In this document: positions 1 to 64,000 of the stretch, piece by piece
Numbering within the stretch: position 1 is the stretch's first letter
How the letters are laid out: every line of letters begins with the position of its first letter
Origin: Candidatus Atabeyarchaeum deiterrae
GTDB taxonomy: Archaea; Asgardarchaeota; Atabeyarchaeia; Atabeyarchaeales; Atabeyarchaeaceae
Reading direction: 5' to 3'
Assembly: GCA_037310415.1 (NCBI GenBank)
Contig: CP147780.1
Location: forward strand, 288,001 to 352,000
DNA: 64,000 bases
Notes under the pieces: generated by a model
The model's database searches: none
Told to the model about the DNA's origin: nothing
What the model saw: the letters and a program-made list of their open reading frames with translations, nothing else
Translations under genes and position numbers: made by a program

Positions 1-748
1 CGTCAGAGTATTTCCGTCCATATTTCATTTTCAACGAGGAATCATGCCAAATTAGTGTCACGATCCTGCTGCCCTTATTCATTCTTTCGCAAGTGTCAAG
101 AGTCTTTTTTACTATCTTCACCACGTCCGCTTCAGCTTTGACACCATAATTACTCTTGTATTGAAAGACTAATGCTTCCATTAATGTTATCGGAAATACT
201 ATGATTCCCTCGCTCAATGAATACCCAAAGTCATCTTCTGAAATCCGTTCCCGTTGATGTTTCACCGATGAATCATACTTGAATCCCAATTTCCTCAGGT
301 TCCGAAGAAGTTCTGCGCTTTGCAGTGTGTAATGGACTCTATTCCCAAAAACCTTAGTGCCTGCAATTTCCTCAAGTTCTTTCTTCTCCATTTCCAAAAG
401 CTCTAAGCGGTTATGAGACAGAAAGTCGGAGTGAAGCCCAACCTCCCAGCCGCCAGAAATCATGGATCTTATGTCCGACCTGTACTCATTTAAGTCATAT
501 GCTGGCGGAGGTTGCTTTGAATCTTTTACATGCGTTCTGAAGAAGAAAGTCGACTTGAATCCAAACTTTTCCTCAAGTTCCACAACTTCCGGAATGTTCT
601 GGTAGGGGTTCGCCTCGCTTAGGCTCTTCAGGACACTCTGATCGAATCGATCTTTCCGTGCTAAGATGTGAGAAACTGGAGCGCCAGCCTTCCCCCAATC
701 TACGTCATGACTTAGCAAGAGGAAAACAGAGGAATTTCTTTCCATCAT
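1..748 (-). CDS. Polysaccharide deacetylase family protein (runs off window start)
   Basis: Manual translation from ATG at 748: MMERNSSVFLLLSHDVDWG...STFFFR...WEVGLHSD...GNRVHY...YDSS...IWHD, with NodB/CE4-like motifs; not in the ORF track because it has no stop in the window. Confidence 0.75.
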   Translation of the reverse strand, partial: MMERNSSVFLLLSHDVDWGKAGAPVSHILARKDRFDQSVLKSLSEANPYQNIPEVVELEEKFGFKSTFFFRTHVKDSKQPPPAYDLNEYRSDIRSMISGGWEVGLHSDFLSHNRLELLEMEKKELEEIAGTKVFGNRVHYTLQSAELLRNLRKLGFKYDSSVKHQRERISEDDFGYSLSEGIIVFPITLMEALVFQYKSNYGVKAEADVVKIVKKTLDTCERMNKGSRIVTLIWHDSSLKMKYGRKYSD

Positions 749-1038
749 TGCGATATCAGTCCAAGGTGAACAATCAAACCGCCAAGATACATGAAACAAT
801 TTAAATATGTTTTGAAAGCAGTTAAGCCAAACCAAGATCTCTTTTACCAGGGGAGAAGTCATCTAGTGATCACACGCTTTCATTCGAGGGAAGATGCCCA
901 GAGTTCAAACTAACCCTCGCTACGACCCAACCCCCACGCAGACAGGGAAAAAGGTGAAGGCGGCTGCGCTGGTGGGTGTTCCACGCAGATATGATGTTAG
1001 GTCGTAAGAGGATAGGAAAAACGAAAAACAGCCCCTGC

Positions 1039-1764
1039 TCAGTGATTTGCTATCCGTAAGCCGAAGACGAGATCGTTGTATCCAACATAAGTCTGAAAAC
1101 CCATCTCAGTTAATTTCCGAGTTACTGCCCCCGCCGTTTTTGTACCATTCCTCTCATGATAGCATGCCACCACTACCTTGGATGTTTTTTTCAATGTCTC
1201 TGTGGCTCCTTCCAAGGCTTCAATCTCAGCACCTTCTATGTCCATTTTCATGAATCCGATATTCAATATTCCCAACTCATGTAGCACCATGCTGTCTAGT
1301 GTATCCGCTTCAATCTGTAAATGATCCGTCTGAGTTGTTAGCTTACCATTCACTTCTATGTCGTGAATCAAACTGTGTCCTTCACTACCAAGACCTAAGA
1401 ATAGTGGTAATACGCCTTTTCTGTCCCATGCAGCTCTCTCCATGATAACAACGTTGGTGAGATTCCGCAGGTTGTGGTGCAACGCCGACAGGTTTTTGGG
1501 TTCGGGTTCAATCGCTACCACTAAGCCAGCACGCTTCGCCACTGAAAGAGTGAACAGGCCTATGTTTGCACCAACGTCCAACACTACACTATTCTTCTCC
1601 ACGTGGAAATGTTCCTCATAGTTGTGTCCCAGAGTGGGTACTCTGTAACCCAGAATGCGGCTTCTGAGTCCATTCCTAATCTTGTTTTTATATTTAGTTA
1701 TTGATTGAGCCGGCTTGTGAACGAGGGTTCCGATCTTTCGTCTTCCTATCCTAGCGTTAATCAA
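1039..1764 (-). CDS. FkbM-family methyltransferase
   Basis: VLDVGANIG, IEPEPKN and KMDIEGAE motifs. Confidence 0.9.
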   Translation of the reverse strand: MINARIGRRKIGTLVHKPAQSITKYKNKIRNGLRSRILGYRVPTLGHNYEEHFHVEKNSVVLDVGANIGLFTLSVAKRAGLVVAIEPEPKNLSALHHNLRNLTNVVIMERAAWDRKGVLPLFLGLGSEGHSLIHDIEVNGKLTTQTDHLQIEADTLDSMVLHELGILNIGFMKMDIEGAEIEALEGATETLKKTSKVVVACYHERNGTKTAGAVTRKLTEMGFQTYVGYNDLVFGLRIANH

Positions 1765-1776
1765 GGGTTTTTCCTC

Positions 1777-2649
1777 CTACGTGAGAAGTTTATCTGGGTG
1801 ATCCACTTCAAAGGAGGACATGGCTTCTGACAAGGAATCTTTCTCAAATATATTCTCCCAGGTTAAACCAGCAAAAGTGTGGAATCTCCGCTTGGTTTGT
1901 GCAACGAGCCACGCGAAGCTGAGTAACCCGTATCGCAGCCAATATTTAGAATAGCTCAAGCAGGTTTGCCTATGTTCTTGGAGGAAAACGTTGAAGGGAA
2001 GACCATAGCGCAGCCAGTCACGATAATTATGGTATTCATGCTTCAACTTGACTCTGCTCGAAGAGTAGTTAGCCGCATTGACACTCGGCAACGGCCCACC
2101 TTTTTCCTCAATTTCTCTATAGTACTCCCTGTCAAAAAGGTTTCTGTCTACACGATAAAACTTCCCCGCTTTCAACATGCGTTGATAAAGTTCACTGCCA
2201 TCACATTCTTGTACAGATTGCCATCCGCCCATCCTCAGCATGAAGGATCTACGTGAAAACACCAAGTTGGCAGCGAATAAGCAGAATGGCCCAAGTTCCT
2301 TCTCCTTCTTAATGTAATAGTAAAGACATTTCAGATGGACTGGTAGGAAAAGTTGATCAGCGTCTACTCGGTCAATAACGTATTCTCCGCTACTGTTTTC
2401 CAAAGCAACTTGCCGACCTTCACCTCGATTCGTCTTCTTAACAATGAGTTTAATCACACCTTGGGAGTCAAGTGTTTTCAAGTATTGAAGTGAGCCATCC
2501 TTGGAGCAATTATCGCAGACAACGATTTCAGCGAGCCCGGAGCGTATGTTCTTAATCGAGACTTCATGAATTATACTCTCTATTGTTTTCTTTATTGTCT
2601 GCATTGAGTTGTACGCGGTCATGCACACGCTGTAGGATGATTTCGTCAT
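1777..2649 (-). CDS. Glycosyltransferase family 2
   Basis: VCMTAYN, VVCDNCSKDGS, NRGEGRQ and DAD motifs. Confidence 0.85.
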   Translation of the reverse strand: MTKSSYSVCMTAYNSMQTIKKTIESIIHEVSIKNIRSGLAEIVVCDNCSKDGSLQYLKTLDSQGVIKLIVKKTNRGEGRQVALENSSGEYVIDRVDADQLFLPVHLKCLYYYIKKEKELGPFCLFAANLVFSRRSFMLRMGGWQSVQECDGSELYQRMLKAGKFYRVDRNLFDREYYREIEEKGGPLPSVNAANYSSSRVKLKHEYHNYRDWLRYGLPFNVFLQEHRQTCLSYSKYWLRYGLLSFAWLVAQTKRRFHTFAGLTWENIFEKDSLSEAMSSFEVDHPDKLLT

Positions 2650-2664
2650 GACACACCGACCTCC

Positions 2665-3105
2665 TTATATGTCTCTTATTCTCATTTGCAGTGAACGCTT
2701 CTGAATTTCGAGGCGCGTCATGTCTTCCAAAAGCCAGTTGCGCAGCACTTCGCTTGTTGCATGTCTGAGCCTCATGTGAGCCGTGTTGATGTTATCTTGC
2801 ATTCTCCCAAGCTGTCTCTCTAATGCCTTTTTCTCAGTCATCGTTTTCACAGTGCCGAACAGTGAGTAGACCAGCAAACCTAAGCCTATTACAGCGAATC
2901 CCATTCGGCAAAGAACGGATGCTATCCTCATTTCTCTAGCCACATCTCCAAGACTTTCAGATTCATCATACTCTTCCCGACACATTATTCCGAGAACAAA
3001 CATATTATCCTTACTCTGTTGGGAATTCTCAGCCCCTACCGCCATCTCAACTCTATAAGGATCTTCCTTATGGTCAAGGATTCCAAGTACATCGCCACTA
3101 ATCAA
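2665..3105 (-). CDS. Hypothetical membrane protein (one TM segment plus coiled-coil tail)
   Basis: ORF co-oriented with and 15 nt upstream of the GT2 gene; hydrophobic GFAVIGLGLLVYSLF; start uncertain. Confidence 0.4.
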   Translation of the reverse strand: MISGDVLGILDHKEDPYRVEMAVGAENSQQSKDNMFVLGIMCREEYDESESLGDVAREMRIASVLCRMGFAVIGLGLLVYSLFGTVKTMTEKKALERQLGRMQDNINTAHMRLRHATSEVLRNWLLEDMTRLEIQKRSLQMRIRDI

Positions 3106-3444
3106 ATAACAGCAAATATGATCATGAAGGAGAGCAGGGATGAAAAATTCGCATTCAACCGATCTGTTCAGTTAATTGCATCCGTATATATGACAAGCTT
3201 AGAGGTAAACTGTTCGCGCCACTCCACTGCACTCTACGTTAGGAGCCCTAACATACGTTTCTCCAGAATCATCAGCTGTCTGGGAAACCCCTAGACAGTT
3301 GTAGCTAGTCTCTAAACGAGACCGATGCTCTATTCCTTCCTAGTAATCTCTGGATGGCTTGCCAAATATTATATAAGCGGAATTGGACACAGAACATACC
3401 TCACATTGATCTCCGCCTACAAGCGCACTCTATAGAGCAAAAGC

Positions 3445-3768
3445 ATAAAGCTGAGCATTCTGGTCGACACGAAGAACGAAGGTGACGCGACAAAACCCCG
3501 CATCGATAGAGCTCTTCGAATGTCTCCGTGTGACAAGTCATAGTGGTCCGTGGGAAATCGGGCGATGGGAGCTGAGAAGATAGTCAAGAGCTTCGGAAAT
3601 CTGTTATTTGCAGTAGAGGACAACATGGACGCGGGCTCAGCCTTTAACAACGACGTAATGAATTCGACTCGAGAAGAAATATCTAATACAAAAGGTCACA
3701 GTTCCGTATCGCATTACGCTTTCATGAAGGTACTCAACACTTCTCACGATAATTCGGACTTTGGTTAG
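3445..3768 (+). pseudogene. Degraded paralog of the GT2 gene at 6426
   Basis: With two frameshifts it reads LSILVDTKNE...DK/IVVRGKSGDG/AEKIVKSF...AGSAFNNDVMNS...HSSVSHYAF...NSDFG, versus LSVIVTTKNN...DKELVIVYGKSKDGTEEIVKSY...TGSAINTGVLNS...HSFISEDAF...NPDIG in the intact gene. Confidence 0.75.
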
Positions 3769-3876
3769 AGGGTATTCTACCTGTTTCTGACACTTGAGGA
3801 GGCGCTTACTAGTCTAAATACTTCATTGAAAACAGAAAGATTGAGCCGAATCTAGCCATGTGGCGGCGTTACGGTC

Positions 3877-6024
3877 GTGTGTATGATGCAGAAAGAAAAG
3901 GAGATTCGTGTGAGACGCGTCGGACTGGTGTCTTTTTTTGCTAATGTGTTTGCAGCGTTTACTGGGTTCGTCTTTGTCATGCTTGTAGTAAGAAGACTCA
4001 GTGTTGGCGAGCTTGGGGCTTGGTATTGGATAAGCAGGATTGTCAGCATTTCCTTATTCCCAGGTGTTTTTCTTAATTTCTGGGTAGCCCGTTTCGTTGC
4101 AAGAGACAACTCCAATTCGAAGACTGCTCTGCTTTTGAATATCCTTATTTCACTACCAGTTTCGATTGTTTACATCCTGCTAATCCCCGAACTAGCTGGT
4201 GCTGTCCAAGCTGACATCTTTCCTTTCATGTTAGCATCGATATTCATCATTCTCTACTACCTTAATTCAGCAACGAGTTCAATCTCCTCAGGAATCGCGC
4301 CTCAGAATGTTGCTTACTCTTCAATGATATTCGAAATAATAAAAATCCTGTTTGGTTTCATTTTGGTCTATACGCTCAGTCTGACACTTGTTGGGGCAAT
4401 ATCCAGCGTCGAAATTGCCCTCGCTGTCCAATTCATCGTATACATTGCATTGCTAAGGAGATTTCTTCATTCTAGCATTAGGGTAGACTCGGCGAAAAAG
4501 TGGATTTCCTACAGTTGGCTATCCGCACTGATCAACGTAAGCACAGTTTTGCTGAGCCTCGACACTATAATAGTGGTTACCACGACAAAGCTCCAAGCTC
4601 CCACAGTTCTAGCATACTTCGCTGTCTCCGTGCCTGTGAGTATGCTGTTACAAGGAGGACCTCTTTTAGCCGGCTTGTATCCCAAGTTGCTAAAGGGTGG
4701 CGGGAAAACCCACATTGAGAACACCCTCAGCTTCGCGCTATTATTCGCTATCCCCATGCTAGTAGGTATTCTTGTATTAGCAAAACCCTTCGTTTATCTC
4801 TACGGATCCGCTTACCTAATTGCAGTCCCGATGGCCCAGCTCCTTAGTATCTCAGTATTTCTAGATATTTTTTCGGCGATCGCTAGTTCGGTCCTCTTGG
4901 GAACGGTGGACGTTGATAAGGGTAAACAGAACACATGGGGCCTGATTAGAAGCAGATTGTTTTACCTTCCAATCATAGACCTCGCAATGGGATTGAGCTA
5001 CCTCGTAGTACTTTACTTTGTTCTCAATTCCTTTAATTCAGGCTTCCCGTTGACTGCTGGTCAGATTGGCGCTCTATGGACTGCCATTCTCGTATTCATT
5101 AAGTTCCTATTCATCTCATTCAAGTTCTGGTTTTCAAGAAGAGTAGCGAAGTTCAGAACGCCTTTGAAACAAATCGCGAAGTACCTTGTTGCTGCGGGCA
5201 TCATGGCAATAGTGTTATGGTATTGTTTGCCATTCATCGTCTACGGTTTGTCAATCTACCAGTTTTTCGTCTACCCCTTGGGTCTAGTTGGCATTGGCGC
5301 TGCAACCTACTTCATGGCCCTTCTTGCAATCGACAAAGAATTCAGGCGATTAGTAAAGGTCGTACTCTTTGCAGGAATCAGTCATATGTTTGATCTTAGA
5401 GAAGTCATGTTCAAGTTTGCAACCGTGATTCATTCCTATAGAATACTATGGTTGCTACCTCATGAGAGGAGTGTCAAAGCAGTTGCCTCACGAATTCGGG
5501 GCCGTCTTTTTGTTGATGTGGGAGCACATATAGGCTTCTATAGCTTCATTCTGCATAAGAATTTTGATGACATAATCGCTGTAGAGCCGCATCCTGACAA
5601 TGTCAAAGCTATTCTAAAGGGAATAAGAAACTTCAGAATCACCAATATCCAATGCGTGGCTAAAGCCCTGTCCGATGCTGAAGGGTCTTCTAAGCTGTTC
5701 TTGACCGGTGGGCAGAGTGGAGCTGCGATAGGTAGCTGGGACCGAAAAGACAATCATATGATAGTTGAAACCACCACGCTGGATACTTTATTGCGGAACC
5801 GCAACGAAGTTAGTTTGGTCAAAGTGGATGTTGAAGGTCATGAGTTTAATGTGCTCCAAGGTGCTCGCAAATCGATGAATAAGATCAAGAGTTGGATCAT
5901 CGAGCTTCACCGATTTGAAGCTAAGAATGAACTAGAAAAGTTGATGAGTTCTCAGGGTTACGCTTGCAGATGGATTGATTGTAATCACCTTTTCGCCTGG
6001 AAGGGCAGGAGAAAAACGAATTAG
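3877..6024 (+). CDS. Oligosaccharide flippase (Wzx/MOP-like) fused to a C-terminal FkbM methyltransferase
   Basis: About 500 aa of multi-TM region, then from Met at 5386 a domain with FVDVGAHIG, VEPHP and KVDVEGHE. Confidence 0.8.
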   Translation: MCMMQKEKEIRVRRVGLVSFFANVFAAFTGFVFVMLVVRRLSVGELGAWYWISRIVSISLFPGVFLNFWVARFVARDNSNSKTALLLNILISLPVSIVYILLIPELAGAVQADIFPFMLASIFIILYYLNSATSSISSGIAPQNVAYSSMIFEIIKILFGFILVYTLSLTLVGAISSVEIALAVQFIVYIALLRRFLHSSIRVDSAKKWISYSWLSALINVSTVLLSLDTIIVVTTTKLQAPTVLAYFAVSVPVSMLLQGGPLLAGLYPKLLKGGGKTHIENTLSFALLFAIPMLVGILVLAKPFVYLYGSAYLIAVPMAQLLSISVFLDIFSAIASSVLLGTVDVDKGKQNTWGLIRSRLFYLPIIDLAMGLSYLVVLYFVLNSFNSGFPLTAGQIGALWTAILVFIKFLFISFKFWFSRRVAKFRTPLKQIAKYLVAAGIMAIVLWYCLPFIVYGLSIYQFFVYPLGLVGIGAATYFMALLAIDKEFRRLVKVVLFAGISHMFDLREVMFKFATVIHSYRILWLLPHERSVKAVASRIRGRLFVDVGAHIGFYSFILHKNFDDIIAVEPHPDNVKAILKGIRNFRITNIQCVAKALSDAEGSSKLFLTGGQSGAAIGSWDRKDNHMIVETTTLDTLLRNRNEVSLVKVDVEGHEFNVLQGARKSMNKIKSWIIELHRFEAKNELEKLMSSQGYACRWIDCNHLFAWKGRRKTN

Positions 6025-6035
6025 AGCTTGCTGAA

Positions 6036-6269
6036 TCATTTCAAGTCTAGTGAGAGGTCAGAAGAGGATATCTAGTCATCTCTTTAGGGAGGTCAAAGAC
6101 GTATCTTCTTGAAGCCGACCTAAGTAGTGGCTGCAAATAGTTCTGTTGTCGCTTTTTGAGTATTTCTGTTCTCCATCATTGATGCCGGCGCAGTGGTTTA
6201 GAGACCATGTTGTTAGCAATCGACAAGGAATCCAGACGGTTAGTGAAGATCATACTCCATAGCGGGTAG
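6036..6269 (+). pseudogene. Relic copy of the flippase 3' end
   Basis: 6207-6269 encodes MLLAIDKESRRLVKIILHSG*, versus ALLAIDKEFRRLVKVVLFAG in the intact gene; DNA similarity is visible. Confidence 0.65.
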
Positions 6270-6425
6270 ATTGAACCAAAAGCATGCGGTTGACACTATG
6301 AAATCTTGAGTTGTTGTAAAATCTATAAAGATGTACCCACGCGATTCATATTATGATAATCTCATATGATATTACTATAGGAGAGACATTATTCAGCAAT
6401 CACCCTCTCCAGTATTGGTGGGAAG

Positions 6426-7346
6426 ATGCCTCAACTCAGCGTGATAGTAACCACGAAGAACAATGCGTACACTATCGGACCTTGCCTTGAGAGAATTCTG
6501 AAGGCACCTCCTAAGGACAAAGAGTTGGTTATCGTCTATGGCAAGTCCAAGGATGGCACTGAGGAAATTGTAAAGAGTTACAGGCGTAAAGCAAGAATTC
6601 TCTTTGACGATGTAAGCACGGGGTCGGCGATCAATACGGGGGTTTTGAACTCCTCTGGAAAAATAATAGTTTATGTCGAAGATCATTCATTCATATCAGA
6701 AGATGCGTTTCTGCTAATACTGAAAGCCTTCAATAGCAATCCTGACATTGGATACATTGTCTTCCACCACTATTTCCCTGAGAACGTGAAAGGACTCAGC
6801 CTAGCGCAGAAGCTAATGAATCTTTGGAGGAGTGACATTCGAAACGCCACTCTGGGGCAATTCAGAGGTTTTCGGAGAAAGACCTTCTTCGATGTTGGCG
6901 GTTTCTGGGTTTTTCCAAAAGGGGTGGACGATCTTGAATTCGCGACAAGAATGTCTGACACGAAATGGAAAATGATGGTCTTAGATACCAAGAGCTGGGA
7001 TCTGCCAAGAAGATCCCTTCGCCCAATGCTTGGTCACCAAGTCTTTACTGGCGAATCCGAATCATGCTGGTTCCATGTTTACCACAATCATCCCTATGCA
7101 AGGAAAGAGTATAGAGTGAAAAAGAATACCTCACACCCAATCACAACTATTCTATTGAACATGGTTTGGGGGCGCCTAGTGTATACCTCCATTCATGGAC
7201 TAAAAGTAGCCTTAAATAAGAGGTTTCTCTCATTCTTTCCTTTCTATGCGCTCTGCAACTGGTGCTACGTATACGGCTTCTTCAAGGCAAAACTCAGATC
7301 GTGGGGTAAGGAGAAATGGGATCCAAGAGTTCGACAGAGTTTCTGA
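6426..7346 (+). CDS. Glycosyltransferase family 2
   Basis: LSVIVTTKN, SKDGT, FRRKTFFDVGGF and DDLEF motifs. Confidence 0.85.
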   Translation: MPQLSVIVTTKNNAYTIGPCLERILKAPPKDKELVIVYGKSKDGTEEIVKSYRRKARILFDDVSTGSAINTGVLNSSGKIIVYVEDHSFISEDAFLLILKAFNSNPDIGYIVFHHYFPENVKGLSLAQKLMNLWRSDIRNATLGQFRGFRRKTFFDVGGFWVFPKGVDDLEFATRMSDTKWKMMVLDTKSWDLPRRSLRPMLGHQVFTGESESCWFHVYHNHPYARKEYRVKKNTSHPITTILLNMVWGRLVYTSIHGLKVALNKRFLSFFPFYALCNWCYVYGFFKAKLRSWGKEKWDPRVRQSF

Positions 7347-7354
7347 TTAACAAT

Positions 7355-8095
7355 ATGCGCTTCTGGAACAAGTACCCATGCGCTCCAAGCGGAAGAAAAA
7401 ACAAAGAAAAACTGAGGAAACTACAAGAGGAGCGGTACTCAACATATTACTGGCTTGAACCATTCGTAAAATTCGATGGGTGGAGTGGGCGCGATGTTTT
7501 GGAGATAGGAAGTGGAATAGGAATCGACTCCTCAACATTCTTGGGTTCCGGTGGAAGAGTTGTCTCCCTAGACCTATCATCAAACAGCCTTCGTTTAGCA
7601 AAGACCATGTTTGATGGTAATTTCATCAACGCCTCAGCTCTCAATCTAAAGAACTTGTTTAGAAGGAAATTCGACCTAGTTTACTCCTTCGGGGTCTTAC
7701 ACCATATTCCGAATATCGAGGCAGTCATTGACCAAATCCATAGAATCTTGAAGGATGGCGGAGAAATAATCATTATGTTATATAACAAGAACTCACTGAA
7801 TTACTTCAAGAAGTTTCTTGTTAACGGACTACTTAGAGGATGGCTATCAAAAAGCAAGTCTGCTAGTGAACTAATAAAAAACACTGAAAGAGGAGCATCT
7901 GACGAGTTGAGACCATACATGTCCTGTTACACAGTCAAGCAAGTCAGAAAGCTATTCTCCAAATTCCGCAACTTGAAAACGGAGATTCATCTTCTCGCTC
8001 CATCTGATTTCCCGATCTTCAAGATCCCCGGAATATTGCTAAAATCACTGGAGTCCAAGTTGGGATGGTTCATACTTGCACGGGGTATGAAATAG
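7355..8095 (+). CDS. Class I SAM-dependent methyltransferase
   Basis: VLEIGSGIG and FDLVYSFGVLHH; ATG at 7355 is the likely start (ORF is open from 7316). Confidence 0.85.
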   Translation: MRFWNKYPCAPSGRKNKEKLRKLQEERYSTYYWLEPFVKFDGWSGRDVLEIGSGIGIDSSTFLGSGGRVVSLDLSSNSLRLAKTMFDGNFINASALNLKNLFRRKFDLVYSFGVLHHIPNIEAVIDQIHRILKDGGEIIIMLYNKNSLNYFKKFLVNGLLRGWLSKSKSASELIKNTERGASDELRPYMSCYTVKQVRKLFSKFRNLKTEIHLLAPSDFPIFKIPGILLKSLESKLGWFILARGMK

Positions 8096-8200
8096 AACAA
8101 CATGTAGTTCAGGAGAAATTGCCAGACTAATAGGGGCAGCGCGAAAAAGGTTATTAAGAACGCATGAGATACTGTGAAAAAAGCTATGTGGTGAGAATGC

Positions 8201-9352
8201 TTGAGGAAGATCGGCGTTATTGGTCTTGGTAAGCTCGGGCTTTGCCTGGCTGCATTGTTTGCCAAGAAGTTCAAAGTGTGTGGGATGGACATAAGCGCTG
8301 AGAGAATCAAACAAGTATCTCGTGGAGAGGATCTTTTCGAACCCAGTCTAAATGAATATCTGGACAAGTACCGCAACAATTTATCCTTCTCTACTGATTT
8401 CGAATCTCTCAAGGACTGCGACCCAGTTTTCATTATCACACAGACTCCTTCACTAGCTAGCGGGAAATTCGATCTTCAGTATGTGGAATCTGCATTGAGG
8501 GGGGTACATGATGTCAACGGCTCCTGCCTGGCTGTCGTCTCCAGCACAATCAATGTTGGCGACGCAGGAAAACTCAAGGTCATACACGAGAAGATCGCCT
8601 ATAATCCGGAATTCATAAAACAGGGCTCGGTAATACACGACTTCGAAGATCCAAAATTAGTCTTAGTGGGAGCTTACACGAAGAGTGCAGGAGAGCTTCT
8701 TGCGAGTATTTGGAAGGAAATCCATAACAAACCAGTTTACATTGTGAAGCCCGTTGAAGCTGAGATAGTGAAGCTCTCGTTGAACGTGAGTTTTGTGCTG
8801 GGCATAACGTTCGCCAATATCATAGGAGAACTCTGTGAGAAGTTTAAAGCGGATCCAAACAGAGTTCTCGACGTGATCTATCAAGACCGGCGGAACTATA
8901 AACCCGGTCTAGGTTTTGCTGGTCCATGCTTCCCCAGAGATGTTGGTTGTTTCAGAGCAACTGCCAAGCAAGAGAATATAAGAAGCGCATATGACTTCTC
9001 GAACCTCCTTGAAGAGTTAAATCGGAAAACTGTCGAGAAGTGTGTTGACAGAGTGAAGCAGCATAAGAAGAAGAAGATCGCCATTCTAGGAGTAGCTTAC
9101 AAAAGCAATGTACCCTATATCTACGAATCCCAGCCAATTATGATCGCACGGAAACTGCTTGAAGAGAATTACGAGGTCTACATACATGACTTGCTGGCTG
9201 AGGAAAACGCCCGCCAAGAGCTCAAAGGATCCAATGTCCACTTCTGCGTTAGTGTGGAAGAGTGCATCAGGCTATCAGAATTGATCTTCATAGGGACGCC
9301 AAACTTCTCGAACGTAAAGACAAACAAGCCGATAGTTGATCCTTGGAAGTGA
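8201..9352 (+). CDS. UDP-glucose/GDP-mannose dehydrogenase family protein
   Basis: GLGKLG Rossmann motif, YNPEF, AEIVK, GFAGPCFPRD with catalytic Cys, LGVAYK. Confidence 0.9.
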   Translation: MRKIGVIGLGKLGLCLAALFAKKFKVCGMDISAERIKQVSRGEDLFEPSLNEYLDKYRNNLSFSTDFESLKDCDPVFIITQTPSLASGKFDLQYVESALRGVHDVNGSCLAVVSSTINVGDAGKLKVIHEKIAYNPEFIKQGSVIHDFEDPKLVLVGAYTKSAGELLASIWKEIHNKPVYIVKPVEAEIVKLSLNVSFVLGITFANIIGELCEKFKADPNRVLDVIYQDRRNYKPGLGFAGPCFPRDVGCFRATAKQENIRSAYDFSNLLEELNRKTVEKCVDRVKQHKKKKIAILGVAYKSNVPYIYESQPIMIARKLLEENYEVYIHDLLAEENARQELKGSNVHFCVSVEECIRLSELIFIGTPNFSNVKTNKPIVDPWK

Positions 9353-9433
9353 GGATACAACGATCTCGTCTTGGTAATAGACCTAAGGTAAGACTCTTTC
9401 CTCAAGACTCTGTCATTTCTTGTTCAATTCTGT

Positions 9434-10315
9434 ATGAGAAGAGTGAGGAACTTGCCATCTCTAAAAGGTTATCTTAGTCACTGCGTACTGATTTGCAACT
9501 GCATTATGATTGGCAACAACTTACTTGACAAGCTGAAAATCCTTCTCTATGGTATGTTAGATTCGATTCCGAGGGCGATCAGGAAAAGAAGTAGAATCAT
9601 TGAAAGCGTCATTGCGCGCTCCGCAGAAATCCTCAAAGGTGTAACTATTGAGACGAAAGGACTCAAGTATGCCTTGGTAGATGAAGATTCGTTATACTTT
9701 TTCACACCAGTTTTTGAGCCTTGGATGGAAAACTACCTCAAACCGAAAAGAGGAGATATTTTCCTAGATGTTGGAGCGCATATAGGTCGATACGCAATAC
9801 AAGTTGCCAAAAGTGTTGGTCGTGAAGGACTGGTTGTCGCCGTGGAACCTTTTCCAGGGAACTATGTAATCCTGAAACATAACATTGACCTGAATTCCTT
9901 AGATAACGTTATAACATCAAGAGTTGCCGCATGGAAAGAGGAACGTAACACGATGAAATTGTACATCGGTCCGAGACGCGGATACAACACACTCAAACAT
10001 GACACAGGTCTAGGATATGTCAATGTTAGGGGAAAACGATTAGATAACATCCTAAAAGAGCTAAGCATAAGACATTTAGATTGGATCAAGATCGATGTCG
10101 AAGGGGCAGAACACGAGGTTCTTCAAGGCCTTATGAATACGCTGCAAACAAACAGGCATGTGAGGGTTATAGCGGAAGTTGCGGAGGCTAATAGGCCTAA
10201 TGTCTTTAGTTTCATGAGACAGATGGGATACGAGGTCTTCAATATGGTAAATGCCAAGGATAACTACTATTTCAAAAAAGAGGCGAGGTCCCCAGTGGGG
10301 AAAACACATGACTGA
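9434..10315 (+). CDS. FkbM-family methyltransferase
   Basis: FLDVGAHIG, VEPFP and KIDVEGAE motifs. Confidence 0.9.
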   Translation: MRRVRNLPSLKGYLSHCVLICNCIMIGNNLLDKLKILLYGMLDSIPRAIRKRSRIIESVIARSAEILKGVTIETKGLKYALVDEDSLYFFTPVFEPWMENYLKPKRGDIFLDVGAHIGRYAIQVAKSVGREGLVVAVEPFPGNYVILKHNIDLNSLDNVITSRVAAWKEERNTMKLYIGPRRGYNTLKHDTGLGYVNVRGKRLDNILKELSIRHLDWIKIDVEGAEHEVLQGLMNTLQTNRHVRVIAEVAEANRPNVFSFMRQMGYEVFNMVNAKDNYYFKKEARSPVGKTHD

Positions 10316-10935
10316 CGTAAGAAATTTAGTGTTCAGATTGGCAGCTCTGATTCATTCCTACAGATTACTCAACTTGCTGCCGCACGAGAAGGCGGTCAAA
10401 AAGTATGACGCGCATACGCGGTTCTCTCTTCGTTGATGTGGGTGCGCATTTAGGATTCTACACTTTTGCTATGCACGAAAACTTTGAGAGTAATTGCGGT
10501 TGAGCCGCACCCTCACAATATCAGCGCCATAATGAAGGCAATGAGAAACTTCAGAACGAACAATGCGAAGTGCGTACCTGAGGCTGTTGGAGATGCCAAT
10601 GGCTTCTCAAAGCTGTTTTTGGCTGGTGAGCATGGCGGTGCTGCAATAGACAGCTGGAATCGGAAAGGCGAACACACTGTGGTCAAGACCGCGACTCTTG
10701 ACACTCTGCTCTCGCGAGAACAGGAGATAAGTCTGATAAAAGTGGACGTTGAGGGACCCAAATTCGAGGTACTCAAAGGCACGCGAAGATCGATGAACAA
10801 CATTAGAAGTTGGATCATTGAACTTCATAATCCGCAAGCTAGAAACGAGTTGGAAGAATTAATGTTCTGCAGGATACTCGTTGGAGTTGATTGACAGGAA
10901 CCATCTGTTCGCTTGGAGAGGCAGACGAATTTTGA
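10308..10935 (+). pseudogene. Frameshifted FkbM methyltransferase, paralog of the domain fused to the flippase
   Basis: MTDVRNLVFRLAALIHSYRLL.../RIRGSLFVDVGAHLGFY.../VIAVEPHP...KVDVEGP.../GYSLELIDRNHLFAWRGRR; three frameshifts near 10400, 10488 and 10870. Confidence 0.8.
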
Positions 10936-10974
10936 AAACTCAGCAGCTTTTCTTCCAACAGTCGAATTTCGTGC

Positions 10975-11820
10975 TTACCGATTTCTACTTCCGATAATAG
11001 ATGAGCGTAGCTCTGCCAAAAGCAAACCTATGTAATCTCTGTAAAGCACCTTAACCTCGTCTTCCCGAAAATGTCTCTTTTCGCCGTGCAACTTGGCATA
11101 TATCCAACCAATGACCTCGAAAAGGTATCTCTTATTGGGACTTCTTAGTTTGAGCAGAGAATGCAGAAGAGGATATCCTAATTTGTAGTAGTAGATCCCG
11201 TTGAGAAGTGGATTATCGGTAGTTGTACCAGTTGGCCTGCCTTCAAAAGCAGCCAAGGGAAAAGTCTGCGTTTTAAGCCCTGATATTGCCGCCATTCGCT
11301 CCAGCAGAACTTCTCCGTGTATTGAGTTATAACCGATCTTGCACCTTGCGTAGAAGCGCCTTCTGATTATGTGATTGCTGCTCCTAACGTGTTCTCCCCG
11401 AGCTGCTTCTAAGCCAGTAGGGGTTTTTAGGAATCTTGCTCCAGCCATTACCAGCCTCGGATTCTTCTCCATTTCTCCTATGATGACTTCGCAGTAGTTT
11501 GATGGTAGCCACGCATCACCATCCAAGAGTAAGCAGAATTCCCAATCTCGTACTAGCTCAGTGACTTTTCTGATTCCGACTTCTGTGACAAGATGTGGTC
11601 TTATCCCGTGGACTTTAGTACCTCTCTCAAGATTCGATGAGATCACCATTATCCTCTTGCCAAAGTTTTTGGCTATCTCTCTTGTTCTATCGTCTGACCA
11701 GTCGTCAACTATAAGGTGCAGGATGACTGGATAACTCTGATTAAGGACAGATGTAATACACTTGGCGATGTACCTCTCCTCATTCCTAGCAGGCGTAACA
11801 GCGACCAGCTTAGATCTCAT
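10975..11820 (-). CDS. Glycosyltransferase family 2
   Basis: VTPARNEE, VDDWSDDRT and LDGD motifs. Confidence 0.88.
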   Translation of the reverse strand: MRSKLVAVTPARNEERYIAKCITSVLNQSYPVILHLIVDDWSDDRTREIAKNFGKRIMVISSNLERGTKVHGIRPHLVTEVGIRKVTELVRDWEFCLLLDGDAWLPSNYCEVIIGEMEKNPRLVMAGARFLKTPTGLEAARGEHVRSSNHIIRRRFYARCKIGYNSIHGEVLLERMAAISGLKTQTFPLAAFEGRPTGTTTDNPLLNGIYYYKLGYPLLHSLLKLRSPNKRYLFEVIGWIYAKLHGEKRHFREDEVKVLYRDYIGLLLAELRSSIIGSRNR

Positions 11821-12385
11821 AGTCATGCACATGTCTCACCACGGGCATTATCCTGATTCCTTTTGGAACACCGTATTTCTCAGTCATTTCCGGAATGTAC
11901 CTACATCTGATGTGAACATTTGTTAACCCGAGTCGCTTGCATGCAGTAAATGTGCCAGAATCGTAACTCCAGTGTCCACTCGTGAAATCCTTCGTCTCTA
12001 TTCCAAGATGATTAAGGTAACTCAGACCAGTTTTTATTCGCTCATATTGTCGAGCGGTATTTGGCAATGGCAATGGTGGTGAATACAAATCATCACAAAT
12101 GTGAACGTGCAGCCCAACTTGGTTTGGGAAAGACGTAATCAGCCACTTGTATAGTTCGAGAACCCTCTCAGTCGGCTTTGCAGGAGAAAAACATAACATT
12201 AACCTTGTTTCTGAGTGACGTCGCAGCCACATGGAGAGTCTCCTGTAGGTTCGCTCTACTTGTTCTATATGTATTTCTTCTCTGGGTAGAAGTTCAATTG
12301 CAATCCTTGTTCGGATAGATCCAGGTAGCTTCTTATATAGTCTTAACACCTCGACACCGCGCCTCCAGATACCCAACCAGCACAT
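11810..12385 (-). CDS. Polysaccharide deacetylase-like (DUF2334-like) protein
   Basis: VGLHVH, FTSGHW and C-terminal HVHD; start uncertain. Confidence 0.55.
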   Translation of the reverse strand: MCWLGIWRRGVEVLRLYKKLPGSIRTRIAIELLPREEIHIEQVERTYRRLSMWLRRHSETRLMLCFSPAKPTERVLELYKWLITSFPNQVGLHVHICDDLYSPPLPLPNTARQYERIKTGLSYLNHLGIETKDFTSGHWSYDSGTFTACKRLGLTNVHIRCRYIPEMTEKYGVPKGIRIMPVVRHVHDYEI

Positions 12386-13088
12386 AGGGTCTATAGTACA
12401 AGAAACTGCTAATTATAGCTCTCCAAACGGGAATTCTCCTAGTCTTCCAAGAGATCAACCATCCCATCAAAAACTGGTATTTCTTGTTTTCCTTTGGGCG
12501 AAGCACCACATTCTTAACGTTTGGGACAAAGATATCATTGTATTTCTCAGTCAAGGCGGCGTGAAGATGTGTGTCTTCCCATGTTGGAATCTTTTTGAGC
12601 GACTCCTCATCTTCCGTCTCAAGCCAAGCGGACCTTGAGAATAAATATAGACCTGTGAAACTCTTGTGTGGATAGAGTCTTTGAATCAAATATGCTATAG
12701 CTCCATGCCAAGTCAAACTGAATTTGGCGAAACTAACAATTTTGACGTTGCCTTCAAGTAGATGGAAGTGTTCCCTTAGCTTTGGGTCTATCATAGTGTC
12801 TATGTCCCCAGTTAGTATGACATCATTTCTTGCAGCCCTGAAACCTATTCTCCTAACCCAAGCTTGATGAAAACGATAATCAGGGTTCCTTTCAACCTCA
12901 AGAATCCGTGTGATATTCTCTTTGCCGAGTCCGACTGCAACTCTATGAATCGTTGTCACTACATCTCTTGGAGCAGGCTTATCGAGGCACAAGATGACTT
13001 CGTCTGGGTGAATAGAATAATAGGAAGGCAGAGTTATGAGAGCCAAATCAACCTCGTCTTTAATTGGGCAGACGATCGAGAACTTCAT
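12333..13088 (-). CDS. Glycosyltransferase family 2-like (paralog A)
   Basis: FSIVCPIKDE, GDID and WEDTHL motifs. Confidence 0.75.
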   Translation of the reverse strand: MKFSIVCPIKDEVDLALITLPSYYSIHPDEVILCLDKPAPRDVVTTIHRVAVGLGKENITRILEVERNPDYRFHQAWVRRIGFRAARNDVILTGDIDTMIDPKLREHFHLLEGNVKIVSFAKFSLTWHGAIAYLIQRLYPHKSFTGLYLFSRSAWLETEDEESLKKIPTWEDTHLHAALTEKYNDIFVPNVKNVVLRPKENKKYQFLMGWLISWKTRRIPVWRAIISSFLYYRPYVLVGYLEARCRGVKTI

Positions 13089-13309
13089 CCTATTTTGCGC
13101 CTCTCTTCACCTTCACTTTCTTTGTTTTTATTCTTATCTCCTGCTTCCCGGTCATGCCCCATGTTCTCTCGGCGACCACGGAGAACCACCCCCAACTGGG
13201 AAACACACAGCCCTTTCGTCAACCAAGACTTCAGGATCATGACAATTTGCGGTATCAATTGCAGATAAGGAAGACTTTCACCCACCGTAAAAGTATCCAC
13301 CACCGCCTG

Positions 13310-13500
13310 CGCGCTGTCAAGTTGCTCTCCAAGTCATTCAAGTTCTGACTCTTTGACATGGTGCTGAACTTTAGAATTCCGTTGAAAGTGATTTATAGAT
13401 ATCCTGCTGCATCGGCTGCGATGGCAGTAGTATTGTTCTTCTCTCAGCGACATGCTGCAAATGTCCCATCTATTCAACTTTCCCCATTCCTAGCAGGTCT
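13310..13500 (+). pseudogene. Second relic of the flippase C-terminal region
   Basis: AVKLLSKSFKF*LFDMVLNFRIPLKVIYRYPAASAAMAVVLF versus FIKFLFISFKFWFSRRVAKFRTPLKQIAKYLVAAGIMAIVLW. Confidence 0.6.
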
Positions 13501-13513
13501 AACAGCGACGAGC

Positions 13514-14272
13514 TCAGGTGTCCCACAGAGGCTTGGCATGTCGACACCTCGCATCCAGATATCCGACTAGCATGTAGGGACGGTAGTAAAGGAGACCGCT
13601 TGTCACAGCTCGCCAGATCGGTGTCCTTGTCCTCCAACGATTCCATCCCATCATGAATTGGTATCTTATGCTTTCCTTTGGACGGACTACCATATTCTTG
13701 ACATTTGCCACAAAGACGTCTCTATACAGCTTAGTCAAGGAATCATGCAGATGAGTGTCTTCTCCTCTCGGAATCTTCCTGACGCTAGATTCGTCTTCAG
13801 TTTCAAGCCAAGCGGACCTTGAGAATAAGTACAGACCTGTGAAACTCCTTTGGGTGTAGAATCTTTGAACCAAGTATGCCAAGGCACCATGCCAAGTTGC
13901 GCTAAACTTCGCGAAGCTTACAATTTTTACGTCGCCGCGAAGAAGCTTGAAGAATTCTTTCATTTTGGGGTCTAATACTATATCTATGTCTGAAGTCAAA
14001 ATAGCATCATTTCTCGCGGATCTGAACCCTGATCTACGGACCCATGCCTGATGAAAACGATAGTTAGGGTTTCTTTCGACCTCAAGAATCCGTGTGACAT
14101 TTCTCACTTCAAGCTTGTTCACTATATTCTCAATAACGGCCACAACGTTTCTTGGGGCAGGTTTGTCTAAGCATAGAATAACTTCATCTGGCTCAACTGA
14201 ATAGAAGGAAGGCAGAGTTCTTGGAATCAAATCTACTTCGTCTTTTATTGGACAAACGATCGAGAACTTCAT
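13514..14272 (-). CDS. Glycosyltransferase family 2-like (paralog B)
   Basis: Close paralog of 12333..13088; both start MKFSIVCPIKDEVDL and share SFTGLYLFSRSAWLETED. Confidence 0.75.
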   Translation of the reverse strand: MKFSIVCPIKDEVDLIPRTLPSFYSVEPDEVILCLDKPAPRNVVAVIENIVNKLEVRNVTRILEVERNPNYRFHQAWVRRSGFRSARNDAILTSDIDIVLDPKMKEFFKLLRGDVKIVSFAKFSATWHGALAYLVQRFYTQRSFTGLYLFSRSAWLETEDESSVRKIPRGEDTHLHDSLTKLYRDVFVANVKNMVVRPKESIRYQFMMGWNRWRTRTPIWRAVTSGLLYYRPYMLVGYLDARCRHAKPLWDT

Positions 14273-15240
14273 TTCCTGCCGCGCCCCTGCTCAACCATCT
14301 TTTTGACCCATTGATAGAGCTGCTCCATACCTTGCTTATAGCTTACCTTTGGTCTCCATCCCAATACTCTGTCTACTAGCGTCAAGTCTGCGTTTCTCCC
14401 GCGAACACCTTGAGGCTGAGTCGGATCGTGCACTTTCTTTAGTTTCTTGCCAGCGATCCCCATTATCATGTCTGCAAGTTGATTGATTGAGATGAGTTCA
14501 TCGCTTCCTATGTTCAGCGGCTCGCTGTAGTCGCCCTCCATCAGTTTATAGATGGCGTCCAAGCAGTCATCTATGTAGAGAAACGACCGTGTCTGTTCTC
14601 CGTCTCCCCATATGTCTATTGTCCCACTATCCTGTGTCTGCGCGACCTTTCTGCACAAAGCTGCCGGTGCCTTCTCTCTTCCACCGTCGTAGGTCGTGTA
14701 AGGCCCATAGATGTTGTGGAAACGAGCTATCCTGACTTGCGTGCCATAATCCTTGCGATAACCTTCATACAGTTTTTCCGAGAAAAGCTTCTCCCATCCA
14801 TAGAATGAGTCAGGCATGGCTGGGACCGCATGCTCTTCCTTCAAAGGTTCAACCAAAGGTTTCTCTTGTAGATATGCAGGATATATGCAGGCCGAACTAC
14901 TGAAGAAGATTCTCTGGACCTTGTTTTGTCTTGACGCTTCGACCATGTTGATGTTTATGAGACCATTGTCTCTCATGATTTCGGCGCCGATTCGCATTAT
15001 GAATCCAATGCCGCCCATGTTGGCTGCTAAGTTGAAAACCCAATCGATTCCTTTTGTCGCCTTCATACAATTCTTCGGATCTCTGAGATCAAGCTGTTGC
15101 ACTTCGTCTGCTTTTAGAGGAAGGTAGCATTCCTTAACCGATCTAATATCCGCAACTCTTACCCAGTGTCCCCTCTCTTTCAAGAAGTTTGCCAAGTGAC
15201 TCCCGATAAAACCGCATCCACCTGTAACCAGACTTCTCAT
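14269..15240 (-). CDS. NAD-dependent epimerase, GDP-mannose 3,5-epimerase-like
   Basis: TGGCGFIG, FNLAANMGGIGFI, SSACIYP, YGWEK, RFHNIYGP, GGREKAPAALCRK and GVRGRNAD motifs. Confidence 0.85.
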   Translation of the reverse strand: MRSLVTGGCGFIGSHLANFLKERGHWVRVADIRSVKECYLPLKADEVQQLDLRDPKNCMKATKGIDWVFNLAANMGGIGFIMRIGAEIMRDNGLININMVEASRQNKVQRIFFSSSACIYPAYLQEKPLVEPLKEEHAVPAMPDSFYGWEKLFSEKLYEGYRKDYGTQVRIARFHNIYGPYTTYDGGREKAPAALCRKVAQTQDSGTIDIWGDGEQTRSFLYIDDCLDAIYKLMEGDYSEPLNIGSDELISINQLADMIMGIAGKKLKKVHDPTQPQGVRGRNADLTLVDRVLGWRPKVSYKQGMEQLYQWVKKMVEQGRGRK

Positions 15241-15680
15241 GCCTTTTCCTCCTTACAATCCTGTTAAGTATCCCTGCAACATGATGGGAAAACCCAATTC
15301 ATCCACTCTTATTCTCTGATAAGAGCGAAATCTCCCAGCATGGCATGTTTAGATATGATTAGATTTCTCCAAGAGTTATTCAGGCGCGAATTACTATCCT
15401 CTGCAAGACTGTGATTCGTCCTTTGTTTTGTAATAGAAACCTCGTGTTTTTATGTCTTTTCTTCATTCCCATTGACCAATGTCCGCTTATCGTGCAGGAA
15501 CATACAGCTTTTCTCTAGGTATTCCAGAGATGATAAGGTTGACGATAATCCTAGCATACGAGTAATTGGAGGATCTGTGTCAGAGAAATTTTGAAATAAG
15601 TGATTAGCTTAATACGACTGCCGTAAGGTAATTCATAAAGAGGCGGCGATACAATATCTCCATGTATTAGGTGACGAAAC

Positions 15681-17927
15681 ATGTCAATAGACAGGCTCAG
15701 TGAGATCCCTGGTGTAGGGGCGAAGATTGCCGAGAAACTTGTTGAATCGCTGGGAAATGAGGAAGAGGCTCTAAAGGCCATAACTAACGCGGATGTTGCG
15801 ACGATTGCTGCCATACCAGGCATAGGTCACGCCAAGGCAGTAAGGATAGTCAGGTCTTTCTACGAGACTAAAGAGGGCGCGACTCTCGAACAAGTCATGA
15901 GAACGCCCGACACCATTGAGATCTACGAGCATATTATGGATATAATTCGATCATATGCAAAAACTGACTATGCTCAAGACAAACTCTCGCTCTATTTTCC
16001 GCTACCATCAGGCAAGATTGAAGTCATGGAGAAAAGAGCAGCAAGATTCAGTGAGGCAAAGTCCCTAGTTGAGAAACTCGGTTCCGAGAAAGCCGAAGAG
16101 ATCTCCAAGCATCTAACCAAAGTACATAATCTCAAAAGGTGGGGTGACAAGAAACGCCTGAAGGGCAGAATCGTGCTAACTGATAGTGAAGACGTGCTCA
16201 AGGAATTGGAGAAGAATAACGTGTCTCGGTACTGCGAAGTGAGACAGTTAGCAGGAGAGAGAAGTTCACTCTACGACGAATCCCCTTCATTCACTAGGCA
16301 AACGGGGGAAGAAGAAAGTGGGGCACGCCCTGAAGGGGGTATTGTTGAATTTGCCAAGGGTTACGACGTTGTCATTTTCGTCTCCTCTGGAGTGCCAAGC
16401 TCCTCCATTGAGCAGCTTGAAAACGTCGAACTCATCAATAAGGAATGGACAATTGACCAAGTTGTGCCAGAAAGTGTAATTGATTTTTACTCTGTAAACA
16501 TAGACGTGATAAGAGCAGTGTGTGATCTTTGTGAAATCTTCAGGAGCTTCCCTGATGAGTCTGCTATGAGAGAGTTCAAGTCAAAGCTCGACACGAAAGC
16601 ACTACAGGAAATCAACTCTCTAATTAGGCTACTTACGGAGAAAGGAGAGGTTGTTGAGGATGCCTACCCAGAACTAGGCAGGCTGAGGAAAGCGATAAAG
16701 AACTTCAACGCCGTCATTAATGACACGGAAGCGTGGGTTAACGAAGAGATCAGAAAACGGGTTGGAGAAAGCAGCGTAACCATACGTGGCGAACAGATAA
16801 TCAACATCCTCAAGGCCGCAAGCGATGAGGCAATACCTCCAGAAGAACTGAATCGTTATCTACCATCCGCAGTTGTAGATACGATAATGGATGCGGTCAC
16901 CAAAGGAGAAGAGAACATAGTCACCAAGCTAAGCCTGAAGGGTGACGAGGAAGCGTTAGTGGAAGGAGTCATACCGAGAAAAGTTGGGCTGCCAATTGAC
17001 ATCGACAGAAGAAAGGTGAAAGACCTCGAAGATCTTCTGAAGAGAGAATACGCTATTAGCGAATACAGGGAACTCAAGAACTTGGCCAGTAAACTCGTAA
17101 AATACGAGAACATTGTCCAGCAAGCCACGCAGGCTTTACTGGAATTCGACTTGTTCTTCGCTGTGGGTAGATTTGGGAAGGACTACGGTCTAATGCCTCC
17201 CAAATTGCTGAAGGACAAAGTGGGAGTTGGATTCAACGGCGCGGTGAACCTCTTTCTCAGAGAAGAGGAATTCAAGAAAAGGATGAATGTGAGACCCATA
17301 AACTACGTTGTTGGCAATGTGCCTGTCAAGATTCAGAATGCGACTACCAAGGGAGAACGAGTCGTTCTGCTAAGTGGTGCCAATTCAGGGGGAAAAACCT
17401 GCTGCATCCAGACGATTGCGCACATAATGATAATGAGCCAAATGGGTTTGCCGGTTCCAGCCGATGATGCCTGCATTGGGCTGTGCGATGAGCTATACTT
17501 CATCTCAAAGTCCAAGGGCGTCGCTGACGCTGGCGCATTTGAGACAACATTAAGAACATTCGCAAGAGTGATCCAAAGCCCGAATAGAAAGATGATCCTG
17601 GTGGACGAACTTGAAAGTATCACCGAGCCAGGAGCGGCCGCCAAGGTCATCGGTGGAATACTTGAGAAGCTTGCAGAGAATCAGAATACTTGTGCCGTAT
17701 TTGTAAGCCACCTTGCAGAGGAGATCTCTAAGGCAGTAAAGACGGCGATAAGGATAGATGGGATTGAGGCCAGAGGCTTGGATCAGAATCTGAACTTGGT
17801 CGTCGACAGGAACCCAATCATAAACCATCTCGCAAAAAGCATGCCACAATTGATAATAACTAGATTAAGAGAGCTAACCAAAGGTGACGAGAGAGAAACC
17901 TATGAACACATCCTCAGAAAGTTCTGA
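15681..17927 (+). CDS. Archaeal MutS-family ATPase with N-terminal HhH repeats (MutS2/MutS5-like)
   Basis: IPGVGAKIA and IPGIG HhH motifs, GANSGGKT Walker A, AGAFE, LVDELE, VSHL. Confidence 0.85.
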   Translation: MSIDRLSEIPGVGAKIAEKLVESLGNEEEALKAITNADVATIAAIPGIGHAKAVRIVRSFYETKEGATLEQVMRTPDTIEIYEHIMDIIRSYAKTDYAQDKLSLYFPLPSGKIEVMEKRAARFSEAKSLVEKLGSEKAEEISKHLTKVHNLKRWGDKKRLKGRIVLTDSEDVLKELEKNNVSRYCEVRQLAGERSSLYDESPSFTRQTGEEESGARPEGGIVEFAKGYDVVIFVSSGVPSSSIEQLENVELINKEWTIDQVVPESVIDFYSVNIDVIRAVCDLCEIFRSFPDESAMREFKSKLDTKALQEINSLIRLLTEKGEVVEDAYPELGRLRKAIKNFNAVINDTEAWVNEEIRKRVGESSVTIRGEQIINILKAASDEAIPPEELNRYLPSAVVDTIMDAVTKGEENIVTKLSLKGDEEALVEGVIPRKVGLPIDIDRRKVKDLEDLLKREYAISEYRELKNLASKLVKYENIVQQATQALLEFDLFFAVGRFGKDYGLMPPKLLKDKVGVGFNGAVNLFLREEEFKKRMNVRPINYVVGNVPVKIQNATTKGERVVLLSGANSGGKTCCIQTIAHIMIMSQMGLPVPADDACIGLCDELYFISKSKGVADAGAFETTLRTFARVIQSPNRKMILVDELESITEPGAAAKVIGGILEKLAENQNTCAVFVSHLAEEISKAVKTAIRIDGIEARGLDQNLNLVVDRNPIINHLAKSMPQLIITRLRELTKGDERETYEHILRKF

Positions 17928-18053
17928 GGAAAAACCTTTTTTCTTTGACACGGAAAAGTTGGACTATGACGAGAGATTGGAAATGGGTACTGAGTCATGG
18001 GCATAGAAGCGCCCACTACCTACAAATAAACTCTATAGCCAACAGGAGGTCAA

Positions 18054-18833
18054 GTGAAAGACATGCGAAGCTTTCCGAAGCTAATCATCAAGAAGATTTT
18101 CAGTACAATTGGGTTGGACATTGCGAGAAAATCCAGAAAAACCACTCTTTCGCCGACGGAGATCTTTCTTTCATTCAACTTTCAACGTACTGATCAAAGG
18201 AGACTTGAACACCTTGAAAGCCTAGGGCTTAACGTTCACGGCTCTAGCGTTCTCGAGCTCGGGGCTGGGATCGGTGGTCTCACGAGCTTCTTCATAGACC
18301 GCGACTGCGAGGTCGTCACTAGCGACGCAAGGAAAGAGAATTTGGAAGTTTTGCGTTCTCGATATCCTGGCGTAAGAGTATTGAGTCTGGATTTGGATAG
18401 TCCTCCTAGGAAGTTAGGTGAGTTGTTTGACATCATTCACTGCTATGGATTGCTCTATCATCTGAGAGATCCAGAAGGAGCTATAGAATTCATGTCTCAT
18501 TGTTGCCGAAAAATGCTTCTTCTGGAGACTTGTGTCTCATTTGGTGACGATGATTCCATTTTGTCTGTTGCGGAGGATGCGCTATGGCCGGCAGCATCTG
18601 TGTCGGGAGTGGGTTGTAGACCTACCAGAAGATGGGTCTACAACCGACTCAAGAAGCACTTTGGCTTTGTGTACCTCCCGACGACTCAGCCAAACTACAA
18701 AGACTTCATTCTAGACTGGACCTCCCCTCCACCAGATACATCATACATAAGATCCATATTCGTTGCATCCAGACATAGAATCACTAGCAAGTTCTTAAAA
18801 GAAAGCATACCAATGAAACAAACGCGACATTGA
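18054..18833 (+). CDS. Class I SAM-dependent methyltransferase
   Basis: VLELGAGIG and FDIIHCYGLLYH motifs. Confidence 0.85.
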   Translation: MKDMRSFPKLIIKKIFSTIGLDIARKSRKTTLSPTEIFLSFNFQRTDQRRLEHLESLGLNVHGSSVLELGAGIGGLTSFFIDRDCEVVTSDARKENLEVLRSRYPGVRVLSLDLDSPPRKLGELFDIIHCYGLLYHLRDPEGAIEFMSHCCRKMLLLETCVSFGDDDSILSVAEDALWPAASVSGVGCRPTRRWVYNRLKKHFGFVYLPTTQPNYKDFILDWTSPPPDTSYIRSIFVASRHRITSKFLKESIPMKQTRH

Positions 18834-18887
18834 CTCTCGGGGGATTGTTCGCCACACTGGATCTTTGAAATTCAGGAATGCAAAACG

Positions 18888-19760
18888 ATGGGTAGTAATC
18901 GCAACATGCCCAGAGTAATAGGCAAAGAAGCACGGGTCGCCTATGGAGGAGTAGGTGCAAAAGACTTGCCAATTGTAACGCTCCTGTCAGATTTTGGACT
19001 CAGAGATCCTTACGTTGCTTCCATGAAAGGCGTAATACTGTCGATCTGTAGGAAAGCTCAGATAGTAGACATTACCCACGACATAGCCAAATTCAACATT
19101 TTGCAAGGTGCTTATGTATTTGCTGCAACGATCCCGTATTTTCCACTAGGCGCAACTCACGTAGCGGTAGTCGATCCAGGCGTTGGCACAAATCGAAAAG
19201 CGCTGCTTGTTAGGACAAAAAGAAGTCACCTATTGGGTCCTGACAATGGGGTTTTGATGCTGGCAGGCCTCCGCGAGGGAATTGAAAGGGTCTTTGAGAT
19301 CAGCAATCGCGGTTATATGTTGGATGAAGTGTCTCAGACATTTCATGGAAGAGACGTTTTCTGCGCTGCGGCTGCGCACTTGGCAAATGGAACTCCAGTT
19401 GAAGACTTTGGCCCGGAGACAAATGATTACATCCAGCCAGAGTTCTCAAGGTCTTCTATAACCAAAGACGAGCTGTCGGGTCACGCGATTTATGTGGATG
19501 GCTTCGGGAACATCGTGACAAACATTACCTCTCGGGACGTAGCGGAGTTTGGCGTGACGTATGGTTCTACAATCAGAGTCAGAATTGGGTTTGCCGCCCG
19601 AAAGATGAAGTTCAGCGCAACCTATGGAGATGTTGATGTAGGAGAACATTTGGCATTGATAGGAAGTTCTGGATTTCTTGAGATATCAGTCAATAGGGGG
19701 AACGCTGCCTCCATTCATAATGCTGAAGAAGGAATTCGGGTGTCGGTCTCACGTAGCTGA
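18888..19760 (+). CDS. SAM hydroxide adenosyltransferase (DUF62, chlorinase/fluorinase family)
   Basis: LLSDFG, VVDPGVGT, GPDNG, TFHGRD and DGFGNIVTN motifs. Confidence 0.92.
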   Translation: MGSNRNMPRVIGKEARVAYGGVGAKDLPIVTLLSDFGLRDPYVASMKGVILSICRKAQIVDITHDIAKFNILQGAYVFAATIPYFPLGATHVAVVDPGVGTNRKALLVRTKRSHLLGPDNGVLMLAGLREGIERVFEISNRGYMLDEVSQTFHGRDVFCAAAAHLANGTPVEDFGPETNDYIQPEFSRSSITKDELSGHAIYVDGFGNIVTNITSRDVAEFGVTYGSTIRVRIGFAARKMKFSATYGDVDVGEHLALIGSSGFLEISVNRGNAASIHNAEEGIRVSVSRS

Positions 19761-19906
19761 TCACAGGAAGGAAGATATTATTAGAGCGAATGAATGGAAG
19801 AACTAGTGGGAAGTTCATCATAGCATCATGCTGCTGGAATCAGCAATATCCTCCATGAAGGGTCAGGGGATTTCAGTTCCTTTAGTTGTAGAGGTGAAGC
19901 GATAGA

Positions 19907-20434
19907 ATGGTTACTAGGGGATTGCTCATTGGAAGGTTCCAACCTTTCCACAAAGGGCATTTGCATGTGGTCCAAGATATACTAGCGAGAGTCGACGAAA
20001 TCATAATAGTTATTGGAAGCGCTCAGTGCAGTCACACAATAGAGGATCCGTTTACCGCCGGAGAACGATTAGAAATGATTAGGGGATCGCTGGCTGCCGA
20101 ACATACTGATTTTTCGAAGTATCTCCTGATACCAATCACAGATGTAAATGATAATCGCCTCTGGGTTTCACATGTGGCAACGTTGATTCCAAGGTTTGAT
20201 GTTGTGTTCAGCAACAAGCCTCTCGTCAAGATATTGTTTTCTGAAGCTGGTCACAGAGTTCAGCCAATCAAGTTCTATCACAGAGAATTGTACTCGGCTA
20301 CGGACATACGCAAGAAGATCATAAACCGCGACGAAGAATGGAGGAACCTTGTTCCCAAGGAGGTCGCCGAATTCATAATTTCAATAAAGGGGGATGAGAG
20401 GCTAAGAGCCGTGGCGGCAACCGACATATTGTAG
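19907..20434 (+). CDS. nadM: Nicotinamide-nucleotide adenylyltransferase
   Basis: GRFQPFHKGH, PFTAGER and SATDIR motifs. Confidence 0.92.
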   Translation: MVTRGLLIGRFQPFHKGHLHVVQDILARVDEIIIVIGSAQCSHTIEDPFTAGERLEMIRGSLAAEHTDFSKYLLIPITDVNDNRLWVSHVATLIPRFDVVFSNKPLVKILFSEAGHRVQPIKFYHRELYSATDIRKKIINRDEEWRNLVPKEVAEFIISIKGDERLRAVAATDIL

Positions 20435-20471
20435 TTAGAAAACTGCCCAAAATCCTGAAATTGAGTGAGCC

Positions 20472-20849
20472 TTACTTATTTCTTAACCCCTTGGCCAAAT
20501 CTTCGCCCGTAACGAGGTATTTCTGCAGATCTATTCTTCCAGAGTCATCTGTGCGAACTCCCTCTTCCTTAAGAAGCCTGATCTTCTCGTTGATCTTTTC
20601 GCCACTTAATTCTCCACCGAAGCCGCCGATTTCTCCATTTGAACGTATCACTCTGTGGCAAGGGACGGTAGGTGCATAGGGGTTATTTCTAACAGCGTTG
20701 CCCACAGCTCTGCTGAGATGTGAGTCTCCCAAAGCCTTGGCAATTTCACCGTAGGTCGTAACCTTGCCTTTCGGGATTTTGGTCAGCAGCGTTAGAACTT
20801 TCTTCTGGAAATCTTTAAGCCCTTCCAAGGAAACGCTCAATTCGATCAC
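20472..20849 (-). CDS. ogt: O6-methylguanine-DNA methyltransferase (MGMT domain)
   Basis: IPKGKVTTYG, RAVG and the PCHRV active-site motif. Confidence 0.9.
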   Translation of the reverse strand: MIELSVSLEGLKDFQKKVLTLLTKIPKGKVTTYGEIAKALGDSHLSRAVGNAVRNNPYAPTVPCHRVIRSNGEIGGFGGELSGEKINEKIRLLKEEGVRTDDSGRIDLQKYLVTGEDLAKGLRNK

Positions 20850-20883
20850 TCCTTACCCCCAATATTCCAGCAGGTTATTTAAA

Positions 20884-21942
20884 TCAACGACCCAGCCCAG
20901 TCCCTTTGCATGATATTGATGTTAGACCGTTGTGCTCAGAGACCTCAAACTTTGTTTTTAGAAATTTCTCAGTTACCGTTATGTTGGTCTTTGCGTGAAG
21001 GGATAACTCTGAAGTCGAGATCGTGGATTCGCCTTCCGCGGTGGCCATGTAGGGTATTAGCATGTCGGATAAGTTGCTGTCCACAGTGCATTTTTTGTCC
21101 AAGTAGGCAAGCAATCTTTCAGCCACTTCTGTTCCGACTTTTTCGGCCGGCTTTCCTTTCTCACCAAGGGCATCTGCCCCAACGAGAGCGCCCTTGGTTG
21201 TTGATGCACAGAGAGTTATTCCACTGCCTGGACTTAGATAGTCTAGTTGGTCTTCCTTGTGCGATATCTCTATCTGAATGTTCCCATATCCCGACCTTGT
21301 CAAAGCATCTTTGGCGGAATCTGCCTGTCTGGTAGCGACATGACTAGGCAATCGCGTAGCATGGCTTACTCCTTTTACATTCTCCACTTCGCCGAACTCG
21401 TCAAGTGAGATTGACTTTAGCCTATCTGTGACTGGATTGAATCTGAATCTAACTATTCCGCCGCCCTTAGGATAATGCCCCCTGCGAATCAACTCGGCCG
21501 AGATCTTGCATCCCAACTTCCGAAGAGTTGGAATAAAGACTAGGTTCAAGTAATCAAAACTGGGACTCCAAGGAACATCGGTTCCGCCCGTTAACTCAAG
21601 CGCAACCTCACCGGGAGCGAAACATGCGACTGGACTGAGAGCCTGGAAGATTAGAGAAATGCTTCCTGCTGTTCCCACATCGACCTTGAATGAGCCATTT
21701 CTAATCTTCTGAGGGATAAACTCAACTGTATACGAACCTTTCTGTAGACCAGTTACTTTCGCGTCAACAAGCTTGGCCACGGCTGACACAGCTGCCATCT
21801 GCTGTGCCTGTAGTCCAGGATTGTCACGTTTTGCTCGAATCTTTGAGATCTTCACTGGCGTTCCCGTTATGGCAGACATTGCTACAGAAGTTCGCAAGAT
21901 TTGCCCACCCCCTTCAAGGATGCTCCCGTCAATCTCAATCAT
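20884..21942 (-). CDS. rtcA: RNA 3'-terminal phosphate cyclase
   Basis: EGGGQILR, GGTDV, RGHYPKGGG and catalytic His in SLHAKTN. Confidence 0.93.
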   Translation of the reverse strand: MIEIDGSILEGGGQILRTSVAMSAITGTPVKISKIRAKRDNPGLQAQQMAAVSAVAKLVDAKVTGLQKGSYTVEFIPQKIRNGSFKVDVGTAGSISLIFQALSPVACFAPGEVALELTGGTDVPWSPSFDYLNLVFIPTLRKLGCKISAELIRRGHYPKGGGIVRFRFNPVTDRLKSISLDEFGEVENVKGVSHATRLPSHVATRQADSAKDALTRSGYGNIQIEISHKEDQLDYLSPGSGITLCASTTKGALVGADALGEKGKPAEKVGTEVAERLLAYLDKKCTVDSNLSDMLIPYMATAEGESTISTSELSLHAKTNITVTEKFLKTKFEVSEHNGLTSISCKGTGLGR

Positions 21943-21955
21943 TCTTGTATCACTC

Positions 21956-23008
21956 TCATGACTGCGCCTCCCCAGATGTCTTCTCGGGACTTCGCATGCT
22001 CAGAGTTTCAAATATCGTGTCCGTAAGTAAGTCGATGCCTTCATGTTTAGCGGCACTTATCCTGAGTACGCAACTACCGCTTGGAATTATTCCCTCAATT
22101 TTCGCTAGTTGTTCTTGCGTTAGTATATCCAGCTTATTGATGACGATGATAAATGGAACTTGGCCGAAGAGATCCCTGATCTCATTATAGACGTTGAGTT
22201 GAGTTGCGAGAGTGTAACCACAAATTTCTGATGGATCAAATAGAAACAGTATCAGCTTTGCGTGGTGGCGTAGTGCTACGATAGCCTGTAGTTCAAGCGG
22301 ATTCCTTTCACTTATCGGACGGTCAAGCAAACCGGGAGTATCTAAGACTTGGATTCTCTTCTTGCCCCACATCAGATGTCCTATTATCAGACGTCTCGTT
22401 GTAAAAGGGTAGTCTGCAACTTCCGGCTTGGCTGACGATATATCCCTGACCAGAGATGATTTCCCAACGTTCGGGGCGCCTGCGACAACTACGGTTGGCT
22501 CATCCACATTGATTGAAACGACTTTCCTCAGTTTGTCTCTAGCGCTGGCGAGCAACTCCAACCTGACGCCGGCTTTCCTGATTATGGACGATAAGCGTCC
22601 ATATGCTGCTCTCCTTAATCTTTTCACTTCGAATACTGTTTTGGCGGATCTTATTCTGCGAATGTGGTCTCTGCTCACACTCTTGACTACTTTTCTGTAT
22701 CCGTCGAGGGCTCCAAGTGCTTCCTTGAGTTTGTCTAGACCAATTATGGCATTCGTTATCTCATTATAGAATGGGTCAATGTTGTCCAGAGAAGGAAAAC
22801 CTTCCACAACATTCGTGAGTTTGTCAATCATCTGAGTTGATGCCTCGTCTAGCTTCGATGCTTCGGTTGCTCTCGTCGTTAGGAATCGATCCATTGTTCT
22901 CCTTTTGCTCCTGGATCTGATCTTGCTTGCCCTTCCAAAAGACACGTCGAGTATCTCCTGACTCGACGGCACACTCGGCACGTTTATAAACGGATTCATT
23001 TTGAGCAA
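21956..23008 (-). CDS. NOG1-family GTPase
   Basis: GAPNVGKSS, YPFTT, DTPGLLDRP, NKLD and SAA motifs; helical N-domain. Confidence 0.9.
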   Translation of the reverse strand: MLKMNPFINVPSVPSSQEILDVSFGRASKIRSRSKRRTMDRFLTTRATEASKLDEASTQMIDKLTNVVEGFPSLDNIDPFYNEITNAIIGLDKLKEALGALDGYRKVVKSVSRDHIRRIRSAKTVFEVKRLRRAAYGRLSSIIRKAGVRLELLASARDKLRKVVSINVDEPTVVVAGAPNVGKSSLVRDISSAKPEVADYPFTTRRLIIGHLMWGKKRIQVLDTPGLLDRPISERNPLELQAIVALRHHAKLILFLFDPSEICGYTLATQLNVYNEIRDLFGQVPFIIVINKLDILTQEQLAKIEGIIPSGSCVLRISAAKHEGIDLLTDTIFETLSMRSPEKTSGEAQS

Positions 23009-23052
23009 ACGACCTTCAAAGCAAGTAGCATGTCAAAGATAAACTCTTAAAT

Positions 23053-23721
23053 ATGATTTTAGATTATCGTCTTTCCAGAGATGATTCATTGATGAATGAC
23101 TTACCTAACTCGCTTCAGAGTCAGATTGAGATCCCTCTTGGCGCAACAACGCTGGGAATGGTTTGCAAAGATGGAGTCGTACTTGCAAGTGAGCGAAGAG
23201 TCGCCTGGGGAACCTTCGTTTTGAGCAAAGCTGGAAAGAAAGTATTCAAGATCACTAATAAGATTGGTGTTGCATGCGCTGGCTTAATGTCAGATATGCA
23301 AGTGATCGCCCACACGATGGAAGCGCAGGCTGTATTATACGAACTCGATATGAGAAAACCGATCTCAGTTAGAGCCGCAGCAAAGCTACTGGCCAACATA
23401 TTATTCCAGAGGAGAGGTTCACCTCTGTTCGCACAGACAATACTGGCAGGCATGGACGAGAATGGACCACGAATGTTCATACTCGATCTTCTTGGCTCAT
23501 TGATTGAAGACAAGTACGGCGCTGTCGGCAGTGGAGCGCAAGTAGCAATAGGTGTACTTGAAGCTGAGTATAATGATAATATCACTATTGAGAAAGGAAA
23601 AGAGATAGTCATTAAAGCCATAAAATCAGCAATTGAAAGAGATGCCGCATCGGGTAATGGTGTCGACATACTAGCCATAACCAAAGAGGGGGCTTCGGAA
23701 ATCGCCGTAAGCCTAAAGTAA
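23053..23721 (+). CDS. psmB: Proteasome beta subunit, probably the non-catalytic type
   Basis: DGVVLASERR, AVGSG and ERDAASG motifs; G-ATT in place of G-TTT at the processing site. Confidence 0.9.
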   Translation: MILDYRLSRDDSLMNDLPNSLQSQIEIPLGATTLGMVCKDGVVLASERRVAWGTFVLSKAGKKVFKITNKIGVACAGLMSDMQVIAHTMEAQAVLYELDMRKPISVRAAAKLLANILFQRRGSPLFAQTILAGMDENGPRMFILDLLGSLIEDKYGAVGSGAQVAIGVLEAEYNDNITIEKGKEIVIKAIKSAIERDAASGNGVDILAITKEGASEIAVSLK

Positions 23722-23757
23722 CACCTTGAGATAAGGCTCTTTTGGTTCTTTGCTTTT

Positions 23758-24146
23758 AAACTACCACCTATTGAAATAGGTGGCTTTCTGTAGGGGTCGA
23801 TTGAAGGTGCACTGCACCGAAACCTGACCCCTCATCGGAACGCAGCAGTCCGTTTATTGGGACTGGTCTGTTGGTAAGCTGGAAGAGGGTACTCTGGTGG
23901 ACAGTGTGCTCGTTCTCGTTCCGCACCAACAGGGATTTTACGGCGGTGGCTAAGCTCGCTTTCCTATCGCTGAATCTGGTCAGAGTTTCCGCTTTGCTCT
24001 TCGTAGCATCTTTTTGTAATAGTATTGCGCGTTGCATGCTCTAAGCCCGCATTTATGTTATTTGCCGAACCTTAAGAACTCAACCCAAGTGGTTCCGCAA
24101 TTCCTCCACCCTTTGAAAAAGGGGGGTCTCCTTGCGGTGGTTTCTA
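23758..24146 (-). mobile_element. Non-autonomous, internally deleted IS200/IS605-family (tnpB-type) element
   Basis: Subterminal hairpins CCACCTAT-TGAA-ATAGGTGG (23764-23783) and CCGCAA...CCCTTT-GAA-AAAGGG...TTGCGG (24095-24137); an 89-codon internal ORF whose start resembles a TnpB N-terminus; no tnpA and no RuvC. Confidence 0.6.
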
Positions 24147-24161
24147 TGAGGTGCGGTTCAG

Positions 24162-25133
24162 CTAGTCGAATCTTATTGGTTTTTCGAGTCGGCTTAGCAG
24201 TGCCACCCCACTCTTCATCACGTCATCTAGGATCTTATAGCCAGTCAGACGTGAGAGTTCCTTTGAGAAGCTCAGGATCTCAGAATGCCTAGGCATGTTC
24301 TCGAACCGCATTCTTCCAGTTTGGAGTCCGTATCCAACATTCATTGCAACCTTGGGTTCAACGTAGGTGCTCGCTCCCTTCTGAACTAGCTCGGCATATC
24401 CTTCCACATGTTTGAGGTTAATGTTTCGGGCCAGCGTCATCCGCATTACAGTGGGGCATTTGAAACTCTTCAGTAATTCGATGCTATCGGTGAGCCTTCT
24501 CCATCCATCTTTTTGTCTGGGTCTACAAGTCTTCTTGAATGTTTCCTCGTCGGGCGCGCAAACACTGATGTAAAGTTGAGATGGTTCGACAGATAGCTTG
24601 GACAAGACCTCGGGAAAGGTTCCGTTGCTAACTAGGAAAACTGTCTTGAAACCGTGCTTGAACGCCTCCTCGAATAGGGCGCTCAGTCTTTCGGAGCCGT
24701 ACATGGTCGGTTCCCCTACTAGCGATGCTGTGATATGTGTCGGATTCATGGCCTCTTTGAACATATCTTTGCTGACCTTGTGATTGGAACCATAACCCGT
24801 GAGTATTCTCTTGTGTTCCCGGATGCAAGCTTCGATGAGTGGTGCAGGATCATCAAATTTGTCCCATTGCAGCTCGTCCCAGTCTAGGCCAAGATCGCTT
24901 GGTTGGACTCGCCAACAGAATACGCATGCCTCAGAGCAAACAGGAACAGGTGCGAATTGTACGCATCTGTGCGATCTTATTCCATAGAATCTCTGTTTGT
25001 AGCAATGTTCGGATCCATTCGTTGTCAATGACCTCCAAAGCCACCGACAAGGTTTTAGAAGTCCAGCTTTTCCAACGAAGTGGTACCGCTGATACCGATA
25101 TGCCTGCGCTAGTTTCTCAGGGAGATGCGTCAA
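24162..25133 (-). CDS. taw1: 4-demethylwyosine synthase (radical SAM, TYW1/Taw1)
   Basis: CYKQRFYGIRSHRC, CxxxCxxC (CSEACVFC), SLVGEPT and VSNGT motifs. Confidence 0.92.
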   Translation of the reverse strand: MTHLPEKLAQAYRYQRYHFVGKAGLLKPCRWLWRSLTTNGSEHCYKQRFYGIRSHRCVQFAPVPVCSEACVFCWRVQPSDLGLDWDELQWDKFDDPAPLIEACIREHKRILTGYGSNHKVSKDMFKEAMNPTHITASLVGEPTMYGSERLSALFEEAFKHGFKTVFLVSNGTFPEVLSKLSVEPSQLYISVCAPDEETFKKTCRPRQKDGWRRLTDSIELLKSFKCPTVMRMTLARNINLKHVEGYAELVQKGASTYVEPKVAMNVGYGLQTGRMRFENMPRHSEILSFSKELSRLTGYKILDDVMKSGVALLSRLEKPIRFD

Positions 25134-25293
25134 GAGTCACACCGACAGACACTTAACCGACAGTTGTCACACTCTTTCGTAGCTGAGGTGAAATGCAGAG
25201 TTCTAGTAATGGTGACTACCTAAATATCATTTTGTCTCTCCACCAAGATGTTAGAGGGCGGAGGGTAAACATAACCGAAAACCCCGTCGATAA

Positions 25294-25962
25294 TTGGTGA
25301 TTCAACCCATGAATCTAGAGCAGATAATTGATGAAGTCAGACAGAAGTTTGACAAGAGGGATGAGGCACGTGAGAGAGTCTTCGATCTCACCAGAAACTC
25401 TATCAGACTCTCCTCAAGCGCCATCAGGTCAATTCATAGGAGGGAATTTGACCTAGCGGACGAAAACCTATCCAAGATAAGAGAATCCTTAACCGACACA
25501 GTGGAGAGTCTCAAAGATGTTCCAGAGTTGCTTTACTCTGGTATGGTGAACTCAGCATTCCAAGAATATACAGAAGCAGCACTCTTGATGTCTGTGATCA
25601 AAGATGGAAGATACGCAACTCCTGGGGAGATCTCAGTACCATTCTTCGATGCTTATGTTCTAGGCTTAGCGGATCTTATCGGTGAACTTAGAAGAAGCGC
25701 ACTTGATGCAGTATGCGAGGAGGATACTGATCAGGCTGTGAGCAAACTCGACAAGATGGATGAAATATTGTCAAACCTTGTCACCTTGGACTACCCTGAA
25801 GCGATAATTCCTGGTTTACGACACAAATGTGATGTCGCGCGTAGTCTTGTTGAAAAAACACGAGGTGACATAGCAAACTCTGTAAGCAATGAGAAGCTGA
25901 TCCACGAAATAAAGAAACTAAATGACCGACTTGCTGATACCGTAACTGGAGAACTGAAATAG
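25294..25962 (+). CDS. Translin/TRAX family protein
   Basis: DEARE, QEYTEA, YVLGLADLIGELRR and LRHKCD motifs. Confidence 0.88.
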   Translation: MVIQPMNLEQIIDEVRQKFDKRDEARERVFDLTRNSIRLSSSAIRSIHRREFDLADENLSKIRESLTDTVESLKDVPELLYSGMVNSAFQEYTEAALLMSVIKDGRYATPGEISVPFFDAYVLGLADLIGELRRSALDAVCEEDTDQAVSKLDKMDEILSNLVTLDYPEAIIPGLRHKCDVARSLVEKTRGDIANSVSNEKLIHEIKKLNDRLADTVTGELK

Positions 25963-26045
25963 GCGGATCCCCTTGCTTTTCGATATCCAGCTATCCTGAA
26001 GCTAGGCTTCGTGTAATTAGAGGCGCATTTCTGGGATCTGACTAA

Positions 26046-26735
26046 GTGGAAAGACAAGACTCTGAATTGATGACTGGCAACGGTGGGATCTTGAGTCATC
26101 AGAAGACAGCTGGTTGGCGCATCATTCAAAGGAATCTTGCAAAAAAGGTAATCCGAGAAGATTCTTTCAACATGCCACCCAGGCTTGTGGCGGGAGTAGA
26201 CGTAGCTTACACCAAAGACAAAGCGTATGCTGCCGCCGTCGTGCTCGACTACGAGACTCTCGAACTTGTGGAAGAAAGAGCGAGCAAGTCTACTGTTAAG
26301 ATTCCGTACATACCATCGTTTCTGGCTTTCAGGGAACTCAAGCCATTGATCAGGGTGATCAAGAAGCTAAGGGAGAAACCAGAGATATTCCTAGTTAACG
26401 CACATGGAATTGCGCACCCAGAGAAATGCGGTTGCGCTTCGCACTTGGGGGTCACTCTGGACATACCTACAATAGGAGTTGCTAAGCAAGCTCTCTACGG
26501 AGACATCGTTGACTCGGAAAATCAGGATATCAAATACTTGAAGGACGGAGAAGTTATAGGTGCAGCGCTCGTAACTGAGATCAGCCGGAAGCCCATCTAC
26601 ATATCAATTGGACACAGAATTAGTCTAGAATCTGCAATAGGAATAGTACGAAAGACCACGCGAATTCAGATGCCTGAGCCACTGAGATTAGCACATGAAC
26701 TATCAAATGAGACAAAGAGGAAATCATCCATATGA
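26046..26735 (+). CDS. nfi: Endonuclease V
   Basis: GVDVAY, PYIPSFLAFRE, HGIAHP, GVAK, ISIGH and PEPLRLAH motifs. Confidence 0.9.
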   Translation: MERQDSELMTGNGGILSHQKTAGWRIIQRNLAKKVIREDSFNMPPRLVAGVDVAYTKDKAYAAAVVLDYETLELVEERASKSTVKIPYIPSFLAFRELKPLIRVIKKLREKPEIFLVNAHGIAHPEKCGCASHLGVTLDIPTIGVAKQALYGDIVDSENQDIKYLKDGEVIGAALVTEISRKPIYISIGHRISLESAIGIVRKTTRIQMPEPLRLAHELSNETKRKSSI

Positions 26736-27457
26736 ATACACTAAGGAACGGTGAAACAAGATTGGCAAAGTTAAAGGAGAACGCACTGCGCACACTGATA
26801 ACACTTGCTAGCATGGGAGCGTACAGAAATGCACTTGAAATTACAACGGCTGTGGTTGGTAAGAAGCTTGGAATAAGTCAACAGACCGCGTCTAGACGTC
26901 TAGGCGAACTTGAGAAAAACGGCTGGATAAACAAGGAAAGAACACTTAAAGGCCAAGGAGTCAGAATCAGCAAAGAGGGAGTCGAAGTTCTTCAATCCAT
27001 ATACTCTGAACTGAGAAACTTGTTCGAAGGAGAACTCGCCTCCTTGGGTATTGAGGGCACTGTGTTCTCAGGAATGCGCGATGGAGCATACTACGTCACG
27101 AGAGATGAATACCAGAAACAATTCCAAGAGAAACTCGGATTCACACCTTATCCCGGAACCCTGAACTTGAAGCTAAGAAGTAATCTAGATATTCAAGCAA
27201 AACGGACACTTGATGCTTATCCAGGAATCATTATAGAAGGATTCGAGAATGGACAGAGAACGTTCGGCTCCGTGAAGTCCTTCAAAGTAATAATCAATGA
27301 TAAGGTTGAAGGAGCAGTTCTGTTGATCAAAAGGACTCATCACGGTGAAAATGTTCTGGAGATCATATCACCGTTCTACCTAAGAGAGAAACTTGGGGTG
27401 AAGGACGGTGAAAGAGTCACAATAAAGATTAGGTTAAACTACAAGGGACAGGCATAA
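26732..27457 (+). CDS. ribK: HTH-fused CTP-dependent riboflavin kinase/regulator (RbkR type)
   Basis: SQQTASR HTH, SGMRDGAYY, PYPGTLN, RTHH and LEIISP motifs. Confidence 0.9.
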   Translation: MNTLRNGETRLAKLKENALRTLITLASMGAYRNALEITTAVVGKKLGISQQTASRRLGELEKNGWINKERTLKGQGVRISKEGVEVLQSIYSELRNLFEGELASLGIEGTVFSGMRDGAYYVTRDEYQKQFQEKLGFTPYPGTLNLKLRSNLDIQAKRTLDAYPGIIIEGFENGQRTFGSVKSFKVIINDKVEGAVLLIKRTHHGENVLEIISPFYLREKLGVKDGERVTIKIRLNYKGQA

Positions 27458-27470
27458 ACCGACATTCTAA

Positions 27471-28430
27471 TCACCCGCCAATTAAGCTCTCCAATCCCTT
27501 CTCAAGAATAGTGGCAGGTTGGTATCCCAAGATCTGACGAGCCTTGCTTATCTCGGCCAAACTATGTTTGATCTCTCCTAGTCTTGGTTCCTCGTAGACC
27601 GGTTCAGTCTTGACTCTGAGTTTCTCACGTATTAGCTGATATAGTCTGTTTATTGTCACCGAGTCTCCAGAGCCTATATTGAATGCCTGTCCTACGGCTT
27701 CATCAGCACTTGCTGACAGGAGAAGCGCCTGTACCACATCGCTTACATGGACGAAGTCCCTCGTTTGCTGCCCGTCTCCGTAGATCAGGGGACGCTTGCC
27801 CTTTCGAAGTTCCTCAATGAATTTCGAGATAACGCCACTATACAGATTATAGGTCTGTCTCGGTCCGTATACGTTAAAGAGACGTAGGATTACCGTTTTC
27901 AGGCCATGTTCTCTTTGATATTCCTTGCAGTGTTCCTCTGCTTCAACTTTGGAGTCAGCGTATGGGGACATTGGGTGATTCTCGTCAATCGGAACATATT
28001 GTGGGTTCCCGTATACTGCACATGAGGAGACGTACACAAATCGTTTCACATTCCTTCTAATACTTGCTTCAAGTAGATTTCTCGTTCCTCCGACATTCAC
28101 TTCGTTCGTCAACATTGGCTTCTCGATTGAGTATGAAACGCTCGTGAGGGCAGCTAAATGAAACACTATATCAGCATTCCTTAGCGACTCTTGAACCTGC
28201 CGCTCATTTCGGATATCACCCTTAGCAAAACAGACCTTGTCGCTCTCCAAGTGAGGCTGTATGTTCTTCAAAGTGCCTGACGACAAATCGTCAAAGACTG
28301 TAACAGTACATCCTCCAGTTGCGAGAGCGTCTACCAAGTGACTTCCAATGAATCCTGCGCCACCCGTGACAACGATCCTCCGAGAACTTGCTTGCAGCTC
28401 TTTGCTCCTCACAGCATTATCTCCAAACAC
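27471..28430 (-). CDS. NAD-dependent epimerase/dehydratase (GalE-like)
   Basis: TGGAGFIG, YADSK, RLFNVYGP and GDGQQTRDF motifs. Confidence 0.88.
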   Translation of the reverse strand: MFGDNAVRSKELQASSRRIVVTGGAGFIGSHLVDALATGGCTVTVFDDLSSGTLKNIQPHLESDKVCFAKGDIRNERQVQESLRNADIVFHLAALTSVSYSIEKPMLTNEVNVGGTRNLLEASIRRNVKRFVYVSSCAVYGNPQYVPIDENHPMSPYADSKVEAEEHCKEYQREHGLKTVILRLFNVYGPRQTYNLYSGVISKFIEELRKGKRPLIYGDGQQTRDFVHVSDVVQALLLSASADEAVGQAFNIGSGDSVTINRLYQLIREKLRVKTEPVYEEPRLGEIKHSLAEISKARQILGYQPATILEKGLESLIGG

Positions 28431-28638
28431 TAACTGGGCTTTATTGTCGATCCTAAGTATGTAATCGTATTAGTTTTATCAATGTTTTGCGTCATGACGC
28501 CAGACCGATGAAAATGAGTGAGGGTTATCTGAGGTAGATCGCGTTACCACAGGCAGTTTATAGGAGAAGAACAATGATGAGCGTGGACTCAATCATGATA
28601 TTTTCGGCGAGTCGCAAATCGCATCGGTTTGAAGCTAC

Positions 28639-29109
28639 CTATTTTATTTTGGTGATGACTTCATAAATGCGTTTCACTACTTTTGATGTGCTGTTAAGCA
28701 CTTCATCACCATACTTAGAGAGCCTCACTACCTTTGTGCCCTGAAGACCTCTTTTCTTCAACTCTTGTTTCAAGAAGTCCTCAGATGGTTTCTCATCGTA
28801 GCCAAGCGCAATTATATCAGGTCTAAGCTCTTCAACTATTCTGAGTCTGTCTTCTCCTCCGTAACCAAGAATCGCCTTGTCAACGGATTTCAGTGACTCC
28901 ACCAAGTATCTTCGTTGTTCCTCTGGAAAAATGGGGTCTCGTCCCTTGAGGGTCTTCACGGTTGAGTCTCTTGCTATTACGACTATGAGCTCAGCCGTTT
29001 TGCCACCTAACTTTCGACTTTCTTCGAGGTACTTCGCATGTCCAGCGTGGACTATGTCGAATGTTCCAAAAGCTAGTACACGAGTTCTTTTGTTCATTTC
29101 AGCCAACAA
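28639..29109 (-). CDS. ribL: FAD synthase (cytidylyltransferase family)
   Basis: GTFDIVHAGH, VIARD and PDIIALGYD motifs. Confidence 0.88.
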   Translation of the reverse strand: MLAEMNKRTRVLAFGTFDIVHAGHAKYLEESRKLGGKTAELIVVIARDSTVKTLKGRDPIFPEEQRRYLVESLKSVDKAILGYGGEDRLRIVEELRPDIIALGYDEKPSEDFLKQELKKRGLQGTKVVRLSKYGDEVLNSTSKVVKRIYEVITKIK

Positions 29110-29193
29110 CCGTCATAAGGTAGCTCGTCAATGAATTCCTTTTTCTGGTTACCTTCCAAGAGGATGAAGAGAGGAAGCTTAAAAACCTTGGTG

Positions 29194-30051
29194 TCAGTCG
29201 ACAATAGACTTCCTTGATGATATGGATGGTGGTGCGCCAAACAACTTGACGAGCGATTCGGCTTCCATGAAATGAAGTGTTCCCGGAACTATCAATGTGT
29301 GCGGTGGCGAGCCGAAGTTCAGTTCACCAAGCCGTTTGATAGAGTCGCACCTTATGATGGGTTCAGGAGACCCAATTCGGGCAAGCCCTACCATAAGCCT
29401 ATCATCCGTAAATACCTTCATTCCCTTTGCCTTTTCCATCTTGACTAGTAGCTTTAACGCTTCACTTATGGACAAGTACTTTAGCCGTTCCACATCGAGA
29501 TCCAGCAATAGAAGTGTGTGGAGTCCGCGCGAGAGATTATCGGATACTACGCCGTAGGGCGACATGGGGAAGTACCCTTCTCGTGGGATCGAAATTGTCA
29601 CTGCCTTTCCGAACTTGTAGTGTTGGAGTCCCGTAATACTTGCAGCAACAGAAAAAATCGAAGCAGCGTGAACAACATGGGTTTTTACTCCGAGTTCGTA
29701 GGCCCTAAGTCTGAGGCTTACGTGAGTTGTAGCGGCGAGAGGGTCACCAGGAACGAACAGCACAACTCTCTTCTCCTGCGCTGATTTTAGTAGCTTATTG
29801 TCCACGTCTTCTTCAAGATCTTTTCTTTTCAAGACGGTAATCGATTTTCCTATGATCCTTTCCATCTGATTCAAGTCTAGGGCAGGCATGATGCTGGTGT
29901 ATAATTCTGCATATACTGCGTCAGCCGTCTTCGCAACTTCCAATCCAGATAGGCTTACTCCATTGTGATCCCAAAGTCCCATCCCGACCAGAATCAATTC
30001 ACCATTTCTCTCTTTCTTTGGTCCGGAGGCAGAAGGAGATTGCCCATTCAT
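29194..30051 (-). CDS. dph5: Diphthine synthase
   Basis: ELYTS, GDPLAATTH, GLQHYKFG, HTLLLLD and LHFMEAE motifs. Confidence 0.93.
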   Translation of the reverse strand: MNGQSPSASGPKKERNGELILVGMGLWDHNGVSLSGLEVAKTADAVYAELYTSIMPALDLNQMERIIGKSITVLKRKDLEEDVDNKLLKSAQEKRVVLFVPGDPLAATTHVSLRLRAYELGVKTHVVHAASIFSVAASITGLQHYKFGKAVTISIPREGYFPMSPYGVVSDNLSRGLHTLLLLDLDVERLKYLSISEALKLLVKMEKAKGMKVFTDDRLMVGLARIGSPEPIIRCDSIKRLGELNFGSPPHTLIVPGTLHFMEAESLVKLFGAPPSISSRKSIVD

Positions 30052-30191
30052 AGTTGTATTTCCCGCTTCGATGGTTTTTTATCAGATATCGAAGTTAATT
30101 AAGGGCGAAGAGATATATTAATGCCCGACAAGAATTCGATCTGATAGCTGCCATCCACGATACAGAGGAAGACAGAAGGGGAGACGACCCG

Positions 30192-31400
30192 ATGAGCGAG
30201 TTCTCAGTAGATTCAGTAATGACATGGTATGACGAGAAGACTAAGGAATTGTCTGCCGACTTCGCTTCCGAAGTGAACAGGAGACTCGATAAGATCAGGG
30301 GGGCGATCAAGGACATCGGACTGGTCCTCCACCAAATGGGCACTTTAAAGCCGACTGAACAGGATGAGATTGTGAAGGCTTCGCTAGATAGGTTCATTGA
30401 GAAAATAATGTCAACGACTGAACAGATCGCGTTTCCTGACGACCTCACGTATTCAATTGTAGGCGAATTCCTGAGCAGACTCGAAAGATCAGTCACGGAG
30501 ATATACGATGCTGGGAGAAGATGGATCCCGAAGTTCAGAGGACGACAATATAAGTCAGTTCTAATCGACTTGGACAAACATTTCCGCGACCTAACAAAGG
30601 AAACCCACACACTTGATAACATCTGCAAAAACTACAGACACTTAACAGTTGTTGAAAGGGTCAGAGAAGACATCGGCGAACTCAAAGAAATGCTAACGAG
30701 GATACCTGAAGTCAATGATGAGATCGAAGAAAAGCAGAAGAAGCTCGGATCGGCTGAGAAATCAGTCAGAGCAAATGAGTCACGCATAAAAGAGTATAAG
30801 AGTCGAACGGGGGTCCATGAGAAAGAGGAAATCGATAGGGAACTTGACGGAATCCGTCAGACTCTAACTAGCCAACTTGATCTACTGAGGAAGGCAATGT
30901 CAAAACTGAGAGATTCAGCAGAAGGGGGTTCCGTCCACATAAAACCAGAGGACATAACAACAATAGAATTGTATTCCCGTGATCTCCCCGAAGCCCTTAA
31001 CAGTGAGCCCGATGGTTGCCCTGGTTTGAAAGACCTGCTATCGAGTATGCGGCACAATATCGATAGCCTAGGATTGGAAGGTAGCAAGAAGAGGAGAACA
31101 CTGAAACGCATAGAGAGTCTGCTCGAGAGTGACCTGTTGCCGCCAGTTCAGAAGAGGGTCAAACAACTTCTGCAAAGGAAAAGCGAACTACTGCAGTCTT
31201 ATAAGCCTGACGAAGAAGAGAGACTGGCCACGGAACTTGAGGAGTCGAAGAAGCATCTGCGCGATGAGGAGACTAGGACGCACCGATCTGAAGAAGAACT
31301 TGCTCAGCTGAACTCGAAGCTGAAGGATAAAGCTAAAGCGATCACTTCAGAGATAGCGAAACTCACTGGGCAGAAGATACATATTTCACTGAAGAGCTAG
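30192..31400 (+). CDS. Coiled-coil hypothetical protein
   Basis: 402-aa ORF, E/K/L-rich heptads, TATA-like element upstream. Confidence 0.7.
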   Translation: MSEFSVDSVMTWYDEKTKELSADFASEVNRRLDKIRGAIKDIGLVLHQMGTLKPTEQDEIVKASLDRFIEKIMSTTEQIAFPDDLTYSIVGEFLSRLERSVTEIYDAGRRWIPKFRGRQYKSVLIDLDKHFRDLTKETHTLDNICKNYRHLTVVERVREDIGELKEMLTRIPEVNDEIEEKQKKLGSAEKSVRANESRIKEYKSRTGVHEKEEIDRELDGIRQTLTSQLDLLRKAMSKLRDSAEGGSVHIKPEDITTIELYSRDLPEALNSEPDGCPGLKDLLSSMRHNIDSLGLEGSKKRRTLKRIESLLESDLLPPVQKRVKQLLQRKSELLQSYKPDEEERLATELEESKKHLRDEETRTHRSEEELAQLNSKLKDKAKAITSEIAKLTGQKIHISLKS

Positions 31401-31414
31401 AAGTCGATGTTTTT

Positions 31415-32560
31415 CTAATCAATAATCGCGTCTAATGCCACCTGCCATTGATGAGGAGCAATAGATTTCACCAGCCTTCCCTGAACTATGCGGTGCAATT
31501 TTCTACCTGAAGACTCAATCTTACTGCGGAGTAGCACACTGGCTCGCTCTATAGGATTTGGTTCAACTTCAGATCGATAGAAGTGTACCTTACCGCCTTG
31601 TGATCTTAAGGTGAGACAAGCTACATCTACATACTCCAAGGACTCATATGGGAGATTCATTATTACTCTGTCAGCTGCTCCTTTAAACTCCTCAGAAACG
31701 ACTTCACGTGCGTTCCCGAGGATGGGCGATACAAGTCGCTCAACCTTGTTCAGCCCACAGTTGATTCTCAAGTACTTGATGGCATCAGGATTTATGTCAA
31801 TCGAGTGAACCTTTGCTCCACTCTTCTTGGCAATAAGTATTGAAAAGGGGCCCACGCCTGCAAACATGTCGACCACAACTTCATTCGAGTTAGTTTGAGA
31901 AGCAACCCGCAAGCGTTCGGTGGCAAGTCTGGGACTGAAATAGACTTTTGTGACATCTAACATGTATTTGCAGCCGTGTTCCTTATGTGTGGTCTCGGTT
32001 TTGAGGTCGCCCAATAGGTGTTCGTAGTTTCTTATCCTGAAAGTTCCATCAACTGCGCCACTTTTGGAGAGAACGGTTTTCACACCTTTGTGGACTTTAA
32101 CGATTGCCTCTGCAATGAGTCTCTTATAGCCTGCTAGCTCTGGAGGAACCTCAATGACAGCGATGTCACCTATTATGTCGAATGAATGCTTAACATGTTC
32201 CAGCACGGATGGATCCATGCAGCCACTCAATGCTTCGACAATACTGTGTGGGCGCCTTACCTTGTGAAGGATTTTTGGCTCGATGCTTATTGTTTTCGCT
32301 TTGTGGGTGAGATTCCTGATTAATCTCCACTCTTGGGAACTTGGCGCTCTTAGTAAGGGAAACTGAATCAAGTCCTTGTCTCTGGTGATTTCTCTTTGCG
32401 TATCTAGAAGTGAAGCGTGCTTGAGCAATTGCCTTATTCGTTCGCCAAGGTTCTTTGGAACGCCCAGACACAGTGAGTCGTCTCTCATCTGAACACTCCC
32501 AGTTGCGTTAGACGCCTTATGTTTGCGATCTTCATATGTTGGCAATACTTGACAAAACAA
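31415..32560 (-). CDS. trm5: tRNA (guanine-37-N1) methyltransferase, Trm5 family
   Basis: FDIIGDIA, VYFSPRLATER, DMFAGVGPF and VIMNLP motifs; start uncertain. Confidence 0.85.
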   Translation of the reverse strand: MFCQVLPTYEDRKHKASNATGSVQMRDDSLCLGVPKNLGERIRQLLKHASLLDTQREITRDKDLIQFPLLRAPSSQEWRLIRNLTHKAKTISIEPKILHKVRRPHSIVEALSGCMDPSVLEHVKHSFDIIGDIAVIEVPPELAGYKRLIAEAIVKVHKGVKTVLSKSGAVDGTFRIRNYEHLLGDLKTETTHKEHGCKYMLDVTKVYFSPRLATERLRVASQTNSNEVVVDMFAGVGPFSILIAKKSGAKVHSIDINPDAIKYLRINCGLNKVERLVSPILGNAREVVSEEFKGAADRVIMNLPYESLEYVDVACLTLRSQGGKVHFYRSEVEPNPIERASVLLRSKIESSGRKLHRIVQGRLVKSIAPHQWQVALDAIID

Positions 32561-32603
32561 ATAGGCGTACGAACTACATTATTGAATCTATCGCCATCAA
32601 GTC

Positions 32604-32620
32604 CCAAAAAAAGTTTATAA
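32604..32620 (+). promoter_or_regulatory. Putative BRE/TATA promoter of tRNA-Lys
   Basis: CCAAAAAAAG-TTTATAA about 67 nt upstream of the tRNA. Confidence 0.4.
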
Positions 32621-32686
32621 TGTCGTAGGTCATTCCTTTTACATCTAACAACTTATCATAAAGGTTTAGGCTGAACAGAGAATTGT

Positions 32687-32799
32687 GGGCCTGTAGCTCA
32701 GCCAGGTAGAGAACCAAAAAAATGGAGAACCTGCTAAGTGCCTAAAGCGTCGGGCTCTTAACCCGATGGCCAGGGGTTCAACTCCCCCCAGGCCCGCCA
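32687..32799 (+). tRNA. tRNA-Lys(CTT) with a 36-nt intron at position 22/23 (about 32710-32745); CCA is encoded
   Basis: Acceptor stem GGGCCTG/CAGGCCC, D-stem GCTC/GAGC restored after intron removal, anticodon arm TCGGG-CTCTTAA-CCCGA, T-loop TTCAACT, 3' GCCA. Confidence 0.9.
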
Positions 32800-32856
32800 T
32801 CCATAATCTGCGTCGAGTTCTGTACCTTCAGGACAAGCAGAGTTTCTGGGGATTTA

Positions 32857-33282
32857 CTAGAAGTCCACTTGAACGGTTACATACACCTTGTTCTTCGAGT
32901 TCCTCAACACTCTGATGATATTTCGATCAATTTCTGCGGCGGATTTGTCCGCTCTCACCATCAGAGTTCGCCCGCACACGAAGCTGCTTTTCCGACAGAC
33001 AATATCTTCGGTGCTTGTAAGCGAGAGGCGAGGGTCACCAACCCCCTTGATTACTTCTTCAAGGCCATCAACCTCGAGTCTTAGTGTTACGTCTGAGGAG
33101 TGTTTTCTAAGAAGTCTTCTAAGGGGTTCACCAAAGTCGCTTAACGATTTACTTGCACGGACGGCGACTATGCAATCTCCTCGGACAGTGACTTCTCCTG
33201 CTCTAGTTATTTCCAAGGTTGTCGGATGGGTACCCCGAATATTCGCGTGTCCGCAAGCGGTTAGCGACTCAGCAATTTTCAT
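32857..33282 (-). CDS. DUF371 family protein
   Basis: GHANIRGTHPTTLEIT, GDCIVAV, RKSSF and ADKSAAEIDR motifs. Confidence 0.85.
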   Translation of the reverse strand: MKIAESLTACGHANIRGTHPTTLEITRAGEVTVRGDCIVAVRASKSLSDFGEPLRRLLRKHSSDVTLRLEVDGLEEVIKGVGDPRLSLTSTEDIVCRKSSFVCGRTLMVRADKSAAEIDRNIIRVLRNSKNKVYVTVQVDF

Positions 33283-33482
33283 TACAGTAACACCCAAGAC
33301 AATACAAATGAGTGGCACTAGCTGGCAGTGGTCTATCTTTTTAATACCACCGGAGCCTCTTATTACTATATGCCCGTTTCCGATTGGGTTCCTCCACACC
33401 AACAGGCAGTTAAATAGAATCAGTAGATTGTAGAAGGTAGAGCAGGGTTCTTCCCACTTGATAGGTGGTGATTGGTGAAGGA

Positions 33483-34195
33483 ATGAAGGATCTAACTGAT
33501 GCTAAAGAGAAGCTCAAACAGCGTTTCATTGAAGAGGGTATTGTGAGCAGCTCAAGTGTCATTAATGCATTCATGAATGTCCCCCGGGAAGAATTCGTTC
33601 CCCCGAACATTAGGGAAGATGCGTACGACGACCGCCCGCTTCCAATAGCAGCTGGTCAAACAATAAGCGCACCACATTACTTGGTCTGTCCCAAGTAAGG
33701 TGAAACATGGTTGTCATAATGTGCGAGCAGCTGAGGCTGGAAGAAGGGAATAAGGTATTGGAGGTAGGGGCAGGCTCAGGTTACCATGCAGCTATTTGCG
33801 CGGAAATTGTTGCTCCACCTGCATCTAATAATCCTGGATACGTCTACTCGGTAGAGAGAATATCATCTTTGGCGAAATGGGCCAGGGAGAATCTGAAGAG
33901 AACTGGATACGCTAATCGTGTGAAGGTAATCGTTGGAGATGGGACAATGGGTTATCGAGAAGCCATGCCTTATGACAGGATACTTGTCACGGCTTCGGCG
34001 CCGAGAATACCCGAACCACTGGTAGAACAGCTGAGAGTAGGGGGCACAATGGCAATACCGATAGGGGAAAAGTATGGCTGGCAAGAGCTTGTTCTTGTCA
34101 AGAAAGTGAAAGAGGAAGAAGTTGTTACAACTAATTTTGGTGGAGTAGCTTTTGTGCCGCTAATCGGCGAGCATGGCTGGAATAACGAAGAATAA
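33483..34195 (+). CDS. pcm: Protein-L-isoaspartate O-methyltransferase; two exons, 33483-33675 and 33705-34195 (227 aa spliced)
   Basis: VPREEF, AYDDRPLPI and GQTISAPH in exon 1; MVVIM, VLEVGAGSGY, GDGTMG, PYDRI and FVPL in exon 2; joined in frame after removing 29 nt. Confidence 0.9.
33676..33704 (+). other. Candidate BHB-type mRNA intron (29 nt) in pcm
   Basis: CACC-ACA-TTACTTGG-(TCTGTC)-CCAAGTAA-GGTG-AAA: a 4-bp helix, two 3-nt bulges and an 8-bp stem; canonical cuts give CCA CAC ATG (P-H-M). Confidence 0.85.
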
Positions 34196-34388
34196 CACTT
34201 GTTCGTCCTTCTTGTTTCTTCCATCGCATTGTCGCCAGCAAGGTAAGTCTTCAAGAATCCTCGATGCAGATGTTTCTATTCTCACGGGTTGTTCAAAGTT
34301 TATATATAGGGGTAGAATCGAGAATAGAGAGTATCGTTGGAGTAGTTTGACTCAAGGCGGACGGTGAATTACAACGGCAGTAGAGATA

Positions 34389-35216
34389 GTGAAGAAAGCA
34401 CTCCAATTGAGATCACAAGGATCCACCGAAGAAGCGGCGAAGCTCTATTTGCAGGCTGCAATCGACTTTGAGAAGAATGGAAAAGTTGCCGATGCGGCTC
34501 AAGCATACAACGAGGCAGGACTACTTCTGGCTGAAACTGGAAAAGATGAGGACGGCGTGAAGCTCTACCTCAAAGCAATTGAGGCTTTCGACAAAGTGAG
34601 AGACTCAGAAGGAAAAGCTGATTCCAGCTACAACGCCTGTGTCGCCTTCAACAATCTAGGATCTTACGAAGAAGCTGCCAAAAACTGCTCCGTTGCCTTA
34701 AAGATCTACGAGGAATCAAAGAGTGAGGAGAAAATGGGAGACGCACTGTACGGCCTCGGACTCGCATACATGGGTCAAGGCAAGTTCGATGATGGATTGA
34801 ACTTGTTCAACAGGGCACTTGACATATGCAAGAGAATGGGCAACTTTGAAGGAATCATGAGTATCTCTCTTGATATCGGCAACACGTATCTCAAGAAAGA
34901 GGATTTTGAAAAAGCACTTGATTCTTTCAAATCAGCTCTATCCGTTGCTCAGAAGCTGAAGGACGACGGAAGCATAGCTGATACTCTCAGCGCCATGGGA
35001 GAAGCATATGAACTATCTGAAGACTACAGAAGATCCGCCGACTCGTTTTTGTCCGCGGCGGAAAAATACTTGAACGCAGGAATGGGGGAGCTGGCAGAAG
35101 AATACACTTATCGTATCGAGAACCTGCTTCCAGAACTCACCAGTGTGACAGCCGACAAGATGAAGAAGAGAGTAGAAGAGATACGTAGTGGGATTACCAA
35201 GCAGCAAAAACAATGA
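34389..35216 (+). CDS. Tetratricopeptide-repeat protein
   Basis: Repeated A..Y..A, ALYGLG.AY...G and DIGNTY TPR patterns. Confidence 0.85.
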   Translation: MKKALQLRSQGSTEEAAKLYLQAAIDFEKNGKVADAAQAYNEAGLLLAETGKDEDGVKLYLKAIEAFDKVRDSEGKADSSYNACVAFNNLGSYEEAAKNCSVALKIYEESKSEEKMGDALYGLGLAYMGQGKFDDGLNLFNRALDICKRMGNFEGIMSISLDIGNTYLKKEDFEKALDSFKSALSVAQKLKDDGSIADTLSAMGEAYELSEDYRRSADSFLSAAEKYLNAGMGELAEEYTYRIENLLPELTSVTADKMKKRVEEIRSGITKQQKQ

Positions 35217-35265
35217 TCCTTCCTAGATGTTAACAAACACAGCAGACAGGAAAATCAACTCAGGA

Positions 35266-35799
35266 TCACATTACTCTCGTAGAGAATCGCTGGAATATCC
35301 TTTTTGCCACCATCGTAAACGCACTGTTGATTAGCTCACCTGTCTTTGCGCTTGTCTCAAAAAACTCAGCGCCAAGCTGTGACGCTTTTTGCTGTCCTTC
35401 AACCCTCTTAACAGCCCTATCATTATCAAGGTCCATCTTGTTGCCAATCAAAGTGAAGGGAATATCGCCACAAACTTCCTTGACTTCCCTGCTCCACTTC
35501 GGTATGACGTCAAACGATTTTCTGTCTGAAATACTGTAGACTAGCATAGCGGCCCTTGCGCCGGGATAGTAGAAGGATCTTATCCGCATGAATTGCGCCT
35601 GCCCCCCAAGATCCCACAACTGTAACTTCACCTGTTGATCATTCACATTCAAGGTTTTTACGGCAAAATTGGTTCCGATTGTTGTTATGTATTCCCCTAG
35701 AAAGCGATCTTGCGTGTACCGCAGAATAAGGGAAGTCTTCCCAACTCCGCCTTCTCCCACGACTACTACCTTAAATACATACTTAGGGGATTGAAGCAT
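35266..35799 (-). CDS. Rab-like small GTPase (Ras superfamily)
   Basis: GEGGVGKTS, TIGTNF, KLQLWDLGGQ, GNKMD and ETSAK motifs; no C-terminal Cys prenylation motif. Confidence 0.92.
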   Translation of the reverse strand: MLQSPKYVFKVVVVGEGGVGKTSLILRYTQDRFLGEYITTIGTNFAVKTLNVNDQQVKLQLWDLGGQAQFMRIRSFYYPGARAAMLVYSISDRKSFDVIPKWSREVKEVCGDIPFTLIGNKMDLDNDRAVKRVEGQQKASQLGAEFFETSAKTGELINSAFTMVAKRIFQRFSTRVM

Positions 35800-35915
35800 C
35801 TCATTATTCCCCCTTAACCACGTACTAGTAATCATAATATCAACCTATATTGTTTTCTAGGAGTCACACTTGATCTTCGTTTAATGGTGACTTGTTCGCA
35901 ATGCAAAACAGATTC

Positions 35916-36710
35916 CTACTGACGATTATCGTTTCCGCTTGATTCTGCTTTGACATAAGGGGACATCAGTATCTTCTTTGCCTTCTCGATTATGGAAGGC
36001 CCTATTCCTTTGACTTCAGAAATTGATCCTGTTAAGCGCTTGGTCTTACCCGTCTTGGATTGCTTCACATCGCTTTCGGCGATCCCTTTGAACACACTAT
36101 AGGGTGTCTGGGCCTTTAAAAGAAGACTTTCCGCCAGAGTGACCCCGATGTTTGGCAGACCTGAAATCAAGTATTGTTGTTGTTGAGCGAGGGTAAGCAT
36201 CTTTTCTTTCGGTCTTATAACTACTGGACGCTTATCTTTTACTTGTTCACAGTAGGCCACTCGCTCAATGAACCTGGCAGTATGTTTGACGTCTGGAGTC
36301 GGTACTATTGGCAACTTTAGCTCGACTGCAATACTGGCGATTGCTCCCCACACCGAGCTTTCATTTATCCTCGTGAACTTGAAAATAAGAGACATATATC
36401 CTTCGAGAATAAGAATAGGAATCTCGTAGGCGTCCTTAAGTCTGGAACACTCGTCAAATATCCTGCTAGTGTAGATCGAGTTTGCAAGTTCCTTAACATT
36501 CTTCCTTTCAAAGGCCACACGATCAGACGCTACATAGTCGCCTACGCTCAGTTGTCTTTCAACGACATTAACGTCAAGTTCTCTTAGGTATTCAGCAACT
36601 TTCGAACGGAGCTCTCTCTTATCGACAAATACAGTTACTCTCTGAGAAACGGACTCATCATGCTTATTTTGACATGAGTTCAAAGTTCTTTGGTCCATAC
36701 ACAATAGCAC
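35916..36710 (-). CDS. xpf: ERCC4-domain nuclease (short XPF form with HhH2)
   Basis: VDKRE, GDYVAS, ERK, GLPNIG and VKGIG motifs. Confidence 0.88.
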   Translation of the reverse strand: MLLCMDQRTLNSCQNKHDESVSQRVTVFVDKRELRSKVAEYLRELDVNVVERQLSVGDYVASDRVAFERKNVKELANSIYTSRIFDECSRLKDAYEIPILILEGYMSLIFKFTRINESSVWGAIASIAVELKLPIVPTPDVKHTARFIERVAYCEQVKDKRPVVIRPKEKMLTLAQQQQYLISGLPNIGVTLAESLLLKAQTPYSVFKGIAESDVKQSKTGKTKRLTGSISEVKGIGPSIIEKAKKILMSPYVKAESSGNDNRQ

Positions 36711-37030
36711 TCCCTACGCTAACTTATAAGACAAGCAGAATCCTGGAAACATGTACTAAATGACTTATCGCTATAAATATTCTTAAACATCCGTACGCGG
36801 AAGGAATACTTAGAAGATAGCAGTTCAATTTCGAGATCTAATTAGGTAGCGTTCGAGACCCGTAAAACATAGACATTTCAGCTGCTGATTTGGCTAGCAT
36901 GAGAATACGACATTCAAAGTCATGCGAGAAGGAATCAACTCAATCTTGCTAGTGGTTTAGAAAATCTTCTGACGAGAATTGGAAGACCCAGAATGAAAAC
37001 TTTCTTAATGAAAGCCCGTCTCTTGGTTTC

Positions 37031-37504
37031 CTATCGCTTCCTAGACTTTGCAGAACTGTGTCCCTTGGTTCCTGCGGACTTGGCTGCCTTTTGTTTTTTG
37101 CGAGGCTTCGAGGTTTTCTTTTCTTCTGCACGCATGACCTCGAGTTTCTGTCTTACCTTCTCTCTTTCGCGATCTTCGTCATGCCTCTGAACGCTTTCCT
37201 TCAAAGGTAGTAACTCTCGGTTGACATCGAATAGGCGAAGCAAATGTTGCTTGACTTGTTTGTCGTGTTGTTTTGCAGTGATCTTTCCTGCCTCATACTG
37301 TTCTTCCAGAGTCTTAATCTGGGCACGTAGATTCTCGCATTCAGTAGAAAGCTCAGTTATCTTCTTCACCGTGGAAGCATACTCTTCCTCATTAAGAGTG
37401 ACCAGTTCGTGTTTCGCTCGTTTCGGAGAAGCACGTCGTGCCTTCACGCCAATTACATTCTTCGATCGCATGGGTTGCGATTCCCCCAATATGACTTTCC
37501 GCAT
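37031..37504 (-). CDS. Coiled-coil protein with a steadiness-box-like segment and basic tail
   Basis: IKTLEEQYEAGKITAKQHDK...LF resembles IRSLEEKYEAGDISPTDYTK...LF of the Vps23-like protein at 57161. Confidence 0.6.
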   Translation of the reverse strand: MRKVILGESQPMRSKNVIGVKARRASPKRAKHELVTLNEEEYASTVKKITELSTECENLRAQIKTLEEQYEAGKITAKQHDKQVKQHLLRLFDVNRELLPLKESVQRHDEDREREKVRQKLEVMRAEEKKTSKPRKKQKAAKSAGTKGHSSAKSRKR

Positions 37505-37732
37505 CTGCTTTTCCTAAATAATACTCATTGACTTGGGCTTTATGAGCATTTCCGATAAGAGTAGCTTGAACTAAAGATGGTTTGCGAAGTAGACAACGAC
37601 AAGAGCATGGGTGAAGTCCTTGACTTCTCGAGGCTTCAATCAAAGAGGTCACGACAAAACTGGGATTTTTTGGCTTTCTTGTGAAAGAGTGTTTATAAAG
37701 TCGTATTACGTGAGTATTACTGGGACTCGGAT

Positions 37733-38173
37733 TTGAGCGAAGTCAACCGCATGAGTTCACCAAGATCTGGAACATCATCCGGAAAGACCTCTATCTGGCA
37801 GAGAGATGAGCTTCTTCTAGTTCTAAAGTGCACCAGTAGATGCCTCCCTTTGGAAGATATGGTAAAGTTCGTCGACTTCTTGGAAAGTGTCCTACCTTCC
37901 GAGAAAATCATCAAGTTCCCGACAGTTTCCTCCATCAGTAAGCAATTGGAGCAAATGGTCAAAACGGCATTGTTAGAGAAGAGAGGCGGTTGCTATAGGC
38001 TAGCTGAAAGAGGCGTTAAATTCGCGGATGAAGCAGAACTCTCAATGGAAACAGATGAGGAAGTCGATACGATATGGCACGCTGCCAGAAACGCGCTTGT
38101 GAACCTTCCTTCGAATAGGTTGATGTGGGATTCTCACCTATTTTCTGCTTTGAAAGAAATAAAGGGAGAATGA
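37733..38173 (+). CDS. Hypothetical protein, possibly winged-helix
   Basis: LEQMVKTALLEKRGGCYRLAERG resembles a wing motif; TTTATA upstream. Confidence 0.55.
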   Translation: MSEVNRMSSPRSGTSSGKTSIWQRDELLLVLKCTSRCLPLEDMVKFVDFLESVLPSEKIIKFPTVSSISKQLEQMVKTALLEKRGGCYRLAERGVKFADEAELSMETDEEVDTIWHAARNALVNLPSNRLMWDSHLFSALKEIKGE

Positions 38174-38257
38174 TTTGCCCATAAGACAATAGCAAAGGGC
38201 TTTCAATATCAAAATGCATATTAACTGCAGGGCTGCGATAACTAGTTTTGTCAAACC

Positions 38258-38896
38258 TTGGAAGGGTTAGAAGAAATGCTTTCTAGCAGGAAAAAGAGAT
38301 TCTCAAGATTGCTCTACCCTTTTGCGAAAGCCCTCGAGAAGATGCACCTCTCACCTAATGCGGTAACTGCCTTAGGGTTTTTCCTTACCATGTTGGTCGC
38401 CCCTTCCATAATCCTCGCGAATTATATCCTGGCTGGTATATTGGTATTCGCCGCAGGGTTCTGTGACGTGTTAGATGGTGCACTCGCCAGAATGACCAAT
38501 AGAGTTACAGCACTTGGCGGATTCATTGATTCAGTTTTGGACAGATACTCAGATGCCATAATTCTCCTCGCAATGGTATTTGCGGGACTCTGCAACGTCG
38601 TATGGGGCTTCATAGCATTAGTTGGCTCGCTACTGGTCAGCTATTCAAGAGCCAGAGTTGAGGCGTATGGGGTCAAGCACTTCGTAGTAGGATTTGCTGA
38701 GAGACCAATAAGACTTCTCTTACTTGGTTTCGCACTCTTGCTTGAGAGCTGGTTTCCTAGAACTGTGAACTATAGCGTGATTGCTCTTGCAATCCTCACA
38801 CATCTTACCGTGCTTCAGCGTGCCATATCGGCGAAAGATGTGCTTACAGCTGGCAACAAGCAAGCCAAGCCTAGGTCAGATCGAAGGCGTTCTTGA
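38258..38896 (+). CDS. CDP-alcohol phosphatidyltransferase (archaetidylinositol phosphate synthase-like)
   Basis: SPNAVT, DVLDGALAR...GGFIDSVLDRYSD and SYSRAR motifs. Confidence 0.9.
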   Translation: MEGLEEMLSSRKKRFSRLLYPFAKALEKMHLSPNAVTALGFFLTMLVAPSIILANYILAGILVFAAGFCDVLDGALARMTNRVTALGGFIDSVLDRYSDAIILLAMVFAGLCNVVWGFIALVGSLLVSYSRARVEAYGVKHFVVGFAERPIRLLLLGFALLLESWFPRTVNYSVIALAILTHLTVLQRAISAKDVLTAGNKQAKPRSDRRRS

Positions 38897-39218
38897 TCAG
38901 TTTGTTCAAGAACGTTTTTGCATTCTCCATCGCACGTTTGCCTTCCTCGGTTATCGCATAGTACTTCCTGTCGGGTTTTCCCTTTCGTTCAGCCACATCT
39001 CGTTTGACTTCTACTAACCCCTCACGAGCCATCTTGTAAAGTATGACATAGGATGATACTGTTGCTGGCTTGAAACCGAATCGATCGTTAATCATGGCAC
39101 GTATCTCGTAGCCATATCGAGGGCGTTCTTGGAGAAGGCGAAGAATGTAGACCCAAAGGTTCTCTCTAGTCAGTTTTGACATGAACCTTCGCAAAGCCTT
39201 GGAGTTGTCTTCCGCCAA
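38871..39218 (-). CDS. PadR-family transcriptional regulator
   Basis: YGYEI and RKYYAITEEG motifs. Confidence 0.85.
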   Translation of the reverse strand: MAEDNSKALRRFMSKLTRENLWVYILRLLQERPRYGYEIRAMINDRFGFKPATVSSYVILYKMAREGLVEVKRDVAERKGKPDRKYYAITEEGKRAMENAKTFLNKLIKNAFDLT

Positions 39219-39351
39219 AGAGCCGACCTCCAGACGAGTAGCAACAGCATAAAGAAACTCTGTAAACGCCTCAAAAGGCAGTTTCTATTCTGGCGCTATT
39301 CACTAATTTAGTTTTTGTATGAGAGAACACCCATATCATGTTGGTCGGATT

Positions 39352-39990
39352 TCATCCTCTTCTCGTTTCTTTTCTATCAAGTTCATAGTGAACAAGGGTT
39401 ATCACTTGAGACGATAGGTAGCTAATGGGACCTACACGCACCCTTTTGGCGCGAAGTTCGTCCAAAACATGTTCATCTTCCGCAGTTAGCCCTTTTTGGT
39501 CTCCCACGATGAAGATCTTCGTGTCTTGAATGCTCATGTCTGCGTTTCTGATGTCTTCACCTTTCTCATGTAAGTAGTAGAGGGCACCCCGTTTGTTGGA
39601 GGTCATCTCCGAACTTATCGCTTCATTGAATGACTTCTTCTCAACTAGTAGTCCTGGCGGGCACGGTGACACATGCATGTCACTCTTCTCAAGATCTCTA
39701 AAAACGTCTTTCAACATTGCTGCCAAAGCTATCTCGCTGAAGGGCAGATCTCTGAGTCTTCCTCCATCAAACCTCAAACTCAGTGGGGGACTAGGGGGTC
39801 CTTCAAGCACGCCAACGAAGACGGTATCTCGCCTGATTCTTCCACTGTCAAGTATTGCAGAAATCGCACAGCGGCATACGACTTCCAGACGTCCGCTCGA
39901 GCTTGGCAGGTCTCTTAAGTTGAAGTCGCTTGACGTACGAGCTGTGCTGGACTTCAATACGAAGATTCGATCCAATCTCAACGCCCTCAT
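39352..39990 (-). CDS. trmY: tRNA (pseudouridine-54-N1) methyltransferase
   Basis: DLPSSSGRLEVVCRC, YLHEKGED, GDQKG and GPISYLSSQ SPOUT motifs. Confidence 0.85.
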   Translation of the reverse strand: MRALRLDRIFVLKSSTARTSSDFNLRDLPSSSGRLEVVCRCAISAILDSGRIRRDTVFVGVLEGPPSPPLSLRFDGGRLRDLPFSEIALAAMLKDVFRDLEKSDMHVSPCPPGLLVEKKSFNEAISSEMTSNKRGALYYLHEKGEDIRNADMSIQDTKIFIVGDQKGLTAEDEHVLDELRAKRVRVGPISYLSSQVITLVHYELDRKETRRG

Positions 39991-40272
39991 CGTGATCTAT
40001 TTGGGTCACATGTCAGTAATATAACACGTGACTGCTACCGTTACTGGCGGAGTTCTCATCATGCTCAGCCAAGGCTAGAACTGAGGGTAGATGCAAAAGC
40101 AGCAAACTAACGAAGAACGTGTAGTCGATGCTCACTACTGGAGAACTCATCTCAGGCTAAGTCTCAGCAAAAAGGAGCATTACAGGCAAGCCATAGTATC
40201 ATAAACACTTTTAAATATTCATACAGGTAACTTGAGACCTAGAAGAGAGTTTTTGGATGGTGTTGCAACAGA

Positions 40273-40557
40273 ATGACTAAAAAGAGACGAAGCCGAGGAA
40301 GGTCCAAAGGCGGATCAGGGCGAAAAGGTCTAGTTCAGTGCTCCAACTGTGGAAAACAAGTTCCCAGAGACAAAGCAAAAAGGGTGTCAAAATGGGTAAC
40401 CTTGGTTGACCCTCAAATGGCAAGAGAGCTCAGACAACAGGGAGCGATTCTGCCTCACGAGAAGGTCATGAAGTTCTATTGCATATCCTGCGCCGTTCAT
40501 ACAGGACAAGCGAAGGTCAGGGCAAGAGACGAGAGAAAAATGACAATTCGGCTGTAA
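40273..40557 (+). CDS. rps26e: 30S ribosomal protein S26e
   Basis: MTKKRRSRGR, CSNC...VPRDKA, YCISCAVH and VRAR motifs. Confidence 0.95.
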   Translation: MTKKRRSRGRSKGGSGRKGLVQCSNCGKQVPRDKAKRVSKWVTLVDPQMARELRQQGAILPHEKVMKFYCISCAVHTGQAKVRARDERKMTIRL

Positions 40558-40581
40558 ATGGATATCGAGTAATATTGCGTC

Positions 40582-41577
40582 TTGATGTTAATCTTCCCTA
40601 CCAGAAATGCCTTGACGCGGAATATCTTAAACCAGCTGCATACTATTCTTGACCAGATGAACCCAGTGGGAGGATTGTCGTTGGCGCTTGACATGATAGT
40701 TGTTGGCCATTTCGCCATAGACTATGTTGTCAGAGACGGTCAGTCTCTTCCTCCCTCTTTGGGCGGAACAGTGACATTCTCAAGCCTAGCCGGGGCGCGG
40801 CTGGGAGCCAGGGTCGGAATCGTGTCAAAGGTTGGTCCCGATTTCCGAGATGATCATCTTCTTGTTTTTGCACGGAGTGGAATTGATGTCTCAGCTATTA
40901 AGAAAGCCAAGACCCCAACCACGAAGTACAAGCTTCAATATTCAGGCGAAGAGAGAAGCCTAATGTTACTTTCTAAATGTGATCCAATAGAACCCAAGGA
41001 TGTTAAGAACCTTCGTGGTAACGTTGGTGCTGTTCATTTAGGTCCCATTGCAGGAGAGATTCCGATAGAGACAATTGAGGAAGTTGCAAAATGGGGGGTT
41101 CCAGTTCTACTAGATTTGCAGGGAGTAGTAAGAAAGTTTGACAAAAACGGTAACGTCTCGGTAGAAAGAAACCCACTTCTCCCTGAGATACTCGGCAAAG
41201 TGACGATAGTAAAAGCTACTCTGAAGGAAGGAGAAGTAGCGACTAGTGCATCAGGTCCCGAGAAGGTGGCCTGCTCGCTTATAGACATGGGATGTGAGAT
41301 TGCCATCGTTACGCTTGGAGGAAAAGGATCATATGTTTCAACTCATGATGAAGAATCATTTTCCACGCCTGCTATCAAGCCACGAAAAGTGACTGATTAT
41401 ACGGGCGCAGGAGACGTCTATGCCGGCTCGTTCCTTGTTGAGTACTCGAGGATCCACGACATTAGACGTTCAGCCATTATAGCTAGCACCGCTGTGTCAT
41501 TCAAGGTTGAAGGTCACTCGACCTCTGGTTTCGCATCAAGGCAAGAAATAGAAGAAAGAGCGAAGGGTTACCTTTGA
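40582..41577 (+). CDS. PfkB-family carbohydrate kinase
   Basis: LGGTV, SKVG.D, TLGGKG and DYTGAGD motifs; true start probably further downstream. Confidence 0.88.
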   Translation: MMLIFPTRNALTRNILNQLHTILDQMNPVGGLSLALDMIVVGHFAIDYVVRDGQSLPPSLGGTVTFSSLAGARLGARVGIVSKVGPDFRDDHLLVFARSGIDVSAIKKAKTPTTKYKLQYSGEERSLMLLSKCDPIEPKDVKNLRGNVGAVHLGPIAGEIPIETIEEVAKWGVPVLLDLQGVVRKFDKNGNVSVERNPLLPEILGKVTIVKATLKEGEVATSASGPEKVACSLIDMGCEIAIVTLGGKGSYVSTHDEESFSTPAIKPRKVTDYTGAGDVYAGSFLVEYSRIHDIRRSAIIASTAVSFKVEGHSTSGFASRQEIEERAKGYL

Positions 41578-41607
41578 TCTAAACTAGATAGAAGAGCAGC
41601 TGTACTT

Positions 41608-42027
41608 TCATGTGAGATCGAATGCATTTCTGAACAACTTGGTCAACATTGTTTTTGCAGCTTGCATCGCGCGTTCTCCGTCCTTGGTTATGACGTAATG
41701 CTTCATCTCGGGTTTTTCCTTTCCTTCAGTTCCTCCCTTCTTAGCTTCCACCAGACCATCTTTAGACATCTTGTAAAGTATTACATGCGATGCGAGCGTG
41801 GGAGGATTGAATCCAAACCTCTTCTTTATCGTGGCACGGATCTCATAGCCATACTTCGGGCCCTCTTGGAGAAGACGTAGGATGTATATCCAGAGATTTT
41901 CGTTTGTGAGTTTTGTAAGGAATCTGCGCAAAGCCTTAAACTGGTCAACGGACAAATGATCAACTCCATACGGATTCAGAACTTGTACTTTAGTCTCGGG
42001 ATGACTTGAAGGTCTGCACCCTTGCAT
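41608..42027 (-). CDS. PadR-family transcriptional regulator (paralog of 38871)
   Basis: LRRFLTKLTNENLWIYILRLLQEGPKYGYEIRA and shared C-terminus NAFDLT. Confidence 0.82.
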   Translation of the reverse strand: MQGCRPSSHPETKVQVLNPYGVDHLSVDQFKALRRFLTKLTNENLWIYILRLLQEGPKYGYEIRATIKKRFGFNPPTLASHVILYKMSKDGLVEAKKGGTEGKEKPEMKHYVITKDGERAMQAAKTMLTKLFRNAFDLT

Positions 42028-42175
42028 ATGTGACTATGGCAGTTTCCTAATGTAAACATTATGCTTAGAGTCTGAGATCTTTGCCGCATATACGATGCTC
42101 ATGTATGGACCTGCAAATCCAGAGGAACTAGAGCTAGTCTCAAAAAGGGGAGAATGGAAATCCTGCAAGGGCTAG

Positions 42176-43363
42176 TTACTTAGAAGGTGGTTTTCGGCCA
42201 AATATATGGACCACGGATACTGTCCCACTTCCGCCAACATTGTGAGTGAGACCTATTTCAGGCTGCGGTGAGATTTGCATTTTCTCAGCCTCTCCACGAA
42301 GCTCCTTCACTATTGTTCGAATCTGAGAACAACCTGTAGCCGCAACTGGGTGACCTTTTGCCTTCAAACCGCCATCAACATTCACAGGTATTCTGCCGTC
42401 GACAGCAGTCTGTCCCTCTAGCGCCATTTTACCGCCTTCGCCTTTTTTGAAGAATCCAAGGTCTTCGGTTGCTACTATCTCAGCAATTGTAAAACAGTCG
42501 TGGACCTCGGCGATTTGAACTTTCTCTGGACCCACGCCTGCCATCTTGTAAGCCATCTTGCTGGCTTCAACTGCGGCCCTCAGTGACGTGAGATCATCTC
42601 TCCGGAACGTCGCCAGTGAATCCGTGCCCGCGCCGCTACCTAAAACGTAGATAGGTGCATCGGTGAATTTCTTTGCTATATCTGCTCTGGTAACTATAGC
42701 CGCTGAAGCGCCATCAGTGAGAGGGCAGCAATCATAAATGTTTAATGGCTGTGCGACCATCCCAGTCAAGTCTGCTTGCATATATTGTTCCATTGTGATT
42801 GGTCTCCTGAACTGCGCCAACGGGTTGTTTACTGCATTCTTGTGGTTCTTGACTGCCACCGCTCCAAGCATCTGTTTAGTAGTCTTGTAAACATGCATGT
42901 GTCGTTGAGCTACGAGAGCATACATGCCTGCAAACGTTATTCCAAAGTTGCTTTCCCAGTCGGAGTCACCGCCTCGACCCATTTCGAAGAGAACCTGTGA
43001 TGTCCCGATGTCGTGCATTTTCTCCGTGCCGCACGCCAATGCTATGTCTGCGTAGCCTGACGCGACTGCCATCAACGCGCAGCGGAATGCATAGCCTGAA
43101 GTTGCACAAGCATTCTCCACCCTATGGATAGGTTTAGGTAAGAGATTCAGGTAGTCACCAAACCATCCTGAAACATTACCTAGCTGGGTGCCGCCGAGTC
43201 CTGTAAATCCTATGAACACTTCGTTGATGTCCTTGAGTTCAAGGTTATTGCAGTCACTCACGGCATCCAACACTGCCTCAGCAAGCAACTTCGTGCGGTC
43301 TTTCTCATAGAGCTGACCGAACTGTGTCTGACCAACTCCAATAACTGCAACTTTTTCGGGCAA
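42176..43363 (-). CDS. Thiolase (archaeal acetyl-CoA C-acetyltransferase / SCP2-type)
   Basis: ENACATSG, EVHDCFT and KGHPVAATG motifs. Confidence 0.9.
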   Translation of the reverse strand: MPEKVAVIGVGQTQFGQLYEKDRTKLLAEAVLDAVSDCNNLELKDINEVFIGFTGLGGTQLGNVSGWFGDYLNLLPKPIHRVENACATSGYAFRCALMAVASGYADIALACGTEKMHDIGTSQVLFEMGRGGDSDWESNFGITFAGMYALVAQRHMHVYKTTKQMLGAVAVKNHKNAVNNPLAQFRRPITMEQYMQADLTGMVAQPLNIYDCCPLTDGASAAIVTRADIAKKFTDAPIYVLGSGAGTDSLATFRRDDLTSLRAAVEASKMAYKMAGVGPEKVQIAEVHDCFTIAEIVATEDLGFFKKGEGGKMALEGQTAVDGRIPVNVDGGLKAKGHPVAATGCSQIRTIVKELRGEAEKMQISPQPEIGLTHNVGGSGTVSVVHIFGRKPPSK

Positions 43364-43397
43364 TTTGATTTCTCTCCTCCCATAGTATCTTAGTAGC

Positions 43398-43883
43398 TCA
43401 TTGTTCCTCCTTCTTTTGAGTCGGTTCCTCGGAGATGGGTCTGAATTTGAAGCCGTACTGAACTTGTCCTGTCTGTGAGACGTAGAGTCTTCTGAGAACC
43501 ATTTCGACTGGAGTTCCTATACCGATCTGTTTTTCCTTTCCTTGCATGGTCTTGATAGGCAGGTAGTCTGTTATCTGAGAAAGTACCTTGACTCCGTTCT
43601 CCAGTTCGACAATCACGAGTAGGTATGGACCTGTTAGCTCGACCTGCTCGATACCTGTTGCTGGTGGAACTATGATGCCACTCCAAGAGAATATCTTGCC
43701 CTTTCTTGGCATTTCGACGTCTTCGAACTCGGTACCTCCACACGAGCAGATGTGCTGAAACGGAAAATAGTTGCGACCACATTTCTTGCATTTTACTCCG
43801 ATGAGTCTAAATCTTCTATGTTGCTCTCTCCAGAAAGCAGGGGCATACATTTGGTTATTCACCACGCTTTTGCTGAATTCCAA
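43398..43883 (-). CDS. DUF35 Zn-ribbon/OB-fold protein
   Basis: CKKC...CSC, VELENG and YGFKFRP motifs; lies between thiolase and the HMGS-like gene. Confidence 0.9.
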   Translation of the reverse strand: MEFSKSVVNNQMYAPAFWREQHRRFRLIGVKCKKCGRNYFPFQHICSCGGTEFEDVEMPRKGKIFSWSGIIVPPATGIEQVELTGPYLLVIVELENGVKVLSQITDYLPIKTMQGKEKQIGIGTPVEMVLRRLYVSQTGQVQYGFKFRPISEEPTQKKEEQ

Positions 43884-43908
43884 TACTACTTACCGATAGC
43901 GAGTTTTC

Positions 43909-44970
43909 CTACAGTCCAATGTAGGAGACCTTCATTTTCTTTGGAATCAGATTCTTCTGCTTGGCGTACTCAATGTAACTAAGGTACATTTTCCGCTCAA
44001 TGAGTTTTGCGAAGGAAGGTGACGCGCGCTTCCCTTCAATTTCGTCCGTCACTAATAGGCTGATAGCGTCCGATGCGCTGGAACCTCCGTAGGCAACAGC
44101 GAGTATCCTTTCTCCTGGTTGGGCCACGTCCAACACGGCAGCAAGACCCAGTGGCACTGAGGCAACCCCCGTGTCACCTGTATTCTGTATGACCATGCCT
44201 TTCTGCGTCACAGCAGGTTGTAAGCCAAGTTTTCCTGCGGCAACGAGTGGCCAATCACCGTTAGGCTGCTGCAATATAATGTGGTTGAAGTCTTCGAAGC
44301 TCTTACCGACCTTACTCACCAAGTTCTTGGCTGCTTCAGAGACATGCCAAACATAGCCATAGTCCTGAGCGAATCTCGGATTGTCTAGCGCTTGAATAAC
44401 GTCGGTTTCCGCTCCCGTCCTCCACCTATCTGCAAACTCTGAGGTCATCGAACTGGAAGCTTCTAACTCGGCAATCGTGCCACCGCTGCCAACGACAAAA
44501 GCTGCAGCGCCGCATCCAACCCCTTGTTCTGTCTCTGGAATATTTCCTGGTGGTCCCGAAAGGACATCCGATGCTACGACAATAGCGCGTTTCCCTCTAC
44601 CTGACGAGACGTAGTCGGACGCAGCTATTAGTGCCGATATTCCGGCCTTCTCAGAATGGGCGAAGTCAGCCGTATAGATGTCTGCTCTCACGCCCAGAGC
44701 CAAAGCAATCGTAGGCGCGGTCATCTTAAGCGTATATGGAGCTGATGTCGACGCCCAGAATACTGCATCAATATCTGAAGACTCTGCCCCAGACGACCTT
44801 AAAGCGGAGATAGCGGCCTCGGCACCCATAGTCGTCGCGTCTTCGTCGAATGCAGGGACGGTTTTCTCGTTGATTCCTTTAACGAGGAATATGTTCCAAG
44901 TTTTTATGTACTCGTCTTTCTTAATCCTGAACCTAGGCAGGTAAGCCCCGTACCCTATGATACCTACCAT
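43909..44970 (-). CDS. HMG-CoA synthase family protein lacking the catalytic Cys/His
   Basis: GIIGYGAYLPRFRI, DEDATTM and YGGSSASDA motifs; AHSEKAG in place of FACKAG and QQPN in place of HQPN. Confidence 0.8.
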   Translation of the reverse strand: MVGIIGYGAYLPRFRIKKDEYIKTWNIFLVKGINEKTVPAFDEDATTMGAEAAISALRSSGAESSDIDAVFWASTSAPYTLKMTAPTIALALGVRADIYTADFAHSEKAGISALIAASDYVSSGRGKRAIVVASDVLSGPPGNIPETEQGVGCGAAAFVVGSGGTIAELEASSSMTSEFADRWRTGAETDVIQALDNPRFAQDYGYVWHVSEAAKNLVSKVGKSFEDFNHIILQQPNGDWPLVAAGKLGLQPAVTQKGMVIQNTGDTGVASVPLGLAAVLDVAQPGERILAVAYGGSSASDAISLLVTDEIEGKRASPSFAKLIERKMYLSYIEYAKQKNLIPKKMKVSYIGL

Positions 44971-45197
44971 AACTTCGCTGCACCCCTTAACGGAACCATG
45001 TTTATCCAGTTGTACGTGTCTACATTCTTGTTCCATCGATTTATAGACATAGGTTTTGATCCAATAACCCCTCAACTTGAGGTGACTTGGCATTTGGATT
45101 AGGGTCATCCTTTCAACGGTTAATTTAATAAGTCTTCTTGGTTAAATTAAGAGCAAATCTGAATTATCGAATACTTAGTTCGGTGGGTATACGTAAA

Positions 45198-45494
45198 ATG
45201 AAGATTAGTGATTTGAAGGCAGGAATGAAAAAGGTTGATCTCGCGGCCAAGGTCTCGGACATAGGAGAACCAAGAGACGTGAACACAAGATTCGGGCCTG
45301 CTAGAGTAGCAACAGCAACGCTATCTGACGACTCTGGTCAGGTGAAGCTCTCCTTATGGAATAAGGACATTGATAGGGTGAAGGTAGGAGATACAGTAGA
45401 CATCAAGAATGGTTATGTCAACGACTTCAGAGGGGAGCTACAGCTTAATGTGGGGCAGTATGGTAAACTAGAGACAGTTAAGGGCAAGAAATAG
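45198..45494 (+). CDS. ssb: Single OB-fold single-stranded DNA-binding protein
   Basis: MKISDLK, DDSGQVKLSLW, NGYV..FRG.LQLNVG. Confidence 0.85.
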   Translation: MKISDLKAGMKKVDLAAKVSDIGEPRDVNTRFGPARVATATLSDDSGQVKLSLWNKDIDRVKVGDTVDIKNGYVNDFRGELQLNVGQYGKLETVKGKK

Positions 45495-45582
45495 GAAGAC
45501 AGTATCTCGTCCCTTCTTACTTATTTTGTACAGACTACAGGCATTGCATGAGCGGACGCAGTTGTGATGTCCACGCGATGAT

Positions 45583-46470
45583 TCACATCTCAGTTAATTC
45601 CTTGGATGGAATGAATCTAGTGCGCGGATCTGCAAGTATCCTATCTAGGAGCGACAGAATCATCTGTTTGTCTTCGGGGAATTTAGCCTCGAAGTCAACG
45701 TAGTCTGAGACATGGTCATTGAATATTTCACTGTGAACATTCAGTCCTGCGATGATTTCCCTTTGTTCTTTTATTATCTCGTATGGCGTCAGTAACTTGA
45801 AACTACCTTGTTCAACTTCCTCGAAAAGAGGTGTGTTCGGCAGTATGTTGAGTGTTCGGAACCTGATGAAATGCGGGTCTATTTGATTAAGCGTTTCAGC
45901 TGTTCCTCTAGCATGCTCTTCGGTCATGTCCTTTCCACCCAGCCCCAGAAGGACATACAGAGAGAGTTCTATTCCGGCCTCTTTTATCCTGCGTCCAGCC
46001 TCTATGATGGTTTTTGAGATGGTTCCTTTCTTCATCAGCTTCAAGACTCTGTCACTTCCGCTTTCAAGCCCCATGTGTATTCTTGTCAGACCAGCTTCTT
46101 TGAACTTGATAAGTTCGTCTGGGGTCTTACTTATTGCAGACCTCGCGGACGAATAACATGTAATTCGCTTCAATTCTGGAAAAGTCTGCGTTATCTTGTT
46201 TAGGACCGAGAGAAAGAACTCTGTTGGTAGGCAAGTCATATCCGAGCCTGTCAAGAAAACAGTAGTGTAATGATCTGAGTAGAACCTCTTTGCGACGTCA
46301 ATTTGATTGAAGATTTCATCTAGTTCGAGGACCCTAAACTCTTCCCTTTCCTTGTAGATGCCGCAGAACTTGCATTGGTTGTAATTGCAACCCTGGAAAA
46401 CCTCTATGAGTAGACTATATGCTTCTGAAGGAGGTCTGATAAGCACTCTGCCTGAACCCTCAAGTAACAA
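45583..46470 (-). CDS. Radical SAM protein
   Basis: RPPSEA, CNYNQCKFC and GLESGSD motifs. Confidence 0.88.
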   Translation of the reverse strand: MLLEGSGRVLIRPPSEAYSLLIEVFQGCNYNQCKFCGIYKEREEFRVLELDEIFNQIDVAKRFYSDHYTTVFLTGSDMTCLPTEFFLSVLNKITQTFPELKRITCYSSARSAISKTPDELIKFKEAGLTRIHMGLESGSDRVLKLMKKGTISKTIIEAGRRIKEAGIELSLYVLLGLGGKDMTEEHARGTAETLNQIDPHFIRFRTLNILPNTPLFEEVEQGSFKLLTPYEIIKEQREIIAGLNVHSEIFNDHVSDYVDFEAKFPEDKQMILSLLDRILADPRTRFIPSKELTEM

Positions 46471-46710
46471 GACAAGTCACCTCATCAAGACGTAGACATG
46501 TCACTCATTGTTGGAGGATGTCTTTCAAATTCGTAACTGCCAACAAGGTACTAGGTTTTCTTAGGAAGATTTAAATCAATAGCTGAAAAACCACTATGTA
46601 ACACCAAGCAGAGGATTTTGCGGAAAACGTTGCGGCAGAAGAGCACTGCAATCTAGTCAAGGAGAGGACAGATCAGGCTTTAGTTGCACTGCATCCGGAG
46701 GATCTGGTGA

Positions 46711-48141
46711 ATGAAGATCAAGAAAGAAGCAAACTTCAGCGAATGGTACGATGAAGTGCTTCAGGAAGCCGAGCTTGTTGACGTTAGGTACAATGTGAAG
46801 GGATTTATCATTTACATGCCTAACATAATGAGAATCATAAATCAAGTCTACAGATTATATGATGAGGAACTTGATAAAACTGGCCATTCCCTACTGCAAT
46901 TCCCCATTGTCATCCCTTCAAGTAATTTCAGGAAAGAATCTGAGCATGTACAGGGGTTTGAAGAAGAAGTATTCTGGGTGACAAAAGCGGGCAGACATGA
47001 GCTAGACGAGCCTCTCATATTACGACCGACTAGTGAGACTGCGATGTACCCAATGTACTCGTTATGGATAAGAAACTATCATGACCTGCCCATAAAGTAC
47101 TATCAAAATGGCTCAGTTTACAGATATGAAACCAAGGCAACCAGACCTCTCATAAGGGGACGGGAGTTCCTTTGGATCGAAACCCATACTGCACACGCGA
47201 GTCTCGAGAACGCGACAGAGCAGGTTAAGGAGGACATGGAGATAGCCAAGAAGGTCCTGTATGAGAAGTGTGGTATACCTTTCCTGATGTTCGATAGACC
47301 TGAATGGGACAGATTTGCAGGAGCGAAAAGGACGTATGGATTTGACACGTTGTTTCCAGATGGCAAAGCTATTCAGATAGGAACCACCCACCTCCTAGGC
47401 GACAATTTCTCCAAGGTTTTTGATATTCAGTTTGAAGACAAAGGTGGGGACAAGAAATTCGTGCAGCAGACATGCTACGGTCCAGGGATCTCACGTATAG
47501 CGGCATCCATCATCTCTATTCACGGTGACGACTATGGGTTAGTCCTTCCATTTGAGATGGCCCCTGTTCAGGTAGTGATAGTCCCTGTATTGTATAGGGG
47601 AGAGGAGAGACCACTCCTTGAGAAGAGCGTTGAGATCAGGAAAATGCTTGAAGGCGCGGGCATAAGGGTGAAACTTGATGATAGAGATCTCTCAGCAGGA
47701 GCCAAGTTCTATTATTGGGAACTCTTGGGTGCACCTATTAGGTTGGAGATTGGTCCGAAGGAAGTGCAGCAAAGTAAAGTGACAGTTTTTAGGAGGGACA
47801 AGAGAACTCGAGAGAGCTTCGGAGAGCAGAACGTTGTTGACGAAGTGGAGAAGATTGCGGATGACATGCTCAAGTTCTTGAGGGAAAAGGCCTTAGACTA
47901 CATGAACAAGCATACAAGTCAAGTCATGACAAGGGAGCAGTTGCTCAAAGTTGCTAAGAAAGGTGGCTTCGCTAAGATTCACTTTTGCGGCAGGAAGGAG
48001 TGCGCTGACGATATTAAGAGCAAGACAGGTGGTTTGGAAGTCAGAGGAACACTATTTGAAGCTGAAGAAGTACCTAAGGGAAGTTGCACTTGGTGCGGCA
48101 AACCCTCAATTCAAGTCGTGTATGCTGCAAAATCATATTAG
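46711..48141 (+). CDS. proS: Proline--tRNA ligase (archaeal/eukaryotic type)
   Basis: FSEWY, LRPTSET, RYE...IRGREF, RFAGA, G.P.RLEIGP and C-terminal AKSY. Confidence 0.95.
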   Translation: MKIKKEANFSEWYDEVLQEAELVDVRYNVKGFIIYMPNIMRIINQVYRLYDEELDKTGHSLLQFPIVIPSSNFRKESEHVQGFEEEVFWVTKAGRHELDEPLILRPTSETAMYPMYSLWIRNYHDLPIKYYQNGSVYRYETKATRPLIRGREFLWIETHTAHASLENATEQVKEDMEIAKKVLYEKCGIPFLMFDRPEWDRFAGAKRTYGFDTLFPDGKAIQIGTTHLLGDNFSKVFDIQFEDKGGDKKFVQQTCYGPGISRIAASIISIHGDDYGLVLPFEMAPVQVVIVPVLYRGEERPLLEKSVEIRKMLEGAGIRVKLDDRDLSAGAKFYYWELLGAPIRLEIGPKEVQQSKVTVFRRDKRTRESFGEQNVVDEVEKIADDMLKFLREKALDYMNKHTSQVMTREQLLKVAKKGGFAKIHFCGRKECADDIKSKTGGLEVRGTLFEAEEVPKGSCTWCGKPSIQVVYAAKSY

Positions 48142-48182
48142 GGTAAAGAGGTTCTAGCTCCTAGTAGTGTAAGTATCATAGT

Positions 48183-48578
48183 TTGATGATAGTCACAGAG
48201 AGGCTGATATTGTTGCCATTATATGATTTGCTGAAGAAAAGGCTTGGAGAGGCGGAAAAGTACATCAAAGAAGACTCGAAAGTCAGGAATGTTCTGAAGA
48301 TGGTAGGGAAGATCAAAGTAAATGTAAAAACTAACGACACTAATGAACACGTAGGCGCGTCGATAGGTTCTGATGGCGTGGAAATATTCAGAAAGGCGAT
48401 CGACGACCCAGCTATCACAATATCAGGAGACAGCAAGATACTGACTGGATTGGTAACCAGCCCTAGCAGAGCAAAGTTCGATGAGGCACAGCAGAAAGAG
48501 CAAGTCAAAATTGAGTCGCATGGATTGAAAGGCAGACTAGCAGTGTCAAAGGTCAAGGATCTTCTATCACAAGGATAG
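48183..48578 (+). CDS. SCP2 sterol-carrier-like protein
   Basis: DPAITISGD...L...G.VKIE-type pattern in a small alpha/beta ORF. Confidence 0.45.
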   Translation: MMIVTERLILLPLYDLLKKRLGEAEKYIKEDSKVRNVLKMVGKIKVNVKTNDTNEHVGASIGSDGVEIFRKAIDDPAITISGDSKILTGLVTSPSRAKFDEAQQKEQVKIESHGLKGRLAVSKVKDLLSQG

Positions 48579-48690
48579 GATTGAATAAAACGCAATCGCA
48601 GGCGAGTGCCTGCTGAGTCTTGAGGACAACTATAAATACCGAACTGTCCATTATTACTTGTCTAAATAGGTTAGACTGAGGATTCTGATC

Positions 48691-49284
48691 ATGAGCAGTG
48701 AATCGGAAATAGTTGACGTCTTATCAAGGGTAGCGAATATCTTTCTTCAGGCCGTAGATGCTCTCGAAAGCAGGATGTACACCATAGAGCAAAGAATCGA
48801 GCAAATTGAAAGGGCATTAGTTGATTCAAGAACGATGGGGGCTCCCGCGGCTAGTAGGGGTCCGCCTCCAGACAATCGAGGAATTCTACCTGCAATAGCG
48901 CAGGAGACTAGGAGAAGTCCTCCACCACCGGTGACTGCTCCGCCTGCACCAATGCCCCAGCAACCCCAAGCTTATGGTGCTCCTCAGCAACAGTGGGGAG
49001 CCCCAAGACAAGATGCTTATCAACAGCCACCTCCCCAAGGCTATCAAGCAAGGCCACAACCACCTCCGCCACAGCCGCAAGGATACCAGCCGCAGAGCCA
49101 ACCTCAAGGATATCAACCGCAGCCGCAAGGTCAGCCGCAGGGTTACCAGTCTGCGCCACCTGGACAGCCGCAACAAGCGCCTCCGCCGACCTCAGGGAAT
49201 CCATTAAACGTGCGTCAGGCCGTCACAGGTGAGCTCAAAGAGATCTTTGCCAGAATGAGAGCCCGGGCTGAGGGGAGAGGATAA
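48691..49284 (+). CDS. Protein with N-terminal coiled coil, Pro/Gln-rich linker and C-terminal amphipathic helix
   Basis: TATAAATA upstream; composition visible in the translation. Confidence 0.75.
   Translation: MSSESEIVDVLSRVANIFLQAVDALESRMYTIEQRIEQIERALVDSRTMGAPAASRGPPPDNRGILPAIAQETRRSPPPPVTAPPAPMPQQPQAYGAPQQQWGAPRQDAYQQPPPQGYQARPQPPPPQPQGYQPQSQPQGYQPQPQGQPQGYQSAPPGQPQQAPPPTSGNPLNVRQAVTGELKEIFARMRARAEGRG
48955..49190 (+). repeat. Coding low-complexity PQ/QGYQ repeats
   Basis: QGYQ four times (caaggctatcaa, caaggataccag, caaggatatcaa, cagggttaccag) among poly-P/Q runs. Confidence 0.75.
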
Positions 49285-49401
49285 ACTGGCGACTCTGTGT
49301 AGAGTACGTTCTTTTCCGTCAAGAAGGCGACAGACTGGCTGAAAACTAGGCGTGGCGTTATTTCTAGTTACGATAGGCTCTTAAGAGGAATCTATTATTC
49401 G

Positions 49402-59470: not shown

Positions 59471-59723
59471 AGGTAAACACCAGATACTCCTACTGTAACC
59501 ATTTCCGGCTAATAATCGTCTGACTCACTTGATACACGGTTAACGAATAATACTTATGGTTGCGATCGGTTATATTTATTTACACTGATGCCACGAAATT
59601 AGGCATAAGTTCAATTCATCTCCGCAATGACAATCATGTTCTGGTGAAATAAAAGTGGGAAATAATCCGCGCTTTGTTGTGTCAGGGGTAAAGATCGTCG
59701 GGAGATGGGATTGGAGCGCAAAG

Positions 59724-59915
59724 ATGAGTTGCATAGTCTGCAACCTGGACATCAAAAAAACACAAGATGCAGTGCGATGCCCACATTGTGGAAACGTATC
59801 GCACAAGACTCACATGCTTGAGTGGCTACACGTCAGAAACAAATGCCCTGCATGTAATCAGCACTTATCTGAGTCAGAGCTGGAGAGAATTCTGCCAGAA
59901 GAGGATCAAAGATGA
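59724..59915 (+). CDS. Small RING-finger protein (E3-like)
   Basis: CIVC...CPHC...H..H..EW....CPAC. Confidence 0.82.
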   Translation: MSCIVCNLDIKKTQDAVRCPHCGNVSHKTHMLEWLHVRNKCPACNQHLSESELERILPEEDQR

Positions 59916-60096
59916 CACTTAGCCGAGGTCAGAACTTGGAACAGTCGCATCTGAAAAACAAAGAAAAAACCCAAATGGGAAAGGTATAATAGGTTAGGAT
60001 TCCGCTAGAAATGTTGACCTGAACATTCACTGCATATTTGAGCAGTAACCAACACATAAAAGTCATTTAGAAAAAACAGGGGGCAGAACAGGGAGA

Positions 60097-60333
60097 ATGA
60101 TATTGAAAATCGTATCAGCTATAGGCGGAGATGTCATCGAGATCGATGTTCCGCCGCAGGCAACAGTTGCAGCCGTAAAGAGAGAAATCGCCTCGAAGAA
60201 GAAGATTCCCTCTTCAACTGTACTATTAGTGCACCGGGGGAAACAGCTGGACGACAATGACGTACTACAGGATGCTAATGTCGGGGACTATGACAAGCTC
60301 TACTTAATCACGAGAACCGAAGGCGGCAGATAA
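60097..60333 (+). CDS. Ubiquitin-like protein with C-terminal GG-R
   Basis: TVAAVK..I, LVHRGKQLDD and LITRTEGGR. Confidence 0.9.
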   Translation: MILKIVSAIGGDVIEIDVPPQATVAAVKREIASKKKIPSSTVLLVHRGKQLDDNDVLQDANVGDYDKLYLITRTEGGR

Positions 60334-60420
60334 CAAAGCGGCAAACAGAACTCCATCAGTTCTCATTCGGCGCATTTCGCTTAAGCTAGAGCTAAGACCA
60401 CTAGTGACCTTGTTGAGAGG

Positions 60421-60894
60421 GTGACTACAATTTTATCAGGCGAGGAATACTGGGCGCGACTTTCGATCGAGGCAAAGACTCTAGAACAAGAAGAACCGAC
60501 TTTCCGCCCCGTCAGAGAGAACATTTGCCTGTGGCGCGGCTACATACTTGGCACTGGAATCTATGAGGGTGGAGTATTCCAACTGGAAATAGAGATAACC
60601 AAGAAGTTTCCATTTGAGCCGCCTATTGTTAGATGCTTGACACCAGTTTTCCATCCGAACTTTAGAGGGGACAGGATCTGTGTCGGCATCCTTGGTAAAC
60701 AATGGACGCCAGCTACGTCAATAGCGGGTGTGATCGAGGCTATTCGTAACCTACTGAACTTTCCGAATCCTCATGATCCCCTTAATCTTGAAGCCGCAAA
60801 CTTGATGCTCAGAGATCCAGATCGATTTAAGAGGGAAGCACAAGACTGGGCGAAGAAACATGCTACCTGGAAGCAGTTGAAGGAGACTAGTTGA
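60421..60894 (+). CDS. Ubiquitin-conjugating enzyme E2
   Basis: YEGGVF, FPFEPP, HPN, ICV with catalytic Cys, WTPA and PLN.EAA motifs. Confidence 0.92.
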   Translation: MTTILSGEEYWARLSIEAKTLEQEEPTFRPVRENICLWRGYILGTGIYEGGVFQLEIEITKKFPFEPPIVRCLTPVFHPNFRGDRICVGILGKQWTPATSIAGVIEAIRNLLNFPNPHDPLNLEAANLMLRDPDRFKREAQDWAKKHATWKQLKETS

Positions 60895-60898
60895 GAAG

Positions 60899-61948
60899 AT
60901 GAAGCGGAAGCAAGGGGGAGCCAGGGAAGGAAGGTACAGTAGACAACTACTCCTCGAAAACTGGAAACAGGAAAAGCTGACTGCATCAAAGGTTCTGGTT
61001 GTTGGGATCGGAGCTCTAGGAGCAGCTGCAGCAACAAATCTAGTTGCACTCGGCGTTGGCGAGATAACCCTAGTGGATTTCGATACCGTTGAGATTTCAA
61101 ATCTCAATAGACAGGTCCTCTTTAGGGAGAGCGACATAGGTAAAGCCAAAGTGACTGTTGCGGCAAAACATCTAAAAGAACTTAACTCGGACATCAAAAT
61201 CAACCAATATAACCAAGACATGCGAGTCTTGCCGAAGGGGGTATATGAATCACCAAAGGCAATTTTGGACTGCCTCGATTCCTTCGAAGACAAGAGATGG
61301 CTCAATTCAGTGTGTGTTGAACTTAAAAAGCCGCTGATTCACGGTGGAATGTACGGATGGTATGGCAACGTTCAAGTCGTGATCCCATTCAAAACTCCAT
61401 GCCTTGAATGCCAACCGCTAATCCCACCCGAGAGACTAGAAAAAGCATGCACACCACCAGGAAAGCGGAGAAGAGAGGAAGAGCAGGCAGCGGCGACATG
61501 GCAAAAGCAGAAGATAAAAAAAACCAAAATGCCTTCGATATCAACTGTCTCGACAATAATAGGAGGTCTGCAAGCCCAACAAACTCTGAAGCTCATAATG
61601 GGAGGAGAAGAGGCATCGCTGCAAAGCAACTATCTTTTCTACGATGGGAGAACTGAGTCAATCACCAAGCTTGAACTCCAAAGGAATCCTAACTGCATTG
61701 TTTGTGGAGAAAAATATGCCGTGAGAACTACTGAATATGCCATCGACAAAGATGAAGACATACGTTCGCTGAAAGACCGCCTGATCATGAGTTGGGGGCT
61801 CGTCGAGCCTATCAGAGCAATATTGAACGGGCAAATCCTTCAAGACAACAAAAAGATAGGTGAACTTCACTTGGGACAAGGCGACGCTCTCTACGTTTAT
61901 GATCGCTCAATGTATAAGCCCATGCGTCTCGCTTTGAAAGTACAGTAG
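60899..61948 (+). CDS. Ubiquitin-activating enzyme E1 (ThiF domain, catalytic Cys, C-terminal ubiquitin-fold-like domain)
   Basis: RYSRQ, GIGALG, SNLNRQ, CLEC, ACT and CIVC motifs. Confidence 0.9.
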   Translation: MKRKQGGAREGRYSRQLLLENWKQEKLTASKVLVVGIGALGAAAATNLVALGVGEITLVDFDTVEISNLNRQVLFRESDIGKAKVTVAAKHLKELNSDIKINQYNQDMRVLPKGVYESPKAILDCLDSFEDKRWLNSVCVELKKPLIHGGMYGWYGNVQVVIPFKTPCLECQPLIPPERLEKACTPPGKRRREEEQAAATWQKQKIKKTKMPSISTVSTIIGGLQAQQTLKLIMGGEEASLQSNYLFYDGRTESITKLELQRNPNCIVCGEKYAVRTTEYAIDKDEDIRSLKDRLIMSWGLVEPIRAILNGQILQDNKKIGELHLGQGDALYVYDRSMYKPMRLALKVQ

Positions 61949-61975
61949 GTCAGGATTTTTGAAAATGTGTGCGCA

Positions 61976-62434
61976 CTACTGGGAGTCTTCTAACCAAAGC
62001 GGATCTTGGATTTCATCAATATCTATGCTCAGCCATTCTTTTTGAGAATCGAATAGCTGCTTCTCATCAGTCACCCTGATAAATGTAAGGGTCCTACAAG
62101 AAAAACAGTACACTTCGAAAGTCGAACCACCCCTAATCTCAAAATACTTCTGACCTCCATCGAGAATCTCACCTTTACTAATGTTGTTTATTATCGTTTC
62201 CCCCTTTGAGCAGGCGTGATTCCTGATTGTGTTATCTATTATTCCTGTGACCACAGATACTGCTGATTGAATTTCTCTGGCGTCCTCAAAGAAGAAGTTC
62301 CCAGAACAGACGCTGTACTTATTCTTTGTCCTTCGCAAGAGTTTTGGAGGCTCAAGCAACTTGTTTTTGTTCGTGGCTAGATATTCAAGAAGAGACTTGT
62401 ACAACTCATTCAACAAGGATTGCATAGTTCTCAA
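61976..62434 (-). CDS. Hypothetical protein
   Basis: 152-aa ORF filling the gap between E1 and cooC; has a CFSC motif. Confidence 0.5.
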   Translation of the reverse strand: MRTMQSLLNELYKSLLEYLATNKNKLLEPPKLLRRTKNKYSVCSGNFFFEDAREIQSAVSVVTGIIDNTIRNHACSKGETIINNISKGEILDGGQKYFEIRGGSTFEVYCFSCRTLTFIRVTDEKQLFDSQKEWLSIDIDEIQDPLWLEDSQ

Positions 62435-62497
62435 TATGCTATGGACAAGCTTATTTATATGGGGGCTTTTCTTGTTGGCAATGATCGCAGGGTGCTT

Positions 62498-63310
62498 GTG
62501 AAATTGTTGGGACTCAAGATCGCCGTTTCGGGGAAAGGTGGAGTAGGGAAGACAACAATTGCGGGAACACTGTCAAGGCTTTTTGCGAAGGACGGGAACA
62601 AGGTTCTGGGGGTAGACGCTGATCCAACCATGAACTTGTATACTGCAATAGGAATAGACAAGACGATCATGAGCAAGATTCACCCGATTAGCGAGATGGC
62701 CGACCTTATCGAGGAGAGAACAGGAGCGAAGCCTGGTACATCTGGGGGAATCTTCATAGTGAACCCCAAAGTGTCCGACATACCAGACAGATTTTCAGTT
62801 CAAGGCCCAGATGGGGTCAGACTCTTGGTGATGGGTTCGACTAAACCAGCAGGGACAGGATGTTTTTGTCCAGAAAATGCTATGATAAGAGCGTTGGTCT
62901 CGCACATAGTGCTGGACAGAGGGGAAATCGTAATAATGGATATGGAGGCAGGAGTTGAACATCTTACCCGAGGAACAGCAAGAAGTGTTGATCTCATGCT
63001 AATAGTTGTGGAGCCAGGGCAGAGGTCAATCGAGATCGCCGACACGATCAAGAGGCTCTCATCAAGTCTAGGAATCAAGAAGACTTGCTTGGTAGCGAAC
63101 AAAGTCAGAAGCAAGGATGAAGAGGATTTCCTCAACAAGTCTGCAAAGATCCTGCAAACGGATCTTATGGGTATGATCCACTACAGCGAAGCAGCTGCAT
63201 TGGCAGACAGGGAAGGGAGGGCGCTGATTGACATAGCGCCAGGCTCCTCAATCATGAAGGAAATTGCACAAGTGAAGACAAAGATAACAGAGGCATATCC
63301 ACCGGATTGA
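62498..63310 (+). CDS. cooC: CO dehydrogenase nickel-insertion ATPase (CooC/AcsF)
   Basis: GKGGVGKTT, DADP, GCFCPEN and DMEAGVEHL motifs. Confidence 0.9.
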   Translation: MKLLGLKIAVSGKGGVGKTTIAGTLSRLFAKDGNKVLGVDADPTMNLYTAIGIDKTIMSKIHPISEMADLIEERTGAKPGTSGGIFIVNPKVSDIPDRFSVQGPDGVRLLVMGSTKPAGTGCFCPENAMIRALVSHIVLDRGEIVIMDMEAGVEHLTRGTARSVDLMLIVVEPGQRSIEIADTIKRLSSSLGIKKTCLVANKVRSKDEEDFLNKSAKILQTDLMGMIHYSEAAALADREGRALIDIAPGSSIMKEIAQVKTKITEAYPPD

Positions 63311-63363
63311 CAAAGGCGTGTTCTTGAACAAGTGGAAAAGAGATGCGTGGAAGGTCATGAACT

Positions 63364-64000
63364 GTGAGTGGAAAGACCGCTCTGATTTACAGTGATGATT
63401 TCATGAAATATGATTTTGGACCGACGCACCCATTGCGACCAATCAGGTTGAAGTTGATGTTCGAGCTGCTTAGGTCGATGGGCGTAATAAGCGGTCCTTT
63501 GGTCAGTGTCCATTTGCCTCGCGAAGCAACTGGGGAAGAACTCATGATGGTTCACAGCAAGGAATACATAGAGGAAGTCAAAGCGTTCAGCAGAACAGGG
63601 GTTGGCTACCTGGATCAGGGAGACACGCCTGCTTTCAAGGGAATACATGAGGCAACCGCAGTAGCTGTTGGCGGATCCATTGTTGCATCAGACCTTGTAA
63701 TGAGCGGAGAAGTGTCGCATGCTTTCAATCCAGCAGGCGGGTTGCATCATGCCGGGAAGGATCATGCAGCAGGATTCTGCGTATATAACGACATAGGAGT
63801 GGCCATAAAGCATGTTCAGAACAAATACGGGGCTAAGAAGGTGGCTGTGGTCGACCTTGATGTCCACCATGGCGACGGCACTCAACAGATCTTCTATAGC
63901 GATCCGAATGTGCTGATTGTTGACCTCCACGAGGACGGAGGATATTTGTATCCTGGAAGTGGATTCACGCGTGAAATGGGAGAAGGAGCAGGTCGAGGAT
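63364..64000 (+). CDS. Histone deacetylase family / AcuC-like protein (runs off window end)
   Basis: Manual translation: YDFGPTHPLRPIR...GDTP...GGLHHA...GFCVYND...DLDVHHGDG. Confidence 0.88.
   Translation, partial: MSGKTALIYSDDFMKYDFGPTHPLRPIRLKLMFELLRSMGVISGPLVSVHLPREATGEELMMVHSKEYIEEVKAFSRTGVGYLDQGDTPAFKGIHEATAVAVGGSIVASDLVMSGEVSHAFNPAGGLHHAGKDHAAGFCVYNDIGVAIKHVQNKYGAKKVAVVDLDVHHGDGTQQIFYSDPNVLIVDLHEDGGYLYPGSGFTREMGEGAGRG

What the first reader, a model, noticed from the sequence alone, without database searches (positions are those of the whole stretch)
33676..33704. 29-nt BHB intron splitting the SAPH-M motif of PIMT (pcm)
The 5' arm is CACC (33670-73), bulge ACA, then TTACTTGG. After the loop TCTGTC, the 3' arm is CCAAGTAA, GGTG (33699-702), then bulge AAA. 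Cutting after the second nucleotide of each bulge joins C33675 to A33705. This gives AGC GCA CCA CAC ATG GTT = S-A-P-H-M-V, the conserved GQTISAPHMV motif, and a 227-aa enzyme. Unspliced mRNA stops at TAA 33696-98 inside the stem. The intron's GGTGA also sits just before ATG 33707 like a Shine-Dalgarno site, so unspliced RNA might make a separate C-terminal fragment.
Basis: partly seen in the sequence, partly recalled or inferred. Interest (0 to 1): 0.88.

Follow-up and report, generated by a model that had tools for sequence, protein, structure and literature searches.

The report
tRNA-type mini-intron splitting Asgard pcm
The only protein-repair methyltransferase gene (pcm) of this Asgard archaeon is interrupted by a 29-base insert shaped like a tRNA intron; dozens of related archaea keep such an insert at the same spot, so the enzyme can almost certainly be made only after the mRNA is cut and rejoined, which is documented in archaea for very few protein genes.

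Summary
The insert folds as a 4-bp helix (CACC/GGTG) with 3-nt bulges ACA and AAA and an 8-bp inner stem. Cutting after the second bulge base restores ...GQTISAPHMV... and a 227-aa PIMT.

The genome is an Atabeyarchaeia (Asgard) chromosome. About 37 orthologues checked base by base carry an insert at the same codon. These inserts are 21-57 nt, fall in every length class modulo 3, and share the same geometry. Every one checked has an in-frame stop, and all splice to SAPHM. Stems covary: 95.6% of cells are paired, against 27-46% when the partners are slid.

A covariance model finds the insert in 18 of 151 sampled Asgard genomes and 34 of 151 Bathyarchaeia. The genome encodes a catalytic EndA, a His-less EndA paralogue and RtcB. 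I confirmed two more mRNA introns of this type in the same genome, in endoQ (in the window) and cbf5.

No RNA data could be obtained, so splicing itself is inferred. In the papers I could search, only cbf5 and HVO_1309 are reported. This scan had already noted a pcm intron in a Jordarchaeum genome. Verdict: a real feature and a new member of a known kind.

The parts
33483..33675 (+). pcm exon 1. Starts at ATG 33483 (an alternative GTG start lies at 33465). Ends with the first base (C) of the His codon of SAPHM.
   Evidence: ORF list. Pfam PCMT profile positions 3-61. TIGR00080 positions 3-63. Aligns without gaps to Atabeyarchaeia-1, with changes concentrated at third codon positions.
33676..33704 (+). 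29-nt BHB-type intron (equally 33677-33705). It carries the in-frame stop TAA 33696-33698. Phase 1, inside the His codon.
   Evidence: Sequence, fold, splice product. Same-site inserts in relatives. Covariance-model hit of 76.4 bits at G000:321649-321727.
33670..33673 (+). 5' strand of the central 4-bp helix (CACC). It is exonic and made of Ala/Pro codon bases.
   Evidence: Pairs with 33699-33702. GCG/GGCG changes to GCA/GGTG as a compensatory pair in 3 of 19 sequences, from three different lineages.
33674..33676 (+). 5' three-base bulge ACA. The predicted cut lies between C33675 and A33676.
   Evidence: The rule that cleavage falls between the second and third bulge residues is stated for cbf5 in PMC2738675.
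33677..33698 (+). Intronic hairpin (helix h'): 8-bp stem TTACTTGG/CCAAGTAA with loop TCTGTC.
   Evidence: Fold. All 8 pairs show changes on both sides across 19 orthologues.
33699..33702 (+). 3' strand of the central helix (GGTG), intronic.
33703..33705 (+). 3' three-base bulge AAA. The predicted cut lies between A33704 and A33705. The outer exon-exon helix is essentially absent (only G33669-C33706), so the motif is the relaxed HBh' form.
   Evidence: Sequence. The fold shows no adjacent outer helix. The last bulge base is A in every orthologue examined.
33705..34195 (+). pcm exon 2. Begins with AC, which completes the His codon, then ATG 33707. Stop codon at 34193-34195.
   Evidence: ORF list. 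Pfam PCMT 61-208 at 2.2e-44. TIGR00080 65-213.
50632..50672 (-). A second mRNA intron of the same type in the window: 41 nt in an EndoQ-type nuclease gene at GTGD|F. Exon 1 is 50673-50810 and exon 2 is 49402-50631. Context only, not part of pcm.
   Evidence: Sequence and fold. The 46-aa exon 1 matches P. furiosus EndoQ residues 3-42 and ends at GTGD. Exon 2 matches residues 67-385.

Best explanation
This is a genuine archaeal splicing-endonuclease (bulge-helix-bulge) intron inside the coding sequence of pcm. The pre-mRNA folds so that exon bases CACC pair with intron bases GGTG. This presents two 3-nt bulges on either side of a 4-bp helix, held in place by an 8-bp intronic hairpin. The heteromeric EndA endonuclease cuts between the second and third base of each bulge. 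RtcB then joins the 2',3'-cyclic phosphate and 5'-OH ends. That rebuilds the His codon (C + AC) of the invariant SAPHM motif and gives an mRNA for a 227-aa protein-L-isoaspartate methyltransferase. The 29-nt intron is released, probably as a circle. Unspliced RNA can only give a 77-aa fragment ending in the intron's TAA. Shown by computation: the split, the fold, exact frame and motif restoration, same-site conservation with covariation in two phyla, purifying selection on both exons, and the presence of the enzymes. Inferred: the cleavage, the ligation, the fate of the intron and the activity of the product.
For: Geometry and product.

Abutting family coordinates: Pfam 3-61 and 61-208; TIGR00080 3-63 and 65-213.

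This is the only strong PCMT locus in the genome.

First set of 19 orthologues (Atabey-, Baldr-, Jord-/Frey-type Asgard and Bathyarchaeia): inserts of 25-35 nt in all three length classes modulo 3. Each has an in-frame stop, including the four whose length is a multiple of 3, and each is spliced by the same rule to SAPHM. Read unspliced, the residue after SAP is H, L, Q or R, and it is not His in 8 of 19.

Twenty more regions, 17 of them genes not in the first set, with introns of 21-57 nt, plus one Njordarchaeum-labelled contig, behave the same way.

Covariation: 95.6% of cells are paired against 27-46% when partners are slid by 1-3 columns. Nine of 12 pairs have changes on both sides, and 0 of 500 shuffles reach the observed score.

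The covariance model separates intron-bearing genes (56-86 bits) from intron-less genes (33-36 bits). It scores 18 of 151 Asgard and 34 of 151 Bathyarchaeia genomes as intron-bearing.

Both exons are under purifying selection against Atabeyarchaeia-1. Changes by codon position are 15/13/39 in exon 1 and 34/19/97 in exon 2.

Enzymes: one EndA is closest to crenarchaeal catalytic subunits (3p1z_B, 1.9e-46). A second EndA paralogue has Thr where the first has the His I take to be catalytic. RtcB scores 582 bits. Asgard archaea are reported to have (alpha-beta)2 EndA with the L1 loop that allows relaxed motifs (PMC5829648).

The insert is present without indels in DNA contigs of two studies, though one of those runs may be the source of this genome.

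Same-type introns in endoQ and cbf5 of the same genome.
Against: There is no RNA evidence. No RNA run holding this stretch was offered. The outer exon-exon helix is missing (1-2 bp), so this is the relaxed HBh' motif and not the strict hBHBh' form. Cleavage therefore depends on a broad-specificity EndA whose activity is inferred only from homology. Translation coupled to transcription could unfold the hairpin before it is cut.
Confidence: 0.88

Rival explanations
1. A split gene with no splicing. The two ORFs are translated separately, the second from ATG 33707 using GGTGA as a ribosome-binding site, and the fragments assemble into an active enzyme.
For: An ATG follows the insert in every orthologue, and GGTGA lies just upstream here. 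Gene callers report the 161-162-aa exon-2 ORF as a stand-alone protein in all 21 full-length closest database relatives.
Against: The ATG is the conserved Met of SAPHM and is also present in intron-less genes. GGYG is GGCG in most orthologues and lies only 3 nt from the ATG. This model gives no reason for several conserved features: the 4-bp helix, the two 3-nt bulges, the final bulge base A, and the covarying stem. It also does not explain why the invariant His appears only after splicing, since 8 of 19 unspliced readings lack it. The tails left on the N-terminal fragment are unrelated between lineages.
Confidence: 0.05
2. Translational recoding. Ribosomes bypass the 29 nt (a T4 gene 60-type hop) or shift frame, with the hairpin as the stimulatory structure.
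For: A stop codon and a hairpin lie close behind the break, as in gene 60 bypassing (the gene 60 features are from general knowledge).
Against: The only matched codon pair is CAT 33675-33677 and CAT 33706-33708. Landing there would resume in the wrong frame, at GGT TGT. Gap lengths range from 21 to 57 nt in all frame classes, and the in-frame ones still carry stops. What is conserved is BHB geometry, not take-off and landing codons.
Confidence: 0.02
3. A decaying pseudogene, or an assembly artefact.
For: The reading frame is broken in the DNA.
Against: DNA contigs of two studies bridge the insert without indels, although one run may be the source of this genome. Both exons evolve under purifying selection. 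The insert is kept at the same codon in 52 of 302 sampled genomes of two phyla. The genome has no other pcm.
Confidence: 0.02

Closest known systems
cbf5 pre-mRNA intron of Crenarchaeota (Desulfurococcales and Sulfolobales; Watanabe 2002, Yoshinari 2006, Yokobori 2009 = PMC2738675)
   Same: A short intron (16-44 bp in cbf5) inside a conserved catalytic motif of a housekeeping gene. It is in phase 1, has a relaxed BHB motif, and the cut lies between the second and third bulge residues. It is attributed to heteromeric EndA, and its presence is lineage-specific.
   Different: A different gene (pcm) and different phyla (Asgard and Bathyarchaeia). Splicing of cbf5 was shown by cDNA and in vitro, whereas here it is only inferred. 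This genome also carries a cbf5 intron, in the same Asp codon.
Non-canonical BHB/HBh' introns of tRNA genes in Atabeyarchaeia and Freyarchaeia (PMC11291895; bioRxiv 10.64898/2026.10.13.758758)
   Same: Same genome type, in which 92-95% of tRNA genes are reported to be interrupted. Same motif and presumably the same enzymes. The Asgard lineages that carry the pcm intron (Atabey-, Jord-/Frey- and Baldr-type, the last including DXJG01) are among those reported as rich or elevated in tRNA introns.
   Different: The host RNA is an mRNA. Excision must therefore be exact to the base to keep the frame, and it must compete with translation. Neither paper mentions introns in protein-coding genes.
HVO_1309 mRNA of Haloferax volcanii (cut by EndA; PMC7714728, as discussed in PMC10485636)
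   Same: An archaeal mRNA processed at a BHB by the tRNA splicing endonuclease, with a spliced product seen in RNA-seq.
   Different: It is a euryarchaeon with a homodimeric enzyme and a different gene. I did not check where that intron lies in its transcript.
HAC1/XBP1 unconventional splicing in eukaryotes (IRE1 plus RtcB or Trl1; general knowledge)
   Same: Spliceosome-independent removal of a short, frame-changing intron (26 nt in XBP1) from an mRNA. The sites are defined by RNA structure, and in animals the exons are joined by RtcB.
   Different: The nuclease is IRE1, not EndA. The sites are stem-loops, not a BHB. That splicing is a regulated stress switch, and no regulation is shown here.

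Membership tests
Archaeal splicing-endonuclease (BHB) intron | A central 4-bp helix flanked by two 3-nt bulges on opposite strands | tested here: met
   CACC/GGTG with bulges ACA and AAA. The same layout is present in every orthologue examined.
Archaeal splicing-endonuclease (BHB) intron | Both outer helices present (the strict hBHBh' form) | tested here: not met
   The intronic helix h' is 8 bp. The exon-exon helix h is only 1-2 bp (G33669-C33706). This is therefore the relaxed HBh' form, as in cbf5 and many non-canonical tRNA introns.
Archaeal splicing-endonuclease (BHB) intron | Cuts between the second and third bulge base give a functional, exactly joined product | tested here: met
   The frame and the SAPHM motif are restored here and in all of about 37 orthologues with introns of 21-57 nt.
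Archaeal splicing-endonuclease (BHB) intron | The structure is conserved through compensatory changes | tested here: met
   95.6% of cells are paired. Nine of 12 pairs have changes on both sides. Slid controls give 27-46% paired.
Archaeal splicing-endonuclease (BHB) intron | The host encodes a broad-specificity EndA and an RtcB ligase | tested here: met
   Two EndA homologues are present. One is like crenarchaeal catalytic alpha subunits. The other lacks the His I take to be catalytic. RtcB is also present. This rests on homology only; activity was not tested.
Archaeal splicing-endonuclease (BHB) intron | Spliced RNA, or the excised or circular intron, observed | not testable with these tools
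   No RNA run holding the stretch was offered. The spliced 30-mer was not found in metagenome contigs.
Protein-L-isoaspartate O-methyltransferase (PF01135 / TIGR00080) | Full-length match to the family profile | tested here: met
   The two exons together cover Pfam positions 3-208 of 210 and TIGR00080 positions 3-213 of 216. The two TIGR00080 scores simply added (46.9 + 150.9 bits, a rough sum) exceed the 159-bit cut-off, which neither exon reaches alone.
Translational bypassing (T4 gene 60 type) | Matched take-off and landing codons that resume the correct frame | tested here: not met
   The only matched pair (CAT/CAT) resumes out of frame. Gap length is not conserved.

The most novel reading that the evidence does not exclude
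pcm is one visible member of a general mRNA-splicing regime in the intron-rich Asgard lineages and in Bathyarchaeia. In this reading, short BHB introns behave as heritable, perhaps mobile, elements that settle in the most conserved motifs of housekeeping genes. The same pcm site is occupied in two phyla. A tree that holds all intron-bearing pcm genes together is not rejected (p-AU 0.52). Either the interrupted gene, or the intron itself, has therefore moved between Asgard archaea and Bathyarchaeia, or it predates their split. Splicing could also act as a gate on enzyme production, as in HAC1/XBP1.
Probability: 0.3. Interest if true: 0.9.

Novelty: new member of a known kind. Interest (0 to 1): 0.72.

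Why it matters
Protein-gene introns removed by the tRNA-splicing machinery are confirmed in archaea for cbf5 and one haloarchaeal mRNA only. A 2023 review expected that more remain to be found (PMC10485636). This adds a second widely conserved case, in the closest archaeal relatives of eukaryotes and in Bathyarchaeia, and it sits in a genome that holds at least three such genes.

It offers a concrete, easily assayed substrate for asking how an mRNA is spliced where translation is thought to begin while transcription is still under way. It also bears on how such introns arise and spread.

There is a practical consequence. Public annotation splits or truncates these genes. All 21 full-length closest database relatives are called as 161-162-aa exon-2 ORFs, and one Jordarchaeales entry begins with mistranslated intron sequence. 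Metabolic reconstructions of these lineages may therefore miss or miscall such genes.

Tried and rejected
RNA evidence: no RNA holder was listed for 33300-34300.

The spliced-junction 30-mer was not found in metagenome contigs. The tool warns that records of this genome or close kin may be left out.

The search of the 5.8-billion-protein collection with exon 2 found no near-identical protein of spliced length. The one 100%-identical hit (P0051, 142 aa) starts at the exon-2 Met and ends in a frameshifted tail. This gives no information on splicing.

The search for related loci with the single protein found nothing. The same search with an alignment worked.

A genome-wide scan of my own for BHB geometry plus ORF fusion was too unspecific. 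It gave 6107 loose candidates. Strict filters left 12, which include pcm and a 53-nt candidate at G000:919007-919059. It cannot serve as a census without homology checks.

Pfam gave no hit for either EndoQ exon. Matches to solved structures settled that case.

A BHB-like hairpin from my scan at window 34341-34378 folds no better than shuffled sequence (z -0.25) and was dropped.

The pcm gene tree has an unresolved backbone. It needs at least 5 state changes as drawn, but a single clade is not rejected. One origin and several origins therefore remain equally open.

Full report
**1. The observation**

From 33670 it runs CACC, ACA, TTACTTGG, TCTGTC, CCAAGTAA, GGTG, AAA. The minimum-free-energy fold of 33655-33720 is that hairpin: the 4-bp helix stacked on the 8-bp stem, with a 3-nt bulge on the 5' side (-16.1 kcal/mol; z -2.46).

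ORF 33465-33698 ends ...GQTISAPHYLVCPK at TAA 33696-33698. ORF 33707-34195 begins MVVIMCEQL. Pfam PCMT matches the first ORF at profile positions 3-61 and the second at 61-208. TIGR00080 matches 3-63 and 65-213, so only the His position that the insert splits is missing.

Deleting 33676-33704 gives an uninterrupted ...GQTISAPHMVVIMCEQL... protein. It is 227 aa from ATG 33483, or 233 aa from GTG 33465. Deleting 33677-33705 gives the same sequence.

**2. Whose genome this is**

The window is G000:C1:288001-352000 of a closed 2.757-Mb chromosome. Its nearest named relative, in the same family at 73% identity for exon 2, is the Atabeyarchaeia-1 chromosome CP147779.1. The window genome is therefore an Atabeyarchaeia (Asgard archaeon). 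DNA runs that hold the stretch come from wetland, freshwater-sediment and soil metagenomes.

The paper describing these genomes reports introns in 92-95% of their tRNA genes, many at non-canonical positions. It says nothing about protein genes.

The split locus is the only strong PCMT match in the genome. The other hits are partial matches of other methyltransferases.

**3. The insert is real DNA and the gene is alive**

DNA contigs from two studies bridge the insert with no indel (X1 and X5). X1 may be the source of this genome.

Against Atabeyarchaeia-1 the spliced protein aligns without gaps over 226 residues, of which 160 are identical. Nucleotide changes by codon position are 15/13/39 in exon 1 and 34/19/97 in exon 2, which is the pattern of purifying selection on both exons.

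**4. Relatives**

Among 41 related genomes, tblastn with the spliced protein splits at the same residue in eight of them and is continuous in the rest.

In 80 named loci the insert is present in the following:
- Atabeyarchaeia-1
- four Baldrarchaeota-type MAGs
- three Jordarchaeia
- a MAG labelled Thermoproteota that the genome collection places in an Asgard family
- six Bathyarchaeia

The first 19 genes were tabulated:
- Every one has a CRCC helix strand, a 3-nt bulge, a stem-loop, GGYG and a 3-nt bulge ending in A.
- Lengths are 25-35 nt, in all three classes modulo 3.
- All carry an in-frame stop, including the four whose length is a multiple of three.
- All give SAPHM when cut after the second base of each bulge.
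- Read without splicing, the residue after SAP is H, L, Q or R, and it is not His in 8 of 19.

The invariant His therefore exists only in the spliced reading.

Twenty more regions were fetched after the model search. Seventeen of them are genes not in the first set. Their introns are 21-57 nt and they follow the same rule. So does a contig whose protein is labelled Candidatus Njordarchaeum.

**5. Covariation**

I tested the structure on the anchored alignment A2:
- 95.6% of 228 cells are standard pairs, against 27.6-46.1% when the 3' partners are slid by 1-3 columns.
- All 8 stem pairs and 1 of the 4 central-helix pairs show changes on both sides.
- 0 of 500 shuffles reach the observed covariation score.

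The central-helix change is instructive. The third base of the Ala codon (GCG or GCA) switches together with the intron base opposite it (GGCG or GGTG). This happens in 3 of the 19 sequences, from three different lineages: this window, Baldrarchaeum yapensis and one Bathyarchaeon.

**6. Distribution**

I built a covariance model from the alignment with flanks. It separates intron-bearing pcm genes (56-86 bits, 71-107 nt) from intron-less ones (33-36 bits, 50 nt).

In an even sample of 151 Asgard genomes it finds 18 intron-bearing genes:
- family f1: the window and Atabeyarchaeia-1
- f7: 5 of 5
- f8: 1 of 1
- f14: 3 of 4
- f18: 6 of 6
- one copy in an f3 genome, which looks Bathyarchaeia-like and may be mis-binned

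Both genomes of these families that gave no model match, one in f1 and one in f14, also gave no pcm match in the protein search. No hit came from the large Loki-, Thor-, Heimdall-type families sampled.

In 151 Bathyarchaeia the model finds 34.

The Asgard lineages that have the intron are among those a 2026 preprint reports as carrying heavy or elevated tRNA-intron loads: Atabeyarchaeia, Jordiarchaeia and DXJG01.

**7. One origin or several**

The tree of exon-2 proteins puts intron-bearing genes in at least five well-supported lineage clades on an unresolved backbone. A tree that holds all of them together is not rejected and is marginally better (p-AU 0.52). The data therefore cannot separate one ancient or transferred interrupted gene from repeated insertion at the same site.

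**8. The machinery**

- The genome has two EndA homologues.
- The 238-aa one is closest to the catalytic subunits of the crenarchaeal heterotetramers (3p1z_B at 1.9e-46, then 3ajv_B, 2cv8, 2zyz_B).
- The 198-aa one is more divergent. It also matches structural subunits (2zyz_A, 3iey_B). It has Thr where the first has the His I take to be catalytic (GIDHAPF against GKDTSKY).
- RtcB is present at 582 bits.
- The published view is that Asgard archaea have an (alpha-beta)2 EndA with the L1 loop, the type linked to relaxed motifs (PMC5829648; PMC4090602).

That matters here. The exon-exon outer helix is only 1-2 bp, so the motif is HBh' and not the strict BHB.

**9. Other interrupted protein genes in this genome**

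Earlier first-stage notes of this scan pointed to further interrupted protein genes in the same genome. I checked two.

endoQ, in the window on the minus strand, has a 41-nt insert at 50632-50672 with helix GGGG/CTCC and bulges ATA and AAT. The upstream 46-aa exon matches P. furiosus EndoQ residues 3-42 and ends at GTGD. The downstream exon matches residues 67-385.

cbf5, near G000:395,660-395,700, has an insert with helix CTCT/AGAG. It splits the Asp codon of GTLDPRVTG between its first and second base. That is the position described for crenarchaeal cbf5.

A tRNA-Lys(CUU) gene 0.9 kb upstream of pcm also contains an intervening sequence.

**10. Rival explanations**

- Separate translation of two fragments does not explain the conserved bulge-helix-bulge geometry, the conserved final A of the 3' bulge, or the fact that His appears only after splicing.
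- Bypassing fails because the only matched codons resume out of frame and the gap length varies.
- A pseudogene or an artefact is excluded by sections 3 to 6.

**11. What is known**

In the library I could search, archaeal mRNA splicing by EndA is reported for cbf5 and for HVO_1309 of Haloferax. A review expects more cases. No paper combines BHB with isoaspartate. Neither paper on Atabeyarchaeia introns mentions protein genes.

Within this scan, a pcm intron was already noted and followed up in a Jordarchaeum genome (e1-5424973). One note reports an RNA-derived contig that lacks a 29-nt mRNA intron in Jordarchaeum (e1-5425387). I did not test the latter.

**12. What is missing**

Direct RNA evidence is missing. 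No RNA run was offered. The spliced junction was not found in metagenome contigs. No near-identical protein of spliced length is in the protein collection. None of these blanks bears on whether splicing occurs.

**Verdict**

This is a new member of a known kind of intron: a new gene, in new phyla, and widely conserved. Confidence that it is a spliced BHB intron is 0.88. Interest is 0.72.

Noticed in passing
window 50632-50672 (minus strand); exons 50673-50810 and 49402-50631: An EndoQ-type nuclease gene is split at GTGD|F by a 41-nt BHB-type insert (helix GGGG/CTCC, bulges ATA and AAT). The 46-aa upstream exon matches P. furiosus EndoQ residues 3-42, and the downstream exon matches residues 67-385.
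   Followed up: partly
window 32687-32798 (plus strand): A tRNA-Lys(CUU) gene that ARAGORN misses and Rfam matches only at model positions 10-63. The acceptor halves GGGCCTG and CAGGCCC lie about 100 nt apart. Two D-arm-like segments are separated by about 36 nt, which suggests a non-canonical intron in or near the D arm.
   Followed up: partly
own genome G000:C1, about 395,660-395,700 (locus L122), outside the window: cbf5 is interrupted by an insert of about 41 nt (helix CTCT/AGAG, outer helix GGGA/TCCC). It lies between the first and second base of the catalytic Asp codon, the same position as the crenarchaeal cbf5 intron.
   Followed up: partly
L137 (G015:C126:5165-5364): An Asgard-binned genome holds a second, intron-bearing pcm copy whose protein and intron look like the Bathyarchaeia type. 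It also has an intron-less copy on another contig. This could be mis-binning or gene transfer.
   Followed up: no
L053 / G139 (= G403): The MAG labelled 'Thermoproteota archaeon S9B3_HD70' is placed by the genome collection in the same Asgard family (f7) as the Jordarchaeales genomes. Its pcm and intron are of the Jord type, so the public label looks wrong.
   Followed up: partly
proteins P0001-P0022 and P0109: Public gene calls for intron-bearing pcm genes are exon-2-only ORFs of 161-162 aa, or start with mistranslated exon 1 and intron sequence (P0109, 190 aa). The annotation of this gene is systematically truncated in these lineages.
   Followed up: partly
own genome G000:C1:919007-919059 (minus strand), outside the window: My strict BHB-plus-ORF scan flagged a 53-nt candidate intron that would join open frames of 132 and 273 codons. 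An earlier scan note describes a 53-nt intron in a housekeeping gene in that region. I did not check it by homology.
   Followed up: no
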